64,000 nt of DNA, from contig NC_086097.1 of assembly GCF_963921235.1 (NCBI RefSeq), positions 29,948,001-30,012,000 of the forward strand, in the 5' to 3' direction. Positions 1-64,000 of this stretch are shown here, one piece after another. The notes beneath the pieces are model-generated. The model saw only the letters and a program-made list of their open reading frames with translations, did not search any database and was not told the DNA's origin. Source of the stretch: Mobula hypostoma (Eukaryota). Position 1 is the first letter of the stretch. Each line of letters opens with the position of its first letter. The position numbers were made by a program, and so were the translations under genes.

Positions 1-439
1 TCGCAGTTCAGAAGAAGAACTACAGTTAAAAGAAGAATAGTATCTTGTGAGCTGTCTGCAAGATGTTGCCTTTGGGCGCTGGCACCATCTTGCCAGGAGA
101 GAGGAAAGATTTAAGGGAGCTCTGAAGGGTGCAGGTTTTCACACATAGGGTCAAAGTCAAGTTTATTAACATCTGCACAAGTACAGTGTGTGTAAGCACG
201 GATGTACTGAAAAACACACTTACAGCAGCATCACAGGTACATAGCTTCATAAAAGCAGCATTTGCAAGAGAAATATTAAAATCATGCACAATTTTTACAG
301 GAAAGAACACAACTTGAAGAAAAAATTTACTTAGTAAAGGTAGTAATTAGTGTTGTGCTGGCTGGTTCAGGACCAAGTGGTTGGAGGGAAGGAGATGTTC
401 CTGAGCTTGGTGGTGTGGGACTTCAGGGGTCTGTACCTC

Positions 440-577
440 TTTCTCTAGTCCTGCTGAAGGGTCTTGGCCCAAAACATCAACTCTACTCTTTTCCATGGAG
501 CAGCCTGGCCCTGCTGAGTTCCTCCAACATTTTGTATGTGTTGCTTGGATTTCCAGCATCTGCAGATTTTCTCTTGT
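440..577 (+). mobile_element. Penelope-like element 3' tail fragment with degenerate hammerhead motif
   Basis: AGTCCTGCTGAAGGGTCTTGGCCCAAAACATC...TTTCCAGCATCTGCAG matches the tail of the better-preserved PLE at 59937-60300. Confidence 0.75.
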
Positions 578-1299
578 TTCTGTACCTCCTGTCTATTCCT
601 ACTATTGTTTATTTTATTCATCACATGTTCTCATCAACTTCCCCAATCTCCTGCCACCTAATTGTCCCACTTACCCACACACTAGGGGTAATATACAGCA
701 GACACTTAACTTACAAATTCATTTGTCTTTGGGGGTGCGTAGGACCTTCAGCAACCAGGACATGACAGCTGCTTGTTATATCATCAGGAAGGAGATACAG
801 GAATCTGAGGACATACACTGAATGATTCAGAAACAATTTCTTTCCCTCTGCCATCATATTTCTGAACGATCCATGAACCTATGAATACTACCTCATTATT
901 TTTGCAATATTTATTTTGTAATTTATAGTAAGTGTACATATTGCACTGTATTGCTGCTGCAAAACACCAAATTTCTCAACCAATGTACAGTAAGTAATGG
1001 CAAACCTGATTCTGTTTCTGATATGTAATATGATATAATCATCATCCACAACAATCTAAAATATATTTTAAAAATTTATATATACATATATCTTTTACAA
1101 GAAAGAACACAATTAAAATAAAAAGACAATGTCTATTTTAGTGCAAATTTCTGAAAATGGTTACAGTTTCAAATATTGCAGTATTGTAGCTCGGGTTGGC
1201 TATTTGGAAATTTGGTTGATCGCCAGGCTTGGCAAAATGTTTCCAGACATTTCGTCTGTAATTGAGAAGCCATCATCTGTGCACAGTTGAGGGTGTTGT

Positions 1300-4200
1300 T
1301 GTTGTTGTTCTTCTTCTTCTTCTATTTCCGGCTGTTTAGACGCATCTCGGCGTATTACAGCCCTCCGCAGGATGTATAATTAATTATAGAACTTCAAGGA
1401 ACTCCAAATTTTCGAATACAACCTAGTCTCATGTATAAACTGAATAATAGATTTTTCAATCAGATGTTGACTCTCTTGATGGCCAAACAAAGATTTAATA
1501 GAAAACCAAAATAAATTTAAGCCAGATAGCCTCCTGAACAACATGCTTCTTTCAATTTTGTATCGATTACAGCTCAGCAAAACATGCTGGACTGTCTCTG
1601 GACTACCACAGTCACATAATCCAGTAGGATGTTTTCCTAGTATCTTTAAGTAATAATTTAGCCCACAATGCCCCAACCTAAGTCTTGTAAATTTCATCAT
1701 ATCTCTACGACTTAAAAGGTAACAGTCTGTGACCTTTTTAACTAGTGCGTGACTAGAAAAATAATGCCTGCCCCTTAATTTATTTTTCCAATCCTCCTGC
1801 CACTTCTTCTCTATACCTTTTTTAATCCTACTTTTCAATTCTGCTGTGCTTAGGGGAATTCTAATTTCTACTTGCTGCTCTGTAAGGAAGACTTTGCAAT
1901 GCCATCCACAATTTCATTTCCCTCCACCCCAGCATGCCCAGGTATCCATGAAAATCTAACTGCACAACCCATCTTCCCTACTCTAAACAACACTAAGAAA
2001 ATCTCAATAACTATGTCAGGACGAACTTTTGATTTACTCCCTTTTATAGACTCTAAGGCAGCAGCAGAATCCAAACAGATGATAACCCTACGTGATCGAG
2101 AGTCTTCTATCCACCATAAGGCCCAGAGGATTGCTAATAATTCTGTTGCAAAGACAGAAACACCATCTGAAACCTGGTGACCAATCTCGACTCCAAATTG
2201 AGGCACATACATCCCAAATCCTGCCCTACTGCTCTCTGGGTCCACTGAGCCATCAGTAAAAATCTTCAGATAAGATCCCCATTTATTATTTAAATATTCA
2301 TTTGTGATCAACGCTGATGAAATTGCACTGCTTCCTTGAAGCTGAAAAGGGAGGAATAGGTCTACTTCTGATTCTGGAAAGAACCAAAAAGGGACAGGTG
2401 GCAAGCAAATTTGGTCAACTATGTCTTCCTCAGTCAGTTTCAATTTCACAGCCCAGTTATTAACCAAATCTAAATCTTTTAATTTTACTTTGGCGCTCTG
2501 ACTTCCCCTGCAAGGGACACTTTGATGGACAGCTGTGATTGAATCCATTTAGTTTTACCCAATACTGCAGGCCCAACTGAATCCATCTTAAATGTAGAGA
2601 CACTTCTCCCATCTCCACACATAATGCCAGGACTGATGTTGTTCTAAAAGCTCCACAATAGAGTCTAAGTGCTTTGGACTGCACAGTGTCTAGTTTTCCA
2701 AGCACTGCCGTAGCAGCAGAACCATAAGCAATACAACCTTAATCAATAACTGATCTAATCGTAGCTAGATATATTAAGTACATAGTTTCCCACCCTGCTC
2801 CCCAGTCGCATCCAGCAATACTTCTCATAACACTTAAAACTTTCTCACACTTTCCAGTTGTTTTATCTATATGAACCCTCCAAGTAAGTCTTTCATCAAA
2901 CCAGACACCTAAAATCTTGAATACCTTGACTCTTTCTAGTGGAGAATCATATAGACACAATTCACAATCAGGAATCTTTCTTCTAAAGCCAAAAATCAGG
3001 TATCTGGACTTAGAAGCAGAAATCCTGAAACACCATTTATTAGCTCAGTTTTCAACTGATCTTAAAGCCTTTTGTACCTGCCTTAATATATACTTGATGT
3101 TTCTTCCTCTTTTCCAGATTGCATCATCGTCTGCAAACAATGATTTGCCAAATCCTGTCCCTACCTGATCAAAGATATCATTTATCATTTATCATGACAT
3201 TAAAAAGAACTGGACTAATGACACTTCCTTGAGGGGTACCGTTACCTATTTTAACTGACTTGGAGCTTGTTCCGCCTATTCTTACTTGAATTGTCCTTTC
3301 CTTAAGGAAATCTTTGATCCAATTAAACATTCTACTCTAATTCCCACATCATAGAGTTTAATTAACAAGCCATCCTTCCATAGTGAGTCATATGCTCTTT
3401 CAATATCTAGAAATACACTTACCTATTTTCTCTATTTTGAAATGCTTTTTTAATATCATGATCTAAAAGGGCAGCAGATTCCATTGTTGATCTTCCAGTT
3501 CTCAAACTATTTTGATCGGCAGCAAAATGTCCCTTACTCTCCAAAAAATAAACATCTTTTGGTGACCATTTGTTCCATAGTTTTACAAAGCACTGACGTT
3601 AAAGCTATAGGCTGATACAAACTAGAACCAGACGTGTCCTTACCTGGCTTTAAAACTGGAACTACCACCGCATGCTTCCATTCTACTGGTAATTTTCCTT
3701 CTTTCCACACTGAATTAAACAATGCTAGAATTTCTTTTAATACAGAGTCATCTAAATGCTTAAGCAATTCATAACACAGTCCATCCCTACCAGGAGAAGT
3801 GCTTGAAGCTGATTGAACAGCTTCCTGCAATTCCTGAAGGGAGAAAAACAAATTTATGGAGCTATTATCATCCAAACTCCTGTCCAATTTCCAACTTTAA
3901 CATAATTTCCTTTCTCAAATCACCTAATTCTCCAGAACTGTGTAATGCTTAGATGACCTCTACAAACATATCAGCCTTTTCCTTATTGGTTACAGCTTCA
4001 ATATCTCCTTCCAGCGAAGCTGGGATAGATGGTTTCCTATATATCCCTGACATTCTGTGAGTGATCGTCCATAGATGCTTTATAGGTGTCTCAGGGCCCA
4101 GGGTTCCACAAAATCTTCTCCAACTATCCCTCTTTGCATTTTTAATTACTCTCCTTGCTACTGCTCTTTCCTTTTTATACTCCGTAACATTATCTAACTC

Positions 4201-6478
4201 TGGGTACTTCCTTAATTTCCTGTAAGCTCTATTTCTGTTTCTTACTGCTATATCACAATTTCTATTCCACCAGGGAACTAATGCTCGAGCCCTAAGTACA
4301 TTCTGTAGCGGAATAGTCAACTGAGCAACTTTATGAATTATAGAACAGAGGGATTCATTCCAATCATCAATGGAGCCCTCGCTATTAATCTCTTCTATTA
4401 TATCCACAGCTTTCTCCTGGTACTCATCCCAATGAGCCAAAGAAAAATTATACCTAGCAGACCTCTCCTCAACTTCTACTATCAAATTTCTACCAAATCT
4501 ACATAATATAGGATAGGGATCACTTCCTAGTGTGTATCTGTCCATAACATCCCATTCCCCAACCCTAGCTAAATTTGAGGAAGTGATAGATAAGTCTAAG
4601 TGACTACAAGTATTCTTTACAATATTAAATCTTGTAGGCCTTCTGTCATTTAGCAGTACCATGTTGTATTTATCTAGACACTGCTCTACTACCGCTCCAT
4701 TACTATCTTTACTTCCACTACCCCATATAGGATTATGGGCATTGAAATCTCCAACCCAGATTACTGGGGATCTTACCTTATTCATAATTTCATCCAAATC
4801 TGATAACATCATATTACCTGGATTATAAAAGTTAATCAAAGTTATTTGACCACGAGAGCTCCAAACCTCCACAGCCACAATTTCAAGGTTAGATTTAAAA
4901 TCAAGTCTTCTAAACTGGAGTCCTGCTTTTATGAAAGTTGCACACCCTCCACCAGGTTTACCTGTTCTGTCAGCTCTCAAACAATCATATCCAGGGATCA
5001 CAAAATCTAAATGAGGCTTTAACCATGTCTCCTGTATACAGATCAAATCAGGCTTGTTTTTATAAGTTCCAACAAATCTTTTTAATTTTTGACCATTTGC
5101 AGATCAACTTCTTGCATTACGTTGTAATATTTAAAACATCCAAATACTAGTTATTGGCCTCTTCATCCACATAAAGTTCCTCCGTACTCTCTGATCCTGA
5201 CAACTGGGAAGTATTCAGTGATTGTTTGTCTGTCATATACTCATGTAATTTTTCTGGTGAAGTATGTTTTATATCAAGGAATCTCTCCGCAGCTCCAACA
5301 ACTACTTTTATCATATCCGACCTCTTGGCTATAGTTTTAGCTCTGACCAGTACATCAACAACAAATGCCAAAAAAGACTCTTTAGTCATCAACAACATGC
5401 CTGAAGGAACCATAGTTGGAGAACTCGGAATGTGCTGACTCCCCCTCGTTCCAATCTTTTCTTGACTAATCCTTCGCTTTCTATCAACTTTCTTTACTGT
5501 TTCAGCATATGATGTTTTTTGTTGGATACTAACATTCTGAATCTTCTTTGCCTTACTGAAATACATCCTCTGAACACTGCTGTATGGTCCCCTCCACAGT
5601 TACTGCATTTAGGCACCGCTGCCTTACATGCTTTAATATCATGATCCTCTCCACATTTCATACATCTTCTTTTACCTCGACATGAACCAGCAACATGTCC
5701 AAATCTCTGGCAATTATAATGTATTCTCTAACTTGATAAGACATGCACCTAAGATAAACTCTAGTTGGAAGAACATCACCTGCAAAAACCAGAAGAACAT
5801 GGGAATTCCAATTACCACCTTCTCTCGATTTTAATCGTTTGGCTTCCATCACTCGACCACCTTTAATATTGTCGAAAATTTCTTTTTCAGTCATGCCAGA
5901 CCAAATACCATACACTACCCCCTTAACTCCCTTCCTTTCTTTCAGAGTAATACACTCCACTTTCACAACCAATTTTCCCACCATTTTAGCACTGTTATAT
6001 TAGTCAATATCTTTGCAACAAATTTTCAGCAATCCATTAGACAAAATCTTGGCCTGGAATCCTTTGCCTATTTGGTTCTCTAATGCTGCCACTTTCAAAG
6101 GATTAAGGGCTCTAAATCCTCCTTCTCCTTCCTTCTGACCTTTAATTTTATACAGAACTATAAATTCCTCCAATTCACCCATTTTCCTCAATTTGTTGTC
6201 CCCCGTTACTTCAGGTCTTTCACTTGATGCACCCCTTTTTTGGCTACCCTTACTTCTGGAGTATTCCACAGTCTCCCGCCCTCCCCCTTCAATCTCAACC
6301 CCCCCCCTTTCCCTTTTGCAGCCATAGGCTACAAACTAACCCTTTCCAAACTACTAGGCTCCTCCACGCCAAAGTCCCCACCCACTCAATCAACAGCCCC
6401 AACTGCCAGCCAAGGGTGTTGTTTCCTCAGAATGCTGACTTATATAATCCTCTGGGGTCCAAATGGATCTTGATTAGA
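1300..6478 (-). mobile_element. Near full-length decayed Nimb/I-clade LINE (ORF1 zinc knuckles; ORF2 APE-RT-RNase H-CCHC)
   Basis: Domains seen: ORF1 fragments 5147-6269 with CCHC knuckles near 5570-5715; endonuclease CIQETWL...GDFNAH (3949-5046); RT pieces (SPGRDG, PIALTS, FADD near 3125-3140); RNase H IFTDGS...WIPGHAGVEGNE (1868-2548); C-terminal RLRLGH...CDCG...HVL. The tail is (AAG)n(AAC)n at about 1300-1322. Candidate TSD TGTTGT at 1294-1299 and 6479-6484. Several frameshifts and stops. Confidence 0.9.
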
Positions 6479-6639
6479 TGTTGTAATCTGGTTGGCTGGT
6501 TCAAAACACTGTGAACAATTTAGCAGTAGAAGATTCTGGTTGGCTAGCTTTGAGGGAGGTCCATTGGAAGTGTTGGCTTTGCTGGCCAGATCCTGAGATT
6601 ACTGGCAATTCATTGATCGTTGACATCATTGTTTCTTTT

Positions 6640-6735
6640 TTCTCCATGAGGGTTTCTTGAAGCATGGTTCTCTACAGAGGGAGCCATCAATATAACACAT
6701 CGATATAGATCCGGTATATGAACCCAGGGATCAAC
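6640..6735 (+). mobile_element. Poseidon-type Penelope GIY-YIG C-terminal remnant
   Basis: Reads FLEAWFSTEGAIN, then after a frameshift HIDIDPVYEP. A matching degenerate pLTR hammerhead lies at 1243-1282 (-) on the other side of the Nimb insertion. Confidence 0.6.
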
Positions 6736-7499
6736 CAGACTTCCAAAGTGATCACAGCGTTGCTAAACCGAAAGGCAGTGATAATAATTCTGGTCCTAAT
6801 GGGGAAAGAAACCAGAAGCCCACATGGTCAGCGGTGGGAATCAAAACCTGACTGGTGATGACTGGCACTGTGAAGTGTTGTGCTAACTGTTATGCTACCT
6901 TGCTGCCTTTAGGTGCAGGATTAGGACGTCTGACTAGTTGAGCCTGCTCCGCTATTCAATAAGATCATGCCTGATCTGGCTGTGGGCTCAGCTCCACCTA
7001 TACCTACCTTTTCCTTATGACCTTTAATTCCCCTGTTATTCAGACATTTATCTAACTGTGTTTTAACTACAGTTAATGAGATCGCCTCTACAAATTCAAT
7101 TCCTTGGGCAGAGAATTCCACAGATTCACTACTCTGAGAAAAAACGTTTCTCCTCATCTCTGTCTTAATCTTTTTCCCTGAATCATGAGGGTGGTGAATC
7201 TGTGGAATTCATTGCCACAGAGAGCAGTGGAAGCCAAGTCATTGGATACATTTAGCAGCAGAGGTTAATTAGTAAGGGCCTCTCTGGGATGTGGAAGGAA
7301 TCTGGAGCACCCTGGGGAAAAAGTCACACAGTCACAGAGAGAATGTGCAAACTCCACACTGCCAGTTCGAGACATCGGGACTGGACCCAGGTCTCTGGCA
7401 GTTGTGAGGCAGCAGTTCCAACCCCTTCACCACAGTGAGCAAACCCTGCTTCTCACATTCCAATAATGACAACATTGCAAAAGGCATCTGCTTTGGAAG

Positions 7500-8580
7500 G
7501 TTCTGATGGGAGAGGATGGTGCTACATGAAGGGCATTCTGCCTAGAGGTCAGTGACAGTGGTTTTCTACAGGGATCCATTCTGGGGCCCCTGCTCTTTGT
7601 GAATTTTATCAATGACTGATGAGGAAGGAGGAGGATGGATTAGTAAATTTGCAAATGACACAAAGGTGGATGGAGTTGTGGATAGTATAGAAGGTTGTCG
7701 TAGGTTACAATGGGACACGGACAGGATGCAGAGCTGGGCTGAGAAATGGCAGATGGAGTTCAACTTGCACAAGTGTATAGTGATTCACTTTGGAAGGTCA
7801 AATTTGAAGGCAAAGTGCAGGCTTAAAGGCAGGATTCTTAGCAGTGTGGAGAAACGGATTTTGGGGTCCAAGTCCAAGATCCCTCTAAGATGCAGAGCAA
7901 ATTGATAGGATTGTAAAGAAGGCATATGGTATGTTGGCCTTCGTTAGTCGGGAGATAGAGTTCAAGAGCCCTGAAGTAATGTTACAGCTCTATTAAGATC
8001 ATTGTTAGACCACACTTGGAGTAATGTGTTCATTTCTGGAAGCTTCTTCATAGGAAGGATGTGGAAGCTTTAGAGAGGGTGCAGGGGAGATTTGTCAGGA
8101 TGCTGCCTGGTTTAGAGGGTATGTCATGGGAAAAGGGTCTTATGAGGATGGGTTGAGTGAGCTCAGGCTTTTCTCTTTGGAGCGAAGGAGGATGAGAGGT
8201 GACTAAATAAAGATGTATGAGATGATAAGAGGCATAGATAGAGTGGACAGCCAGCAGGGGTGAAATGGCTAATACAAGGTATTTTAACTTTAAGGTATGG
8301 AGGAAGGTACAGAGGGGTGTCAGGGTAGGTTTCTTACACAGAGAGTGGTGAATGCGTGAAATGCACTGCCAGGGATGGTGATAGAGGCAGATACATAGAC
8401 TAGTCGGAACGGCTGTCATACATACATTAGGGGTATTTAAGAGTTCTTAGATGAGCACATGGATGTTAGAAAAATGGAAGGCTATGTGCGACAAAAGTAT
8501 TAGATTTATCTTGGAGTGGTTTTAAAAAGTCGGCACAACATTGTGGGGAAAAGAGCCTGTAAAGTTCTATGTTCTTAAGT
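7500..8580 (+). mobile_element. CR1 LINE 3' fragment (decayed RT)
   Basis: SKFANDTKV...WAEKWQMEFN motif, RPHLEY-like segment, CR1 tail TTCTATGTTCT. Confidence 0.85.
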
Positions 8581-8598
8581 TGTGCTTTTCCCTTGTAG

Positions 8599-8709
8599 CT
8601 GGAGAGGTCAGAGTGCCGGTGGGTATTCCTGAAGGAGCAGCTGGAAGCAATGAAAGGAGCCTTTCAGCTGGAGACAAAGAAGCTGGATACAGTGGAGGCA
8701 AGGCTGAAG
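8599..8709 (+). CDS. Internal exon A of an unidentified coiled-coil protein gene
   Basis: Acceptor TTTTCCCTTGTAG and donor AAG|GTAGGT. 111 nt, phase 0/0, LERSECRWVFLKEQLEAMKGAFQLETKKLDTVEARLK (heptad-like). Unique sequence between CR1 copies. Confidence 0.75.
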
Positions 8710-8804
8710 GTAGGTACACCGAGAAACTAGGCTCACCTGTACTCCAAACTTCTATCAACTAGAGCTCTTGGCACTTTGGGAGGAGACCAAACAGATGAAA
8801 TAAG

Positions 8805-9720
8805 ATCACAGAGTCGTAGAGCACAGAAAAAAGCCCTTCAGCCCATCTAGTCCATGTCAAACTGTTATTCTGCCTAGTCCCATCAACGCCTGAACCATAA
8901 CCCTCCCATGCATATACTTAGGCAAACTTCTCTTAAATGTTGCAGTTCACTACCTCTGCTGGCAGCTCATTCCACCTCTTGAGTGAAGGAGTTCCCCCTC
9001 ACGTATCCCTTAAATATGGCCTCTAATTTTGGTCTCATCCTACCTCAATGGAAAAAGCCTGCTTGCACTTACCCTATCTTTACTCCTCATAATTTTGTAT
9101 ACTTCTGTCAAATCTCCCCCCATTCCCCTAGGCTCCAGAGAATAAAGTCCAAGCTTATTCCTACCTTTCCCTATAACTCAGTTCCTCAAGTCCTGGCAAC
9201 ATCTGTGTAAATTTTCTCTACATTCTTTCAATCTTATTAATATCTTTCCTGTAGATAGGTGACCAGAACTGCACACATTACTAAAAATCGGGCTCACCAA
9301 CATTCTATACAACTTCAACATAACATCGCAACTCCTGTTCTCAATACTCTAATCTATGAAGGCCACTGTGTCAAAAGCTTTGTTTATGATCCTATCTATC
9401 TGTGACACCACTTTTGAGAAATTATTGATCTGTATTCCCAGATCGCTTTGTTCTACCTCACTCCTCACTGCCCTACCATTTACTGTGTAAGTCCTCCATA
9501 AGTTTGTCCTCCAGAAGTGCAAGACTTCACTCTTGTCTGCATTAAATTCCATCCACCAGTTTTCAACCTGAATCTGCTGCAAGCTTTGACAGCCTTCCTC
9601 ATTGTCCACTATGCTCCTAGTCTTGGTGTTGTCCACAAATCTGTTAATCCAATTTGCCACATTATCATCCAGATCATTGACGTAGATGACAAACAACAAT
9701 GGATCCGGTACTGTACCAGT
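8805..9720 (-). mobile_element. CR1 LINE 3' fragment
   Basis: PLLFVIYVNDLD...WWMEFNADK motif and CR1 3' UTR. Confidence 0.85.
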
Positions 9721-9964
9721 CCCTGCAGAGTATAAATCTCTAATGTCCAGTGTGTAAATGACTAACCCTGACTGAATTCTAATTGACTTATTACACTTTT
9801 TCAAGAACGTTAGAGTGAGCAGGAGAGACATAGCTACATGGCACACAATATGGCTAAACAATGTATATCAATATATACACAGTGTGGTTAAACATGATGC
9901 ATATAAACAGATATACAGCTGTATACAGAACATGCTTAAACACAATGTATGCAAACACACTTAC

Positions 9965-10470
9965 ACTCAGTGGTCACTTTATTAGATATGCCTGCTCGTT
10001 AATGTAAATATTTAATCAGCCAATCATGTGGCAGCAACTCAATGCATTAAACAATGCAGATGTGGTCAAGAGGTTCATTTGTTGTTCAGACCAAACATCA
10101 GAATGGGAAAGAAATGTGGTCCAAGTGACTTTGATCGTGCTATAATTGTTTGTGTCAGATGGGGTGGTTTGAGTATCTCAGAAACTCCTTGGATTTTGAT
10201 GTACACCAGTCTCTACAGTTTAGAGAGAATGGTGTGAAAAAGTCTAGCGAGCAGCTGTTCTCCAGGCAAAAACACCTTGTTAGTCAGATCAGAAGAGAAT
10301 AGCCAGACTGGCTCAAGCTGATAGAAGGCCACAGTAATTCAAATGACCACATTTTACAAACGTGGTGTGCAGGAGAACATCTCTAGGCACACAACACATT
10401 GAACCTTGAAGTGGATGGGCTACAGCAGCAGAAGACCAGGAACGTACTCGAGTACCTAACTGAGTATATA
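9965..10470 (+). mobile_element. Internally deleted Tc1-like element
   Basis: TA-CACTCAGTGGTCACTTTATTAG terminus and Tc1 N-terminal HTH remnant MGKKCGPSDFDRAIIV...GLSISET. A sister copy is at 20070-20586. Confidence 0.75.
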
Positions 10471-11755
10471 GTGTTTATACACAGTGTGGCTGAGAAGTGT
10501 ATATAAACACATGTATACAAAACTGTATGTATACGATATATTCAGCTACTCTGAAAGGTTGTGCAGTGGACTGAAATAAGGTCCTGTTTTCAACCTGGAT
10601 TAGAGTATTTGCCACAAAGAGCAGTTGGACGAAGGGTCTCGGCCTGAAATGTCGACTGCACCTCTTCCTATAGATGCTGCTTGGCCTGCTGTGTTCACCA
10701 GCAACTTTGATGTATGTTGCTTGAATTTCCAGCATCTGCAGAATTCCTGTTGTTGGACAAACTTGTATTGTTTTCTCTGGAACATCAAAGGCTGAGAAAC
10801 AAATCAGGTTTATTATCACTGATTTATTCATCATGAAATGTGTTGCTTTGTGGTAGCAGTACAGTGCAAAGTCATAAAATTACTGTAAATTACAAAATGA
10901 ATGAATAGTGCAATAAAAATGAATAACAAGGTAGTGTTCATGGATTCATGAGCCATTGAGAAATTTGATGGCTGAGGGGAACCGTTCAATGTGGATCTTC
11001 ACGTTCCTGTACCTCCTCCCCGATGTTGGTAACGAGGTGAGATCCGATGGTAGTTTATAAATTGATAGGAGGGAGTCTCCTTCATGTCAAGTACTAGAGG
11101 GCATGGATTCAAGGGGAGAGGGAGAAAGTTTAAAGGAGATGTGCAGGGCAAGGTTTTTACATGGAGGGATTGGTGCCTGGAATGGGCTGCCAGGGATAGT
11201 GATGGAAAGGATGTTTCCATTACTGGGAAAGATGTCCTTTTAGAACAGAGATGATGAGGAATTTCTTTAGCCAGATGATGGTGAATTTGTGGAATTCATT
11301 GCCGGAGACGGCTATAAAGGCCAAGTCGTTGGGTGTATTTAACGTAGAGGTTAATATATTTTTGATTAGTAAGGGCAGCAAAGGTTACAGGAAGAAGACA
11401 CGAGGATGGGATTGGGAGGGAAGATACATCAGTCATAATGGAATGGCCTAATACTGCTCCTATGATCTTTTGGTCTTATAGTGGGAGCCGGTACAAGAAT
11501 GGTTTTGAAGAGGCATTCAGACAGACACATGAATATACAGGGAATGAAGGGATATGGATTATATGGAAATAGAAAAGATTTAGATTAATTTGGCACAGGT
11601 ATTGTGGACTGAAGGGACTGCTAAGTTCTATATACACAGGATAGCTAAACACTATGTATACATGTACGCTGGATATAAATGCTGAGTGTGATGAAATGAA
11701 AACAGGTACACGTATATAAGAGTGTACAGTACTGTGCAAGTCTTGGGCACATATA

Positions 11756-14700
11756 CAGTCCTTATAAATAGTATTCATACCCCCCCACTGGATGTTTTTG
11801 TGGTTTATTGTTTTACAACATTGAATCACAGTGGATTTAATTGGGCTTTTTTGACATTGATTGATATAAAAGACTCTTCTATGTCAAAGTATAAACAAAT
11901 TTCTACAAATTGGTCTGAATTTATTACAGTTATTAAACACAAAATAATTGCATAATTACTCACCCCTTCAAGTCAGCACTTAGTAGCTGCACCTTAGCTA
12001 GCTGTTACAGCCTTGAGTCTGTGTGAATCAGCCTCTATCGGCTTTGCACATCTGGCCACTGCAATTTTTCCCCATTCTTCTTCACAAAACTGCTCAAGCT
12101 CTGTCAGATTGCATGGGGATCCTGAGTGAACAGCCCTTTTCAAATCCAGCCACAGATCCTCAATTGGTTTGAGGTCTGGACCCTGTCTCGGCCACTCTAG
12201 GACATTAACTTTGTTGTTTTTAAGCCATTCCTGTGTAGCTTTGGCTTTAAGCTTGGGGTCATTGTCTTGCTGGAGAATAAACCTTCTCCCAATTCGTAGT
12301 TCTCTTGCAGACTGCATCAGATTTTCCTCCACTATTTCCCTGTGTTTTGCTACATTGATTTTACCCTCTACCTTCACAAGCCTTCCAGGGCCTGCTGCAG
12401 TGAAGCATCCTCACAGCATGATGCAGCCACCACCATGCTTGACAGTAGGCATGGTGTGTTTGTGATGATGTGCAGTGTTTCGCTTACGCCAAACATGGCA
12501 CTTAGTCTGGTGGCCAGAAAGCTCAATTTTGGTTTCATCAGACTGTAGAACCTTTTTCCAGCTGATTTCAGAATCTCCCACATGCCTGCTAGGAAACTCT
12601 AGCCGAGATTTCCTGTGAGTTTTTTCACAGTGGCTTTCTCTTTGCCACTCTCCCATAAAGTGATGACTGGTGAAGCACCCGGACAACAGTTGTTGTATAC
12701 ACAGTCTCTCCCATCTCAGCCACTAAAGCTTGTAACTCCTCCAGAGTTGTCATAGGTCTCCTGGTGGCCTCCCTCACTAGTCCCCTTCTTGCATGGTCAC
12801 TCAGATTTTGAGGACGGCCTGCTCAAGGCAGATTTATGGCTGTCCCATATTCTTTCCATTTCTTGATGATTAACTTAGCTGTACTCCAAGGGATATTCAG
12901 TGACTTGGAAATTTTCCTGGATCCATCTCCTGACTTGTGCTTTTCAATAGCCTTTTTGTGGAGTTGTTTGGAATGTTCTTTTGTCTTTATGGTGTACGTT
13001 TGTAGTTTTTGCCAGGCTACTGACTCACCAGCAGTTGGACCTTCCAAATACAGGTGTATTTTTACTACAATCAATTGAAACACCTTGACTGCACACGGTG
13101 ATCTCCATTTAACTAATTATATGACTTTAAAAACCAATTGGCTGCACCAGTGATTAAAGGGGGGGGGGTCAATACTTAAGCGATCATTTATTTTGTGTTT
13201 TATATTTGTAATTAATTTAGATCACTTTGTAGAGATCTGTTTTCATTTAGACATGAAAAAGTCATTTTCTGTTGATCAGTGTCAAAAAAGCCACATTAAG
13301 GTAGTGCACCCGTGGCTGACAAGAGAAATTAGGGATAGTATCAATTCCAAAGAAGAAGCATACAAATTAGCCAGAAAAAGTGGCTCACCTGAGGACTGGG
13401 AGAAATTCAGAGTTCAGCAGAGGAGGACAAAGGGCTTAATTAGGAAGGGGAAAAAAGATTATGAGAGAAAACTGGCAGGGAACATAAAAACTGACTGTAA
13501 AAGCTTTTATAGATATGTAAAAAGGAAAAGACTGGTAAAGACAAATGTAGGTCCCCTACAGACAGAAACAGGTGAATTGATTATGGGGAGCAAGGACATG
13601 GCAGACCAATTGAATAATTACTTTAGTTCTGTCTTCACTAAGGAGGACATAAATAATCTTCCAGAAATAGTAGGGGACAGAGGGTCCAGTGAGATGGAGG
13701 AACTGAGGGAAATACATATTAGTAGGGAAGTGGTGTTGGGTAAATTGGAGGGATTAAAGGCAGATAAATCCCCAGGGCCAGATGGTTTGCATCCCAGAGT
13801 GCTTAAGAAAGTAGCCCAAGAAATAGTGGATGCATTCGTGATAATTTTTCAAAACTTGTTAGATTCTGGACTAGTTCCTAAGGATTGGAGGGTGGCTAAT
13901 GTAACCCCACTTTTTAAAAAAGGAGGGAGAGAGAAACCGCGGAATTATAGACCGGTTAGCCTAACGTCGGTGGTGGGGAAACTGCTGGAGTCAGTTATCA
14001 AAGATGTGATAACAGCACATTTGGAAAGCGGTGAAATCATCAGACAAAGTCAGCATGGATTTGTGAAAGGAAAATCATGTCTGACGAATCTCATAGAATT
14101 TTTTGAGGATGTAACTAGTAGAGTGGATAGGGGAGAACTAGTGGATGTGGTATATTTGGATTTTCAAAAGGCTTTTGACAAGGTCCAACACAGGAGATTA
14201 GTGTGCAAACTTAAAGCATACGGTATGGGGGGTAAGGTATTGATGTGGATAGAGAATTGGTTGGCAGACAGGAAGCAAAGAGTGGGAATAAACGGGACCT
14301 TTTCAGAATGGCAGGCAGTGACTAGTGGGGTACCGCAAGGCTCAGTGCTGGGACCCCAGTTGTTTACAATATATATTAATGACTTGGATGAGGGAATTAA
14401 ATGCAGCATCTCCAAGTTTGCGGATGACACGAGGCTGGGCGGCAGTGTTAGCTGTGAAGAGGATGCTAAGAGGATGCAGGGTGACTTGGATAGGTTGGGT
14501 GAGTGGGCAAATTCATGGCAGATGCAATTTAATGTGGATAAATGTGAAGTTATTCACTTTGGTGGCAAAAATAGGAAAACAAATTATTATCTGAATGGTG
14601 GCTGATTAGGAAAAGGGGAGGTGCAACGAGACCTGGGTGTCATTATACACCAGTCATTGAAAGTGGGCATGCAGGTACAGCAGGCGGTGAAAAAGGCGAA

Positions 14701-15429
14701 TGGTATGCTGGCATTTATAGCGAGAGGATTTGAGTACAGGAGCAGGGAGGTACTACTGCAGTTGTACAAGGCCTTGGTGAGACCACACCTGGAGTATTGT
14801 GTGCAGTTTTGGTCCCCTAATCTGAGGAAAGACATCCTTGCCATAGAGGGAGTACAAAGAAGGTTCACCAGATTGATTCCTGGGATGGCAGGACTTTCAT
14901 ATGAAGAAAGACTGGATGAACTGGGCTTGTACTCGTTGGAATTTAGAAGATTGAGGGGGGATCTGATTGAAACGTATAAAATCCTAAAGGGATTGGACAG
15001 GCTAGATGCAGGAAGATTGTTCCGGATGTTGGGGAAGTCCAGAACGAGGGGTCACAGTTTGAGGATAAAGGGGAAGCCTTTTAGGACCGAGATTAGGAAA
15101 AACTTCTTCACACAGAGAGTGGTGAATCTGTGGAATTCTCTGCCACAGGAAACAGTTGAGGCCAGTTCATTGGCTATATTTAAGAGTGAGTTAGATATGG
15201 CCCTTGTGGCTAAGGGGATCAGGGGGTATGGAGGGAAGGCTGGTGCAGGGTTCTGAGTTGGATGATCAGCCATGATCATAATAAATGGCGGTGCAGGCTC
15301 GAAGGGCCGAATGGCCTACTCCTGCACCTATTTTCTATGTTTCTATGTAAATCCACTGTGATTCAATGTAGCAAAACAAGAAAACATGAAAACTTCGGGG
15401 TGGGGGGTGAATACTTTTTATAGGCACTG
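11756..15429 (-). mobile_element. Tc1 DNA transposon (decayed transposase), interrupted by CR1
   Basis: Long TIRs (CAGTCCTTATAAATAGTATTCA / TGAATACTTTTTATAGGCACTG) with TA TSD. Transposase pieces span 11994-13000: SDETKIEL, KHGGGCIML, QQDNDPK, PDLKPIEDLW. Confidence 0.92.
13300..15347 (+). mobile_element. Young 5'-truncated CR1 (HER1-like) LINE
   Basis: The RT frame is continuous from 13301 to 15256 except one TGA at 14603-14605. Motifs NYRPVSLTS, GVPQGSVLGP, KFADDT. 3' hairpin GGTGCAGG...CCTGCACC and (TTCTATG) tail. Confidence 0.95.
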
Positions 15430-16455
15430 TACATATTGCTTGGATGCCTAATACTTCTGCACACTACTGTAGTAATTTTATGTATTGCACTATACTGTTG
15501 CCACAGAAAAAACAAATTTCATGACGTATGTGAGTGATGATAAACCTGATTCTGATATGGGTGTCTGTTGTACACTGAGAGTGGGAATAGGACAGGGAGA
15601 GGGGAATTATGATTAGGAAAAGGGGAAGGGTGAGAGGAGGGAGCAGGAAGCACCAGACAGGAATTTTGTAATGATCAATAAACCAATTGTTTGGAATCAA
15701 AATGACTTTGGCAGGGCTGGGTTTGCCTGCAACAGCACCACCTATCTGTCCCAGCACACCTTCTCTGCCACTTGCCCCACATCTCGTCCACGGCACTCTA
15801 CCCCTGCCACTCACAGCATCCTTTGCTGCCACCAGATTTACAAACTCACTCTCTGCTCCACATTGACAAATAGTTATATATTATAAATGCAATTCTCTTA
15901 AGATCACATGGTCACAAAGTGTATAAACTACAGGCCCTTTGGCCCATTGTGTTCATACTGAGCATCAATCACCTATTTATTAACCCTACACTGATGCCAC
16001 TTTATTCTTACCGCACATTTCCATCAACTAATAACCGCAGATTCTAACCCTCACTCACAAATTGGGGGGCAATTAACCAAAAGCAACACCACAAAATGGT
16101 GGAGGAGCTCAGCAGGCCAGGCAGCATCTACGGAAAAGAGTAAACAGTCGATGTTTCGAGCCGAGACCCTTCATCAGGTTTTTCTTGTGTTTGTGGGTAA
16201 TTACCCCAGTTTATATGGAAAACCCCTATATACAGTATATGTGCCTATGAGTTTTGTACTGTACTATACTGAATACAATGGTATGTCAACCCACATGCAG
16301 TATTAACCTGTACTGTCTCATGGACAGTATCCATTAGCAATTTATCCACTGTTTTTAGTGTCTGCAGCACAGATGTCACATAGTACTGTGTCTCATGTGT
16401 TCTCTGCCCTGGACCTTTAGACACGTGAAACTAAGAATCGTATCTTGTCTTCTAG

Positions 16456-16536
16456 GAAGAGATAGATGCTCTGAAACATAAATCGTGCCAGGACGACAAG
16501 AAAATCAAAGACCTCGCAGCAGCAGTTAAAGAGAAG
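16456..16536 (+). CDS. Internal exon B of coiled-coil gene
   Basis: Acceptor TCTTGTCTTCTAG and weaker donor AAG|GTCCAG. 81 nt, phase 0/0, EEIDALKHKSCQDDKKIKDLAAAVKEK. Confidence 0.7.
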
Positions 16537-16834
16537 GTCCAGTCTGACCAAGTTTCTTTCCTGTTACGTCCAGGGGTTGTTAGGGCTTCTGACCCAGAAG
16601 GAGAGCTGGGATCGATGTTGGCTTATGTTCCCTTCCGTGGGTGGTGGTAGAGGCAGATACCATAAGTCCATAATACATTAGGGGCATTTAAGAATTTTTA
16701 GATAAGCACATAGCTGATAAAAAAGTGAGCTTTGGCACCTTACAATTGCTAAGGACGTGATAAATATCTGATTTGAATAATCATATATGTTCATATGGCG
16801 TAACAGAGCAGGCTCAAAGGGCAAAATAGCATCA

Positions 16835-17385
16835 TAGAGCATTACAGCACATAAACAAGCTCTTCATTTCATAAGTCCATGTCGACCTGGTCTTCTGCCT
16901 AGTCCCATCTACCTGCACCCACAGCATAGCCTCTCATCCGTTCACCCATTCAAACTTCTCTTAAATGTTACAATCCAGTCCCCATCCACTTACACTGGCA
17001 GCTCATTCCACGCCCTCACCACCCTCTGAGTGAAGAGGTTCCGCTCAGATTCCCCTTAAAACATTTCACCTTTCACCCTTAACCCATGACCTCTAGTTCT
17101 CGTCTCACCCAACCTCAGTGGAAAAATCCGGTTTGCATTTACCCCTCATAATTTTGTATAAATCTATCAAATCTCCCCTCATTCTCCTGTGCTCCAGAGA
17201 ATAATCTATTCAACCTTCCCCTATAACGCAGGTCCTCAAATCCCGGCAACATTCTTGTAAGTTTTCTTCGCACTCTTTAAATCTTCTTGATTTCTTTCCT
17301 GTAGGTAGGTGATCAGAACCGTACACAATACTCCAGATTCAGCCTTATACAACTTTAAGATAACATCCCAACTCCTGTATTCCTG
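16835..17385 (-). mobile_element. CR1 3' fragment
   Basis: Reverse complement of CR1 C-terminal ORF2 and 3' UTR. Confidence 0.8.
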
Positions 17386-17470
17386 TTGTTATTTCTGACC
17401 ATCTGTGTGCTCTGGGATATTTATTGTAGACAGCATAAGGTAACATCTCTTTGTCATTTGCTTCAATAAG

Positions 17471-18422
17471 GATGTTACTTCTGAACAGCTAAAGCTGGTG
17501 CAACGACAGAAGTCTCCGGTGAATGTCAAGGAGGGCGTGCAGCTCCCGAAGCAGCTGGAGGACAGACGCCAGCAGTCCGAGACCCCGTGTGGAGAATGGC
17601 CGCACTCCCCAGGCCCACAGGCAGATGGCCAGGGATCGCGACCCACCTCGGGGCTGGCAGCCACTGGCAGTCGGTGTCTGGACCACCGGGCCTGCGGTGA
17701 CCGGCAGGTAGATTGCCAGGCGGTGCCACAGGGGCACAGTGGTGAGGACAACTGGTCCTGCTCGCAAGGTGAAGGACGCGGTCTCCCAGCGCGACATCCG
17801 CACCGGGAACCAGGGGGCCTGAAGAGACACCAGCCACACAACCAACAGGAGAAGGTCCCCACACGGCAGGAGCCCTTGCTGGACAGGGCAGTGCGTGATC
17901 CCGAGCAAGGGCAGCGAGCGGGTGAGGACTTGCGCCAAGAGGGCTGTCGCTGGGAGAGCCCAGCAGAATCTGACACCACACCACCTTCTTCCAACCAGAC
18001 CGACCAGGGCCAGTCTGCAGCCCATCTCCAAAGAAGCGAGCGGGATTCCCACTCTGGGAGACCCTTCGACCGACGGCAGCGGAATCCCCATCAGTGCTGC
18101 GGCGAAGACCAGGGCTGGGACCCAGGCGGAGGATGGGGCCAGGGGTGTCACGGCTGCCGGAAACCTGGCCACGGGCACGTCCGTGCGGTAGAAGAGCGGC
18201 CAGCCCGAGGCACTGAGGCGAGGGAGAGGGGCCGGCCAGTGCCCCACACCTGCCGGCGAGTCCGGCCGAAGGTGTCCGGGGATCACCTCCTGAGGCTGAG
18301 CGTCAGGCTGGGAGAGCAACCCGCCGCTGTGCCGCGGGGTGGACCGGAGGAGCCGCCAACCAGGGCACGCCACAAGAAGCGTGTGTCGCACCGCTTGGCA
18401 GCGAAGAGGCACCTCTGCTCAG
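17471..18422 (+). CDS. Large GC-rich exon C of coiled-coil gene (317 codons, low-complexity Q/R/G/P/E)
   Basis: Acceptor TTTGCTTCAATAAG at 17470. Open in the frame of ORF 17498-18556. Donor CTCAG|GTACAG. Phase 0/1, compatible with exons B and D. Confidence 0.75.
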
Positions 18423-18477
18423 GTACAGCCGCCCCCCGAGCACCTAGTCAGCACAATGGGCAGAATGTTCCCAGCTC

Positions 18478-18755
18478 ACCCTGGTTTAATCCTGCCCTCT
18501 TGTGCCGTCTGACTGCATGGAGTTTGCACACTCTCCCTCTGGGTTTACCGTCCTGAGTCCTCCGGTTCCCTCACACATTCCAAAGACACATGGGTCAGTA
18601 GGTTACTTTTGCCCCAGTTTGTGAATAAAGGTTAAAATCTGGGGGTGGAAGTTGAAGGAAATATACGGTAAGAATAAAATGGAATCACTGTAAATGGGTG
18701 ATTGATGCTCAGTATAAACACAATGGGCCGAAAGGCCTGTTTCCACCCTCCACGA
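18478..18755 (+). mobile_element. V-SINE (HE1-like) remnant
   Basis: GGAGTTTGCACACTCTCC...CTCCGGTTCCCTCACACATTCCAAAGAC central domain followed by a CR1-type tail ATGGGCCGAAAGGCCTGTTTCC. Confidence 0.7.
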
Positions 18756-20069
18756 CCATGTGATCTTCAAAGGATTGCATTTATGATCAGCCTTTAATGG
18801 AGAAAAATGAGAGAGATTTAATACCTATCAAGAACTTGACTTAGAGATAATCAGTGAAAATTAAAAAGCTGCAGGTGCTGGAAGTCTGAGGCAAAAACCA
18901 GTGGTGCTAATCTCCACAGGAAGTCTAATCTGAAGGCTAAAGAGAGAGGGAATGTCATTGTTTCCTCAATTGGTAATGGCACAGGATTGTGAGTACAGAC
19001 CTGTACACCTTCCAAACCCATCTCTGCTATGTCTGTACCATCTGGAAATTGCAGCTCAGAACAGGCCATTCAGATCTCAATGTTGTGCCAACCTTTTAAC
19101 CTCTCTCCGATCAATCTAACCCTTCCCTCCCACATAGCCCTCCATCTTTCTATCATCCATGTACCCATCTAAGTATCTGTCTCTACCACCATGCCGGAAG
19201 TGCATTCCATGCACTCACCACTCTCTCTGTAAAAACCTTACCTCTGACATCCCCCTATACTTCCCTCCAATCACCTTAAAATGTTGACCCCTTGTGTTTG
19301 CCTTTCCACCCCGGGAAAACGTCTCTGGCTGTCCACTCAATCTGTGCCTTTTATCATCTACTCTACATCTCCTCTGTACCTTCTACAAGATGCCTGCAAC
19401 AACTCGCCATGCATGGCTGTACGATCAGTGCAACCTGTTTCACCTCGTGGTCTCCATAAGTACACGAGATATAGGAGGGTAATTAGGCTATTTGGCCTGT
19501 CAAATGGTGACAGGATGAGGAGATAGGCACATGGAGTCATAGAGGCATACAGCAAGAAAGCAGGCCTCATCTAAGCTAGTCCTTTTTGCCCAGATTTGGC
19601 CCATATCCTTCTAAACCTTTCCTATCACTGTATCATGCACCAACATTAGGTACCTGGCATATATGAAACTTCCTGCTGGTATGGAGAAATCCCTGATTTA
19701 ACTAGTAGAAATAAATTATGCCAGAAATATGGCATGAGGTAGAAAGAGTTTCCACAGAATATAGCAGAGTTTACAGAGGGTTGGTCTTGTGGAATAGATA
19801 ATCAAAAACAAAGAGACTGTGTTGATTTAAACAACTATTTTGCAAGACTTACCATTGTTGAAGATATAAGTAACATCCCAGAAATAGGTGCAAATATGGA
19901 GAATGGATAGAAGCCTCAGAATAACAGGACACCCCTTTAAAACTTAGATGTGGAGGAATATTGTAAAGCTGCAACATACTTCCTGATGCTTTGAACTTAG
20001 TACCTTCAATTAATAAAGGCAAGCATGCATTCAGTGTCCACTTTCTTAGGTACACTTGTTCTTCTGCTC

Positions 20070-20586
20070 AATAATGCAAATATCTAATCAGCCAATCATG
20101 TGGCAGCAACTCGATGCTTAAAAGCATGCAGACATGGTCAAGAGGTTGAGTTGTTGTTTAGACCAAACATCAGAATGGGGGAAAACATGTGATTTAAGTG
20201 ACTTCGACTGTGGAATGATTGTTGGTGCCAGACGGGGTGATTTAAGTATCTCACAGTCTGCTGGGGTTTTCACAACAGTCTCTAATTTATAGAGAGTGAT
20301 GCTAAAGACAAACAAAAAAAATCCAGTGTGCAGCCAACCTGTGGGCAGAAACACCTTGTCAATGAGAGTGGTCAGACGAGAATGGCCAGGCTGGCTCAAG
20401 CTGACATGAAGGTGACAGTAACTCAAATAACGACGTGTTACAACAGTGGTGTGCAGAAGAGCATCTCCAAGCACACAACATGTTGAACCTTGAAGTGGAT
20501 GGGCTACAGCAGCAGAAGACCACAAACATACACTCAGTGGCCACTTTATTAGATGCAGGGGTACTTAGTAAAGTGGTCACTGAGTG
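20070..20586 (+). mobile_element. Internally deleted Tc1-like element ending in a 56-bp palindromic TIR pair
   Basis: Transposase N-terminal remnant. CACTCAGTGGCCACTTTATTAG...TAGTAAAGTGGTCACTGAGTG at 20531-20586 is flanked by TA. Confidence 0.75.
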
Positions 20587-20844
20587 TACAGATATATCAT
20601 GCTGAATATTTGCCTATCTACACCATCCGGAAAGTCAACAATCCTTTTGTCAACTGCAAATTTACTAATACACTCATCCACATTTTCATCCAGATCTTAA
20701 ATAGCAGAGGTCCCTGTATGGATCCCTGCAGAACAGCTCTGGTCACAGACCTCCAGCCAGAGTAAGATTTATTGACCAGTATCTTCTGATTTGTGAGATT
20801 TTGGCTGCCTACTCCCAACTCATCTTCTTTTCATTATTTCGCAG

Positions 20845-21025
20845 AACATGATTTTGTAACAGACTCACTTAACACTAAGCTCCACAAAGAACGGAGGGCA
20901 GAGTTTGTTCTGACCTCTCAGGATCTATCAAAAGAGACCACTGTGAAGAAGAAGCAGCTGGCTCAACTACTGCAGATGGTGGCAAATCACACCTCCCATC
21001 TTCTCAAGGGAAACATGCTGGAAAA
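20845..21025 (+). CDS. Internal exon D of coiled-coil gene
   Basis: Acceptor TTTTCATTATTTCGCAG and strong donor AA|GTAAGT. Phase 1/2. HDFVTDSLNTKLHKERRAEFVLTSQDLSKETTVKKKQLAQLLQMVANHTSHLLKGNMLE. Confidence 0.75.
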
Positions 21026-21120
21026 GTAAGTTGATGCTCTTTTGTTGTTTTTGCTTCTTTAGGTGAGATAGTAGAGTATGATTATCAGTTCCTGATTGCA
21101 GAACCAATACCAGGACCTCA

Positions 21121-21815
21121 GCACAGTGAAGCTCCCTCTGTACTATCCCATCACACACTCCCAGGGGTCAGGCACTAAGGGGCACTGAGTAAAGTTCCCT
21201 CTGCACTGTCCCTTCACACACTCCCAGGGTCAGACACTGAGTGAAGTTCCCTCTACACTGTCCCATCACACACTCCCAGGGTCAGACACTGAGTGAAGTT
21301 CCCTCTGCACTGTCCCATCACACACTCCCAGGGTCAGACACTGAGTGAAGTTCCCTCTACACTGTCCCATCACACACTCCCAGGGTCAGACACTGAGTGA
21401 AGTTCCCTCTGCACTGTCCCATCACACACTCCCAGGGTCAGACACTGAGTGAAGTTTCCTCTACACTGTCCCATCACACACTCCCAGGGTCAGACATTGA
21501 GTGAAGTTCCCTCTGCACTGTCCCAACACACACTCCCAGGGTCAGACATTGAGTGAAGTTCCCTCTGCACTGTCCCATCATGCACTCACAGACAGGGTGA
21601 AGCTCCCTCTACACTGTCCCATCACATGCACCTGGGATCAGATGCAGAGTAAAGCTTCCTCTATACTGTCCTATCATTCACTCCCAGGATCAGGTACAAG
21701 GTGAAGCTCCCTTTACACTGTCCTATCATACACTTCCAGGGTCAGACACAGCATGAATCTCCCTCTACACTGTGCTATCACACACTCATGGGATGAGACA
21801 GAGTGAAGCTCTCTC
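21121..21815. repeat. 52-bp minisatellite (about 13 units, homogeneous core, decayed edges)
   Basis: Unit CAGGGTCAGACACTGAGTGAAGTTCCCTCTRCACTGTCCCATCACACACTCC. CTCCCA recurs at 21221, 21273 and 21325. Confidence 0.95.
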
Positions 21816-22003
21816 CACACTAGGGGCATGGCTGAGCTTGTTTATCTCTCCCAAAACCTTGAAAAAGGGTCTCCAATTAATCCCACTCTCCCTACACCCT
21901 TTTGAATTTCTCTATTCTGAATGTTCCAGTCCCTGTTTCTACTGCACTTTCTGGTAGCAACTTCTCCAAGACTCTAGTTTACAGCTTACTAGCAACTAGC
22001 AAC

Positions 22004-24741
22004 ACGATGTATCGGAAGGACAGGAAGGTAGGCAGAGGGGGAGGCGTGGCTTTATTAGTAAGAAATGATATTAAATCATTAGAAAGAATTGATATAGGAT
22101 CGGAAGGTGCAGAATCTTTATGGGTTGAGCTAAGAAATCGCAGGGGTAAAAGGACCCTAATGGCAGTTATATACAGGCCTCCAAACAGCTGCAGTAATGT
22201 GGACTACAAATTACAACAGGAAATAGAAAAGGCTTGTCAGAAAGGCAGTGTTATGGTAATTGTGGGGGATTTTAACATGCGAGTGGATTGGGAAAATCAG
22301 GTCGGCACTGGATCTCAAGAGAGAGAATTTGTAGAATGTCTGCGAGATGGCTTTTTAGAACAGCTTGTTGTTGAGCCCACTAGGGGATTGGCTGTACTGG
22401 ATTGGGTATTGTGTAATGAACTGGTGGTGATTAGAGAGATTGAGGTGAAGGAACCCTTAGGAGGCAGTGATCATAACATGATTGAGTTCACTGTGAAATT
22501 TGAAAAAGAGCAGCCGAAATCTGATGTGTCGGTATTTCAGTGGAGTAAAGGAAATTACAGTGGCATGAGAGAGGAACTGGCCAAAGTTGACTGAAAGGGA
22601 CGCTGGCGGGAAGGACGGCAGAGCAGCAGTGGCTGGAGTTTATGTGAGAAGTGAGGAAGGTGCAAGACAAGTATATTCCAAAAAAGAAGAAATTTTCGAA
22701 TGGAAAAAGGATGCAACCATCGTTGACAAGAGAAGTCAAGCCAAAGTTAAAGCAAAGGAGAGGGCATACAAGGAAGCAAAAATTAGTGGGAAAACAGAAG
22801 ATTGGGAAGTTTTTAAAACCTTACAAAAGGAAGCTAAGAAGGTCATTAAGAGGGAAAAGATTAACTATGAAAGGAAGTTAGCAAATAATATCAAGGAGGA
22901 TACTAAAAGCTTTTTCAAGTATATAAAGAGTAAAAAAACAGGTGACAGTAGATATAGGACCGATAGAAAATGATGCTGAAGAAATTGTAATGGGAGATTG
23001 GGAGATCAGGAGATGGCGGAGGAACTGAACAAGTATTTTGCATCAGTCTTCACTGAGGAAGACATCAGCAGTATACCAGACATTCAGGGATGGCAGGGAA
23101 GAGAAGTGTGCGCAGTCACAATTATGACAGAGAAAGTACTCAGGAAGCTGAATAGTCTAAAGGTAGATAAATCTCCCGGACCAGATGGAATGCACCCTTG
23201 TGTTCTGAAGGAAGTAGCTGTGGAGATTGCGGAGGCGTTAGCGATGATCTTTCAAAAGTCGATAGATTCTGGCATGGTTCCGGAAGACTGGAAGATTGCA
23301 AATGTCACTCCGCTATTTAAGAAGGGGGCAAGGAAGCAAAAAGAAAATTATAGACCTGTTAGCTTGACATCGGTGGTTGGGAAGTTGTTGGAGTTGATTG
23401 TCAAGAATGAGGTTACAGAGTACCTGGAGGCATATGACAAGATAGGCAGAACTCAGCCTGGATTCCCTAAAGGAAAATCCTGCCTGACAAACCTATTACA
23501 ATTTTTTGAGGAAATTACCAGTAGGCTAGACAAGGGAGATGCAGTGGATGTTGTATATTTGGATTTTCAGAAGGCCTTTGACAAGGTGCCACACATGAGG
23601 CTACTTAACAAGATAGGAGCCCATGGAATTATGGGAAAGTTACATACGTGGATAGAGCGTTGGCTGATTGGTAGGAAACAGAGAGTGGGAATAAAGGGAT
23701 CTTATTCTGGTTGGCTGCCGGTTACCAGTGGTGTTCCACAGGGGTCCGTGTTGGGGCCACTTCTTTTTACATTGTACATCAACGATTTGAATTATGGAAT
23801 AGATGGCTTTGTGGCTAAGTTTGCTGACGATACGAAGATAGGTGGAGTGTCGATAGTGTTGAGGAAACAGAGAGTCTGCAGAGAGACTTGGATAAATTGT
23901 AAGAATGGGCAAAGAAGTGGCAAATGAAATACAATGTTGGAAAGTGTATGGTTATGCACTTTGGCAGAAGAAATAAATGGGCAGACTATTATTTAAATGG
24001 GGAAAGAATTCAAAGTTCTGAGGTGCAACGGGACTTGGGAGTCCTCATACAGGATATCCTTAAGGTTAACCTCCAGGTTGAGTCGGTGGTGAAGAAGGCG
24101 AATGCAATGTTGGCATTCATTTCTAGAGTATAGGAGCAGGAGTGTGATGGGCTCTATAAGGCGCTGGTGAGACCTCACTTGGAGTACTGTGGGCAGTTTT
24201 GGTCTCCTTATTTAAGAAAGGATGTGCTGACGTTGGAGAGGGTACAGAGAAGATTCACTAGAATGGTTCCGGGAATGAGAGGGTTAACATATGAGGAATG
24301 GTTGTCCGCTCTTGGTCTGTATTCCTTGGAGTTTAGAAGAATGAGGGGAGACCTCATAGAAACATTTCGAATGTTGAAAGACATGGACAGAGTGGATGTG
24401 GCAAAGTTGTTTCCCATGATGGGGGAGTCTAGTACGAGAGGGCATGACTTAAGGATTGAAGGGCGCCCATTCAGAACAGAGATGTGAAGGGATTTTTTTA
24501 GTCAGAGGGTGGTGAATCTATGGAATTTGTTGCCAGGGGCAGCAGTGGAGGCCAAGTCATTGGGTGTATTTAAGGCAGAGATTGATAGGTATCTGAGTAG
24601 CTAGGGCATCAAAGGTTATGGTGAGAAGGTGGGGGAGTGGGACTAAATGGGAGAATGGATCAGCTCATGATAAAATGGCGGAGCAGACTCAATGGGCTGA
24701 ATGGCCGACTTCTGCTCCTTTGTCTTATGGTCTTATGGTCT
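22004..24741 (+). mobile_element. CR1 LINE, most of ORF2 (endonuclease to RT), frameshifted
   Basis: RGGGVALL, IYRPPN, GDFN, SDHN endonuclease motifs. RT ORF 22998-23927. (TCTTATGG) tail. Confidence 0.95.
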
Positions 24742-24889
24742 AACTTCTCATTTTCCCACCTGCTTCTCTGTGCCAATTAATTCAGTCAATCCCCTTGATG
24801 CCTGAATCTGTCTACCTACCACACAGCTCTCAGAGAAAGTTTAGAATTTAGTGACATGGAATGAATTAATCGTCACACAGAATGAAATC

Positions 24890-27040
24890 ATAAGACATGG
24901 GAGCAGCAATAAGACATTTGGCCCATCAAGTCTGCTCCACCATCCAATTGTGGCTGATATATAATCCCTCTTAGCCCCATTCTCCTGGCTTCTCCCTGTT
25001 ATATTTAACACCCTTATTAGTCAGAAACCTACCAACCTACACTTTAAATATGCCCAGTGACTTGGCCTCCACAGCCGTCTGTGGCAATGAATTCCAGAGA
25101 TTCACCACCCTCTGGCTAAAGAAATTTCTCCTCATCTTTGTTCTAAAGGGACATTCTTCTGTTCTGAGCCTGTGTGCTCTGGTCATAGATTCTCCCACAA
25201 TAGGAAACATCCTGACCACATCCATTCTACCTAGGCCCTTCCAGGGGGACGATTCTATTCCGTGTAAATTCATTACATTGATGGATCCTCTTCTTTCCTA
25301 AGCAGCTAAAAGGTCCTGCTGCCAGGAGGCAATGAGAATATTCCAAGACAACGTGAAGCACAAACTCGTTATAGATCTTTTACAGAGGGATGGAGTTGTT
25401 GAACGTCACACCAGCTAGGATTCCAGAACCTTTCTTCTCTTATACAGCTACACAGAGTGATATTAAAATGTTTACATTCATCGTGAGGTGGCTTCCTTTC
25501 ACCGACTCTCGCGCAGGGGGTTCACGTTATAGGTGGCTGTGTGAAGAGGTTTGAGGTCTGAGAGCCTCTTGACACGATTGGTGGAGAGGTGACTTTTCAC
25601 CAGAGAAGGATCCTAAAATTTAAAACAGGGATGCGGAGAAATTTCTTCAGCCAGAGGGTGGTGAATTTGTGGAATTTATTACCACAGGCAGCTCTGGATA
25701 CCAGGTCACTGGGAGTATTTAAGGTCGAGCTTGATAGGTTCCTGATCGGACACGGCATCAATGGTTATGGGGAGAAGGCCTGGGAGTGGGACAAAGGAGG
25801 GGAAAAAAGGATCAGCCTGATTCTGCTCCTATGCCTTATGGTCTTATGGTCTCTAAATTTGGAATGAAAGAATAATATGTTCTGGGCGAGTCTTGAGTGG
25901 GGTTGAGAATGTGCCGCAGGGATCAGTGCTGGGTCCTTTGTTGTTTGTCACCTGTATCAATGATCTGAATGATAATGTGATTAACTGTATCAGCAAATTT
26001 GTAGATGACACCATGACTGGGGATGTAGTGGACAGTGAGGAAGGCTATCACGGCTTGCAGAGGGATCTGCATCAGCTAAAAAAATGGGTGAAAAATGGCA
26101 GACGAAATTTGATGCAGACAAGTGCGAGGTTTTGCCCTTCGGTAGGATCAACCAGAAGGGTCTTGCACAGTGAATGGTAGATCACTGAGGAGTGTGGTAG
26201 AACAAAGGGATCTGGGAATACAGGTCCATAATTCATTTAAAGTGGTGTCACAGGTAGATAGGATCGTAAAGAAAGCTTTTGGCGCATTGGCCTTCATAAA
26301 TCACTGTATTGAATACTGGAGATGGGATGTTATATTGAAGTTATAAAAGATATTGGTGAGGCCTAATTTGGAGTATTGTGTGCAGATTTAGTCACCTACC
26401 TACAGGAAATAGGTAACCAAGGTTGAAAGGGTGCAGATAAAATTTACTAAGATGTTGCTGAGTCTGGAGGACCTGAGTTATAAGGAAAGATTGAATAGGT
26501 TAGGACTGTATTCCTTAGAACATAGAAGATTGAGAGGAGATTTGATAGAGTATACAAAATAATGAGGGGTATAGATAGGTTAAATGCAAGCAAGCTTTTT
26601 CCACTGAGGTTGGGTGGGACTAGAATTAGAGGTCATAGGTTAAGGGAGAAAGGTGAGAAGTTTAAGGGGAACATGAAGGGAAATGTCTTCACTCAGAGGA
26701 TCATAAGAGAGTGGAATGAGATCCCGGGGTAAATGGTGCATGTGAGCTCAATGTTTAAGAGGTTTGGAAAGGAACATGGATGGGAGGGGTATGTAGGGCT
26801 ATGGTCCCAGTGCAGGTCGATGGGGGTAAGCAGTTTAAGTAGTTTTGGCATGGGCTAGGTGTGCAGAAGGGCCTGTTTCTGTGCTGTACTTCTCTATAAC
26901 TCTCTGACTCTACAGCAGTTGGGACATTATGTTGCAGTTTCTTAATTCCTTGTTGAGGCCACACTTGGAATACAGTGCCCAGTTCAGGTCACCTCCTGTG
27001 ATAGGAAAAATGTGGTTAAACTGGAAAGAGTGCAGAGAAA
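24890..27040. mobile_element. Cluster of CR1 3' fragments (24890-25240 minus; 25615-25850, 25905-26900 and 26920-27040 plus)
   Basis: Repeated RNFFSQRVVNLWN, VPQGSVLGP and RPHLEY motifs. Confidence 0.8.
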
Positions 27041-27549
27041 ATGACATAGGACCAGAAACGGACTATTCGGTGCAGAGCCTTCTCTACTGTTCAATCACGG
27101 CTGATTTCAAGCTCAAGGTCAATTTATCGTCATTCAACCGCACATGTGCGCACATCTAAACAAAACAATGTTCCTCAGGGACCAAGGTACAAAGCACAGT
27201 ACATTTATCACATACACCTCATAAAATAATGTTAGCACAGTAATATTAACAGATTTTAAAAACGTATTATGTGGATGTACAAGTGGACACAAAATGCGTA
27301 TATGACATATAGTTAAATATACAACAGTATAATGCTACTGGTGCTGTCACTAATAGTGTGTACTGGGTGGTAGCAGGATGTTCTGAAGTCTCACAGCCTG
27401 GGGATTTATTACCCCTCTCAGCCTCATTCCCCTGCCTTCTCCTGTAACCTTTTACACCCTTACTAATAGCGAGCCTTATCTACCTCTGCTTTAAGTTACT
27501 TGGTCTCCACAGCCGTCTGTGGCAATTTCCCTTGTCAGGAAGCAATGGT

Positions 27550-28668
27550 TTAGGTTTATCATCACCGGCATGTGACGTGAAATTTGTTAACTTAGCAGCA
27601 GCAGCATTTCAATGCAATACATAATCTAGCACAGAGAGAGAAAAAAATAATAAATAAAATAAAACATAATAAGTAAATCAAAGTAGATTATTTAAAAAAG
27701 TGCAAAAACAGAAATACTGTATATTTTTTTAAAAAGTGAGAGAGTGTCCAAAGCTTCAATGTCCATTTAGGAATCGGATGGCAGAGGGGAAGAAGCTGTT
27801 CCTGAATCGCTGAGTGTGTGCCTTCAGGCTTCTGTACCTCCTACCTGATGTAACAGTGAGGAAAGTGCATGCCCTGGGTGCTGGACGTCCTTAATAATGG
27901 ACGCTGCCTTTCTGAGACACCGCTTCCTAAAGATGTCCTGGATACTCTGTAGGCTAGGTACCCAAGATGGAGCTGACTAGATTTACAACCTTCTGCAGCT
28001 TCTTTCGGTCCTGAGCAGTAGCCCCTCCATACCAGACAGTGATGCAGCCTGTCAGAATGCTCTCCACAGTACAACTACAGAAGTTTTTGAGCGTATTTGT
28101 TGACATGCTAAATCGCTTCAAACTCCTAATAAAGTATAGCCGCTGTCTTGCCTTCTTTATAACTATATCAATATGCTGGGACCAGGTTAGATCCTCAGAG
28201 ATCTTGACACCCAGGAACTTGAAGCTGCTCATTCTCTCCACTTCTGATTCCTCTATAAGGATTGGTTTGTGTACCTTCGTCTTACCCTTCCTGAAGTCTA
28301 CAATCAGCTCTTTCGTCTTGCTGACGTTGAGTGCCAGGTTACTGCTGTGGCACCACTCCACTCGTTGGTATATCTCACTCCTGTACGCCCTCTCATCACC
28401 ACCTGAGATTCTACCAACAATGGTTTTATCGTCAGCAAATTTGTAGATGGTGCTTGAGCTATGCCTAGCCACACAGTCATGTGTATACAGAGAGTAGAGC
28501 AGTGGGCTAAGCACACACCCCTGAGGTGCGCCAGTGTTGATTGGCAGTGAAGAGGATATGTTATCACCAACCAGCACAGACTGTGGTCTTCTGGTTAGGA
28601 AGTCGAGGATCCAATTACAGAGGCCCAGGTTCTGCAACTTCTCAATTAGGATTGTGGGAATGATGGTA
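27550..28668 (-). mobile_element. Rex1/Babar LINE 3' fragment
   Basis: [10 protein letters not shown]...[22 protein letters not shown]...KFADD...KKARQRLYF is the Rex1-type RT signature. Confidence 0.9.
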
Positions 28669-29117
28669 TTTACAAGGATATTCCCTGGACTAGAGGGCCA
28701 GAGTTACAGGGAGAGGCTGGCGAATCAAGAACTTAAGGGCATAAGAACATAGAATCCAAGGAGATTTGATAGGAACCTGAGGGGCAACATTTTCACACAC
28801 AACGTGATCTGTAGTCCATATATGAAATGAGCTGCCAGAGGAAGTATTTGAGGTAGGGACATCAAGAATTTTTTCCCCCAGGGAAAGGGAATCATGAATT
28901 AATGGACAGAGGTTAAAGGTGAGAGAGAGTATTAAAATGAACTGGAGGGACAAATTCTTCACATAGAGGTGTTTTTTTTTGGAACGTGCTGCTAGAGACA
29001 GTGCATCTGGGCCTGGAGTTTAGAAAAATAAAGGGAGATTTCTTTGAAACCTATCAAACATTGAAAGTCTTAGATTGAGTGAACATGGAGAGGATGTCTC
29101 CTATAGTGGGGGATTCT

Positions 29118-32100
29118 TGTCAGGAGGTGTAGAGGAGGCTTAACCCAAACACAGAGCAGCAGAGACGATTTAACAGTGGGCCATAACTTTAACAAGCAAC
29201 TGCAAACAATAAACCACAAGGGTCCTCAAAACCAAAGAGAATAGATGGTTAACTCAACAAGGTAACTGAAGGTTAGGAGGTGGTTCATATGAGTGGAACA
29301 AGGACCGTGGATTAGAGCTAGGTTTAAATGGGCTGCAGGTGATGAGTTGAAAACAAGTGGCAGGTGATTCACGTTAGCTGGATGGAGACTGGGAGGTGCC
29401 TGCCTGTGCATACCTAACAGAACTCCCACTCCTACAGCCGGCACCTCACAGACCAGGGCTATCCGGATATGTCCACTGGAACTCCTCGATAAGTGATGGA
29501 TCCAAGAAGAAATTGGACAGCACCCAAGACCTCTCCTCCGGGTCGTACCCTTCCCAGGTGATTAGGTACTGCACACTCCGTCCGTGAAGTTGTGAATCCA
29601 TCAACCAGCGAACTGGGTACACTGGACCACCCTCCGCCATCCTGGCCTCTAGAGGTGCTGTCTCAGCAGGCTTGAGGCAAGGCATGTGGAAGGTAGGTGT
29701 GATCCTGAGGGACAGTGGTGGCTGAAGATGGCAACTTATTGGATTAATGTGATGGGTAATTTTGAAGGGGCCAATGAACTGGGGTGAGAGCTAGAGGGAA
29801 TCAATGTGCAGAGGCAGTTCTAGGGTGGACAGCCAGACACAGTCCCCAGGCTGGAATAGTCTGCCTAGGCACAGCTGGCGGTAGGCCTGGGTAGCAGCTT
29901 GGATGCCCCCCCAAGCACTCTTCCAAGCTTTCCAGCAGCGGAAAACCAGGCCCTGGTGGACAGGATCCTCCACTGTTGGGTCCTCCATGGGCAACAATGG
30001 GGGTTGGTAGCCATGAAGCACTTCAAAGAGTGACATACCTGTGGCAGAGGAGGTGTGTATGTTTTGGGAGAGTCTGGCCCAGAGCAGATACTTCTAGGTG
30101 GGAGGGTTAGAGGTGGTGAAGCATCGCAGAAACTCCTTCACTTACTAATATTCTCTTTCTGACTGTCCATTGGTCTGTGGATGATAGCCAGAGGACAAAC
30201 GCACTGAAGTGCAGAAGAGCGTGCAGAAGCCGGAGATGAATTGTGAACCCCAGTCCGACATAATGTCCCAGGAGAAGCTGTGGAGGCGAACTACATGTTA
30301 AAGAACCAGGTCTGCCATTTGGGTAGGGAGGGGGCTGCCTGGAGAACCGGTCCACCACTGTCAAGATCACCATGGTCCCATCGGAAGGTGACAAACCCGT
30401 GATGAAATCAATGGCGATGTGGTACCATGGGCATAGAGGGACCAGTAGGGCCCACAGGAGCCCAGAGGAATTGGACTGGGCATGGAGCAACCAACAGACA
30501 AGCGTCTGTGATCATGGTGGGACACCAAAACCAGTGTTACAGAAAATCCAGAGACTATTGTGCACCTGAATGGCCAGAGGGATGAAGAGTGGGCCCACTG
30601 CAGTGGCAGTGCCTCAGAGCGCATGGCCACCGGCACATACATGCGGCTGTCTGGTGTGTCAGCCAGAACAGGCTCATGCCGTAAGGGTTTGGTTTTCAAG
30701 GTCCCAGATGATCGGGGGGTGGGGGGGGGGAGGCTGAAATGATGGGTTGAGGGTCGATCTCCATTTCAACTGGATCAAACTGTCATGACAGGGCATGCCC
30801 TTTAGTGTTAATTGAGGCAGGCGGGGAGGAGATGAAGCTGAATTGCTTGAAGAAGAGGACCCAGCGAGCCTGACATGGGTTGAGTTGGCAGGTCTTGTAC
30901 GGATATGGGGTTCTGGTGGTCAGCCCAGATTAGGAAAGACTCAGTATCCCATCAGCCAATGTCTCCATTCCTCCACAGTCAATTTAGTGGCAAGTAGTTT
31001 CCTATGTCCTTCTCCATAACTCCGCTATATAGAGTGGAACTTGCATGAGAAGAAGTCTTCCCGTCCGGACCTCACTGGGGGAGGATGGCCCTGATGCCCG
31101 TGCCAGATGCATCCTCCTCTACCACAAAAGTTCCGGAGGGGTTCGGCTGGTGGAGAATGAGAGCAGGTGTAAAGCATCTCTTGAACTCCTTGAAAGCGTG
31201 GTCCCAGGTTATCCATTAGACTTGGGGAGGTGAGGAGTGGTGATTTGGCTGTAGTTTCTGATGGAACAGTGCTAGAAGTTGGAGAAACCCAAGAGGCACT
31301 GTAGCTGCTTGAGGGAGTGTGGTCAGTGCCATTCAACAGTGGTGTGCACTTCCTCTGGCTCCATGATTCAAGGTTCAAAGTGCATTTATTATCAAAGTAT
31401 GTACACATTATACAACCTTGAGATTCGTCTCCTAATGGGCAGCCACGAAACAAAGAAGGCCAAAAGAACCCATATAAAAAAGACCATCAAACACCCAATG
31501 TGCAGAGAGAAAAAAGCATCATGCCCATTTGGAAAAAACACATAAAAATAAAGAAGACTGTTGAGCACCCAATGTGCAGAGAAAAAGAACACACCATGCA
31601 AACAGTAACAGTAAGCAAATAGCGTTCTGATCTGAAGTCCACAAAGAGAGTCCCATAGATCAGCGCAGAGTCAAGTCAAGGAGCCACGATCTGAACCCAT
31701 CCCTCGCCTCGGGCCTTGGGCCCCAACCCCCTGACCTTTTCAATGTGTCCCAGTGCCTGAATCACCATCCAAGCATCAGGTTCATCACCTCGACACACAC
31801 ACTGGGGCCAGGACCCCACTGCCTCGATTCAGCCTATAGCTGACCTTTCATATCCAGTACAGCACTTAAATGCGCACCCAAACATGGAGTTGAGTCACCC
31901 CGATCCCCTCTGGTGCCTGGACCCTACCGCCCCAATTCGGCCTGTACCTGCACTTTCCGATTTGGCCCCGTGCTTACGTCTGTCCAAGCATCAAGTTCAG
32001 TTGATTCGGTACGCTAAGGTGCCTGGACCTCGCTGCCTTGATTTAACCTTCAGCAAGGCACTTAAAATGATTGAACCTTAGGTCTGTCTCACTCTGAGCT

Positions 32101-34345
32101 GCCTCGCCTTGCCTCGGTTCTGCCACATCGAATTCCCTTCAAGGCCAAAAGGAAATTACAGACTTTTACTTGCAGTGATCACTTACCAGAAAAAGTGTGA
32201 TTGACAAAGTATTTAGTTGTTTTCCTTGTTTCATTATCCACTAGCTAGAACTCACTGAGGTTCACCAGGGCCATCTTAAACAAGAAGTGCAATGGAGTGG
32301 AAGTAAGTAACGCAGAGAAGGATTGACTAGAGTGTAGAACTGGCATTTCTCTAACTTGTAGCACCATTGGTCTGAGGAAATGCTGAAGGACTGAATGGAC
32401 ATGACAGACATGGTCCTGAGGGTCCTTGGAGAAGATGAGGATGTTGAGGTAGACACACACATACCTGTGTAGCATATCTTGGAGGCTCCCGTTGATGAAG
32501 GCTTGGAAAACAGCCGGGCTGTTGGGAAGTATAAAAGGCATCACCAAGTATTCACAGCGGCCAGTGGGTAAAACAATAGTCTTTCATGGATCAGGGTTAC
32601 ATGCTCTGTAGATCCCGTTTGGTGAAGATCTGGGCCCTGCGGAGCGTTTCAAATAACTATCCATCAGCGGAGACAGTATTGGTTCTTTCTGGTGATTTTG
32701 TTGAGTCCACTATTGTTGATGCAGGAACAAAGACACCCAATTTTCTATTAACAAAGAAGAATCCTGCTCTGGCTGGGGACTGGGATGGTCTAACAAAGCA
32801 CTTTGGTGATGTCGTCATTCATGGCTTGGATTTCAGGAGGGGAGAGGAAGAACAGACAACTTCGGGGAGGGGTGGTGCCCGGGAGGAGGTCAACCACAAA
32901 GTTATGTGCTCTGTGAGGTGGCAGGGTGCTGGCTTTCCTTTTACCGAAGGTGATAAACTAAGTCGTGATACTCCAGTGGGAGATTGGAGAGGTCAAGGGT
33001 CTCCTCAGATTTACAAGGTGAGGTCAACTCAGGTTGCAGGCAGGTGGTCCCCAACTCAACAGTGAACTGGGTGACCGTGTGAAGTGAGGGTCGAGAGTGG
33101 GTAGCTAGCAGTAACCCAAGATTAGAGATCAGGAGGAATTGGATGGATTCGTGGTGCTCTCCAGTGCTTATATGCACAGGCCATACCATCGCAAACCCCA
33201 AGGGACGTCTGTCAATGTCCGTGATGGAGAAAGGGTGAGAGATGGGCTTGGTAGGGAGTCCAACCCATACAAGGTAGGGAGTAGCTGGTCCAGAAAGTTG
33301 CTTGTTGAGCCGGAATCCAGCAGAGCCCTGGGCGTGCATAAGGCCATCAGTGTGTGGAGGGGGACAGAGAACATGAGTCAGGCTATGGTGCTGGAACGAG
33401 GGACCAGGGGAAGGCCCTTCGTCTCTACCTGGTGGTGCTGTCTTCCCAGATGTAGTGGGTGTTGGATGCATGAATGATCACAAGTTGCTTCTCCACTGAC
33501 ATTTGCATTCTTGGTGGGGAGGGGGAGCTGGGAGGGTGGTTAAGGGAGCTCACTCTAACAGTGTGCTTCCAGAGGCATTGATATGAGGGTCCTGCAGCCT
33601 GTAATAGTTCTGGGAACGGAACTGGGGTTGGGGCTGTTGATCTGGAGGGTTGTTACATATCAGGCTTGTCAATGCGGAGGGCCAGAGTGATGAGGCTTTT
33701 GAGGTTAGTGAGCGTCTCCCGGATGGACAGCTCATCTTTCAGGTGCTCTGAGAGGCCGTGATGGTGACGGGCCAACAGCGCTTCTGCATACCAACCGCAC
33801 TGTGCCGCAAGGGTCCTGAATTCCACAGTGTAATCTAGCACCAAGCATGAACTGTAACACAAGCAAAGTATCCGATCCACTGCTTCCATTACACCTCCAG
33901 GATGGTCCATAACTCAGCGCGTCTCAATGTTGGTTGAAAATGGGAGTTTTATTGCCCCAGTTAGCAACAGCCCAGATCAGAGCTCGCCCAGTCAAGAGAG
34001 AAATGATGAAGGCAATCTTGACTCAGTCCCTGACATACTTCGATGGCTACAGCTGGAAGTGTAGGACGCACTGGGACAGGAAGTTACAGCATCAGATTGG
34101 GGATCCATCGAAGTGTTTGGGCACTGGAATCAGAGGCTCCAAGGAAGGAGGTTGCGGTCATAAGATGGAGGGTTGGCTGAGAGTGGCACGGGGATGGTCA
34201 ATTGCTTCCTGCTGCTTCTGGATTGTGTGTTCATGTTGATGGACGACTTCCTTTACTCTGCTGGGTCCATAAGCGATTCACTCGTCCTGTTCGGAAATGC
34301 GGAAGAGGCTTGGTCCAAACACAGAGCAGCAGTGAGCGATAACAC
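29118..34345 (-). mobile_element. Decayed chromovirus-type (Sushi-like) Ty3/Gypsy retrotransposon
   Basis: gag start MDPAE at 34270, protease [24 protein letters not shown], integrase [13 protein letters not shown]...VVDRFS, chromodomain QYLITWEGYDPEERSWV. PPT and 3' LTR at 29118-29419 (TGTCAGG...CCTAACA). 5' LTR remnant starts at 34288. Confidence 0.9.
31365..32288 (-). mobile_element. Non-autonomous Rex1/L2-tailed retroelement inserted in Gypsy pol
   Basis: Minus-strand tail ...GATAATAAATGCACTTTGAACCTTGAA. Gypsy pol sequence resumes on both sides. Confidence 0.65.
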
Positions 34346-34599
34346 GGGACAACAAAGATTTTGCTTCCTGGATACTTCTGGGGGTATCTTATGGATTTTG
34401 GACTGCTGATCATGAAAATCACCATGAAATTTCCCTCTCATGCACCATTTTTTTAAAAATCGCCTGTATTTGTTATTTCAATTCATAATTCAAGTCAGTT
34501 AAAATGGTGCCCACGATGTAAGCTGCAAAGATTTCTATCTTGGCCGGGCATATAGTGTGTACTCAATGTTATAAAGTAATTTTATTTTCAGGAGTATTT

Positions 34600-35100
34600 G
34601 TGATAGCAAAATGTCTCGCTACTGTTGCAACTTGCTGTTATATTTTTGGCAAGTATACACTTAAATCTCAAGGACTCCTCTTTTTAAGAAAGCCAATGAG
34701 CTCTACTTTGACTGTAAAATTGACAACCAAGACAAATCACTTGTTGTGCAACACATACTGTCGATCTTAGAGCTTGGCTCAGAGGTCCTTGGAAATGATT
34801 CACTGTCCTGATGATGTGGCGAGAGCAGAAGGATCATGTGACAGACTGCTATTCTGTCTGGCCAGTGTGTCTGGTTACTCAGTTAAAACCAAGAAACCCA
34901 CTGAATACCCGAATTTCCCTTCAGCCATGAGACCCGTGCCGCATGACGATAGTACCAAAGCCAAGGCCAAGGCCACAAGAGACATGGAGTCTAGAGGAAG
35001 CAGGCAAAGATGTCATGATGCATGAGTCAGGAATGGAAAATGATTTTGAACCCTCTAAGTCAAGTGAGCCTTATCCGATAACTCTATCGGAGTTAAATGA
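34600..35100 (+). mobile_element. DNA transposase N-terminal remnant, probably Chapaev3 (CMC)
   Basis: CYIFGKYTLKSQ and, across frameshifts, WREQKDHVTDCY / FCLASVSGYSVKTKKPTEYPNFPSAMRPVPHDD. Family assignment is from memory of this Cys/His-rich motif. Confidence 0.6.
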
Positions 35101-37150
35101 CCATATAACCATATAACAATTACAGTACAGAAACAGGCCATTTCGGCCTGCCTAGTCCATGCCGAACGCTTACTCTCACCTAGTCTCACCCACCTGCACT
35201 CAGCCCATAACCCTCCATTTCCTTCTTGTCCATATAGCTATCCAATGTTACTTTAAATGACAATATCAGACCTACCTCTACCACTTCTGCTGGAAGCTCG
35301 TTCCACACAGCCACCCCTCTGAGTAAAGAAGTTACCCCTCATGTTACCCTTAAACTTTTGCCCCCTAACTCTCAACTCATGTCCTCTTGTTTGAATCTCC
35401 CCTATTCTCAATGGATAAAGCCTATCCACATCAACTCTATCTATCCCCCTCATAATTTTAAATACCTCTCAAGTCCCCCCTCAACCTTCTACGCTCCAAA
35501 GAATAAAGACCCGACTTGTACAACCTTTCTCTGTAACTTAGGTGCTGAAATCCAGGTAACATTCTAGTAAATCTTCTCTGTACTCTCTCTATTTTGTTGA
35601 CATCTTTCCTATAATTTGGTGACCAGAACTGTACACAATACTCCAAATTTGGCCTTACCAATGCCTTGTGCAATTTTAACATTACATCCCAACTCCTATA
35701 CTCAATGCTCTGATTTATATGACCTGGTCGGAGATTTGGGTTTGTTAAAGGCAAAGCAGAATTACTGGATTCAAGATTGAGGCTGGATGGTCTGAAGGAA
35801 TGAAACATGCTGGCGATGCAAGCAGGGTTTAAACAGGCTGCTGGTGTTGTTGGAAATGAGTAGCAGGTGATTCCAGTAAGCTGGGTGGAGACAGTCTGGT
35901 TAGTTGTTGGAATCAATTATTAGGGATGAGATTATGGAATACCTGGAAGCACATGACAAGATAGGCCAAAAGCCAGCATGGTTTTCTGAAAAGAAAACCA
36001 AAAAAAAAGGAAAATCCTACCTGACAGACCTACTGCAATTCTTGAGAAAATTACAAGCAGGGTAGAAAAAAGAGATGCAGTAGACGTGGTATACTTGGAT
36101 TTTCAGAAGGCCTTTGACAAGGTGCCACACGTGAGGCTGCTTAGCAAAATAAGAGCTTGTAAAATTACAGGAAAGTTACTGGCATAGGTGGAGCATTGGC
36201 TAGTCAGCAGAAAACAGAGTGGGAATAAAGGGATCCTATTCTGGCTGGCTGCCGGTTACCAGTGGAGTTCCACAGGGGCCGGTGTTGAGTCAGTTGTGAA
36301 GAAGGTGAATGCAATGTTAGCATTCATTTCAAGATATATAGAATGTAAGAGCAGGGATGTTATGTTGAGGCTGTATAAGGCACTTGTGAGACCACACTTG
36401 GAGTATTGTGTGCAGTTTTGGGCTCCTTATTTTAGAAACAATATGCTGATGTTGGAGAGGGTTTCGAGAAGATTCACAAGAATGATTCCAGGAATGAAAG
36501 GGGATGAGGAATGTCTGGCAGCTATGGGCTGTATTCCCTGGAGTTCAGGAGAATGAGGGGGGATCTGATAGAAACATTCCAAATGTTAAAAGACCTGAAC
36601 AGATTAGATATGGCAAAGTTATTTCCCATGGTGGGGGATTCTAGGACAAGAGGGCACGACTTCAGGATTGAAGGGCGTCCATTTAGGACAGAGATGTGGA
36701 GAAATTACATTAGTCAGAGGGTGGTAAATCTGTGGAATTTATTGCCACAAGCAGCTGTGGAAGCCAAATCATTGGGTGTATTTAACGCAGAGATAGATAG
36801 GTTCTTGATTAGCCAGGGCATCAAAGGGTATAGGGTGAAGGCAGGGGAGTGGGGATGACTGGAAGAATTGGATCAGCCTATGATTGAATGGCAATGCAGA
36901 TTCGATGGGCCAAATGGCCTACTTCTGGTCCTGTATCTTATGGTCTTATGACAGGAATAATAAATCAGCCCTAGTCTAATGGTGGAGCAGACATGATGGG
37001 CCAAATGGCCTAATTCCGCCCCAATGTCTTATGGCTGAGGTGTGCACCATGACAAAATACAAGGAGCATTTGGAGGGGTATGTGAAGAGGAAAGGTTGAG
37101 AGAGAAGTGGGCAAATGGCACAGTGGGCCTGAGGGGCCTGTTTCTGTGCT
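35100..37150. mobile_element. CR1 fragments (35100-35720 minus; 35925-36950 plus with internal deletion)
   Basis: LVRPNLEYCVQFWSP and LVRPHLEYCVQFWAP motifs with CR1 tails. Confidence 0.85.
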
Positions 37151-37974
37151 GTATAACCGTACATGTCTTTAAAAGCCACAGCCTGAGCAGATCTGGAACG
37201 CAGATTAGAACTTCCACAATGACCGCATAAGGGAAGTTGGTCCTCGGCAGTGGGAAATGTCGGCAGGCATCAGGGGAAGCATCTGGCAGACCTGAGTTAC
37301 TGCCCTAAACCCCCAATGAACGGATGTTGTGTTGGAGAACTTGCTTCTTACAAATAAGAACAGTTTCAGTGCTTGGTAGTGTAATGGGAAAGCGCCGCGG
37401 TGTCTGAGGGCGGAACGCGAATCCCTGTATATTCTGCATTCCACTTTCGGTCTCCGGTGCAGGCTTACAGCTTGAACTGTCAGTGGGCCCTTCTTTCTCC
37501 CTCCCTACACGTCAGTATCTCTCACACGAATAATCTCTAACATTGATTTTCACGCACAGTCCTGCCTCTCTGTCTCTGGCTGATTCTCCATGTCCCCTGC
37601 ACGTTAGTATCTCTCGGGTGCATACACTCACTGTATCCCATTCACTGGCTCTCGCACACACTCCCCACAGTCACTGTCACTCTCACATTGTGTCTCTCAC
37701 AGCCTCACACACACTGTCTCTCTCACACACACACTCCCCACAGTCACTGTCACTCTTACACTCTCTCACACACGCACTCCACACTCACTGTCTAACCAGT
37801 GTGATGGCTAAATGGCTATTACAAATGGGCATAATTTTAAGGTGATTGGAAGAAAGTATAGGAGGATGTCAGAGTAGCTTTTTTACAGTGAGTGATGGGT
37901 GCAGGGATGCCTCGCCAGAGGTAGTGGTGGAGGCAGATACATTAAGGGCATCTAAGAGACTCTTAGCCATTCAC

Positions 37975-40900
37975 TGTCTCTGTCACACATACTGTCTCAC
38001 ACCCACACTGACTCTCCCACATAACCCTCTCCACTCTCACTGACTCAGTCTCCCCCAGTCTCCCTCACACACACTCCCACATACCCTCTCCACACTCACT
38101 GACTTAGTCTCACCCAGTCCCTCTCACACACACAGTCCCTCACACACACACTCTGTCTCACACACACTCCACACTCACTGACTCAGTCTCACCCAGTCTC
38201 TCTCACACACACACTCCCTCACACACACACATTCTGTCTCACACACACTCCACACTCACTGACTTAGTCTCCCCCAGTCTCTCTCACACACACACTCCCT
38301 CACACACACACACTCTGTCTGACACACACTCCACACTCACTGACTCAGTCTCCCCCAGTCTCTCTCACACACACACTCCCTCACACACACACACTCTGTC
38401 TCACACACACTCCACACTCACTGACTCAGTCTCCCCCAGTCTCTCTCACACACACACTCCCTCACACACACACACTCTGTCTCACACACACTCCACACTC
38501 ACTGACTCAGTCTCCCCCAGTCTCTCTCACACACACACTCCCTCACACACACACACACTCTGTCTCACACACACTCCACACTCACTGACTTAGTCTCCCC
38601 CAGTCCCTCTCACACACACACTCCCTCACACACACACACACTCTGTCTCACACACACTCCACACTCACTGACTCAGTCTCCCCCAGTCCCTCTCACACAC
38701 ACACTCCCTCACACACACACACACACTCTGTCTCACACACACTCCACACTCACTGACTCAGTCTCCCCCAGTCCCTCTCACACACACACTCCCTCACACA
38801 CACACACACTCTGTCTCACACACACTCCACACTCACTGACTCAGTCTCCCCCAGTCCCTCTCACACACACACTCCCTCACACACACTCCACACTCACTGA
38901 CTCAGTCTCCCCCAGTCTCTCTCACACACACACTCCCTCACACACACACACTCTGTCTCACACACACACTCCACACTCACTGACTTAGTCTCCCCCAGTC
39001 TCTCTCACAGACACACTCCCTCACACACACAGACTCTGTCTCACACACACACTCTGTCTCACACACACTCCACACTCACTGACTCAGTCTCCCCCAGTCC
39101 CTCTCACACACACACTCCCTCACACACACACTCTGTCTCACACACACTCCACACTCACTGACTCAGTCTCCCCCAGTCTCTCTCACACACACACTCCCTC
39201 ACACACACTCCACACTCACTGACTCAGTCTCCCCCAGTCTCTCTCACACACACACTCCCTCACACACACACACACTCTGTCTCACACACACTCCACACTC
39301 ACTGACTCAGTCTCCCCCAGTCCCTCTCACACACACACTCCCTCACACACACACACACTCTGTCTCACACACACTCCACACTCACTGACTCAGTCTCCCC
39401 CAGTCCCTCTCACACACACACTCCCTCACACACACTCCACACTCACTGACTCAGTCTCCCCCAGTCTCTCTCACACACACACTCCCTCACACACACACAC
39501 ACACTCTGTCTCACACACACTCCACACTCACTGACTCAGTCTCCCCCAGTCTCTCTCACACACACACTCCCTCACACACACTCCACACTCACTGACTCAG
39601 TCTCCCCCAGTCTCTCACACACACACTCCCTCACACACACACACACTCTGTCTCACACACACTCCACACTCACTGACTCAGTCTCCCCCAGTCTCTCTCA
39701 CACACACACTCCCTCACACACACGCACACTCTGTCTCACACACACTCCACACTCACTGACTCAGTCTCCCCCAGTCTCTCTCACAGACACACACTCCCAC
39801 TGATGCGCTAGCAATTACTCCAAAAGATTGGAAGTCGAGTAAATACTGAAAGGCTTTTATTAACAGTAAATGAACCACCGTCCATGCTGAGTATCTGCCC
39901 CGGACTGAAGGAGGAGCAGTGGCACAATCACCTTTATTCAGGGGACTGTGGGAGGAGCCACAGGAGCAGTCAGCAGAGGGGCGTGTCCAGACAGGTAACC
40001 CAGTTACAACATATATATATGGTTTACCACACCCACACTCACTGACTCAGTCTCCCCCCAAGTCTCTCTCTGACACACACTCCCTCACACACACACTCTG
40101 TCACACACACTCCACACTCACTGACTCAGTCTCCCCCAGTCCCTCACACACACACTCCCTCACACACACACACTCTGTCACACACACTCCACACTCACTG
40201 ACTCAGTCTCCCCCAGTCCCTCACACACACACTCCCTCACACACACACACTCTGTCACACACACTCCACACTCACTGACTCAGTCTCCCCCAGTCCCTCA
40301 CACACACACTCCCTCACACACACTCCACACTCACTGACTCAGTCTCCCCCAGTCCCTCACACACACACTCCCTCACACACACACACACTCTGTCACACAC
40401 ACTCCACACTCACTGACTCAGTCTCCCCCAGTCCCTCTCACACACACACTCCCTCACACACACTCCACACTCACTGACTCAGTCTCCCCAGTCCCTCTCA
40501 CACACACACTCTGTCACACACACTCCACACTCACTGACTCAGTCTCCCCCAGTCCCTCACACACACACACTCCCTCACACACACACTCTGTCTCACACAC
40601 ACTCCACACTCACTGACTCAGTCTCCCCCAGTCTCTCTCACACATACACTCCCTTACACACGCACACACACTCTGTCTCACACACACTCCACACTCACTG
40701 ACTCAGTCTCCCCCAGTCTCTCTCACACATACACTCCCTCACACACAGACACACACACTCTGTCTCACACACTCCACACTCACTGACTCAGTCTCCCCCC
40801 AGTCTCTCTCTGACACACACTCCCTCACACACACACTCTGTCACACACGCTCCACACTCACTGACTCAGTCTCCCCCAGTCCCTCACACACACACACTCC

Positions 40901-41870
40901 CTCACACACACACTGTGTCTCACACACACTCCACACTCACTGACTCAGTCTCACCCCAGTCTCTCTCTGACACACACTCCCTCACACACACACACACACA
41001 CACTCTGTCTCATACACTCCACACTCACTGACTCAGTCTCCCCCAGTCCCTCACACACACACTCCCTCACACACACACACTCTGTCACACACACTCCACA
41101 CTCACTGACTCAGTCTCCCCCAGTCCCTCACACACACACTCCCTCACACACACTCCACACTCACTGACTCAGTCTCCCCCAGTCCCTCACACACACACTC
41201 CCTCACACACACACACACTCTGTCACACACACTCCACACTCACTGACTCAGTCTCCCCCAGTCCCTCTCACACACACACTCCCTCACACACACTCCACAC
41301 TCACTGACTCAGTCTCCCCAGTCCCTCTCACACACACACTCTGTCACACACACTCCACACTCACTGACTCAGTCTCCCCCAGTCCCTCACACACACACAC
41401 TCCCTCACACACACACTCTGTCTCACACACACTCCACACTCACTGACTCAGTCTCCCCCAGTCTCTCTCACACATACACTCCCTTACACACGCACACACA
41501 CTCTGTCTCACACACACTCCACACTCACTGACTCAGTCTCCCCCAGTCTCTCTCACACATACACTCCCTCACACACAGACACACACACTCTGTCTCACAC
41601 ACTCCACACTCACTGACTCAGTCTCCCCCCAGTCTCTCTCTGACACACACTCCCTCACACACACACTCTGTCACACACGCTCCACACTCACTGACTCAGT
41701 CTCCCCCAGTCCCTCACACACACACACTCCCTCACACACACACTGTGTCTCACACACACTCCACACTCACTGACTCAGTCTCACCCCAGTCTCTCTCTGA
41801 CACACACTCCCTCACACACACACACACACACACTCTGTCTCATACACTCCACACTCACTGACTCAGTCTC
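37975..41870. repeat. CA-rich compound minisatellite, variable unit about 50-75 bp
   Basis: Invariant core CTCCACACTCACTGACTCAGTCTCCCCCAGTC joined by (CA)n tracts of variable length. Confidence 0.97.
39801..40031 (-). mobile_element. 231-bp solo LTR inside the minisatellite
   Basis: TG...CA ends, 5-bp TSD CCCAC (39796-39800 and 40032-40036), AATAAA on the minus strand near 39856. Confidence 0.85.
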
Positions 41871-42789
41871 TCACAGACAGTGACTCATTTACACTTATTG
41901 ACTCTCACACATTAACTGTCTAAAGAGGGGCATAATTTTAAGGCGATTGGAAGAAAGTAAAAGGGTGGTTGGTGCCTGTGATTTGTTTTTCTTAGAGCAC
42001 AGCGGCTGGTGGTGCATGGACTGTGCTGCCACAGGGCGGTGTTAGAGCCTGATACATCAGAGGCATTTAGGAAACTCTTCGATATACATGGAGAATAGAA
42101 AAATGCAGAGCTATATAGGAGGGAAAGGTTATATTGATCTTAGAGTAGCGTAAAGGTTGGCACAACATTGTGGGCCGAAGTGCCTGTACTGTAGTGCAGT
42201 GTTCTCTGTTTTTGGTCTCTAACACTCACTCTCTCCCACACTCACATGCACACACATGGCTCTGACACAGTCACTCTCACAAGTGAGAGGATGGAAGTTT
42301 AAATGTGACGTTTGCGGCAAGTTTATTCTACACAGCGAGTGGTGGGTGCCTGGGATGAGCTACCAGTGATGGATGTGGAAGCAGCTGTGACAGAGGTGTT
42401 CACGAGGCTGTTAGACACACGGACGGACAACGAATGGAGGGGTATGGACCACTGACAGACAGATGTGAAGTTTTAATTGCCATCATGGTCAGCACAGGTA
42501 TGATGGGCCAAAGGGCCTGTTCTTGTGCTGTACCATCCTATGTCCTGTGTGCCAAGTCAAGAAAGAGCTGCCGCCCTCGGTCCAGACCAGTACAGCAGGA
42601 ACCAGCAGCCCCCAGCAGCTCAGATTTCAGGTGCCCTTCTGTGAAATGGAGCGCCAACCATTCAGGTATCAGACATCTCTTTGTCACCTCACCTCAAGGT
42701 TTATTCCCTCGTCCCCCTAAAATGGTGAGCATCCCCAGTCTAAAGCACCATGAGTGAGGAGCACACTTCAGCATGAATGGGTCACAGAC

Positions 42790-45700
42790 AAGAGAACATC
42801 TGGAGACGCTGGAAATCCGAGCAACACACACAAAATGCTGGAGCAACTCAGCAGGCCAGGCAGCATCGATGGAAAAGAGCACAGTCGATGTTTCAGGCCA
42901 AAACCCTTTGACAGGACTGGAGAAAAAAAAGCTGAGGAGTAATTTAAAAGGTGAGATGGGAGGAGGGGAGGGAGAAACACTAAGTGATGGGTGAAACCTG
43001 GAGGGGGGGGGATGAAGTAAAGAGCTGGGAAGCTGATTGGTGAAAGGAACAGAAGGCAATTGAAGAAAGAAAATGCACCAGAGAGAGGTGTTGGGTGGGC
43101 AAGGAGATAAGGTGAGAGAGGGAAAAGGGGATGGGAAACAGAGAAGGAGAGGGGTAGTTGGGGGCGTTTCCGCAAGTTTGAGCAATCAATGTTCATGCCA
43201 TCAGGATGGAGGTTACCCAAATGGAATATGAGGTGTTGTTCCTCCAACCTGAGTGTGGCCTCATCACGACAGTGGGGGAGGCCATGGATAGACATATCGG
43301 AATGACAATAGTACCTAACAACAACTCCTCTGCTTGCATCTTCAGAAACAGCTCTATTTCTATCTTTAATATCTCTATTTTTCCCTTTCAGGGTTCTTTT
43401 GAAGACCCTGACCTGGAGTTACATGATGACTTTGGTTCTTCACTGTAATGGGATCCGCTCTCGGGGTCTCACGACTGGCCATTATTCAATATGCCACAGA
43501 CACAGCCTAGAAGATTAGGTCGCCTTCAGAGTTTCAAGATTTTGTGGCTCTGGAGGGGGGCAGACTTGAGGTAGGTGCCTCTCCAGGAAATCGGTGTGTT
43601 GAGGGAGACAGAAGATCTCCACCTCACCAGAGACCCAAGTTCTTTGGGCACAGAACTCGGAAAAAGCGACGCAACGGACTTTTAACGTCAGAATCAGCGA
43701 GTTGTTTGTTATGTCTCTTCTTCACTGTGAAACGGGGACACCTCTTTTTCCCTTATTAGAGAGAGAGAGAGAGCCTGTGGTATGTCAAATTACTGGGCGA
43801 ACAAGTAGTCTTTGGAGTACTGCAAGTCTGTGTCTTTATTGATGCTTTGCTGCATATTTGAGTGCTCGGTGGGGTGTGTCGATGCTTTTTTTTGCCGGTG
43901 GGGGAGAGGGGATTTTTGCTTTGCTGCTGCTTACGCGTGGGAGGAGGGGGGCTTTGTGGTTCTAACATTTAACTGTCATTCATTCGTTGGGGCACTTAGG
44001 GTTTTTGCAGATGGTTGCAAAGAAAAAGTATTTCAGGATGTATACAGTACACATTTCTCTGACATTAAATGTACCTTTGAAACCTTTGAATGGGAAGTGG
44101 AACTAAAATGGGTGGCCACTGGGAGATCCTACTTTTTCTGGTGGACTGAGTGTAGGTGCTCGGCGAAGCGGTCTCCCAATTCGTGTCAGTCTCACCAATA
44201 CACAGGAGGCCACACTGGAAGCACTGGACACAGTATATGATCCCTACAGACTCGCAGGTGAAATGTCATCTCACCTGGAAGGACTGTTTGGGGCCCTGAA
44301 TGGTAGTGAGGGAGGAGGTGTAGGGGCAGGTGTAGCTCTTGTTCCACTTGCAAGGATAGTGCCAGGAGAGGGATCTGCGGGGAGGGAAGGATGGACAAGG
44401 GAGTCGGGTAGGGAGCAATCACTATGGAAAGCGCAAAGTTGGGAGGTAGAATGTGCTTGGTGGTGGGATCCCATTGGAGATGACGGAAGTTTCGGAGAAT
44501 TATGTGCTGGACGCAGAGGCTGGTGGGGTAGTAGCTGAGAACAAGAGGAACCCTATCCCTAGCAGATGGCAGAAGGATAGGTAAGAGCAGACGTGCGTGA
44601 AATTGAAGAGATGCAGTTGAGGGCAACATTGATGATGGAGGAAGGGAAGCCCTTTCTTTGCTAAAGGAGGACACCTCCTTTGTTCTAGAATGAAAAGCCT
44701 CATCCTGAGAGCAGATGCAGCAGAGACGGAGGAATTGAGAGAAGGGGATTGTGTGTTTACAAGTAACGAAGTGGGAAGAGGTATAGTCCAGCTAGCTGTG
44801 AAAGTCTGTGGGTTTATATTAGACATCCATAGATGAGCTGTCTCCAGAGATAGAGGCAGTAGATCGAGAAAGGGAGGAAGGTGTCAGAAATTGACCAGGT
44901 AAATTTGAAGGCAGGGTGGAAGTTGGAGGCGAAGTGGATGAAGTTGACGAGTTCTACATGGGTGCAGGAAGCAGCACCAATGCAGTCGTTGATATAGCAT
45001 AGGAAAAGTGCAGGATGATCACCAGTGTAGGCTTGGAACATAGACTGTTCCACTTCACTGACAAACAGGCAGGCATAGCTGGGACCCATGGCTATCCCTT
45101 TTGTTTGAAGGAAGTGGGAGGAGCCAAAGGAGAAAATAAGTTCTTCTAGGCAGAGGAGAGTGGTGATGGAGGGGAACTGATTAGGTCTTGTGTCCAGAAA
45201 AAAACTTTGAGGCCTTTCTGGTGAGGGATGGAGGTGTATAGGGACTGGACATCCATAGTGAAAATAAGATGATCAGGGGAAATCCAAAATCATTTAAAAC
45301 ATCCAGAGTGTGTGAGGTGTCACAGATGTAGGTGGGAAGGGACTGAAATAGGGGGGATAAAACAGAGTCAAGGTATGCAGATACAAGTTTGGTGGGGCAG
45401 GAACTACCTGGACAAGCGGGTTTGTGGATCTTGGGTAGGAGGCAGAAAAGGGAGGTGCGGGATGCAGGAGCTATGAGGTTGCTGGCAGTGGATGGGAGAT
45501 TCATAGAGTCAATAAGATTGGTGATGGTGTGAGAGACAATGAATTGGTGTTCGTTAGTGCATCCTGTTCGAGGGGTAAGTAAAAGGTGTCTGAGAGTTGG
45601 TGCTGGGCCTCAGCAAGGCAGAGGTCAGTTCTACACCTGCCCCTTTCACCTCCTCCCACACTACCATTCAGGACCCTAAACAGTCCTTCCAGGTGAGGCA

Positions 45701-46352
45701 ACACTTCACCTGTGAGTCTGTTGGGGTCATATACTATGTCTGGTGCTCCGGGTGTGGCTGCTTAAATATTGGTAAAACCTGATGTAGATTGGGAGACCAC
45801 TTCGCCGACCACCTACGCTCAATCCGCCAGAAAAAGCAGGATCTCCCAGCGGCCACTCATTTTAATTCCACTTCCCATTCCCATTCTGATATGTCCATCC
45901 ATGGCCTCCTCCACTGTCATGACGACGCCACACTTAGGGTGGAAGAACAACACCTTGTATCCCATTTGGGTAGCTTCCAACCTGATGGCTTGAACATCGA
46001 TTTCTCGAACTTATGGTAATGCCCCCCCCCTTTTCCCTCTCTCACCTTATCTCCTTGTCCACGCCCCATCACCTCCCACTAGCGTTCCACCCCCCCCCTT
46101 TTCTTATTTCCATTGCCTTCTGTCTCTTTCGCTGATCAATTTCCCAGTTCTTTACTCCATCCTTCCCCCTTCAGGTTCCACCTTTCACCCGGTGGTTCTC
46201 TCTCCCCTGCCCCCTCCCCCCTTTAACTCTACTCCTCAGCATTTTTTCTCCAGTCCTGCCGAAGGGTTTTGGCTCAAAACATCAATGGTACTCTTTTCCA
46301 TAGATGCTGCCTGGCCTGCTGAGTTCCTCCAGCGTTTTGTGTGTGTTACTCA
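42790..46352 (-). mobile_element. Penelope-like (Neptune-type) element with inverted 3' duplication
   Basis: Minus-strand RT/GIY-YIG remnants span 42790-45625 (LLPKIHK, MGPSYACLF, EATLRLEEQHL). A plus-strand GIY-YIG and 3' tail copy spans 45630-46352. Confidence 0.88.
43305..44087 (+). mobile_element. Non-autonomous Rex1/L2-tailed retroelement inserted in the PLE
   Basis: Tail GACATTAAATGTACCTTTGAAACCTTT. GAATG is duplicated at 43300-43304 and 44088-44092. PLE sequence is contiguous once the insert is removed. Confidence 0.7.
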
Positions 46353-49348
46353 GCATAAGTGGATTTGTTTCTTTCAGTCAGTCAGACACACCCGGAAAGC
46401 AGAAGAATGATCATTAATTTATTAACCTTGTTCATGGTAACACAATTAATATCATTGTGACAGTTACCCAATGCATATTTCACTTGCTTGTGGAGTACAT
46501 AATTTAAGTGCATCACATCAACTCAAAACTAACAAGCCTGGTGAAACATTATGTGGTTTTCAGGGTGATTTCACTGCCATGCCAGTGCACTTTCCATTGA
46601 CTTCTTCAGTATCAGTGTTTTCCGTCGGTAATTCACTGGCACCCGTGGTGTCCACTGCCACAGTCCCAAACTCTGAAATTCCCTCTCCATCCTCTTTTAT
46701 AACACTGATCTATGTTTGAATCTCTTTGTGAAGTCAGATCATAAACCCTTCCAGATATTTAATACAGGTTGCTATTAGGTTCTGTGCATGACTTACAAAT
46801 TTCCAATAATTAGCTACATTTAGCAATAATATTCTTGAATTTTGCCCACCCTATATATTCTCTCTTCTCCCCTCTTTCATCAGGCAGAAGATACAAAGGC
46901 CTGAATGCATGTAACGTTAGGCTCAAGGACAGCTTCCATCCTATTGTTCTAAGACTATTGAATGGTTTCCTAGTACGATAAGATGGTCTCTTGACCTCAC
47001 AATCATTATGAACTTGCACCTTACTGTCTGCCTGCACTGCACTTTCTCTGTAACTGTTACATTTTATTCTGCATTCTGTCATTGTTTTCCCTTGTGCTAT
47101 CTCAATGTGCTGTGTAATGAATTGACCTACATGAACAATATGGGAGTCAACACCCCACCCAACTTTCCATCCTTGTTTTTAAACTCCCTTTGCCCCCAGG
47201 TGGGATAGCCCAGACATCTCCCCCTTGGTTCTCCACTACAGTCTTAAAGAACCTTCCTTCCCCATCACCAACATTTAGGTCATCTGAGTATCCAAATAAC
47301 ATTCTCTTGCTGCCTCTTAGGAACAAATTCCATCTTAGAGATGCTACATAAATTCACATGGTTGAGGTTAAAGTATCTTATTGGCCATTAGACATGCTTT
47401 GGGCTCTGTCAATAGCCCTCCGCAGAGTCCCAGAGACTCTGCTGATTTATTTGATTATTCTCTTATTGACAAATTGTTCCATCACCTCAGGATGAAACTC
47501 TCCAGTTTGGCTGCTCCCATTGTCCGGTAAGTTTTGACTCTGCAAGTACAGGTATGCACTAATTAATCACTTCTAACCAAGATCTTAAATTAACAAAGAT
47601 CTGTACCAATCAGTGGCTAGTTAACATCTCAGTAACTTTTGCAATCTCAGCCAAAACCACTGTTATAAGATTATTGGACAGATCTCTTGTACTTTAAGAT
47701 GAACTCTTGACCACACAATCAATCTCATTGTGACCTCGCACTTACTGTCTCCCTGCACCTGTACTACCTCAATGCACTGATGTAATAATTTGATCTATAG
47801 AAACAGTGTGCAAGACAACTTTTTCATGGTATCTTGCTACATATGTCAATAATAAACCAATTCCAAATCCAGCTCCAATTATAGTTCCACATACTAATAC
47901 ACCACCTCTTTCTCTGTAGCAGTCACTGATAAATAGAGCAACATTGAACAGAAACAGGTCTTTCGACCTGCAACTAGATCATATCCCTCCTTATTCCTCC
48001 CATCCATGTACTTATCCAAACTTCTGTTAAATGTCGCAATCAAACCCACATCCACCACTCCCGCTGGAACTCGTTCCACTTTCTCACCACCCTTTACTTT
48101 GCATCTATACCTTTTCAAAGCTCACTCCAGTAATGATATAACAAACCTCTAGACTTGATGCACACTGAAAGTTAACAGATATAAATGCATATTCAGATGT
48201 ACAAAGTAAACCATGGAGATATCGGCATCTGTACGTTGTTATTGCTTCCAAAGTCCACTGCTAGTGATGGTAATACAGTAACTACTTTGACAGTAGCTAA
48301 GCTCTTAGGCTCAATTGATCTTTGCCAACCAAGTTGCCTACTTGAGGAGTCTCATTTGACTGCACTGCATTTTCTCCGTAATACTTTATTCTGCATACTG
48401 TTACTGTTTTCCCTTGTATTACCTTGATGTACCTATGTGATGAAATGATCTGTATGTGTGTCAATAATTTACCAATTCACCTGCATTTCTAACTTCTGGA
48501 AACTTTGGTTTACAGACAGTTCTTGGAGCCTTTGCATGACCCTGATGTGACTATACTTAGAAAGATCAGCTCTCCAGCAAATTGCGGGCAGTTCTGTGGT
48601 CAGACACCAGTTCGGGTCCCAAGGATGCCAGACAATAAAGAGTAACCTGCACATCATTGGAGACAGTCCAGGAGAAGTTCATCAGGAACATTGCCAGGAG
48701 GAGAGTCAATAGTTCAATAGTTCCATTTCCTATCAGAGAATGTATACAATATACAATCTGAAATTCTTGGTTGCCCGATCAAGAGAGGCTTGGTTCTGTA
48801 TTTCTTGTAGTTTAGAAAATGAGGGGTAATTTCTCAATATATGGAGGATCCTGAAGGGAGGCTGATGCTGAGATGTTAGTCAGAGAATGTCAGACAAGGG
48901 GGCACAGTTTCAAACTAAAGAGCCAGTCATTTAGAGTTATAGAATAATACAGCAGGGAAAAGGCTCTTTGGCCCAACTCGTCTGTGCTGACGAAGATGTC
49001 CATCTCAGCTAGTCCCACTAAAGTACATAAACATTTCTTCTTGCAGAGGGCAGTGAACCTCTAGGAGGTTTATTGGAGTTGGACAACTGCGGGTATCTAA
49101 AGTGGAGATAGATTATTTTGTTGTAATACGGGGGAATTGGTGCAGAAGAGGAGTTGAGGCCAGCATCGATCAATCATGGTCATAGTGAACAGCGGGGCAG
49201 GCTTAAGGCCTACTACCTGCTCCCATTTTCCTGAGCTTCTGTGTCCACAGACTGACAGGACGTCCTATCATTGAAGAGAATGTAGAAAGGCAAGGAAATG
49301 GCATGTTAAAGGTGGCTCCACAGGAGAGGATCTCTCACCCTTCCCAGC

Positions 49349-50398
49349 TCAGCGGTCTAACCTCTCCAGAGTGGAGATGAGTGTGTTGTGGGTCACTGTG
49401 GAGTCCTGGAATGATGTCAGCGACGACTTCCTCCTGGCCACAGACTGGGTGTAGAGCTGCTTGACCTTGCTGCGGAACTGCTTCCCCACCATAACGTAGA
49501 GGATGGGGTTGATGCAACTGTTGGTACATCCAAAGAAGGTGACGATCTGGTTGCCATTATTGAGAGCCTCATTCCAGGCACAGCCAGTCAGCAGGCCCGC
49601 ATCGTGGAAGAACTTCAGCACCCGGAAGATCTGGAAGGGCACCCAGCAGACCAAGAAGGCCAAGAGGACAATGAGGATCAGGCCAGCTGCCTTGCTTTCC
49701 TTGCGCACCAGCGTGAAGCGCTGCAGGCGGTTGTTGCGGAGGACGCTGAGGATCTTGGCAGTGCAGAAGCTGAGGACAGCTCCGGGGATGACGAAGACGC
49801 CGACAATGAAGACGATGTTGATCTTGAACTCCCAGTCCTGCTGAGGGTACTGAAGCAGGCAGGCAGACATGTTGAGGTCCTGCCGGAAGACCACGCGGCG
49901 GAACAGGAAGGCATGGCTGCTCATCAGCAGGCTGAAGGCCCAGATCAGGCCGCAGTTAACCTTGGCGCAGAAGACTGTGCGGATACGCCCAGGATTGAAG
50001 ACCCTCACCAGGGCGAGGTACCGATCTATGCTGACCATCACCAGCAGGTAGATGCTGCTCCAGAGGTTCATGTACATTGTGAGGTTGACGAAGCGACAGA
50101 GGAACTGGCCGAAGGGCCAGGCAAAGCGCTCGGCAATGTTGGCCGCCCAGAACGGGAGGCAACTCAGCAGCAGGAGGTCAGCACCCGCCAGGTTCCCCAG
50201 GTAGATCTCGGGCACTGTGCGTCGGCCCCGGTGTAGGCAGAAGACCAGGAGGACGAAGCTGTTGCCCACTAGGCCAAAGATGCACACCACCATGATGTAG
50301 ACGGGCAGGAAGGAATACAGCCAGTCCCAGAAGATGCCATCAGGGCAGGAGCTGGAGTTTGTGAGGCTGCTGGCTACGCTGAGGTTGTAGGATGCCAT
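49349..50398 (-). CDS. BDKRB2: B2 bradykinin receptor-like class A GPCR (349 aa from the in-exon ATG)
   Basis: Seven hydrophobic segments. Motifs EIYLGNLAGADL, WPFGQFLC, SIDRYLALV, CWVPF, NSCINPILYVMVGKQFR. N-terminal N-glycosylation sequons and a Ser/Thr-rich tail. Splice acceptor TCTCCTCTCTCCCCGCAG before 50433; ATG in CCAATGG context. B2 versus B1 or another paralog is not certain. Confidence 0.88.
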   Translation of the reverse strand: MASYNLSVASSLTNSSSCPDGIFWDWLYSFLPVYIMVVCIFGLVGNSFVLLVFCLHRGRRTVPEIYLGNLAGADLLLLSCLPFWAANIAERFAWPFGQFLCRFVNLTMYMNLWSSIYLLVMVSIDRYLALVRVFNPGRIRTVFCAKVNCGLIWAFSLLMSSHAFLFRRVVFRQDLNMSACLLQYPQQDWEFKINIVFIVGVFVIPGAVLSFCTAKILSVLRNNRLQRFTLVRKESKAAGLILIVLLAFLVCWVPFQIFRVLKFFHDAGLLTGCAWNEALNNGNQIVTFFGCTNSCINPILYVMVGKQFRSKVKQLYTQSVARRKSSLTSFQDSTVTHNTLISTLERLDR

Positions 50399-51889
50399 TG
50401 GAGGCAGGACCAGTTGTCTCTTTGCGGAGATGCCTGCGGGGAGAGAGGAGAATAGTAACATATGAAATCCATGATCCAAAGTTCATTTATTATCAATACC
50501 AAAGTACGTATATGTTACTATATCCCACCTTGAGATTCATTTTCTAACAGGCATTCACAGTATAACAAAGAAATGCAATAGATTCAATGAAAAACTACAC
50601 ACAAAGACTGACAAACAACCAATGTTCAAAAGAAGACAAACTGCAAAAATGAAAATAAAATAATAAATAGATAGGTAAGTAAATAGGTTGATAGATAGAT
50701 AAATAATACTGAGAATGTGAGTTGTGAATTTCTTCAAATTGGGCCCATAGGTTGTGGAATCAGTCAAGAATTGTGGTGAGTGAAGTTATCCACGCTGGTT
50801 CGGTAGCCTGATGGTTAAGTAATAACTGTTCCTGAACCTGGTGGTGTGGGACTTAAAGCTCCTGTGTCTCCTGCCTAATAGCAGCAGAGAGATGGTCTAA
50901 ATGCTATGTTCTCCAGCGATATCCGGTGGGGGTGGGGGGTGTAACATCACAGATCGCTCAGGTGGGTGCGTGAGAGACGGATCACTAAAGGGAGGAAGAG
51001 TTGGTTGAGAGACAGATCAGTACAGTGGTGTGGGGGTGGGATGCAGATTGATCAAGGCAGATCATTGTGATGGGAGTTCTGTGGGGGAAGCAAGAAACGG
51101 GTCACTCCTTTGGAGGGGTGGAAGGGAAGCTGGGAGGCACGAGAGACGCACCTGTTGCGAGGTGAAAGCCAAATCGCTCTGGGAGAGAGAATGAGGAGAG
51201 ATCGAGTCGCATGGAATTCTGTTCTCTGGTAATCGGAAGAATGAGAGGCAGCAATGTTGTTTCCACTGGTAGCTGAGACTAGAACTAAGGGACATGGCCT
51301 CAAGATTCAGGGGAGTAGGTTTAGGGCGGAGATGAGGAGGAATTACCAGAGAGTGATGAATCTGTGGAATTCTCTGCCCAAGGAAGCAGTACAGGCTACA
51401 CAATTAAATATTTTTAAGGCACAGTTAAATAGTTTCTTTTTGCAGTAAGAGTAATGGAGAAAAGGCAGGGAGGTGGAGTGAACTCCACAGCCAGATCACC
51501 CATGATCTTACTGAATGGTGGAGCGGACTCGAACAGCCAGGTGGCCGACTCCAGCTCCTAGTTCTTGAGTATCAAGGCAAATGGGAATTTGGATACATAG
51601 CTACATAGGGACAGAGGCAGGCAGTCCATTTGTATATAGAGGCATGGCCACCTGGAAAGTTATCCAGAGATACGGAGGTATAGATAATTTGGATAGTCAT
51701 GGTCTTTTCACCCCAGGAGAGGGACCTGAGAACAAAAACAGGCAAATATAGAGGGAAGAAACCATCAACGTTTCAGGTCAAAATAGTGTATTAGGATACA
51801 GGACCTTGAGAAATGTTAACAATTTCTTTCACGCCCCCCCCCCCGCCTTAAGATACTTCTAAACCTGCTGAGTTCCCCCAGCAGATAGT

Positions 51890-53690
51890 GTCATAGAAAA
51901 CGACAGCTCATAAACAGGCCCTTTGGCCCATCTAGTCCATGCCAACTATTAATCTGCCTAGTCCCATCAACTTGCAGCTAGACCATAGCCCTCTGTACTC
52001 CTCCCATCAATGTGCCTAACCAAATTTCTTTTAAATGTTGAAATAGAGCCCACATCTACCACTTCTGCTGGTGGTTCATTCCACATTCTCACCATCCTTT
52101 GAGTGAAAAGGATCCCTCTCATACTCCACTTAAATATTTCACCTTTCACCCTTTAACCTATGATCTCTAGTGACACCATTCCTGCAGCTAGGTGACCAGA
52201 ACTGCACACAACACTCCAAATTAGGCCTCACCAAAGTCTTCTACACCTCCTAGAGGACCACAATCTTGTCGCATAGGCTTTGGAGGCTGGTATGCCTCAA
52301 TGACCCGGAGAGCTATGTTAACTGGAGTCAGGGCTTTGTGCTTTGGCTCTTGATGGGGGTCACCATTGCCAAACAGGTCAAAGGGTAGAGGCTAGACTAA
52401 GAGAGGTCCACCAGTCCTCCAGGTTTGGGGGTTCAGCTCAGGACTAACAACCCAGACTGGTCAAAAAAATAGTTACCGAAACAGCAATGAAGAGTCCTTC
52501 TAAAAGTGTGTGCGATGCTATGAACGTACAGAGATGGAGGATCTTCATAGCTGCCCTAAATGCCAGTGACATAACAGGCAGTAACTAACTAATGTCTTAT
52601 CAGCTTCAACATAACATCTCAACTCCTGTACCCAGTACTTTGATTTATGGAAGTCAATATGCCAAAAGCTTTGTTTGCGACCCTATCTATCTGTGATGCT
52701 TCTTTCAAGGAATTATGGATCTGTATTCCCAGATCCCTGTTCTACTGCACTCCTCAGTGCCCTTCCCTGGTTTGTTCTCCAAAAATACAACACCTCACAC
52801 TTGTCTGCAGTAAGTTCTGTCTGCCATTTTTCCAGATCCCAGTCCAAGCTTTGATAGCCTTCCTCTTTGTCCACTATGCCTCAGTCTTGGTGTCACTTGC
52901 AAATATGCTGATCCAGTTTCCTACATTATCATCTAGTTGACAAACAACAAGAGAGCCAGCACTGATCCTTGCAGCACTCTAGTCACAGGCCTCCAGTCAG
53001 GGGTGGTATCTACTACCACCCTCTGGCATCTCCCATTGTCTAATCCAATGTGCTACCTCATCATGAATGCCAAATGTCTGAACCTACTTGACCAACCTCC
53101 CATTGTCAAATGCCTTGCTAAAGTCCATGTTGACAACATCCACTGCCTTGTCTTCATCGACCTTCCTGGTAACTTCCTTGAAAAATTCTGTAAGGTTAGT
53201 TACCACACACAAAGTCATGTTGACAATCCCTAACCAGTCCCCGTCTGTCCAAATATTTACAAATCCAGTCCCTTAGAATACCATCCAATAACTTTCCCAC
53301 TACTGATGTTAGGCTCACTGGCCTATAATTTTTCAGCTTGTTCTTAAGAGACTTTCTTTAACCGCAGAACATTAGCTATCATCTAATTGTCCGGCACCTC
53401 ACCTGTTGCTAAGAGCATTTTAAATATCCGTTAGAGCCCCTACAGTTCCTGCACTAGCCACCTACAAAGTCCAAGAGAACACCTTGCAAGCCCTGGGTCA
53501 ACACCTTGACCCACCCCAATTTGCCTCAAGACAGCAAAAACCTCCTCTTCTGTAATCTGTATATGGTCCACGACCTCCTTGTTGTTTTACCTTAGAGTTG
53601 TTCTACAGACTCTGTGCCCATCTCCCAAGTAGATTCAAAATATCCATTTAAAATCTCCCCCGTTTCTTTCGCGTAAATGACCACTCTGAA
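51890..53690 (-). mobile_element. Old CR1 LINE fragment
   Basis: Heavily decayed RT and 3' UTR, interrupted at 52244-52590. Confidence 0.75.
52244..52590 (+). mobile_element. Short non-autonomous RTE-derived element (5' UTR joined to 3' tail)
   Basis: GGACCACAATCTTGTCG...GCCTCAATGACCCGGAGAGCTATG and TCCTCCAGGTTTGGGGGTT...CTAACAACCC resemble RTE 5' UTR motifs. (TAAC)n tail. Degenerate AAWGTCTT duplication at the flanks. Confidence 0.6.
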
Positions 53691-54229
53691 CTACAAGAGG
53701 ACTAATTTTGTCCTTTCCTTTTCAATATTGAATAGATTTCAGTGAGATTCCACCACCCCGCCCCCCAACTGCCACTTTCATCATTCAAATCTCCAGTGAG
53801 TACAGGCCCAAAATCATTCAACGGTTCTCATACCCTTCATACAGCCCCTACATTCCTGGAATTATTCTCATGAACCCCCTCTGGACCCACTCCGATGCAC
53901 ATCTTTTCTTAGATTAGGGGCCAAACTGCTCACTTTCGGCTCCACGTAAAGATGGCCACACTGATCTTCCAGAGGACCACTTTTGTCCCCCGCTATCCTT
54001 TTGCTTTTAATGTACTGGATCTACAGAAGCTCTTGGGATTTTCCTACACCTTCCCTGCTAGAGACTTCCTGATTCCCTTCTTAAATGTTCTCTTGTATTT
54101 TTTGTACTCAAGTACCTCATTTATTCCCTCCTGCCTAGATTGGCTCTGCATCTGTAAGATTTTGTGAGTAAAACATGTGAGAGTCATTTTCTGTGTTTAA
54201 CAAAAGCCGCAGCCCTTTACTTCTAATAC

Positions 54230-55915
54230 GGACAAAATCACTACAGAAAAGGATCTTGGCAATTGTAGGGATGACTTACAGTAGATGGAGAAGCTTGAGC
54301 AAATAGACATTAAGAAAGAGGATGTGCTGGGGCTTTTGGAAAGCATCAAGTTGGATAAGTCACTGGGACCTGACAAGATATACCCCAGGCTACTGTGGGA
54401 GGTGAGGGAGGAGATTGCTGAGCCTCTGGCAATGATCTTTGCATCATCAATGGGGATGGGAGAGGTTCCGGAGGATTGGAGGGTTGCAGATGTTGTTCCC
54501 TTATTCAAGAAAGGGAGTGGAGATAGCCCAGGAAATTATAGACCAGTCAGTCTTACTTCAGTGGTTGGTAAGTTGATGGAAAAGATCCTGAGAGGCAGGA
54601 CTTATGAACATTTGGAGAGGCATAATATGATTAGGAATAGTCAGCACGGCTTTGTCAAAGACAGGTCGTGCCTTACGAGCCTGATTGAATTTTTTTGAGC
54701 ATGTGACTAAACACATTGATGAAGGAAGAGCAGTAGATGTAGTGTATATGAATTTCAGCAAGGCATTTGATAAGGTACCCTACACAAGGCTTATTGAGAA
54801 AGTAAGGAGGCATGGGATCCAAGGGGACCTTGCTTTGTGGATCCAGAATTTGCTTGCCTGCAGAAGGCAGAGTGGTTGTAGATGCGTCATTTTCTGCATG
54901 GAGGTCGGTGACCAGTGGTGTGCCTCAGGGATCTGTTCTGGGACCCCCACTCATTGTGAATTTTATAAATGACCTGGATGAGGAAGTAGAGGGATGGGTT
55001 CATAAATTTGCTGATGACACAAAGGTTGCGGGGGTTGTGGATAGTGTGGAGGGCTGTAGAGGTTACAGCAGGACATCGATAGGATGCAAAACTGGGCTGA
55101 GAAGTGGCAGATGGAGTTCAACCCAGATAAGTGTGAGGTGGTTCATTTTGGTAGGTCAAATATGATGACAGAATATAGTATTAATGGTAAGACTCTTGGC
55201 AGTGTAGAGGATCAGAGGAATCTTGGGGTCTGAGTCCATAGGACACTTAAAGCTGCTGCGCAGGTTGACTCTGTGGTTAAGAAGGCATATGGTGCATTGG
55301 CCTTCATCAACAATGGGATTGAGTTCAAGAGCCAAGAGGTAATGTTACAGCTATATAGGACTCTGGTCCGACCCCACTTGGAGTACTGTGCTCAGTTCTG
55401 ATCACCTCACTCCAGGAAGGATGTGGAAACTATAGAAAGGGTGCAGAGGAGATTTACAAGGATGTTGCCTGGATTGGGGAGCATGCCTCATGTGAATAGG
55501 TTGAGTGAACTTGGCCTTTTCTCCTTGGAGCGATGGAGGAGGAGAAATGACCTGACAGAGATGTATAAGATGATGAGAGACATTGATCGTGTGGGTAGTC
55601 AGAGGCTTTTTCCCAGGGCAGAAATGGCTATCACGAGATGGCACAGTTTTAAAATGCTTGGAAGTAGGTACAGAGGAGATGTCAGGGGCAAGTTTTTTTA
55701 ATGCAGAGAGTGGTGAGTCCGTGGAATAGGCTGCCGGCAACGGTGGTGGAGGTGGATACAATAGAGTTTTTTAAGAGACTCCCGGATAGGTACATGGAGC
55801 TTAGAAAAATAGACGGCTATGGGTAACCCTAGGTAATTTCTAAAATAAGTACATGTTTGGCACAGCATTGTGGGCCAAAGGTCCTGTATTGTACTGTAGT
55901 TTTTCTATGTTTCTA
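54230..55915 (+). mobile_element. CR1 LINE 3' portion
   Basis: PGNYRPVSLTS, GVPQGSVLGP, KFADDTK motifs and TTCTATGTTTCTA tail. Confidence 0.92.
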
Positions 55916-55934
55916 AAAGCAGTAACCTTACACC

Positions 55935-57124
55935 ATAAGATACAGGAGCAGAATTAGGCCATTTGGCCCATTTAGTCTGTTCTGCCATTTCATCAAGGCT
56001 GATCTAATTTTCCTTTCACCCCCAATCTCCTGCCTTCCCCTTGTCTCCCCTCATGCTCTGACCAGTCAAGAATCTATCAACTTCTGCATTAAATATACTT
56101 ACAGACTTGGCCTCCACAGCTGCCTGTGACAACAAATTCCACAGATTCACCACTCTCTGGCTAAAGAAATCCCTCCTCATCTCTGTTCTGAAAGGATGTC
56201 CCTCTGTTCTGAGGCTGTGTCCTCTGGTCTTAGACTCGCCCACCATAGGAAACATTCTCTCCACAGTCACTCTATCAAGGCCTTTCACTATTTGATAGAT
56301 TTCAATGAGGTTACCCCTCATTCTTCTGAATTTTAGTGAATACAGGCCCAGAGCCAACAAATGCTTTTCATATGACAAGCCATTTAATCCTCAACTATTT
56401 TCATGAACTTCCTTTGAACCCTCAGTTTCAGCACACTCTTTCACTTTCCCAAGAAGTTTCTCTCTAGAAATGGTAACTTCACACACTTCATCACCCCTGG
56501 AACTTCCACCATACTGCCTGTCTTCCACAGAGAAGACTGATGCAAAATACTTCTTCAATTCATCTGCCATTTCCTGTCCCTTAGTACTACCTCTCCAGCA
56601 TTGTTTTCCAGCAGTCCAATATCCACTCTCACCTCTCTTTTGCACTTTATGTAACTGAAGAAACTTTTGGTATCCTCTTTAATATTATTGGCTCGCTTGT
56701 GTTTGTTTTCCATCCTTGCCTTCTTAATGACTTTTTGATTGCCTTCTATGTCTTTAAAAGCGACCCAATCCTCTAACATCCCACTAATTTTTGCTCTATT
56801 ACATGCTCTCTTTGATGTTAATGTTGGCTTTGACTTCTTGTTAGCCACGGTTGTGTCATCTTTTCTTTAGAAACTTCTTCCTCTTTGGGATGTACATATC
56901 CTATGCCTTCCAAATTGCTTCCAGAAATTCCAGCCATTGCTGCTCTGCCATCATCCCTGCCAGTGTTCTTTTCCAATCAGTTCTGCTCTCATACCTTTGG
57001 AATTCCCTTTACTCCACTGTATTACTGACATATCTCACCTTAGTTTCTTCTCAAATTTTAGGGTGAATTGTCATATTATGATCACTTTCTCCAAAGGGTT
57101 CTTTTACCTTAAGCTCCCCAAGGC
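55935..57124 (-). mobile_element. CR1 LINE, internally deleted
   Basis: ANNIKEDTKSFF and QEMADELKKYFASVF joined directly to C-terminal RDFFSQRVVNLWN. Confidence 0.85.
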
Positions 57125-58202
57125 TGTCGTGTCAGATCCCGTCTCTTAAAGAGAACACAACTCAATGACTGTGTTTATGAATGATGTAGAACAGATTCTA
57201 TTATGAACAATATATGTCATCGGTCATCCATTACCCGACACAGGCTCCCCTCCACCCCACCCCAGAGTTCACCAAAACCAGCATGGAGAATCTGGAGCTT
57301 GTAGAAGCCATGCAGCTGAGGCCCTATGTGCTTTGGTTGGAGTAACAGCAGGCGACTCTGGCTCATCCGGGGGTGTGCTGACACACACTTGGTCAAGTTG
57401 TGAAGCAGGGAGTATGGTAGTGGAACCATCCAAGTCTTGCTCGGCCAGCTTAAGGCAATCTGTATTTACCCTTCCTATCTACAAAAATAGTCTTTTTGCT
57501 CTGTTCCAAAACCTGGAATGGGCCATCGTCAGGAGGCTTAAGGGTGTGTTGATATGCACTATGGTGGACAAAGCAAACGGGGTAGAACGTAGGTCATCTG
57601 GAACCCAAGAGTGCTGCATTGCCACAATGGGACGTAGGAATAGGTGAGCTTATTGAGGGCAGAACGTTACTGAGGCACTGACCAGGCAGTTGTGGCATCA
57701 AGAACAAAATCACCCAGCACCCGTGGTGTCTGCCCATACACCATCTCAGCTGCGGAGGACTGGAGGTCCTCTTTTGGAGCTGCTCTGAGCCCGAACAGGA
57801 CCCAGGGGAGACTATCATGCCAGGACTCGTCTATCAGGGAGGCCCTCAGAGCAACCTTTAAGGAATGGTGGAACGGCTCACACAGGCCATTGGACTGCGA
57901 GTCATATGCTGTGTTGCGATGCCGAGGTTCTGGGCCATTGGAGCCCAGAGGTCTGACATGAATTGGGAATTGTGGTCAGAAGAAATATCGGATGGGGTGC
58001 CAACCCAAGCAACCCAGATATTGATGAACACCTGAGCCACATCCACAGCCATCGTCGATGCTAAAGAGACAACATCTGGCCACTTGGTGGTATGGTCCAC
58101 CATGATAACGAGATGTGTGAAATCACCAGACGGTGGGGAGTGGGAAGAACCAACCAGATCCATATCGACATGCATTTTGTGTGTGTGGTTCCGGATTTCC
58201 AG

Positions 58203-59061
58203 TGTTACGAGAATACACATAAAATTAAGATGTTTGCTGGCCTGGGCTAGCATCAGTGGCATCAGCAGTTGGTCTGCCACCTGCCCTCAGGGGAAGGAGA
58301 GATAAGGAACAATGGAGCAGCGTCTGGAGATGTGTAATGAAGGGACGTGGGAGAGAGAGCTGTCTGGAGCGGCTCCCCCCCTTTGAACCCTGAACTGTTT
58401 GAAGTGATGGACAGGCGATACCCCAGCAGGGGGATAAAAAGGGACAGGTTCGCTAAGACAGGGACACACACGCCACCCGAGGTAACGAGACCCTGGAAGC
58501 GGTGCGCCTCTCACGAGTGGGTGAGAAGTATCAGACAACGACCAGGGTGGAAAGGTACGATCAGCGGGAACCCGGTGTGTGTCCGCCCTTGCCTGGGTGC
58601 CGGGTTCACTGCAGAGGATCGACCGCATCTGGAGAAGGGGTCACAGTCGGTGACCTCAGGTGACATCACAGAGGACCCGCCCAAAAGTTGCTTGTGAGCA
58701 ATCTCGCCGGTCTGTGAGTGAAGCAGTGTTCTGAATGATCAGTTGTTCCTGTTCTCTCTGTCTCTCTTCCCCTACCTGGTCCATCGCCATGGCAACGATT
58801 ACTGCAAACTGAACTGGACTGAACTTTGAGTCATTTTGAAATTGGTCATTTACCCCTAGACAACGATAGAGCTTGATTGATGCTGTTATCTTAATTATGT
58901 GCACATGTGCGTTTATCATCGCTGAACTGTTGCATTTATTATCCTTTCGATTACTGTGTTGCTTGTTTCTTTAATAAAACTTTCTTAGTTCTAGTACTCC
59001 AGACTCCAACTGAGTGATCCATTTCTGCTGGTTTGGCAACCCAGTTACGGGGTACGTAACA
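58203..59061 (+). mobile_element. 859-bp solo LTR
   Basis: Perfect 7-bp terminal inverted repeats TGTTACG...CGTAACA, 4-bp TSD CCAG (58199-58202 and 59062-59065), AATAAA at 58973. Confidence 0.9.
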
Positions 59062-59936
59062 CCAGCACCTGCAGATTTTCTTTTGTTTGAAACTTTAAAG
59101 CAACCAATTTCTGTAAAGCCTTCCCGTCCGGATGCAGGAGGCCCGTGAATTGAGTTAAAAGGAGTACGCCTCCGGTTTGCAGGGGCTATGGGGCAAGGGC
59201 AACCTGTTAACACGTTGCACAGGAGAGAAGCTCTTGTGTCCCCAAACTCGACGTCAGCCGCCTGCAGGCCCGTGACTGCTGTCCTGTGAGCCTGGAGTTT
59301 CGGGTTGCCTGTTCGGTTGGTTACCGTACCAGCAGTCAACCCCGATGTGTACGGCACCGACAGCAGGCTGTGAGAGGCAATCAGCCACAGCATTATTTTC
59401 CCCTTCGACGTGCTGAATGTCAGTCACGAATTCCGAAATGTAGGCCATATGGTGCTGCTGTACGCAGACTGGCGTTTAGCTGGGTTAATAATCAGCCCAC
59501 GTTGGCTTAAGCGCTTGGAAAGTGTGCGGAGATGTGATGTGTGATTGCTTTTAGATGCCCTGTCACTCAGGTAAACAAAAAGAAAATCTCAAGTTTCTTT
59601 TTTTAAAAAGAGTCAATTAGTTGCTGGAAAGTCTTGTGCTGCATTTTTCAGCCCAAACGATAGGTCCTACGGGGTTTTCAAAGCAGTTTCTGGAACGTCC
59701 TCTTGCACTGAGGCAGCTGATAGTAGCCGACTAAGTCCACTTTAGAAAAAAAAATCTCCCCGGCTAAACGTGCCGAAATGTCTTGAATACGTGGGACCGG
59801 GTGACGATCGGGGTGCTGGCTTCGTTAGGGAGGCGGTAATCGCCTCATGGACAGCAATCACCATCGGGTTGAGAGACCACGTGGAGGGGTGAAGCCCAAG
59901 TGCTATTTGACCTGCATACAATGCCAAACATTTCAA

Positions 59937-61648
59937 GCAACATACATCAAAGTTGCTGGTGAACGCAGCAGGCCAAGCAGCATCTATAGGAAGAGGCGCA
60001 GTCGACGTTTCGGGCCGAGACCCTTCGTCAGGACTAACTGAAGGAAGAGTGAGTAAGGGATTTGAAAGTTGGAGGGGGAGGGGGAGATCCAAAATGATAG
60101 GAGAAGACAGGAGGGGGAGGGATAGAGCCGAGAGCTGGACAGGTGATAGGCAAAAGGGGATACGAGAGGATCATAGGACAGGAGGTCCGGGAAGAAAGAC
60201 AAGGGGGGGGGTGACCCAGAGGATGGGCAAGAGGTATATTCAGAGGGACAGAGGGAGAAAAAGGAGAGTGAGAGAAAGAATGTGTGCATAAAAATGAGTA
60301 ACAGATGGGGTACGAGGGGGAGGTGGGGCCTTAGCGGAAGTTAGAGAAGTCGATGTTCATGCCATCAGGTTGGAGGCTACCCAGACGGAATATAAGGTGT
60401 TGTTCCTCCAACCTGAGTGTGGCTTCATCTTTACAGTAGAGGAAGCCGTGGATAGACATGTCAGAATGCGAATGGGATGTGGAATTAAAATGTGTGGCCA
60501 CTGGGAGATCCTGCTTTCTCTGGCAGACAGAGCGTAGATGTTCAGCAAAGCGGTCTCCCAGTCTGCGTCGGGTCTCACCAATATATAAAAGGCCACATCG
60601 GGAGCACCGGACACAGTATATCACCCCAGTCGACTCACAGGTGAAGTGTTGCCTCACCTGGAAGGACTGTTTGGGGCCCTGAATGGTGGTAAGGGAGGAA
60701 GTGTAAGGGCATGTGTAGCACTTGTTCCGCTTACACCGATAGGTGCCAGGAGGGAGATCAGTGGGGAGGGATGGGGGGGACGAATGGACAAGGGAGTTGT
60801 GTAGGGAGCAATCCCTGCGGAATGCAGGGGGGGGGCGGGGAGGGAAAGATGTGCTTAGTGGTGGAATCCCGTTGGAGGTGGCGGAAGTTACGGAGAATAA
60901 TATTTTGGACCCGGAGGCTGGTGGGGTGGTAGGTGAGGACCAGGGGAACCCTATTCCTAGTGGGGTGGTGGGAGGATGGAGTGAGAGCAGATGTACGTGA
61001 AATGGGGGAGATGCGTTTAAGAGCAGAGTTGATAGTGGAGGAAGGGAAGCCCCTTTCTTTAAAAAATGAAGACATCTCCCTCGTCCTAGAATGAAAAGCT
61101 TCATCCTGAGAGCAGATGCGGCGGAGACGGAGGAATTGCGAGAAGGGGATGGCGTTTTTGCAAGAGACAGGGTGAGAAGAGGAATAGTCCAGATAGCTGT
61201 GAGAGTCAGTAGGCTTATAGTAGATATCAGTGGATAAGCTGTCTCCAGAGACAGAGACAGAAAGATCTAGAAAGGGGAGGGAGGTGTCGGAAATGGACCA
61301 GGTAAACTTGAGGGCAGGGTGAAAGTTGGAGGCAAAGTTAATAAAGTCAACGAGTTCTGCATGTGTGCAGGAAGCAGCGCCAATGCAGTCATCGATGTAG
61401 CGAAGGAAAAGTGGGGGACAGATACCAGAATAGGCACGGAACATAGATTGTTCCACAAAGCCAACAAAAAGGCAGGCATAGCTAGGACCCATACGGGTGC
61501 CCATAGCTACACCTTTAGTTTGGAGGAAGTGGGGGGAGCCAAAGGAGAAATTATTAAGAGTAAGGACTAATTCCGCTAGATGGAGCAGAGTGGTGGTAGA
61601 GGGGAACTGATTAGGTCTGGAATCCAAAAAGAAGCGTAGAGCTTTGAG
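59937..61648 (-). mobile_element. Young 5'-truncated Neptune-type Penelope-like element
   Basis: RT (GVAMGTRMGPSYA, RYIDD), Cys-rich linker CKRNKCYTC, GIY-YIG GVIYC...LYIGETRRRLGDRFAEH. One frameshift in a homopolymer at about 60827-60844; stop at 60331. CATTTCAA is duplicated at 59929-59936 and 61649-61656. Confidence 0.95.
60000..60035 (-). ncRNA. Minimal type I hammerhead ribozyme in the PLE 3' region
   Basis: AGUC-CUGACGA-A-GGG UCUCGG CCC-GAAA-CGUC-GACU: intact core, stem I AGUC/GACU, stem II GGG/CCC, palindromic loopless stem III ACGU. Confidence 0.8.
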
Positions 61649-63120
61649 CATTTCAATGCCGGCAAGCCCAGCCTTCGTGCTGGCCAGCTTTTCTGAGCCC
61701 AACGTGGACTGGCGAGCCAGTTGTGGAAAATGTGGGCTTGATGAGGTTTGGGAATTTGCCCAGCAGGCAGAGGGCACAGGGTAACGACCCAAAAGTCCTT
61801 TTGCATGCACAAGCCGGCAGTTCTGCCGAACAAAGGTCTAGCATCGTTAGCCAAGACAAGGTCCTCGTGTGGTGTGGTCCATCGAAGCAGAGTGTGGCCC
61901 GTAGAGTCCTATAATTTGGATCCCGCCGCCGCTGGCGGCCTCCAGCAAGCTCTTTGCCTCATAATAATGGCAGCACCCTGACTTGAGCACCGGAAGCATT
62001 ACACCCTGATAGGGTGTCCGTAATGAATAGACGACGACCCCGGTAACTTGAACCCACGCTGTTCACAGACCTCTGATATCCCGATGCGCTGGCACTGTCG
62101 AGGCTGCAATGAGGTCGGTCCTCGGCGTTCGTGCCGAAGAGTCCACGGTTAAAAACACAAGACCGGCGTGGTCTGGTTCGGAGCCGCATTCTTGAGTAAG
62201 ATGGACGCTCTGCCGTCAGGGCTTACTGAGGCCTGGCTGACCTGCTGTCTTTCAAGGGCCATGAGAGCGAGGGCTACGCGAACTTGATTAGGCATTTCTT
62301 CTTCTTCTTGTGTTGTTTTATGGCGGTTGGCAAACCAGCTTTAAGGTGCATTACCGCCACCTGCTAGACTGGAGTGTGGATCGTTGGATAAACAGGAGAA
62401 GGGAAAAGAATTGCATTCCCTATATTCCGTATAATAAACCCGAGTCTTTCAGATACTTCATGATACGGATCTGTATTTCTCTTGAATTCCCACTTAAAAT
62501 ATCTTCTATACCCACAGCAGTTTTTTTGTTTATCTTAAGCGCTCCTATCATCTTCACTCTTTCTCGTTGGTACTTCTTACATTTTATCAATACCTGTTCA
62601 ACTGTTTCTGGTTGATTACACTGTTCACACAACCCAGTTGGATGTTTCCTTATTTTATGTAATGTGTAATTAAGACTTGTGTGTCCAATTCTTAAACGAT
62701 TGATGATCACTTCTGTCTTTCTATATCCACTTGACAATCTTTTGTATCTGACTTGCCTCTGTATTTTGTACAGTTGCCTCCCTGTTTCACTCTCATCCCA
62801 GTGCTTCTGCCATGTCTCCTCAATACTGCACGTGTTTTTATAATGCTTTTGACTTCTCCTTTGCTTGGAGGGATCTGGACCTCTATTATAGACAATTTGA
62901 GTGATTGTCTGGCTATATTATCCACCTTTTCATTATCCTCCACTCCACAATGAGCAGGAACCCAAAGAAAGCTTACTTCTACCCCATTTTTGGTCAGTGT
63001 ATATAACTTGCATAAAATCTCCAATAAAATATCCTGTCTACTTTCTGATTTTCTTGATTTTATCGAGGTTAATGCAGATAAACTGTCTGAACAGATTGCA
63101 GCCTTTTTGATATTATTTTC

Positions 63121-63964
63121 AAAGTTGTAACAGAAGCAGTTGAGCAGAGAGTACTGCAGCACAACTTCTCTCGTGCCCCATGCTGCACAGAACATGGCAT
63201 ATAATTTGTGAAAGAAGGCTCCAAGTCAAGGGTGTACAGCACAGGCTCACGATCAAGCATACTTTCTTCAGTCAATGACTGGTGTGTCAAGACCGACCTG
63301 GACGGGAAAGGCAGTTTCCCGGAGCAATTAGCTTTCACCACATTGCGTCCAGATATAATCGTATGGTCTGACACCAGTAAAGAAGTGGTTATTGATGAAC
63401 TCACAGTCCCCTGGGAAGACAACATCGATGAAGCCCATGAGCACAAGTTAACCAAGTATGCAGAATTAAAATCAGAGTGCAGAGACAGAGGGTGGAAGGT
63501 CTCATGCTATCCATTCGAAGTAGGCTGCCGTGGGTTTATTGCGTTCACTCTCCAGAAGTGGCTGCGTGACCTTGGCTTCACTAGAAGAGAGATCAAGTCA
63601 ACCAGCAGGGCTGTAGCTAAGGCAGCAGAAAAAGGATCAGCATGGGTGTGGACCAAGTATGTCCAGAGGGGCAGATAGTCAGACAGTATATACATATCTT
63701 GCAAACCCTTCAGTAGTTGCATAGACACCTGAAGAGCAGACTATCTGTTGGATGGAAGTGACCAACAACTCTGATAGAGGCAGATGCCAAGTTTTTAAGC
63801 TCACCAGTGGGAGGTGGTGCTTTAGCACTGCTAGCCCACCACCTCGAGGGAGTCTTGATCATAAGTGGGCCAAAACTCCTGAAGACCGGTGGCAGATCAA
63901 CTGATGATCCCACTGGTGATAGCACAGGACAGTTAACATCTTAGTCCAAGTGTATTTTTAACTA
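63121..63964 (+). mobile_element. R2-Hero clade non-LTR retrotransposon 3' fragment (restriction-like endonuclease)
   Basis: TTLRPDIIVWS...ELTVPWE...KLTKY...FEVGCRGF PD-(D/E)xK domain ending at 63678, followed by a 3' UTR. Confidence 0.88.
63839..63914 (+). ncRNA. Non-circularly permuted hammerhead-ribozyme-like motif (degenerate copy)
   Basis: All three hammerhead helices and CUGAUGA are present but the strands run in reversed order. GAAA reads AAAA in this copy. Confidence 0.65.
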
Positions 63965-64000
63965 TTCTTCTATCCAAGATAATGCACACAAAATTGCCAT

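What the first reader, a model, noticed from the sequence alone, without database searches (positions are those of the whole stretch)
63839..63914. Hammerhead ribozyme with strands in non-circularly permuted order in the 3' UTR of a Hero retrotransposon
Seen in sequence, three strands: Z = GGAG-UC^-UUGAUC (63849-63860); Y = AGUGGG-CC-AAAA-CUCC (63864-63879); X = GAUCAA-CUGAUGA-U-CCCACU (63895-63914). Helix I (UUGAUC/GAUCAA, 6 bp), helix II (CCCACU/AGUGGG, 6 bp) and helix III (GGAGU/ACUCC) are perfectly complementary. An extra helix CCACC/GGUGG (63839-63843 with 63888-63892) extends helix III. Established: hammerhead types I-III are the circular orders XYZ, YZX and ZXY. The order here is ZYX, so folding needs a pseudoknotted or multimeric topology that standard hammerhead models would miss. 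I recall that such rearranged hammerheads have been reported, but I cannot check whether this family or host is described. Inference: Hero elements use the motif to process their RNA 3' end. This copy is probably dead, because CGAAA became CAAAA (CpG-decay pattern) and G10.1 is absent.
Basis: partly seen in the sequence, partly recalled or inferred. Interest (0 to 1): 0.9.

Follow-up and report, generated by a model that had tools for sequence, protein, structure and literature searches.

The report
Rearranged hammerhead ribozyme in retrotransposon tails
This is a decayed copy of a self-cutting RNA motif, a hammerhead ribozyme whose parts lie in an unusual order, at the tail of a jumping gene; intact versions are conserved in the tails of many related jumping genes, a layout and setting I did not find described.

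Summary
Two of its helices (I, III) and its "extra helix" are real. They covary across 58 distinct relatives: 91.7% of cells paired against 56.7% in shuffles, 0 of 500 shuffles as high.

Its helix II (CCCACU/AGUGGG) is an accident of this copy. The real helix II pairs 63867-71 with an upstream strand, 63833-37, which supplies G10.1. A further 12-bp helix (63801-12 with 63908-19) closes the motif.

The RNA is therefore a circular permutation of the published "type-SGC" hammerhead (Eckert 2023), opened between A9 and G10.1. Rfam 15 does not detect it.

All catalytic-core letters are kept. Only N7 varies, and H17 is never G.

The motif follows the ORF in 43 of 46 informative contigs of an R2-like LINE clade, and in two families of this genome (at least 787 and 2,276 copies).

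The window copy is 5'-truncated and carries G10.1>A and G12>A, so it is probably dead.

Cleavage itself is untested and its role is unknown. No genomic copies begin at the predicted cut. Head-to-tail arrays are common, so I favour transcript processing.

This is a new variant of a known kind, of high interest.

The parts
63205..63678 (+). Remnant of the element's ORF: the C-terminal restriction-like endonuclease part of a 5'-truncated copy.
   Evidence: Open frame of 157 aa. The same frame is 563 aa long in the longer copy L031. A profile of its relatives hits solved R2 proteins best.
63679..63963 (+). 3' UTR of the element; the element ends at about 63963.
   Evidence: 30 of 30 genomic copies align up to about here and then diverge.
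63801..63812 (+). Helix X, 5' strand (TCACCAGTGGGA). It pairs with 63908-63919.
   Evidence: 12 bp in the main family. Best run has a median of 9.5 bp in 38 relatives, against 5 when partners are swapped. 87-89% of cells are paired, with all 8 pairs changing on both sides.
63813..63830 (+). Small hairpin h (stem 63816-20 with 63825-29, loop UUUA).
   Evidence: A hairpin of 13-24 nt fills this slot in relatives. Its loop holds the palindrome UGAUCA in 10 of 24 and GGCC in 4 of 24.
63833..63837 (+). Helix II, 5' strand, positions 10.1-10.5 (AGCCC here, GGCCC in the family). G10.1 is mutated to A in this copy.
   Evidence: It pairs with 63867-71. At least 5 bp in 34 of 38 relatives. 88.3% of cells are paired, and this helix was not part of the model's structure. 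G10.1 is G in 53 of 55. Position 63833 is G in 29 of 30 copies and in all 4 runs.
63839..63844 (+).
   Evidence: It pairs with 63887-92. 94.2% of cells are paired and 5 of 5 pairs change on both sides. It holds the position of the stem I/II 'interaction' helix of published type-SGC hammerheads.
63848..63853 (+). Helix III, 5' strand (GGGAGT), ending in U16.1.
   Evidence: 96.9% of cells are paired. The U16.1-A15.1 pair is kept in 55 of 55.
63854..63855 (+). Predicted cleavage site, C63854 (H17) | U63855.
   Evidence: By analogy with hammerheads. H17 is C in 21, A in 20, U in 15 and G in 0 relatives. Cleavage was not tested.
63855..63860 (+). Helix I, 5' strand (TTGATC).
   Evidence: It pairs with 63895-900. 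92.3% of cells are paired and 6 of 6 pairs change on both sides; this helix was not in the model's structure.
63867..63875 (+). Helix II, 3' strand (GGGCC, 11.5-11.1), followed by G12 A13 A14 A15.1. It reads AAAA here and GAAA in the family.
   Evidence: G12 is G in 54 of 56; A13, A14 and A15.1 are A in 56 of 56. Position 63872 is G in 25 of 30 copies.
63875..63880 (+). Helix III, 3' strand (ACTCCT).
63887..63892 (+). P4, 3'-side strand (CGGTGG here, AGGTGG in the family).
   Evidence: Position 63887 is A in 29 of 30 copies.
63895..63907 (+). Helix I, 3' strand (GATCAA), followed by the core C3-A9 (CTGATGA).
   Evidence: C3 53 of 56, U4 56 of 56, G5 56 of 56, A6 55 of 56, N7 free, G8 54 of 55, A9 55 of 55.
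63908..63919 (+). Helix X, 3' strand (TCCCACTGGTGA), directly after A9.
63876..63956 (+). Tail module, shared with a second, non-coding repeat family.
   Evidence: 84-90% identity to the 3' ends of L062-L065. What lies upstream in those loci is unrelated and carries no S or G block.

Best explanation
The finding is a mutated, 5'-truncated copy of a real, conserved hammerhead-class ribozyme motif. The motif fills about 120 nt (63801-63919) near the 3' end of an R2-group non-LTR retrotransposon that carries a restriction-like endonuclease ('Hero-like').

The layout, 5' to 3', is: helix X strand, small hairpin, 10.x strand of helix II, P4 strand, helix III strand, U16.1, H17 (the cut follows it), helix I strand, short linker, 11.x strand of helix II, GAAA, helix III strand, loop, P4 strand, helix I strand, CUGAnGA, helix X strand.

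This is the published type-SGC arrangement, circularly permuted so that the RNA opens between A9 and G10.1. There an extra closing helix (X) and a hairpin are inserted.

Shown here: five covarying helices, and the full hammerhead pattern of core conservation.

Inferred: the intact family sequence cuts itself between C63854 and U63855 by ordinary hammerhead chemistry, giving a 2',3'-cyclic phosphate and a 5'-OH. I put this at about 70-75%. The window copy, with G10.1>A and G12>A, does not cut.

Inferred more weakly (about 40%): the ribozyme trims read-through or multimeric transcripts of the frequent head-to-tail arrays into unit-length RNAs. That would be similar to hammerheads in Penelope-like elements and retrozymes, and to the HDV-like ribozyme of R2.
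For: Structure. On 58 distinct matches, 29 pairs are 91.7% paired against 56.7% in shuffles (0 of 500 as high). The covariation score is 0.670 against 0.165, and slid controls give 39-43%. Helices I and II were not in the model that made the alignment, yet are 92.3% and 88.3% paired. An independent MAFFT alignment of 23 gives 90.9% against 63.8%.

Core. CUGAnGA, GAA, A15.1-U16.1 and G10.1-C/U11.1 are near-invariant. Only N7 is free (U33, C11, A10, G2). H17 is never G (0 of 56).

Placement. 43 of 46 contigs that hold the ORF end plus at least 250 nt carry the motif 13-669 nt after the ORF match. All 62 matches lie on the ORF strand, and the 64-kb window holds one match only.

Null rate. The descriptor hits simulated sequence 1.4-2 times per Mb.

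Second family. A family in this genome only 44% identical in protein has the same layout with different helix sequences.

Match to the published type SGC. It shares the S-G-C order, a short linker between helix I and helix II, and a P4 helix flanking the C block.

Arrays. 42 of 77 5'-complete main-family copies follow a 3' tail directly. 21 of them have the whole ribozyme upstream. 7 metagenome contigs have the motif upstream of the ORF.
Against: No cleavage was observed. The only runs available were assembled contigs, which cannot show RNA ends.

No genomic copies start at the predicted cut: 0 against 787 in the main family and at most 5 against 2,276 in the second family. Among 8 tandem junctions read directly, none starts there.

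Cutting its own 3' UTR would detach the last 109 nt that a retrotransposition template needs.

A non-coding partner family spreads with only the last 81 nt or so and no complete ribozyme. The ribozyme is therefore not needed for reverse transcription itself.

No hammerhead with a break or insertion between A9 and G10.1 has been tested, as far as I read.

The strict descriptor and the model were tuned on the same kind of sequence, so the pairing of helices I and III in the 38 descriptor hits is partly by selection.
Confidence: 0.7

Rival explanations
1. The motif is a conserved hammerhead-shaped fold that does not cut, or is kept from cutting. It would be a pseudoknotted 3' UTR platform that the element's reverse transcriptase binds to start target-primed reverse transcription, as R2 proteins bind their structured 3' UTRs.
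For: It lies where R2-type elements hold their protein-binding 3' UTR. The last 81 nt or so, which hold half of the motif, are enough for a non-coding partner family to spread. No copies begin at the cut. In run X9 the 3' 220 nt of the UTR differ far less than the 60 nt before them.
Against: The conservation is that of a catalytic hammerhead, not just a fold: every core letter is fixed, N7 is free and H17 is never G. The partner family lacks the S and G blocks, so the complete fold is not what the enzyme needs.
Confidence: 0.17
2. The ribozyme is active, but as a dimer or in trans. Two element RNAs would pair through palindromic hairpin loops, linking cleavage or template switching to RNA pairing.
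For: The loop of hairpin h holds a six-letter palindrome, UGAUCA, in 10 of 24 relatives and GGCC in 4 of 24. Small hammerheads of Penelope-like elements act as dimers (title cited in PMC10085705; the paper was not read). Head-to-tail copies are common.
Against: All five helices can form within one molecule and covary as such. The main family's hairpin loop (UUUA) is not palindromic.
Confidence: 0.08
3. One reading: a type-SGC-like hammerhead with helix II = CCCACU/AGUGGG and no G10.1, which the element uses to make its RNA 3' end.
For: The strings pair perfectly in this copy.
Against: That pairing depends on a copy-specific C>T at 63866. It has a median of 2 consecutive pairs in 38 relatives. 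The same letters belong to the 12-bp helix X. The cut lies 109 nt inside the element.
Confidence: 0.03
4. The likeness to a hammerhead is chance within a structured UTR.
For: My rough estimate before any family data was that loose matches of this kind should arise by chance in a scan of many windows. There is no Rfam hit.
Against: The motif recurs with covarying helices in 56 of 67 related contigs and always on the ORF strand. The null rate is 1.4-2 per Mb.
Confidence: 0.01

Closest known systems
Type-SGC hammerhead ribozymes: HRIMA-1 and the 'type-SGC variants' (Eckert, Friedrich, Weinberg and Weinberg, NAR 2023, PMC10085705). I read sections 13, 14, 15 and 18 and parts 18-19 of the supplement.
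   Same: The blocks lie in the order S, G, C. A short linker runs from helix I to helix II. A helix (P4) is formed by the letters just 5' of the helix I strand and just 3' of the 10.x strand. The hammerhead core is complete. The cut lies near the 5' side of the motif. The fold has several pseudoknots.
   Different: In the published RNAs the C block is one piece: 2.x, CUGAnGA, an optional bulged U, then 10.x. Here the 10.x strand and its P4 strand lie at the far 5' end, so the RNA opens between A9 and G10.1. A closing helix X and a hairpin are added there. The published examples come from metatranscriptomes of probable circular RNA agents; these lie in DNA copies of animal-type LINEs.
Hammerheads of Penelope-like elements and of retrozymes (Cervera and de la Pena 2014, PMC4209133; 2020, PMC7229834; bioRxiv 10.64898/2026.07.22.740005). 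Seen as search listings and abstracts only.
   Same: A hammerhead in the terminal repeat region of a retroelement that often lies in head-to-tail arrays. It is thought to process multimeric transcripts.
   Different: Those are classical type I (often minimal) hammerheads in elements with GIY-YIG endonucleases or in non-autonomous elements. This one is a rearranged, five-helix form in an autonomous LINE with a restriction-like endonuclease.
HDV-like ribozymes at the 5' end of R2 and other LINEs, and twister variants at the 5' end of Perere-3 (PMC3774820, listing only; PMC8501958, abstract read).
   Same: A self-cleaving ribozyme built into a non-LTR element. The cut lies at the ribozyme's 5' side, so most of the ribozyme stays on the downstream product.
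   Different: They belong to other ribozyme classes, and they sit at the element's 5' end, where target-site duplications and 5' ends mark the cut. Here the motif is in the 3' UTR and no copies start at the cut.
Discontinuous hammerhead in the 3' UTRs of mammalian Clec2 genes
   Same: A hammerhead whose parts are spread along a 3' UTR.
   Different: That one is a split type III form in a host gene. It is not a non-circular permutation and is not part of a transposon.

Membership tests
Hammerhead ribozyme (class) | Core C3 U4 G5 A6 N7 G8 A9, with only N7 free | tested here: met
   53-56 of 55-56 at each fixed position; N7 is U33, C11, A10, G2. The window copy has CTGATGA.
Hammerhead ribozyme (class) | G12 A13 A14 followed by the A15.1-U16.1 pair | tested here: met
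   G12 in 54 of 56; A13, A14 and A15.1 in 56 of 56; the UA pair in 55 of 55. The window copy itself has A at G12 (63872), so this copy fails.
Hammerhead ribozyme (class) | Cleavage-site nucleotide H17 is not G | tested here: met
   C21, A20, U15, G0.
Hammerhead ribozyme (class) | G10.1-C11.1 pair closing helix II next to the core | tested here: met
   GC in 45 and GU in 6 of 53, with G10.1 on an upstream strand. The window copy has A at 63833.
Hammerhead ribozyme (class) | Helices I, II and III supported by covariation | tested here: met
   92.3%, 88.3% and 96.9% of cells paired; 6 of 6, 4 of 5 and 4 of 5 pairs change on both sides.
Hammerhead ribozyme (class) | Site-specific self-cleavage after H17 | not testable with these tools
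   The runs on hand are contigs only. No bench test was possible.
Hammerhead types I, II and III (Rfam models) | Circular strand order CGS, GSC or SCG, and a match to the Rfam models | tested here: not met
   The order is S-G-C. There is no hammerhead hit in the window at the gathering score or at E<=10, nor in 20 loci with intact motifs at E<=1.
Type-SGC hammerhead (Eckert 2023) | Blocks in the order S, G, C, with a short linker from helix I to helix II | tested here: met
   38 of 38 descriptor hits. The site-to-GAAA distance is 14-20 nt.
Type-SGC hammerhead (Eckert 2023) | P4 ('interaction') helix flanking the helix I strand and the 10.x strand | tested here: met
   94.2% of cells paired and 5 of 5 pairs change on both sides. 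The positions are as in the published alignments.
Type-SGC hammerhead (Eckert 2023) | Unbroken C block: the 10.x strand directly (0-1 nt) after CUGAnGA | tested here: not met
   The letters after A9 pair with the far 5' strand as helix X. Pairing of those letters with the 11.x strand has a median of 2 consecutive pairs. It is therefore a permuted relative, not a member in the strict sense.
R2-group (restriction-like endonuclease) non-LTR retrotransposons | Reverse transcriptase followed by a CCHC motif and a C-terminal restriction-like endonuclease | tested here: met
   The L031 ORF has RT pieces, CAACGEKGTLQHILSAC and an RPD...E...K tail. Relatives carry Pfam RVT_1 and zf-RVT. Profile A1 hits solved R2 proteins at E 2.8e-35 to 1.7e-18, against LINE-1 ORF2 at about 1e-12.
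Hero clade | Placement of the RT domain among named Hero reference elements | not testable with these tools
   No reference Hero sequences were on hand. Relatives in amphioxus, sea urchin, teleosts and bivalves fit what I recall of the Hero clade's distribution.

The most novel reading that the evidence does not exclude
These autonomous LINEs behave like self-encoded 'retrozymes'. Transcripts of head-to-tail arrays would be cut by the ribozyme into unit-length RNAs. The two ends of such an RNA re-form the whole five-helix ribozyme (about 30 bp) and are re-ligated into a circular, ORF-bearing RNA. Reverse transcription of that circle would regenerate the precise tail-to-head junctions seen in the genome. 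This would be the first protein-coding non-LTR retrotransposon to use a circular RNA intermediate, made by a hammerhead topology that no model in Rfam detects.
Probability: 0.15. Interest if true: 0.95.

Novelty: new variant of a known kind. Interest (0 to 1): 0.85.

Why it matters
Non-circular permutations of a ribozyme were first shown in 2023, in uncultured RNA agents. This work places a further permutation in thousands of DNA copies of an autonomous retrotransposon clade found from bivalves to vertebrates. That permutation breaks the 'C block', which had been assumed to be unbreakable.

It shows that the A9/G10.1 junction of the hammerhead can be opened and can carry an extra helical domain. 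It also shows that current family models miss a widespread ribozyme. And it adds hammerheads to the ribozymes linked with R2-type elements, at the 3' rather than the 5' end.

It gives a directly testable RNA of about 120 nt, and a handle on how these elements form and express head-to-tail arrays.

Tried and rejected
1. Chance look-alike or relic. I dropped this reading when a second family and 67 metagenome contigs showed the same layout. The 'competitor' turned out to be helix X of the motif.

2. RNA evidence. The look-up of sequencing runs gave only Logan contigs. The laid contigs gave letters of relatives, but no RNA starts or ends. Contig ends at 63832/34 and 63861 sit beside sites that vary between copies, and I do not read them as RNA ends.

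3. Copies starting at the cut. The patterns need three non-matching letters before the site. They would therefore miss a start joined to another copy's ...CTC end. The 8 junctions read directly start at about 63869, 63871, 63882, 63893 (three of them) and 63903, and one is complete. None starts at 63855.

4. A known ribozyme at the element's 5' end. None was found at E<=10.

5. Read by eye, there were 3-4 bp only. The real P4 partner lies upstream.

6. Model R1 had helix X one column out of register. This was my slip. It was not used; R2 replaced it.

7. PDB search with the single protein: no hit. The profile was needed.

8. Earlier notes of this scan: nothing on this sequence.

9. Papers. Searches for hammerhead with Hero, with restriction-like endonuclease, and with non-LTR/tandem, and for 'type-SGC' and 'Hero clade', found no description of this motif. 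Subscription journals and Repbase notes were not searchable.
Full report
WHAT IS IN THE WINDOW. They lie in the 285-nt 3' UTR (63679 to about 63963) of a 5'-truncated retrotransposon copy. Only the last 157 codons of its ORF remain (63205-63678).

Rfam 15 reports nothing in the window at the gathering scores. It reports no hammerhead in 63600-64000 even at E<=10.

The window lies in a 3.48-Gb assembly of 200 contigs. A DNA search found 1,671 first-look candidates for this UTR; the 40 that were scored are 95-100% identical.

THE FAMILY SEQUENCE. I aligned 30 copies.
- Position 63866 is C in 18 of 30.
- Positions 63833 and 63887 differ from 29 of 30 copies.

Contigs of four public runs from coded organisms A-D show the same four differences from the window copy. 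A genome-wide pattern count gives 787 copies carrying GTC + TTGATCATAAGYRGGCYRAAACTCCTGAAGAC.

At this stage I leaned towards a chance look-alike, for three reasons:
- The minimum-free-energy fold is dominated by an 11-bp helix, 63802-12 with 63908-18.
- There is no G after CUGAUGA(U).
- An abundant second repeat shares only 63876-63956.

WHAT IS KNOWN. The order site block, GAAA block, CUGAnGA block is the 'type SGC' non-circular permutation of Eckert et al. 2023 (PMC10085705; sections 13, 14, 15 and 18 read). That type was shown to cleave in vitro. It has a short linker from helix I to helix II and a fourth helix that brings stems I and II together.

The paper's Stockholm alignments (supplement parts 18-19) show an unbroken C block: helix I strand, CUGAnGA, an optional bulged U, G10.1..., one letter, then the P4 strand. 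All rows shown have CGAAA.

The main text names no retrotransposon host.

THE TURN. I took the 563-aa C-terminal ORF of a longer copy (L031).
- Its relatives are 64-74% identical in amphioxus, a sea urchin and unnamed ENA and JGI records, and 41-50% identical in many teleosts and bivalves.
- Searching this genome with a teleost relative (P0028, 44% identical to the main family) found a second family, 'H2', 66-69% identical to P0028.
- The 3' UTR of H2 has the same S-G-C layout with entirely different helix I letters (UGAUGUU/AACAUCA), GUA at the site, CUGAAGA and CGAAA.

A protein alignment (A1) then fetched 67 metagenome contigs encoding relatives of 36-50% identity, plus one at 73%.

A strict descriptor gave 43 hits on the ORF strand. 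Its terms were: UH site; at least 5 consecutive pairs for helix I; at least 3 for helix III; GAAA 9-45 nt after the site; CUGAnGA 8-90 nt after GAAA.
- Of the 43, 37 lie after the ORF match, 4 lie about 2 kb upstream of it, and 2 lie inside ORFs and were set aside.
- There were 0 hits on the opposite strand (227 kb each strand).
- The same descriptor hits simulated sequence 7-10 times per 5 Mb, and the window itself 0 times, because its G12 is mutated.

THE CORRECTED STRUCTURE. I laid out 38 distinct instances block by block. This showed three things.
1. The letters before GAAA (main family GGGCC, 63867-71) do not pair with the letters after CUGAnGA. They pair with a strand upstream of the site block (GGCCC, 63833-37). 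That strand supplies G10.1, opposite C11.1.
2. Directly 3' of that strand lies CCACC(U) (63839-44). It pairs with (A)GGUGG (63887-92), just 5' of the helix I strand.
3. The letters straight after A9 (63908-19) pair with a strand at the far 5' end (63801-12). This is helix X. A small hairpin (63813-30) lies between it and helix II.

The RNA is thus the type-SGC arrangement opened between A9 and G10.1.

Tests that do not depend on the descriptor:
- helix II has at least 5 bp in 34 of 38, against 24% of partner-swapped controls;
- P4 has a median of 7 bp, against 5;
- helix X has a median of 9.5 bp, against 5;

On a MAFFT alignment of 23 instances, helices I, II and III are 90.9% paired against 63.8% in shuffles, 0 of 500 as high (A2). 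I had chosen these 23 of the 38 for having X of at least 8 bp, II of at least 4 and P4 of at least 5, so they are selected.

A covariance model holding only the nested helices X, P4 and III (R2) gave 62 matches at E<=1 over the window and 73 loci (311 kb, both strands).
- All matches are on the ORF strand.
- The window has one match, 63804-63918 (62.7 bits).
- 56 of the 67 contigs have a match.
- The four loci of the tail-sharing repeat have none.

On the resulting alignment (58 distinct rows), 29 pairs are 91.7% paired against 56.7% in shuffles (0 of 500). The covariation score is 0.670 against 0.165, and slid controls give 39-43%. Helices I and II were not in the model, and so were not fitted; they are 92.3% and 88.3% paired. 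The tool warns that relatedness inflates the shuffle test; the slid controls are the fairer comparison.

Of 46 contigs that hold the ORF end and at least 250 nt beyond it, 43 carry the motif 13-669 nt after the protein match. L085, L086 and L136 do not.

THE CORE.
- C3 53 of 56; U4 56 of 56; G5 56 of 56; A6 55 of 56.
- N7: U33, C11, A10, G2.
- G8 54 of 55; A9 55 of 55.
- G12 54 of 56; A13, A14, A15.1 and U16.1 56 of 56.
- H17: C21, A20, U15, G0.
- G10.1 53 of 55; position 11.1 is C in 50 and U in 6.

This is the conservation pattern of a catalytic hammerhead. The exceptions are decayed copies: C3>U in L084, L122 and L092, and G12>A in L143 and the window.

Two further conserved G-A pairs of letters lie in the loops between P4 and helix III. 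I suspect they form a sharp turn that lets P4 fold back to stems I and II. That is inference.

THE WINDOW COPY. It is 5'-truncated. It has G10.1>A (63833), G12>A (63872), 63866 C>T and 63887 A>C. It is very probably inactive.

THE HOST ELEMENT. The longer copy has an N-terminal zinc-finger-like motif, RT pieces, a CCHC motif and a restriction-like endonuclease tail. Relatives carry Pfam RVT_1 and zf-RVT. The profile of A1 hits solved R2 proteins best, at 2.8e-35 to 1.7e-18, against LINE-1 ORF2 at about 1e-12. The single sequence gave no PDB hit. So the element belongs to the R2 group. 'Hero' fits the host range as I recall it, but was not tested.

WHAT IT DOES. Cleavage was not observed, because only contigs were on hand.

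Genomic footprints of cleavage are absent:
- 0 copies have a foreign triplet before the site, against 787 with GTC.
- In H2 the count is 5 against 2,276, and two of the five look like one-letter deletions.
- These patterns would miss a start joined to another copy's ...CTC end.
- Of 8 tandem junctions read directly, none starts at 63855.

A roughly 900-nt non-coding repeat carries only the last 81 nt or so of the tail (84-90% identical) and no site or GAAA block. A copy lies in the window on the minus strand, 59061-58202. The whole ribozyme is therefore not needed for target-primed reverse transcription.

Head-to-tail arrays, by contrast, are the rule:
- 77 copies hold the main family's 5' UTR start.
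- 42 of them are directly preceded by another copy's 3' end, with a uniform junction.
- 21 have the helix X strand, and so a complete ribozyme, at the right distance upstream. 21 have the C block, and 13 are in both lists.
- H2 copies occur 3.6-3.7 kb apart (list).
- 7 contigs carry the motif about 1.85-2.0 kb upstream of the ORF part.

No known ribozyme lies at the element's own 5' end.

After a cut, the two pieces would stay held by about 30 bp (helices X, II, P4 and III).

My preferred role, at about 40%, is trimming of read-through or multimeric array transcripts to unit length, possibly with re-ligation. This would be similar to hammerheads of Penelope-like elements and retrozymes. The main rival is a protein-binding fold whose cutting is incidental or suppressed.

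NOVELTY. I found no paper linking a hammerhead to Hero or to LINEs with a restriction-like endonuclease, and none describing a hammerhead opened between A9 and G10.1 (searches; PMC13725137 read in passages only). Subscription journals, Repbase entries and bioRxiv supplements could not be searched. Rfam 15 detects none of 20 intact examples.

VERDICT. The follow-up turns one decayed copy into a widespread, well-supported new hammerhead topology in an animal LINE clade. Catalysis and biological role remain to be shown.

Noticed in passing
window 59061-58202 (minus strand); L062-L065: A non-coding repeat of about 900 nt ends in the same 81-nt tail as the LINE (84-90% identical from 63876 on), but is unrelated upstream. 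It is probably a non-autonomous partner moved by the LINE's enzyme. In runs X1 and X3 the depth over the tail is 20-50 times that of the rest of the UTR.
   Followed up: partly
L031 4082-4109; 42 genomic places listed: More than half of the 5'-complete main-family copies (42 of 77) are directly preceded by the 3' end of another copy, with a uniform junction (...AACTC|TTTTGTTCTGG...). The upstream pieces range from under 30 nt to at least 160 nt. This fits end-to-end template jumping, or copying of multimeric or circular RNA.
   Followed up: partly
Hairpin h of relatives, e.g. L073:1399-1516 (minus strand) and L101:2343-2457: The loop of the small hairpin between helix X and helix II holds a palindrome, UGAUCA in 10 of 24 and GGCC in 4 of 24. 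This could allow loop-loop pairing of two RNAs. The main family's loop (UUUA) does not.
   Followed up: no
Alignment A3, columns 67/72 and 125/126 (window about 63846-47 and 63883-86): Conserved G and A letters lie in both strands of the internal loop between P4 and helix III. They may form a sharp-turn motif made of G-A pairs.
   Followed up: no
L031:5988-7676 and the proteins: The ORF of this family is 64-74% identical to proteins of amphioxus, a sea urchin and unnamed records, but only 41-45% identical to most teleost relatives. Such closeness to proteins from distant animals may point to horizontal transfer.
   Followed up: no
window 60331-61837 (minus strand): Remnant of a Penelope-like element: an RT frame, then a GIY-YIG-type endonuclease frame (...GLLYIGETRRRLGDRFAEH...). 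No classical hammerhead was reported near it by Rfam.
   Followed up: no
window 62420-63225 (minus strand): Fragment of another LINE, with an RNase H-like frame and a C-terminal zinc-knuckle-like frame. It abuts the truncated copy studied here.
   Followed up: no
G000 genome-wide: The second Hero-like family (H2) is more abundant than the one in the window: 2,276 exact pattern matches against 787. Its ribozyme is closer to the published type SGC around the core (CGAAA, with G10.1 upstream).
   Followed up: partly
L085, L086, L136: Three related contigs with 284-2,691 nt beyond the ORF show no match to the model. They may carry a more divergent form of the motif, or none.
   Followed up: no
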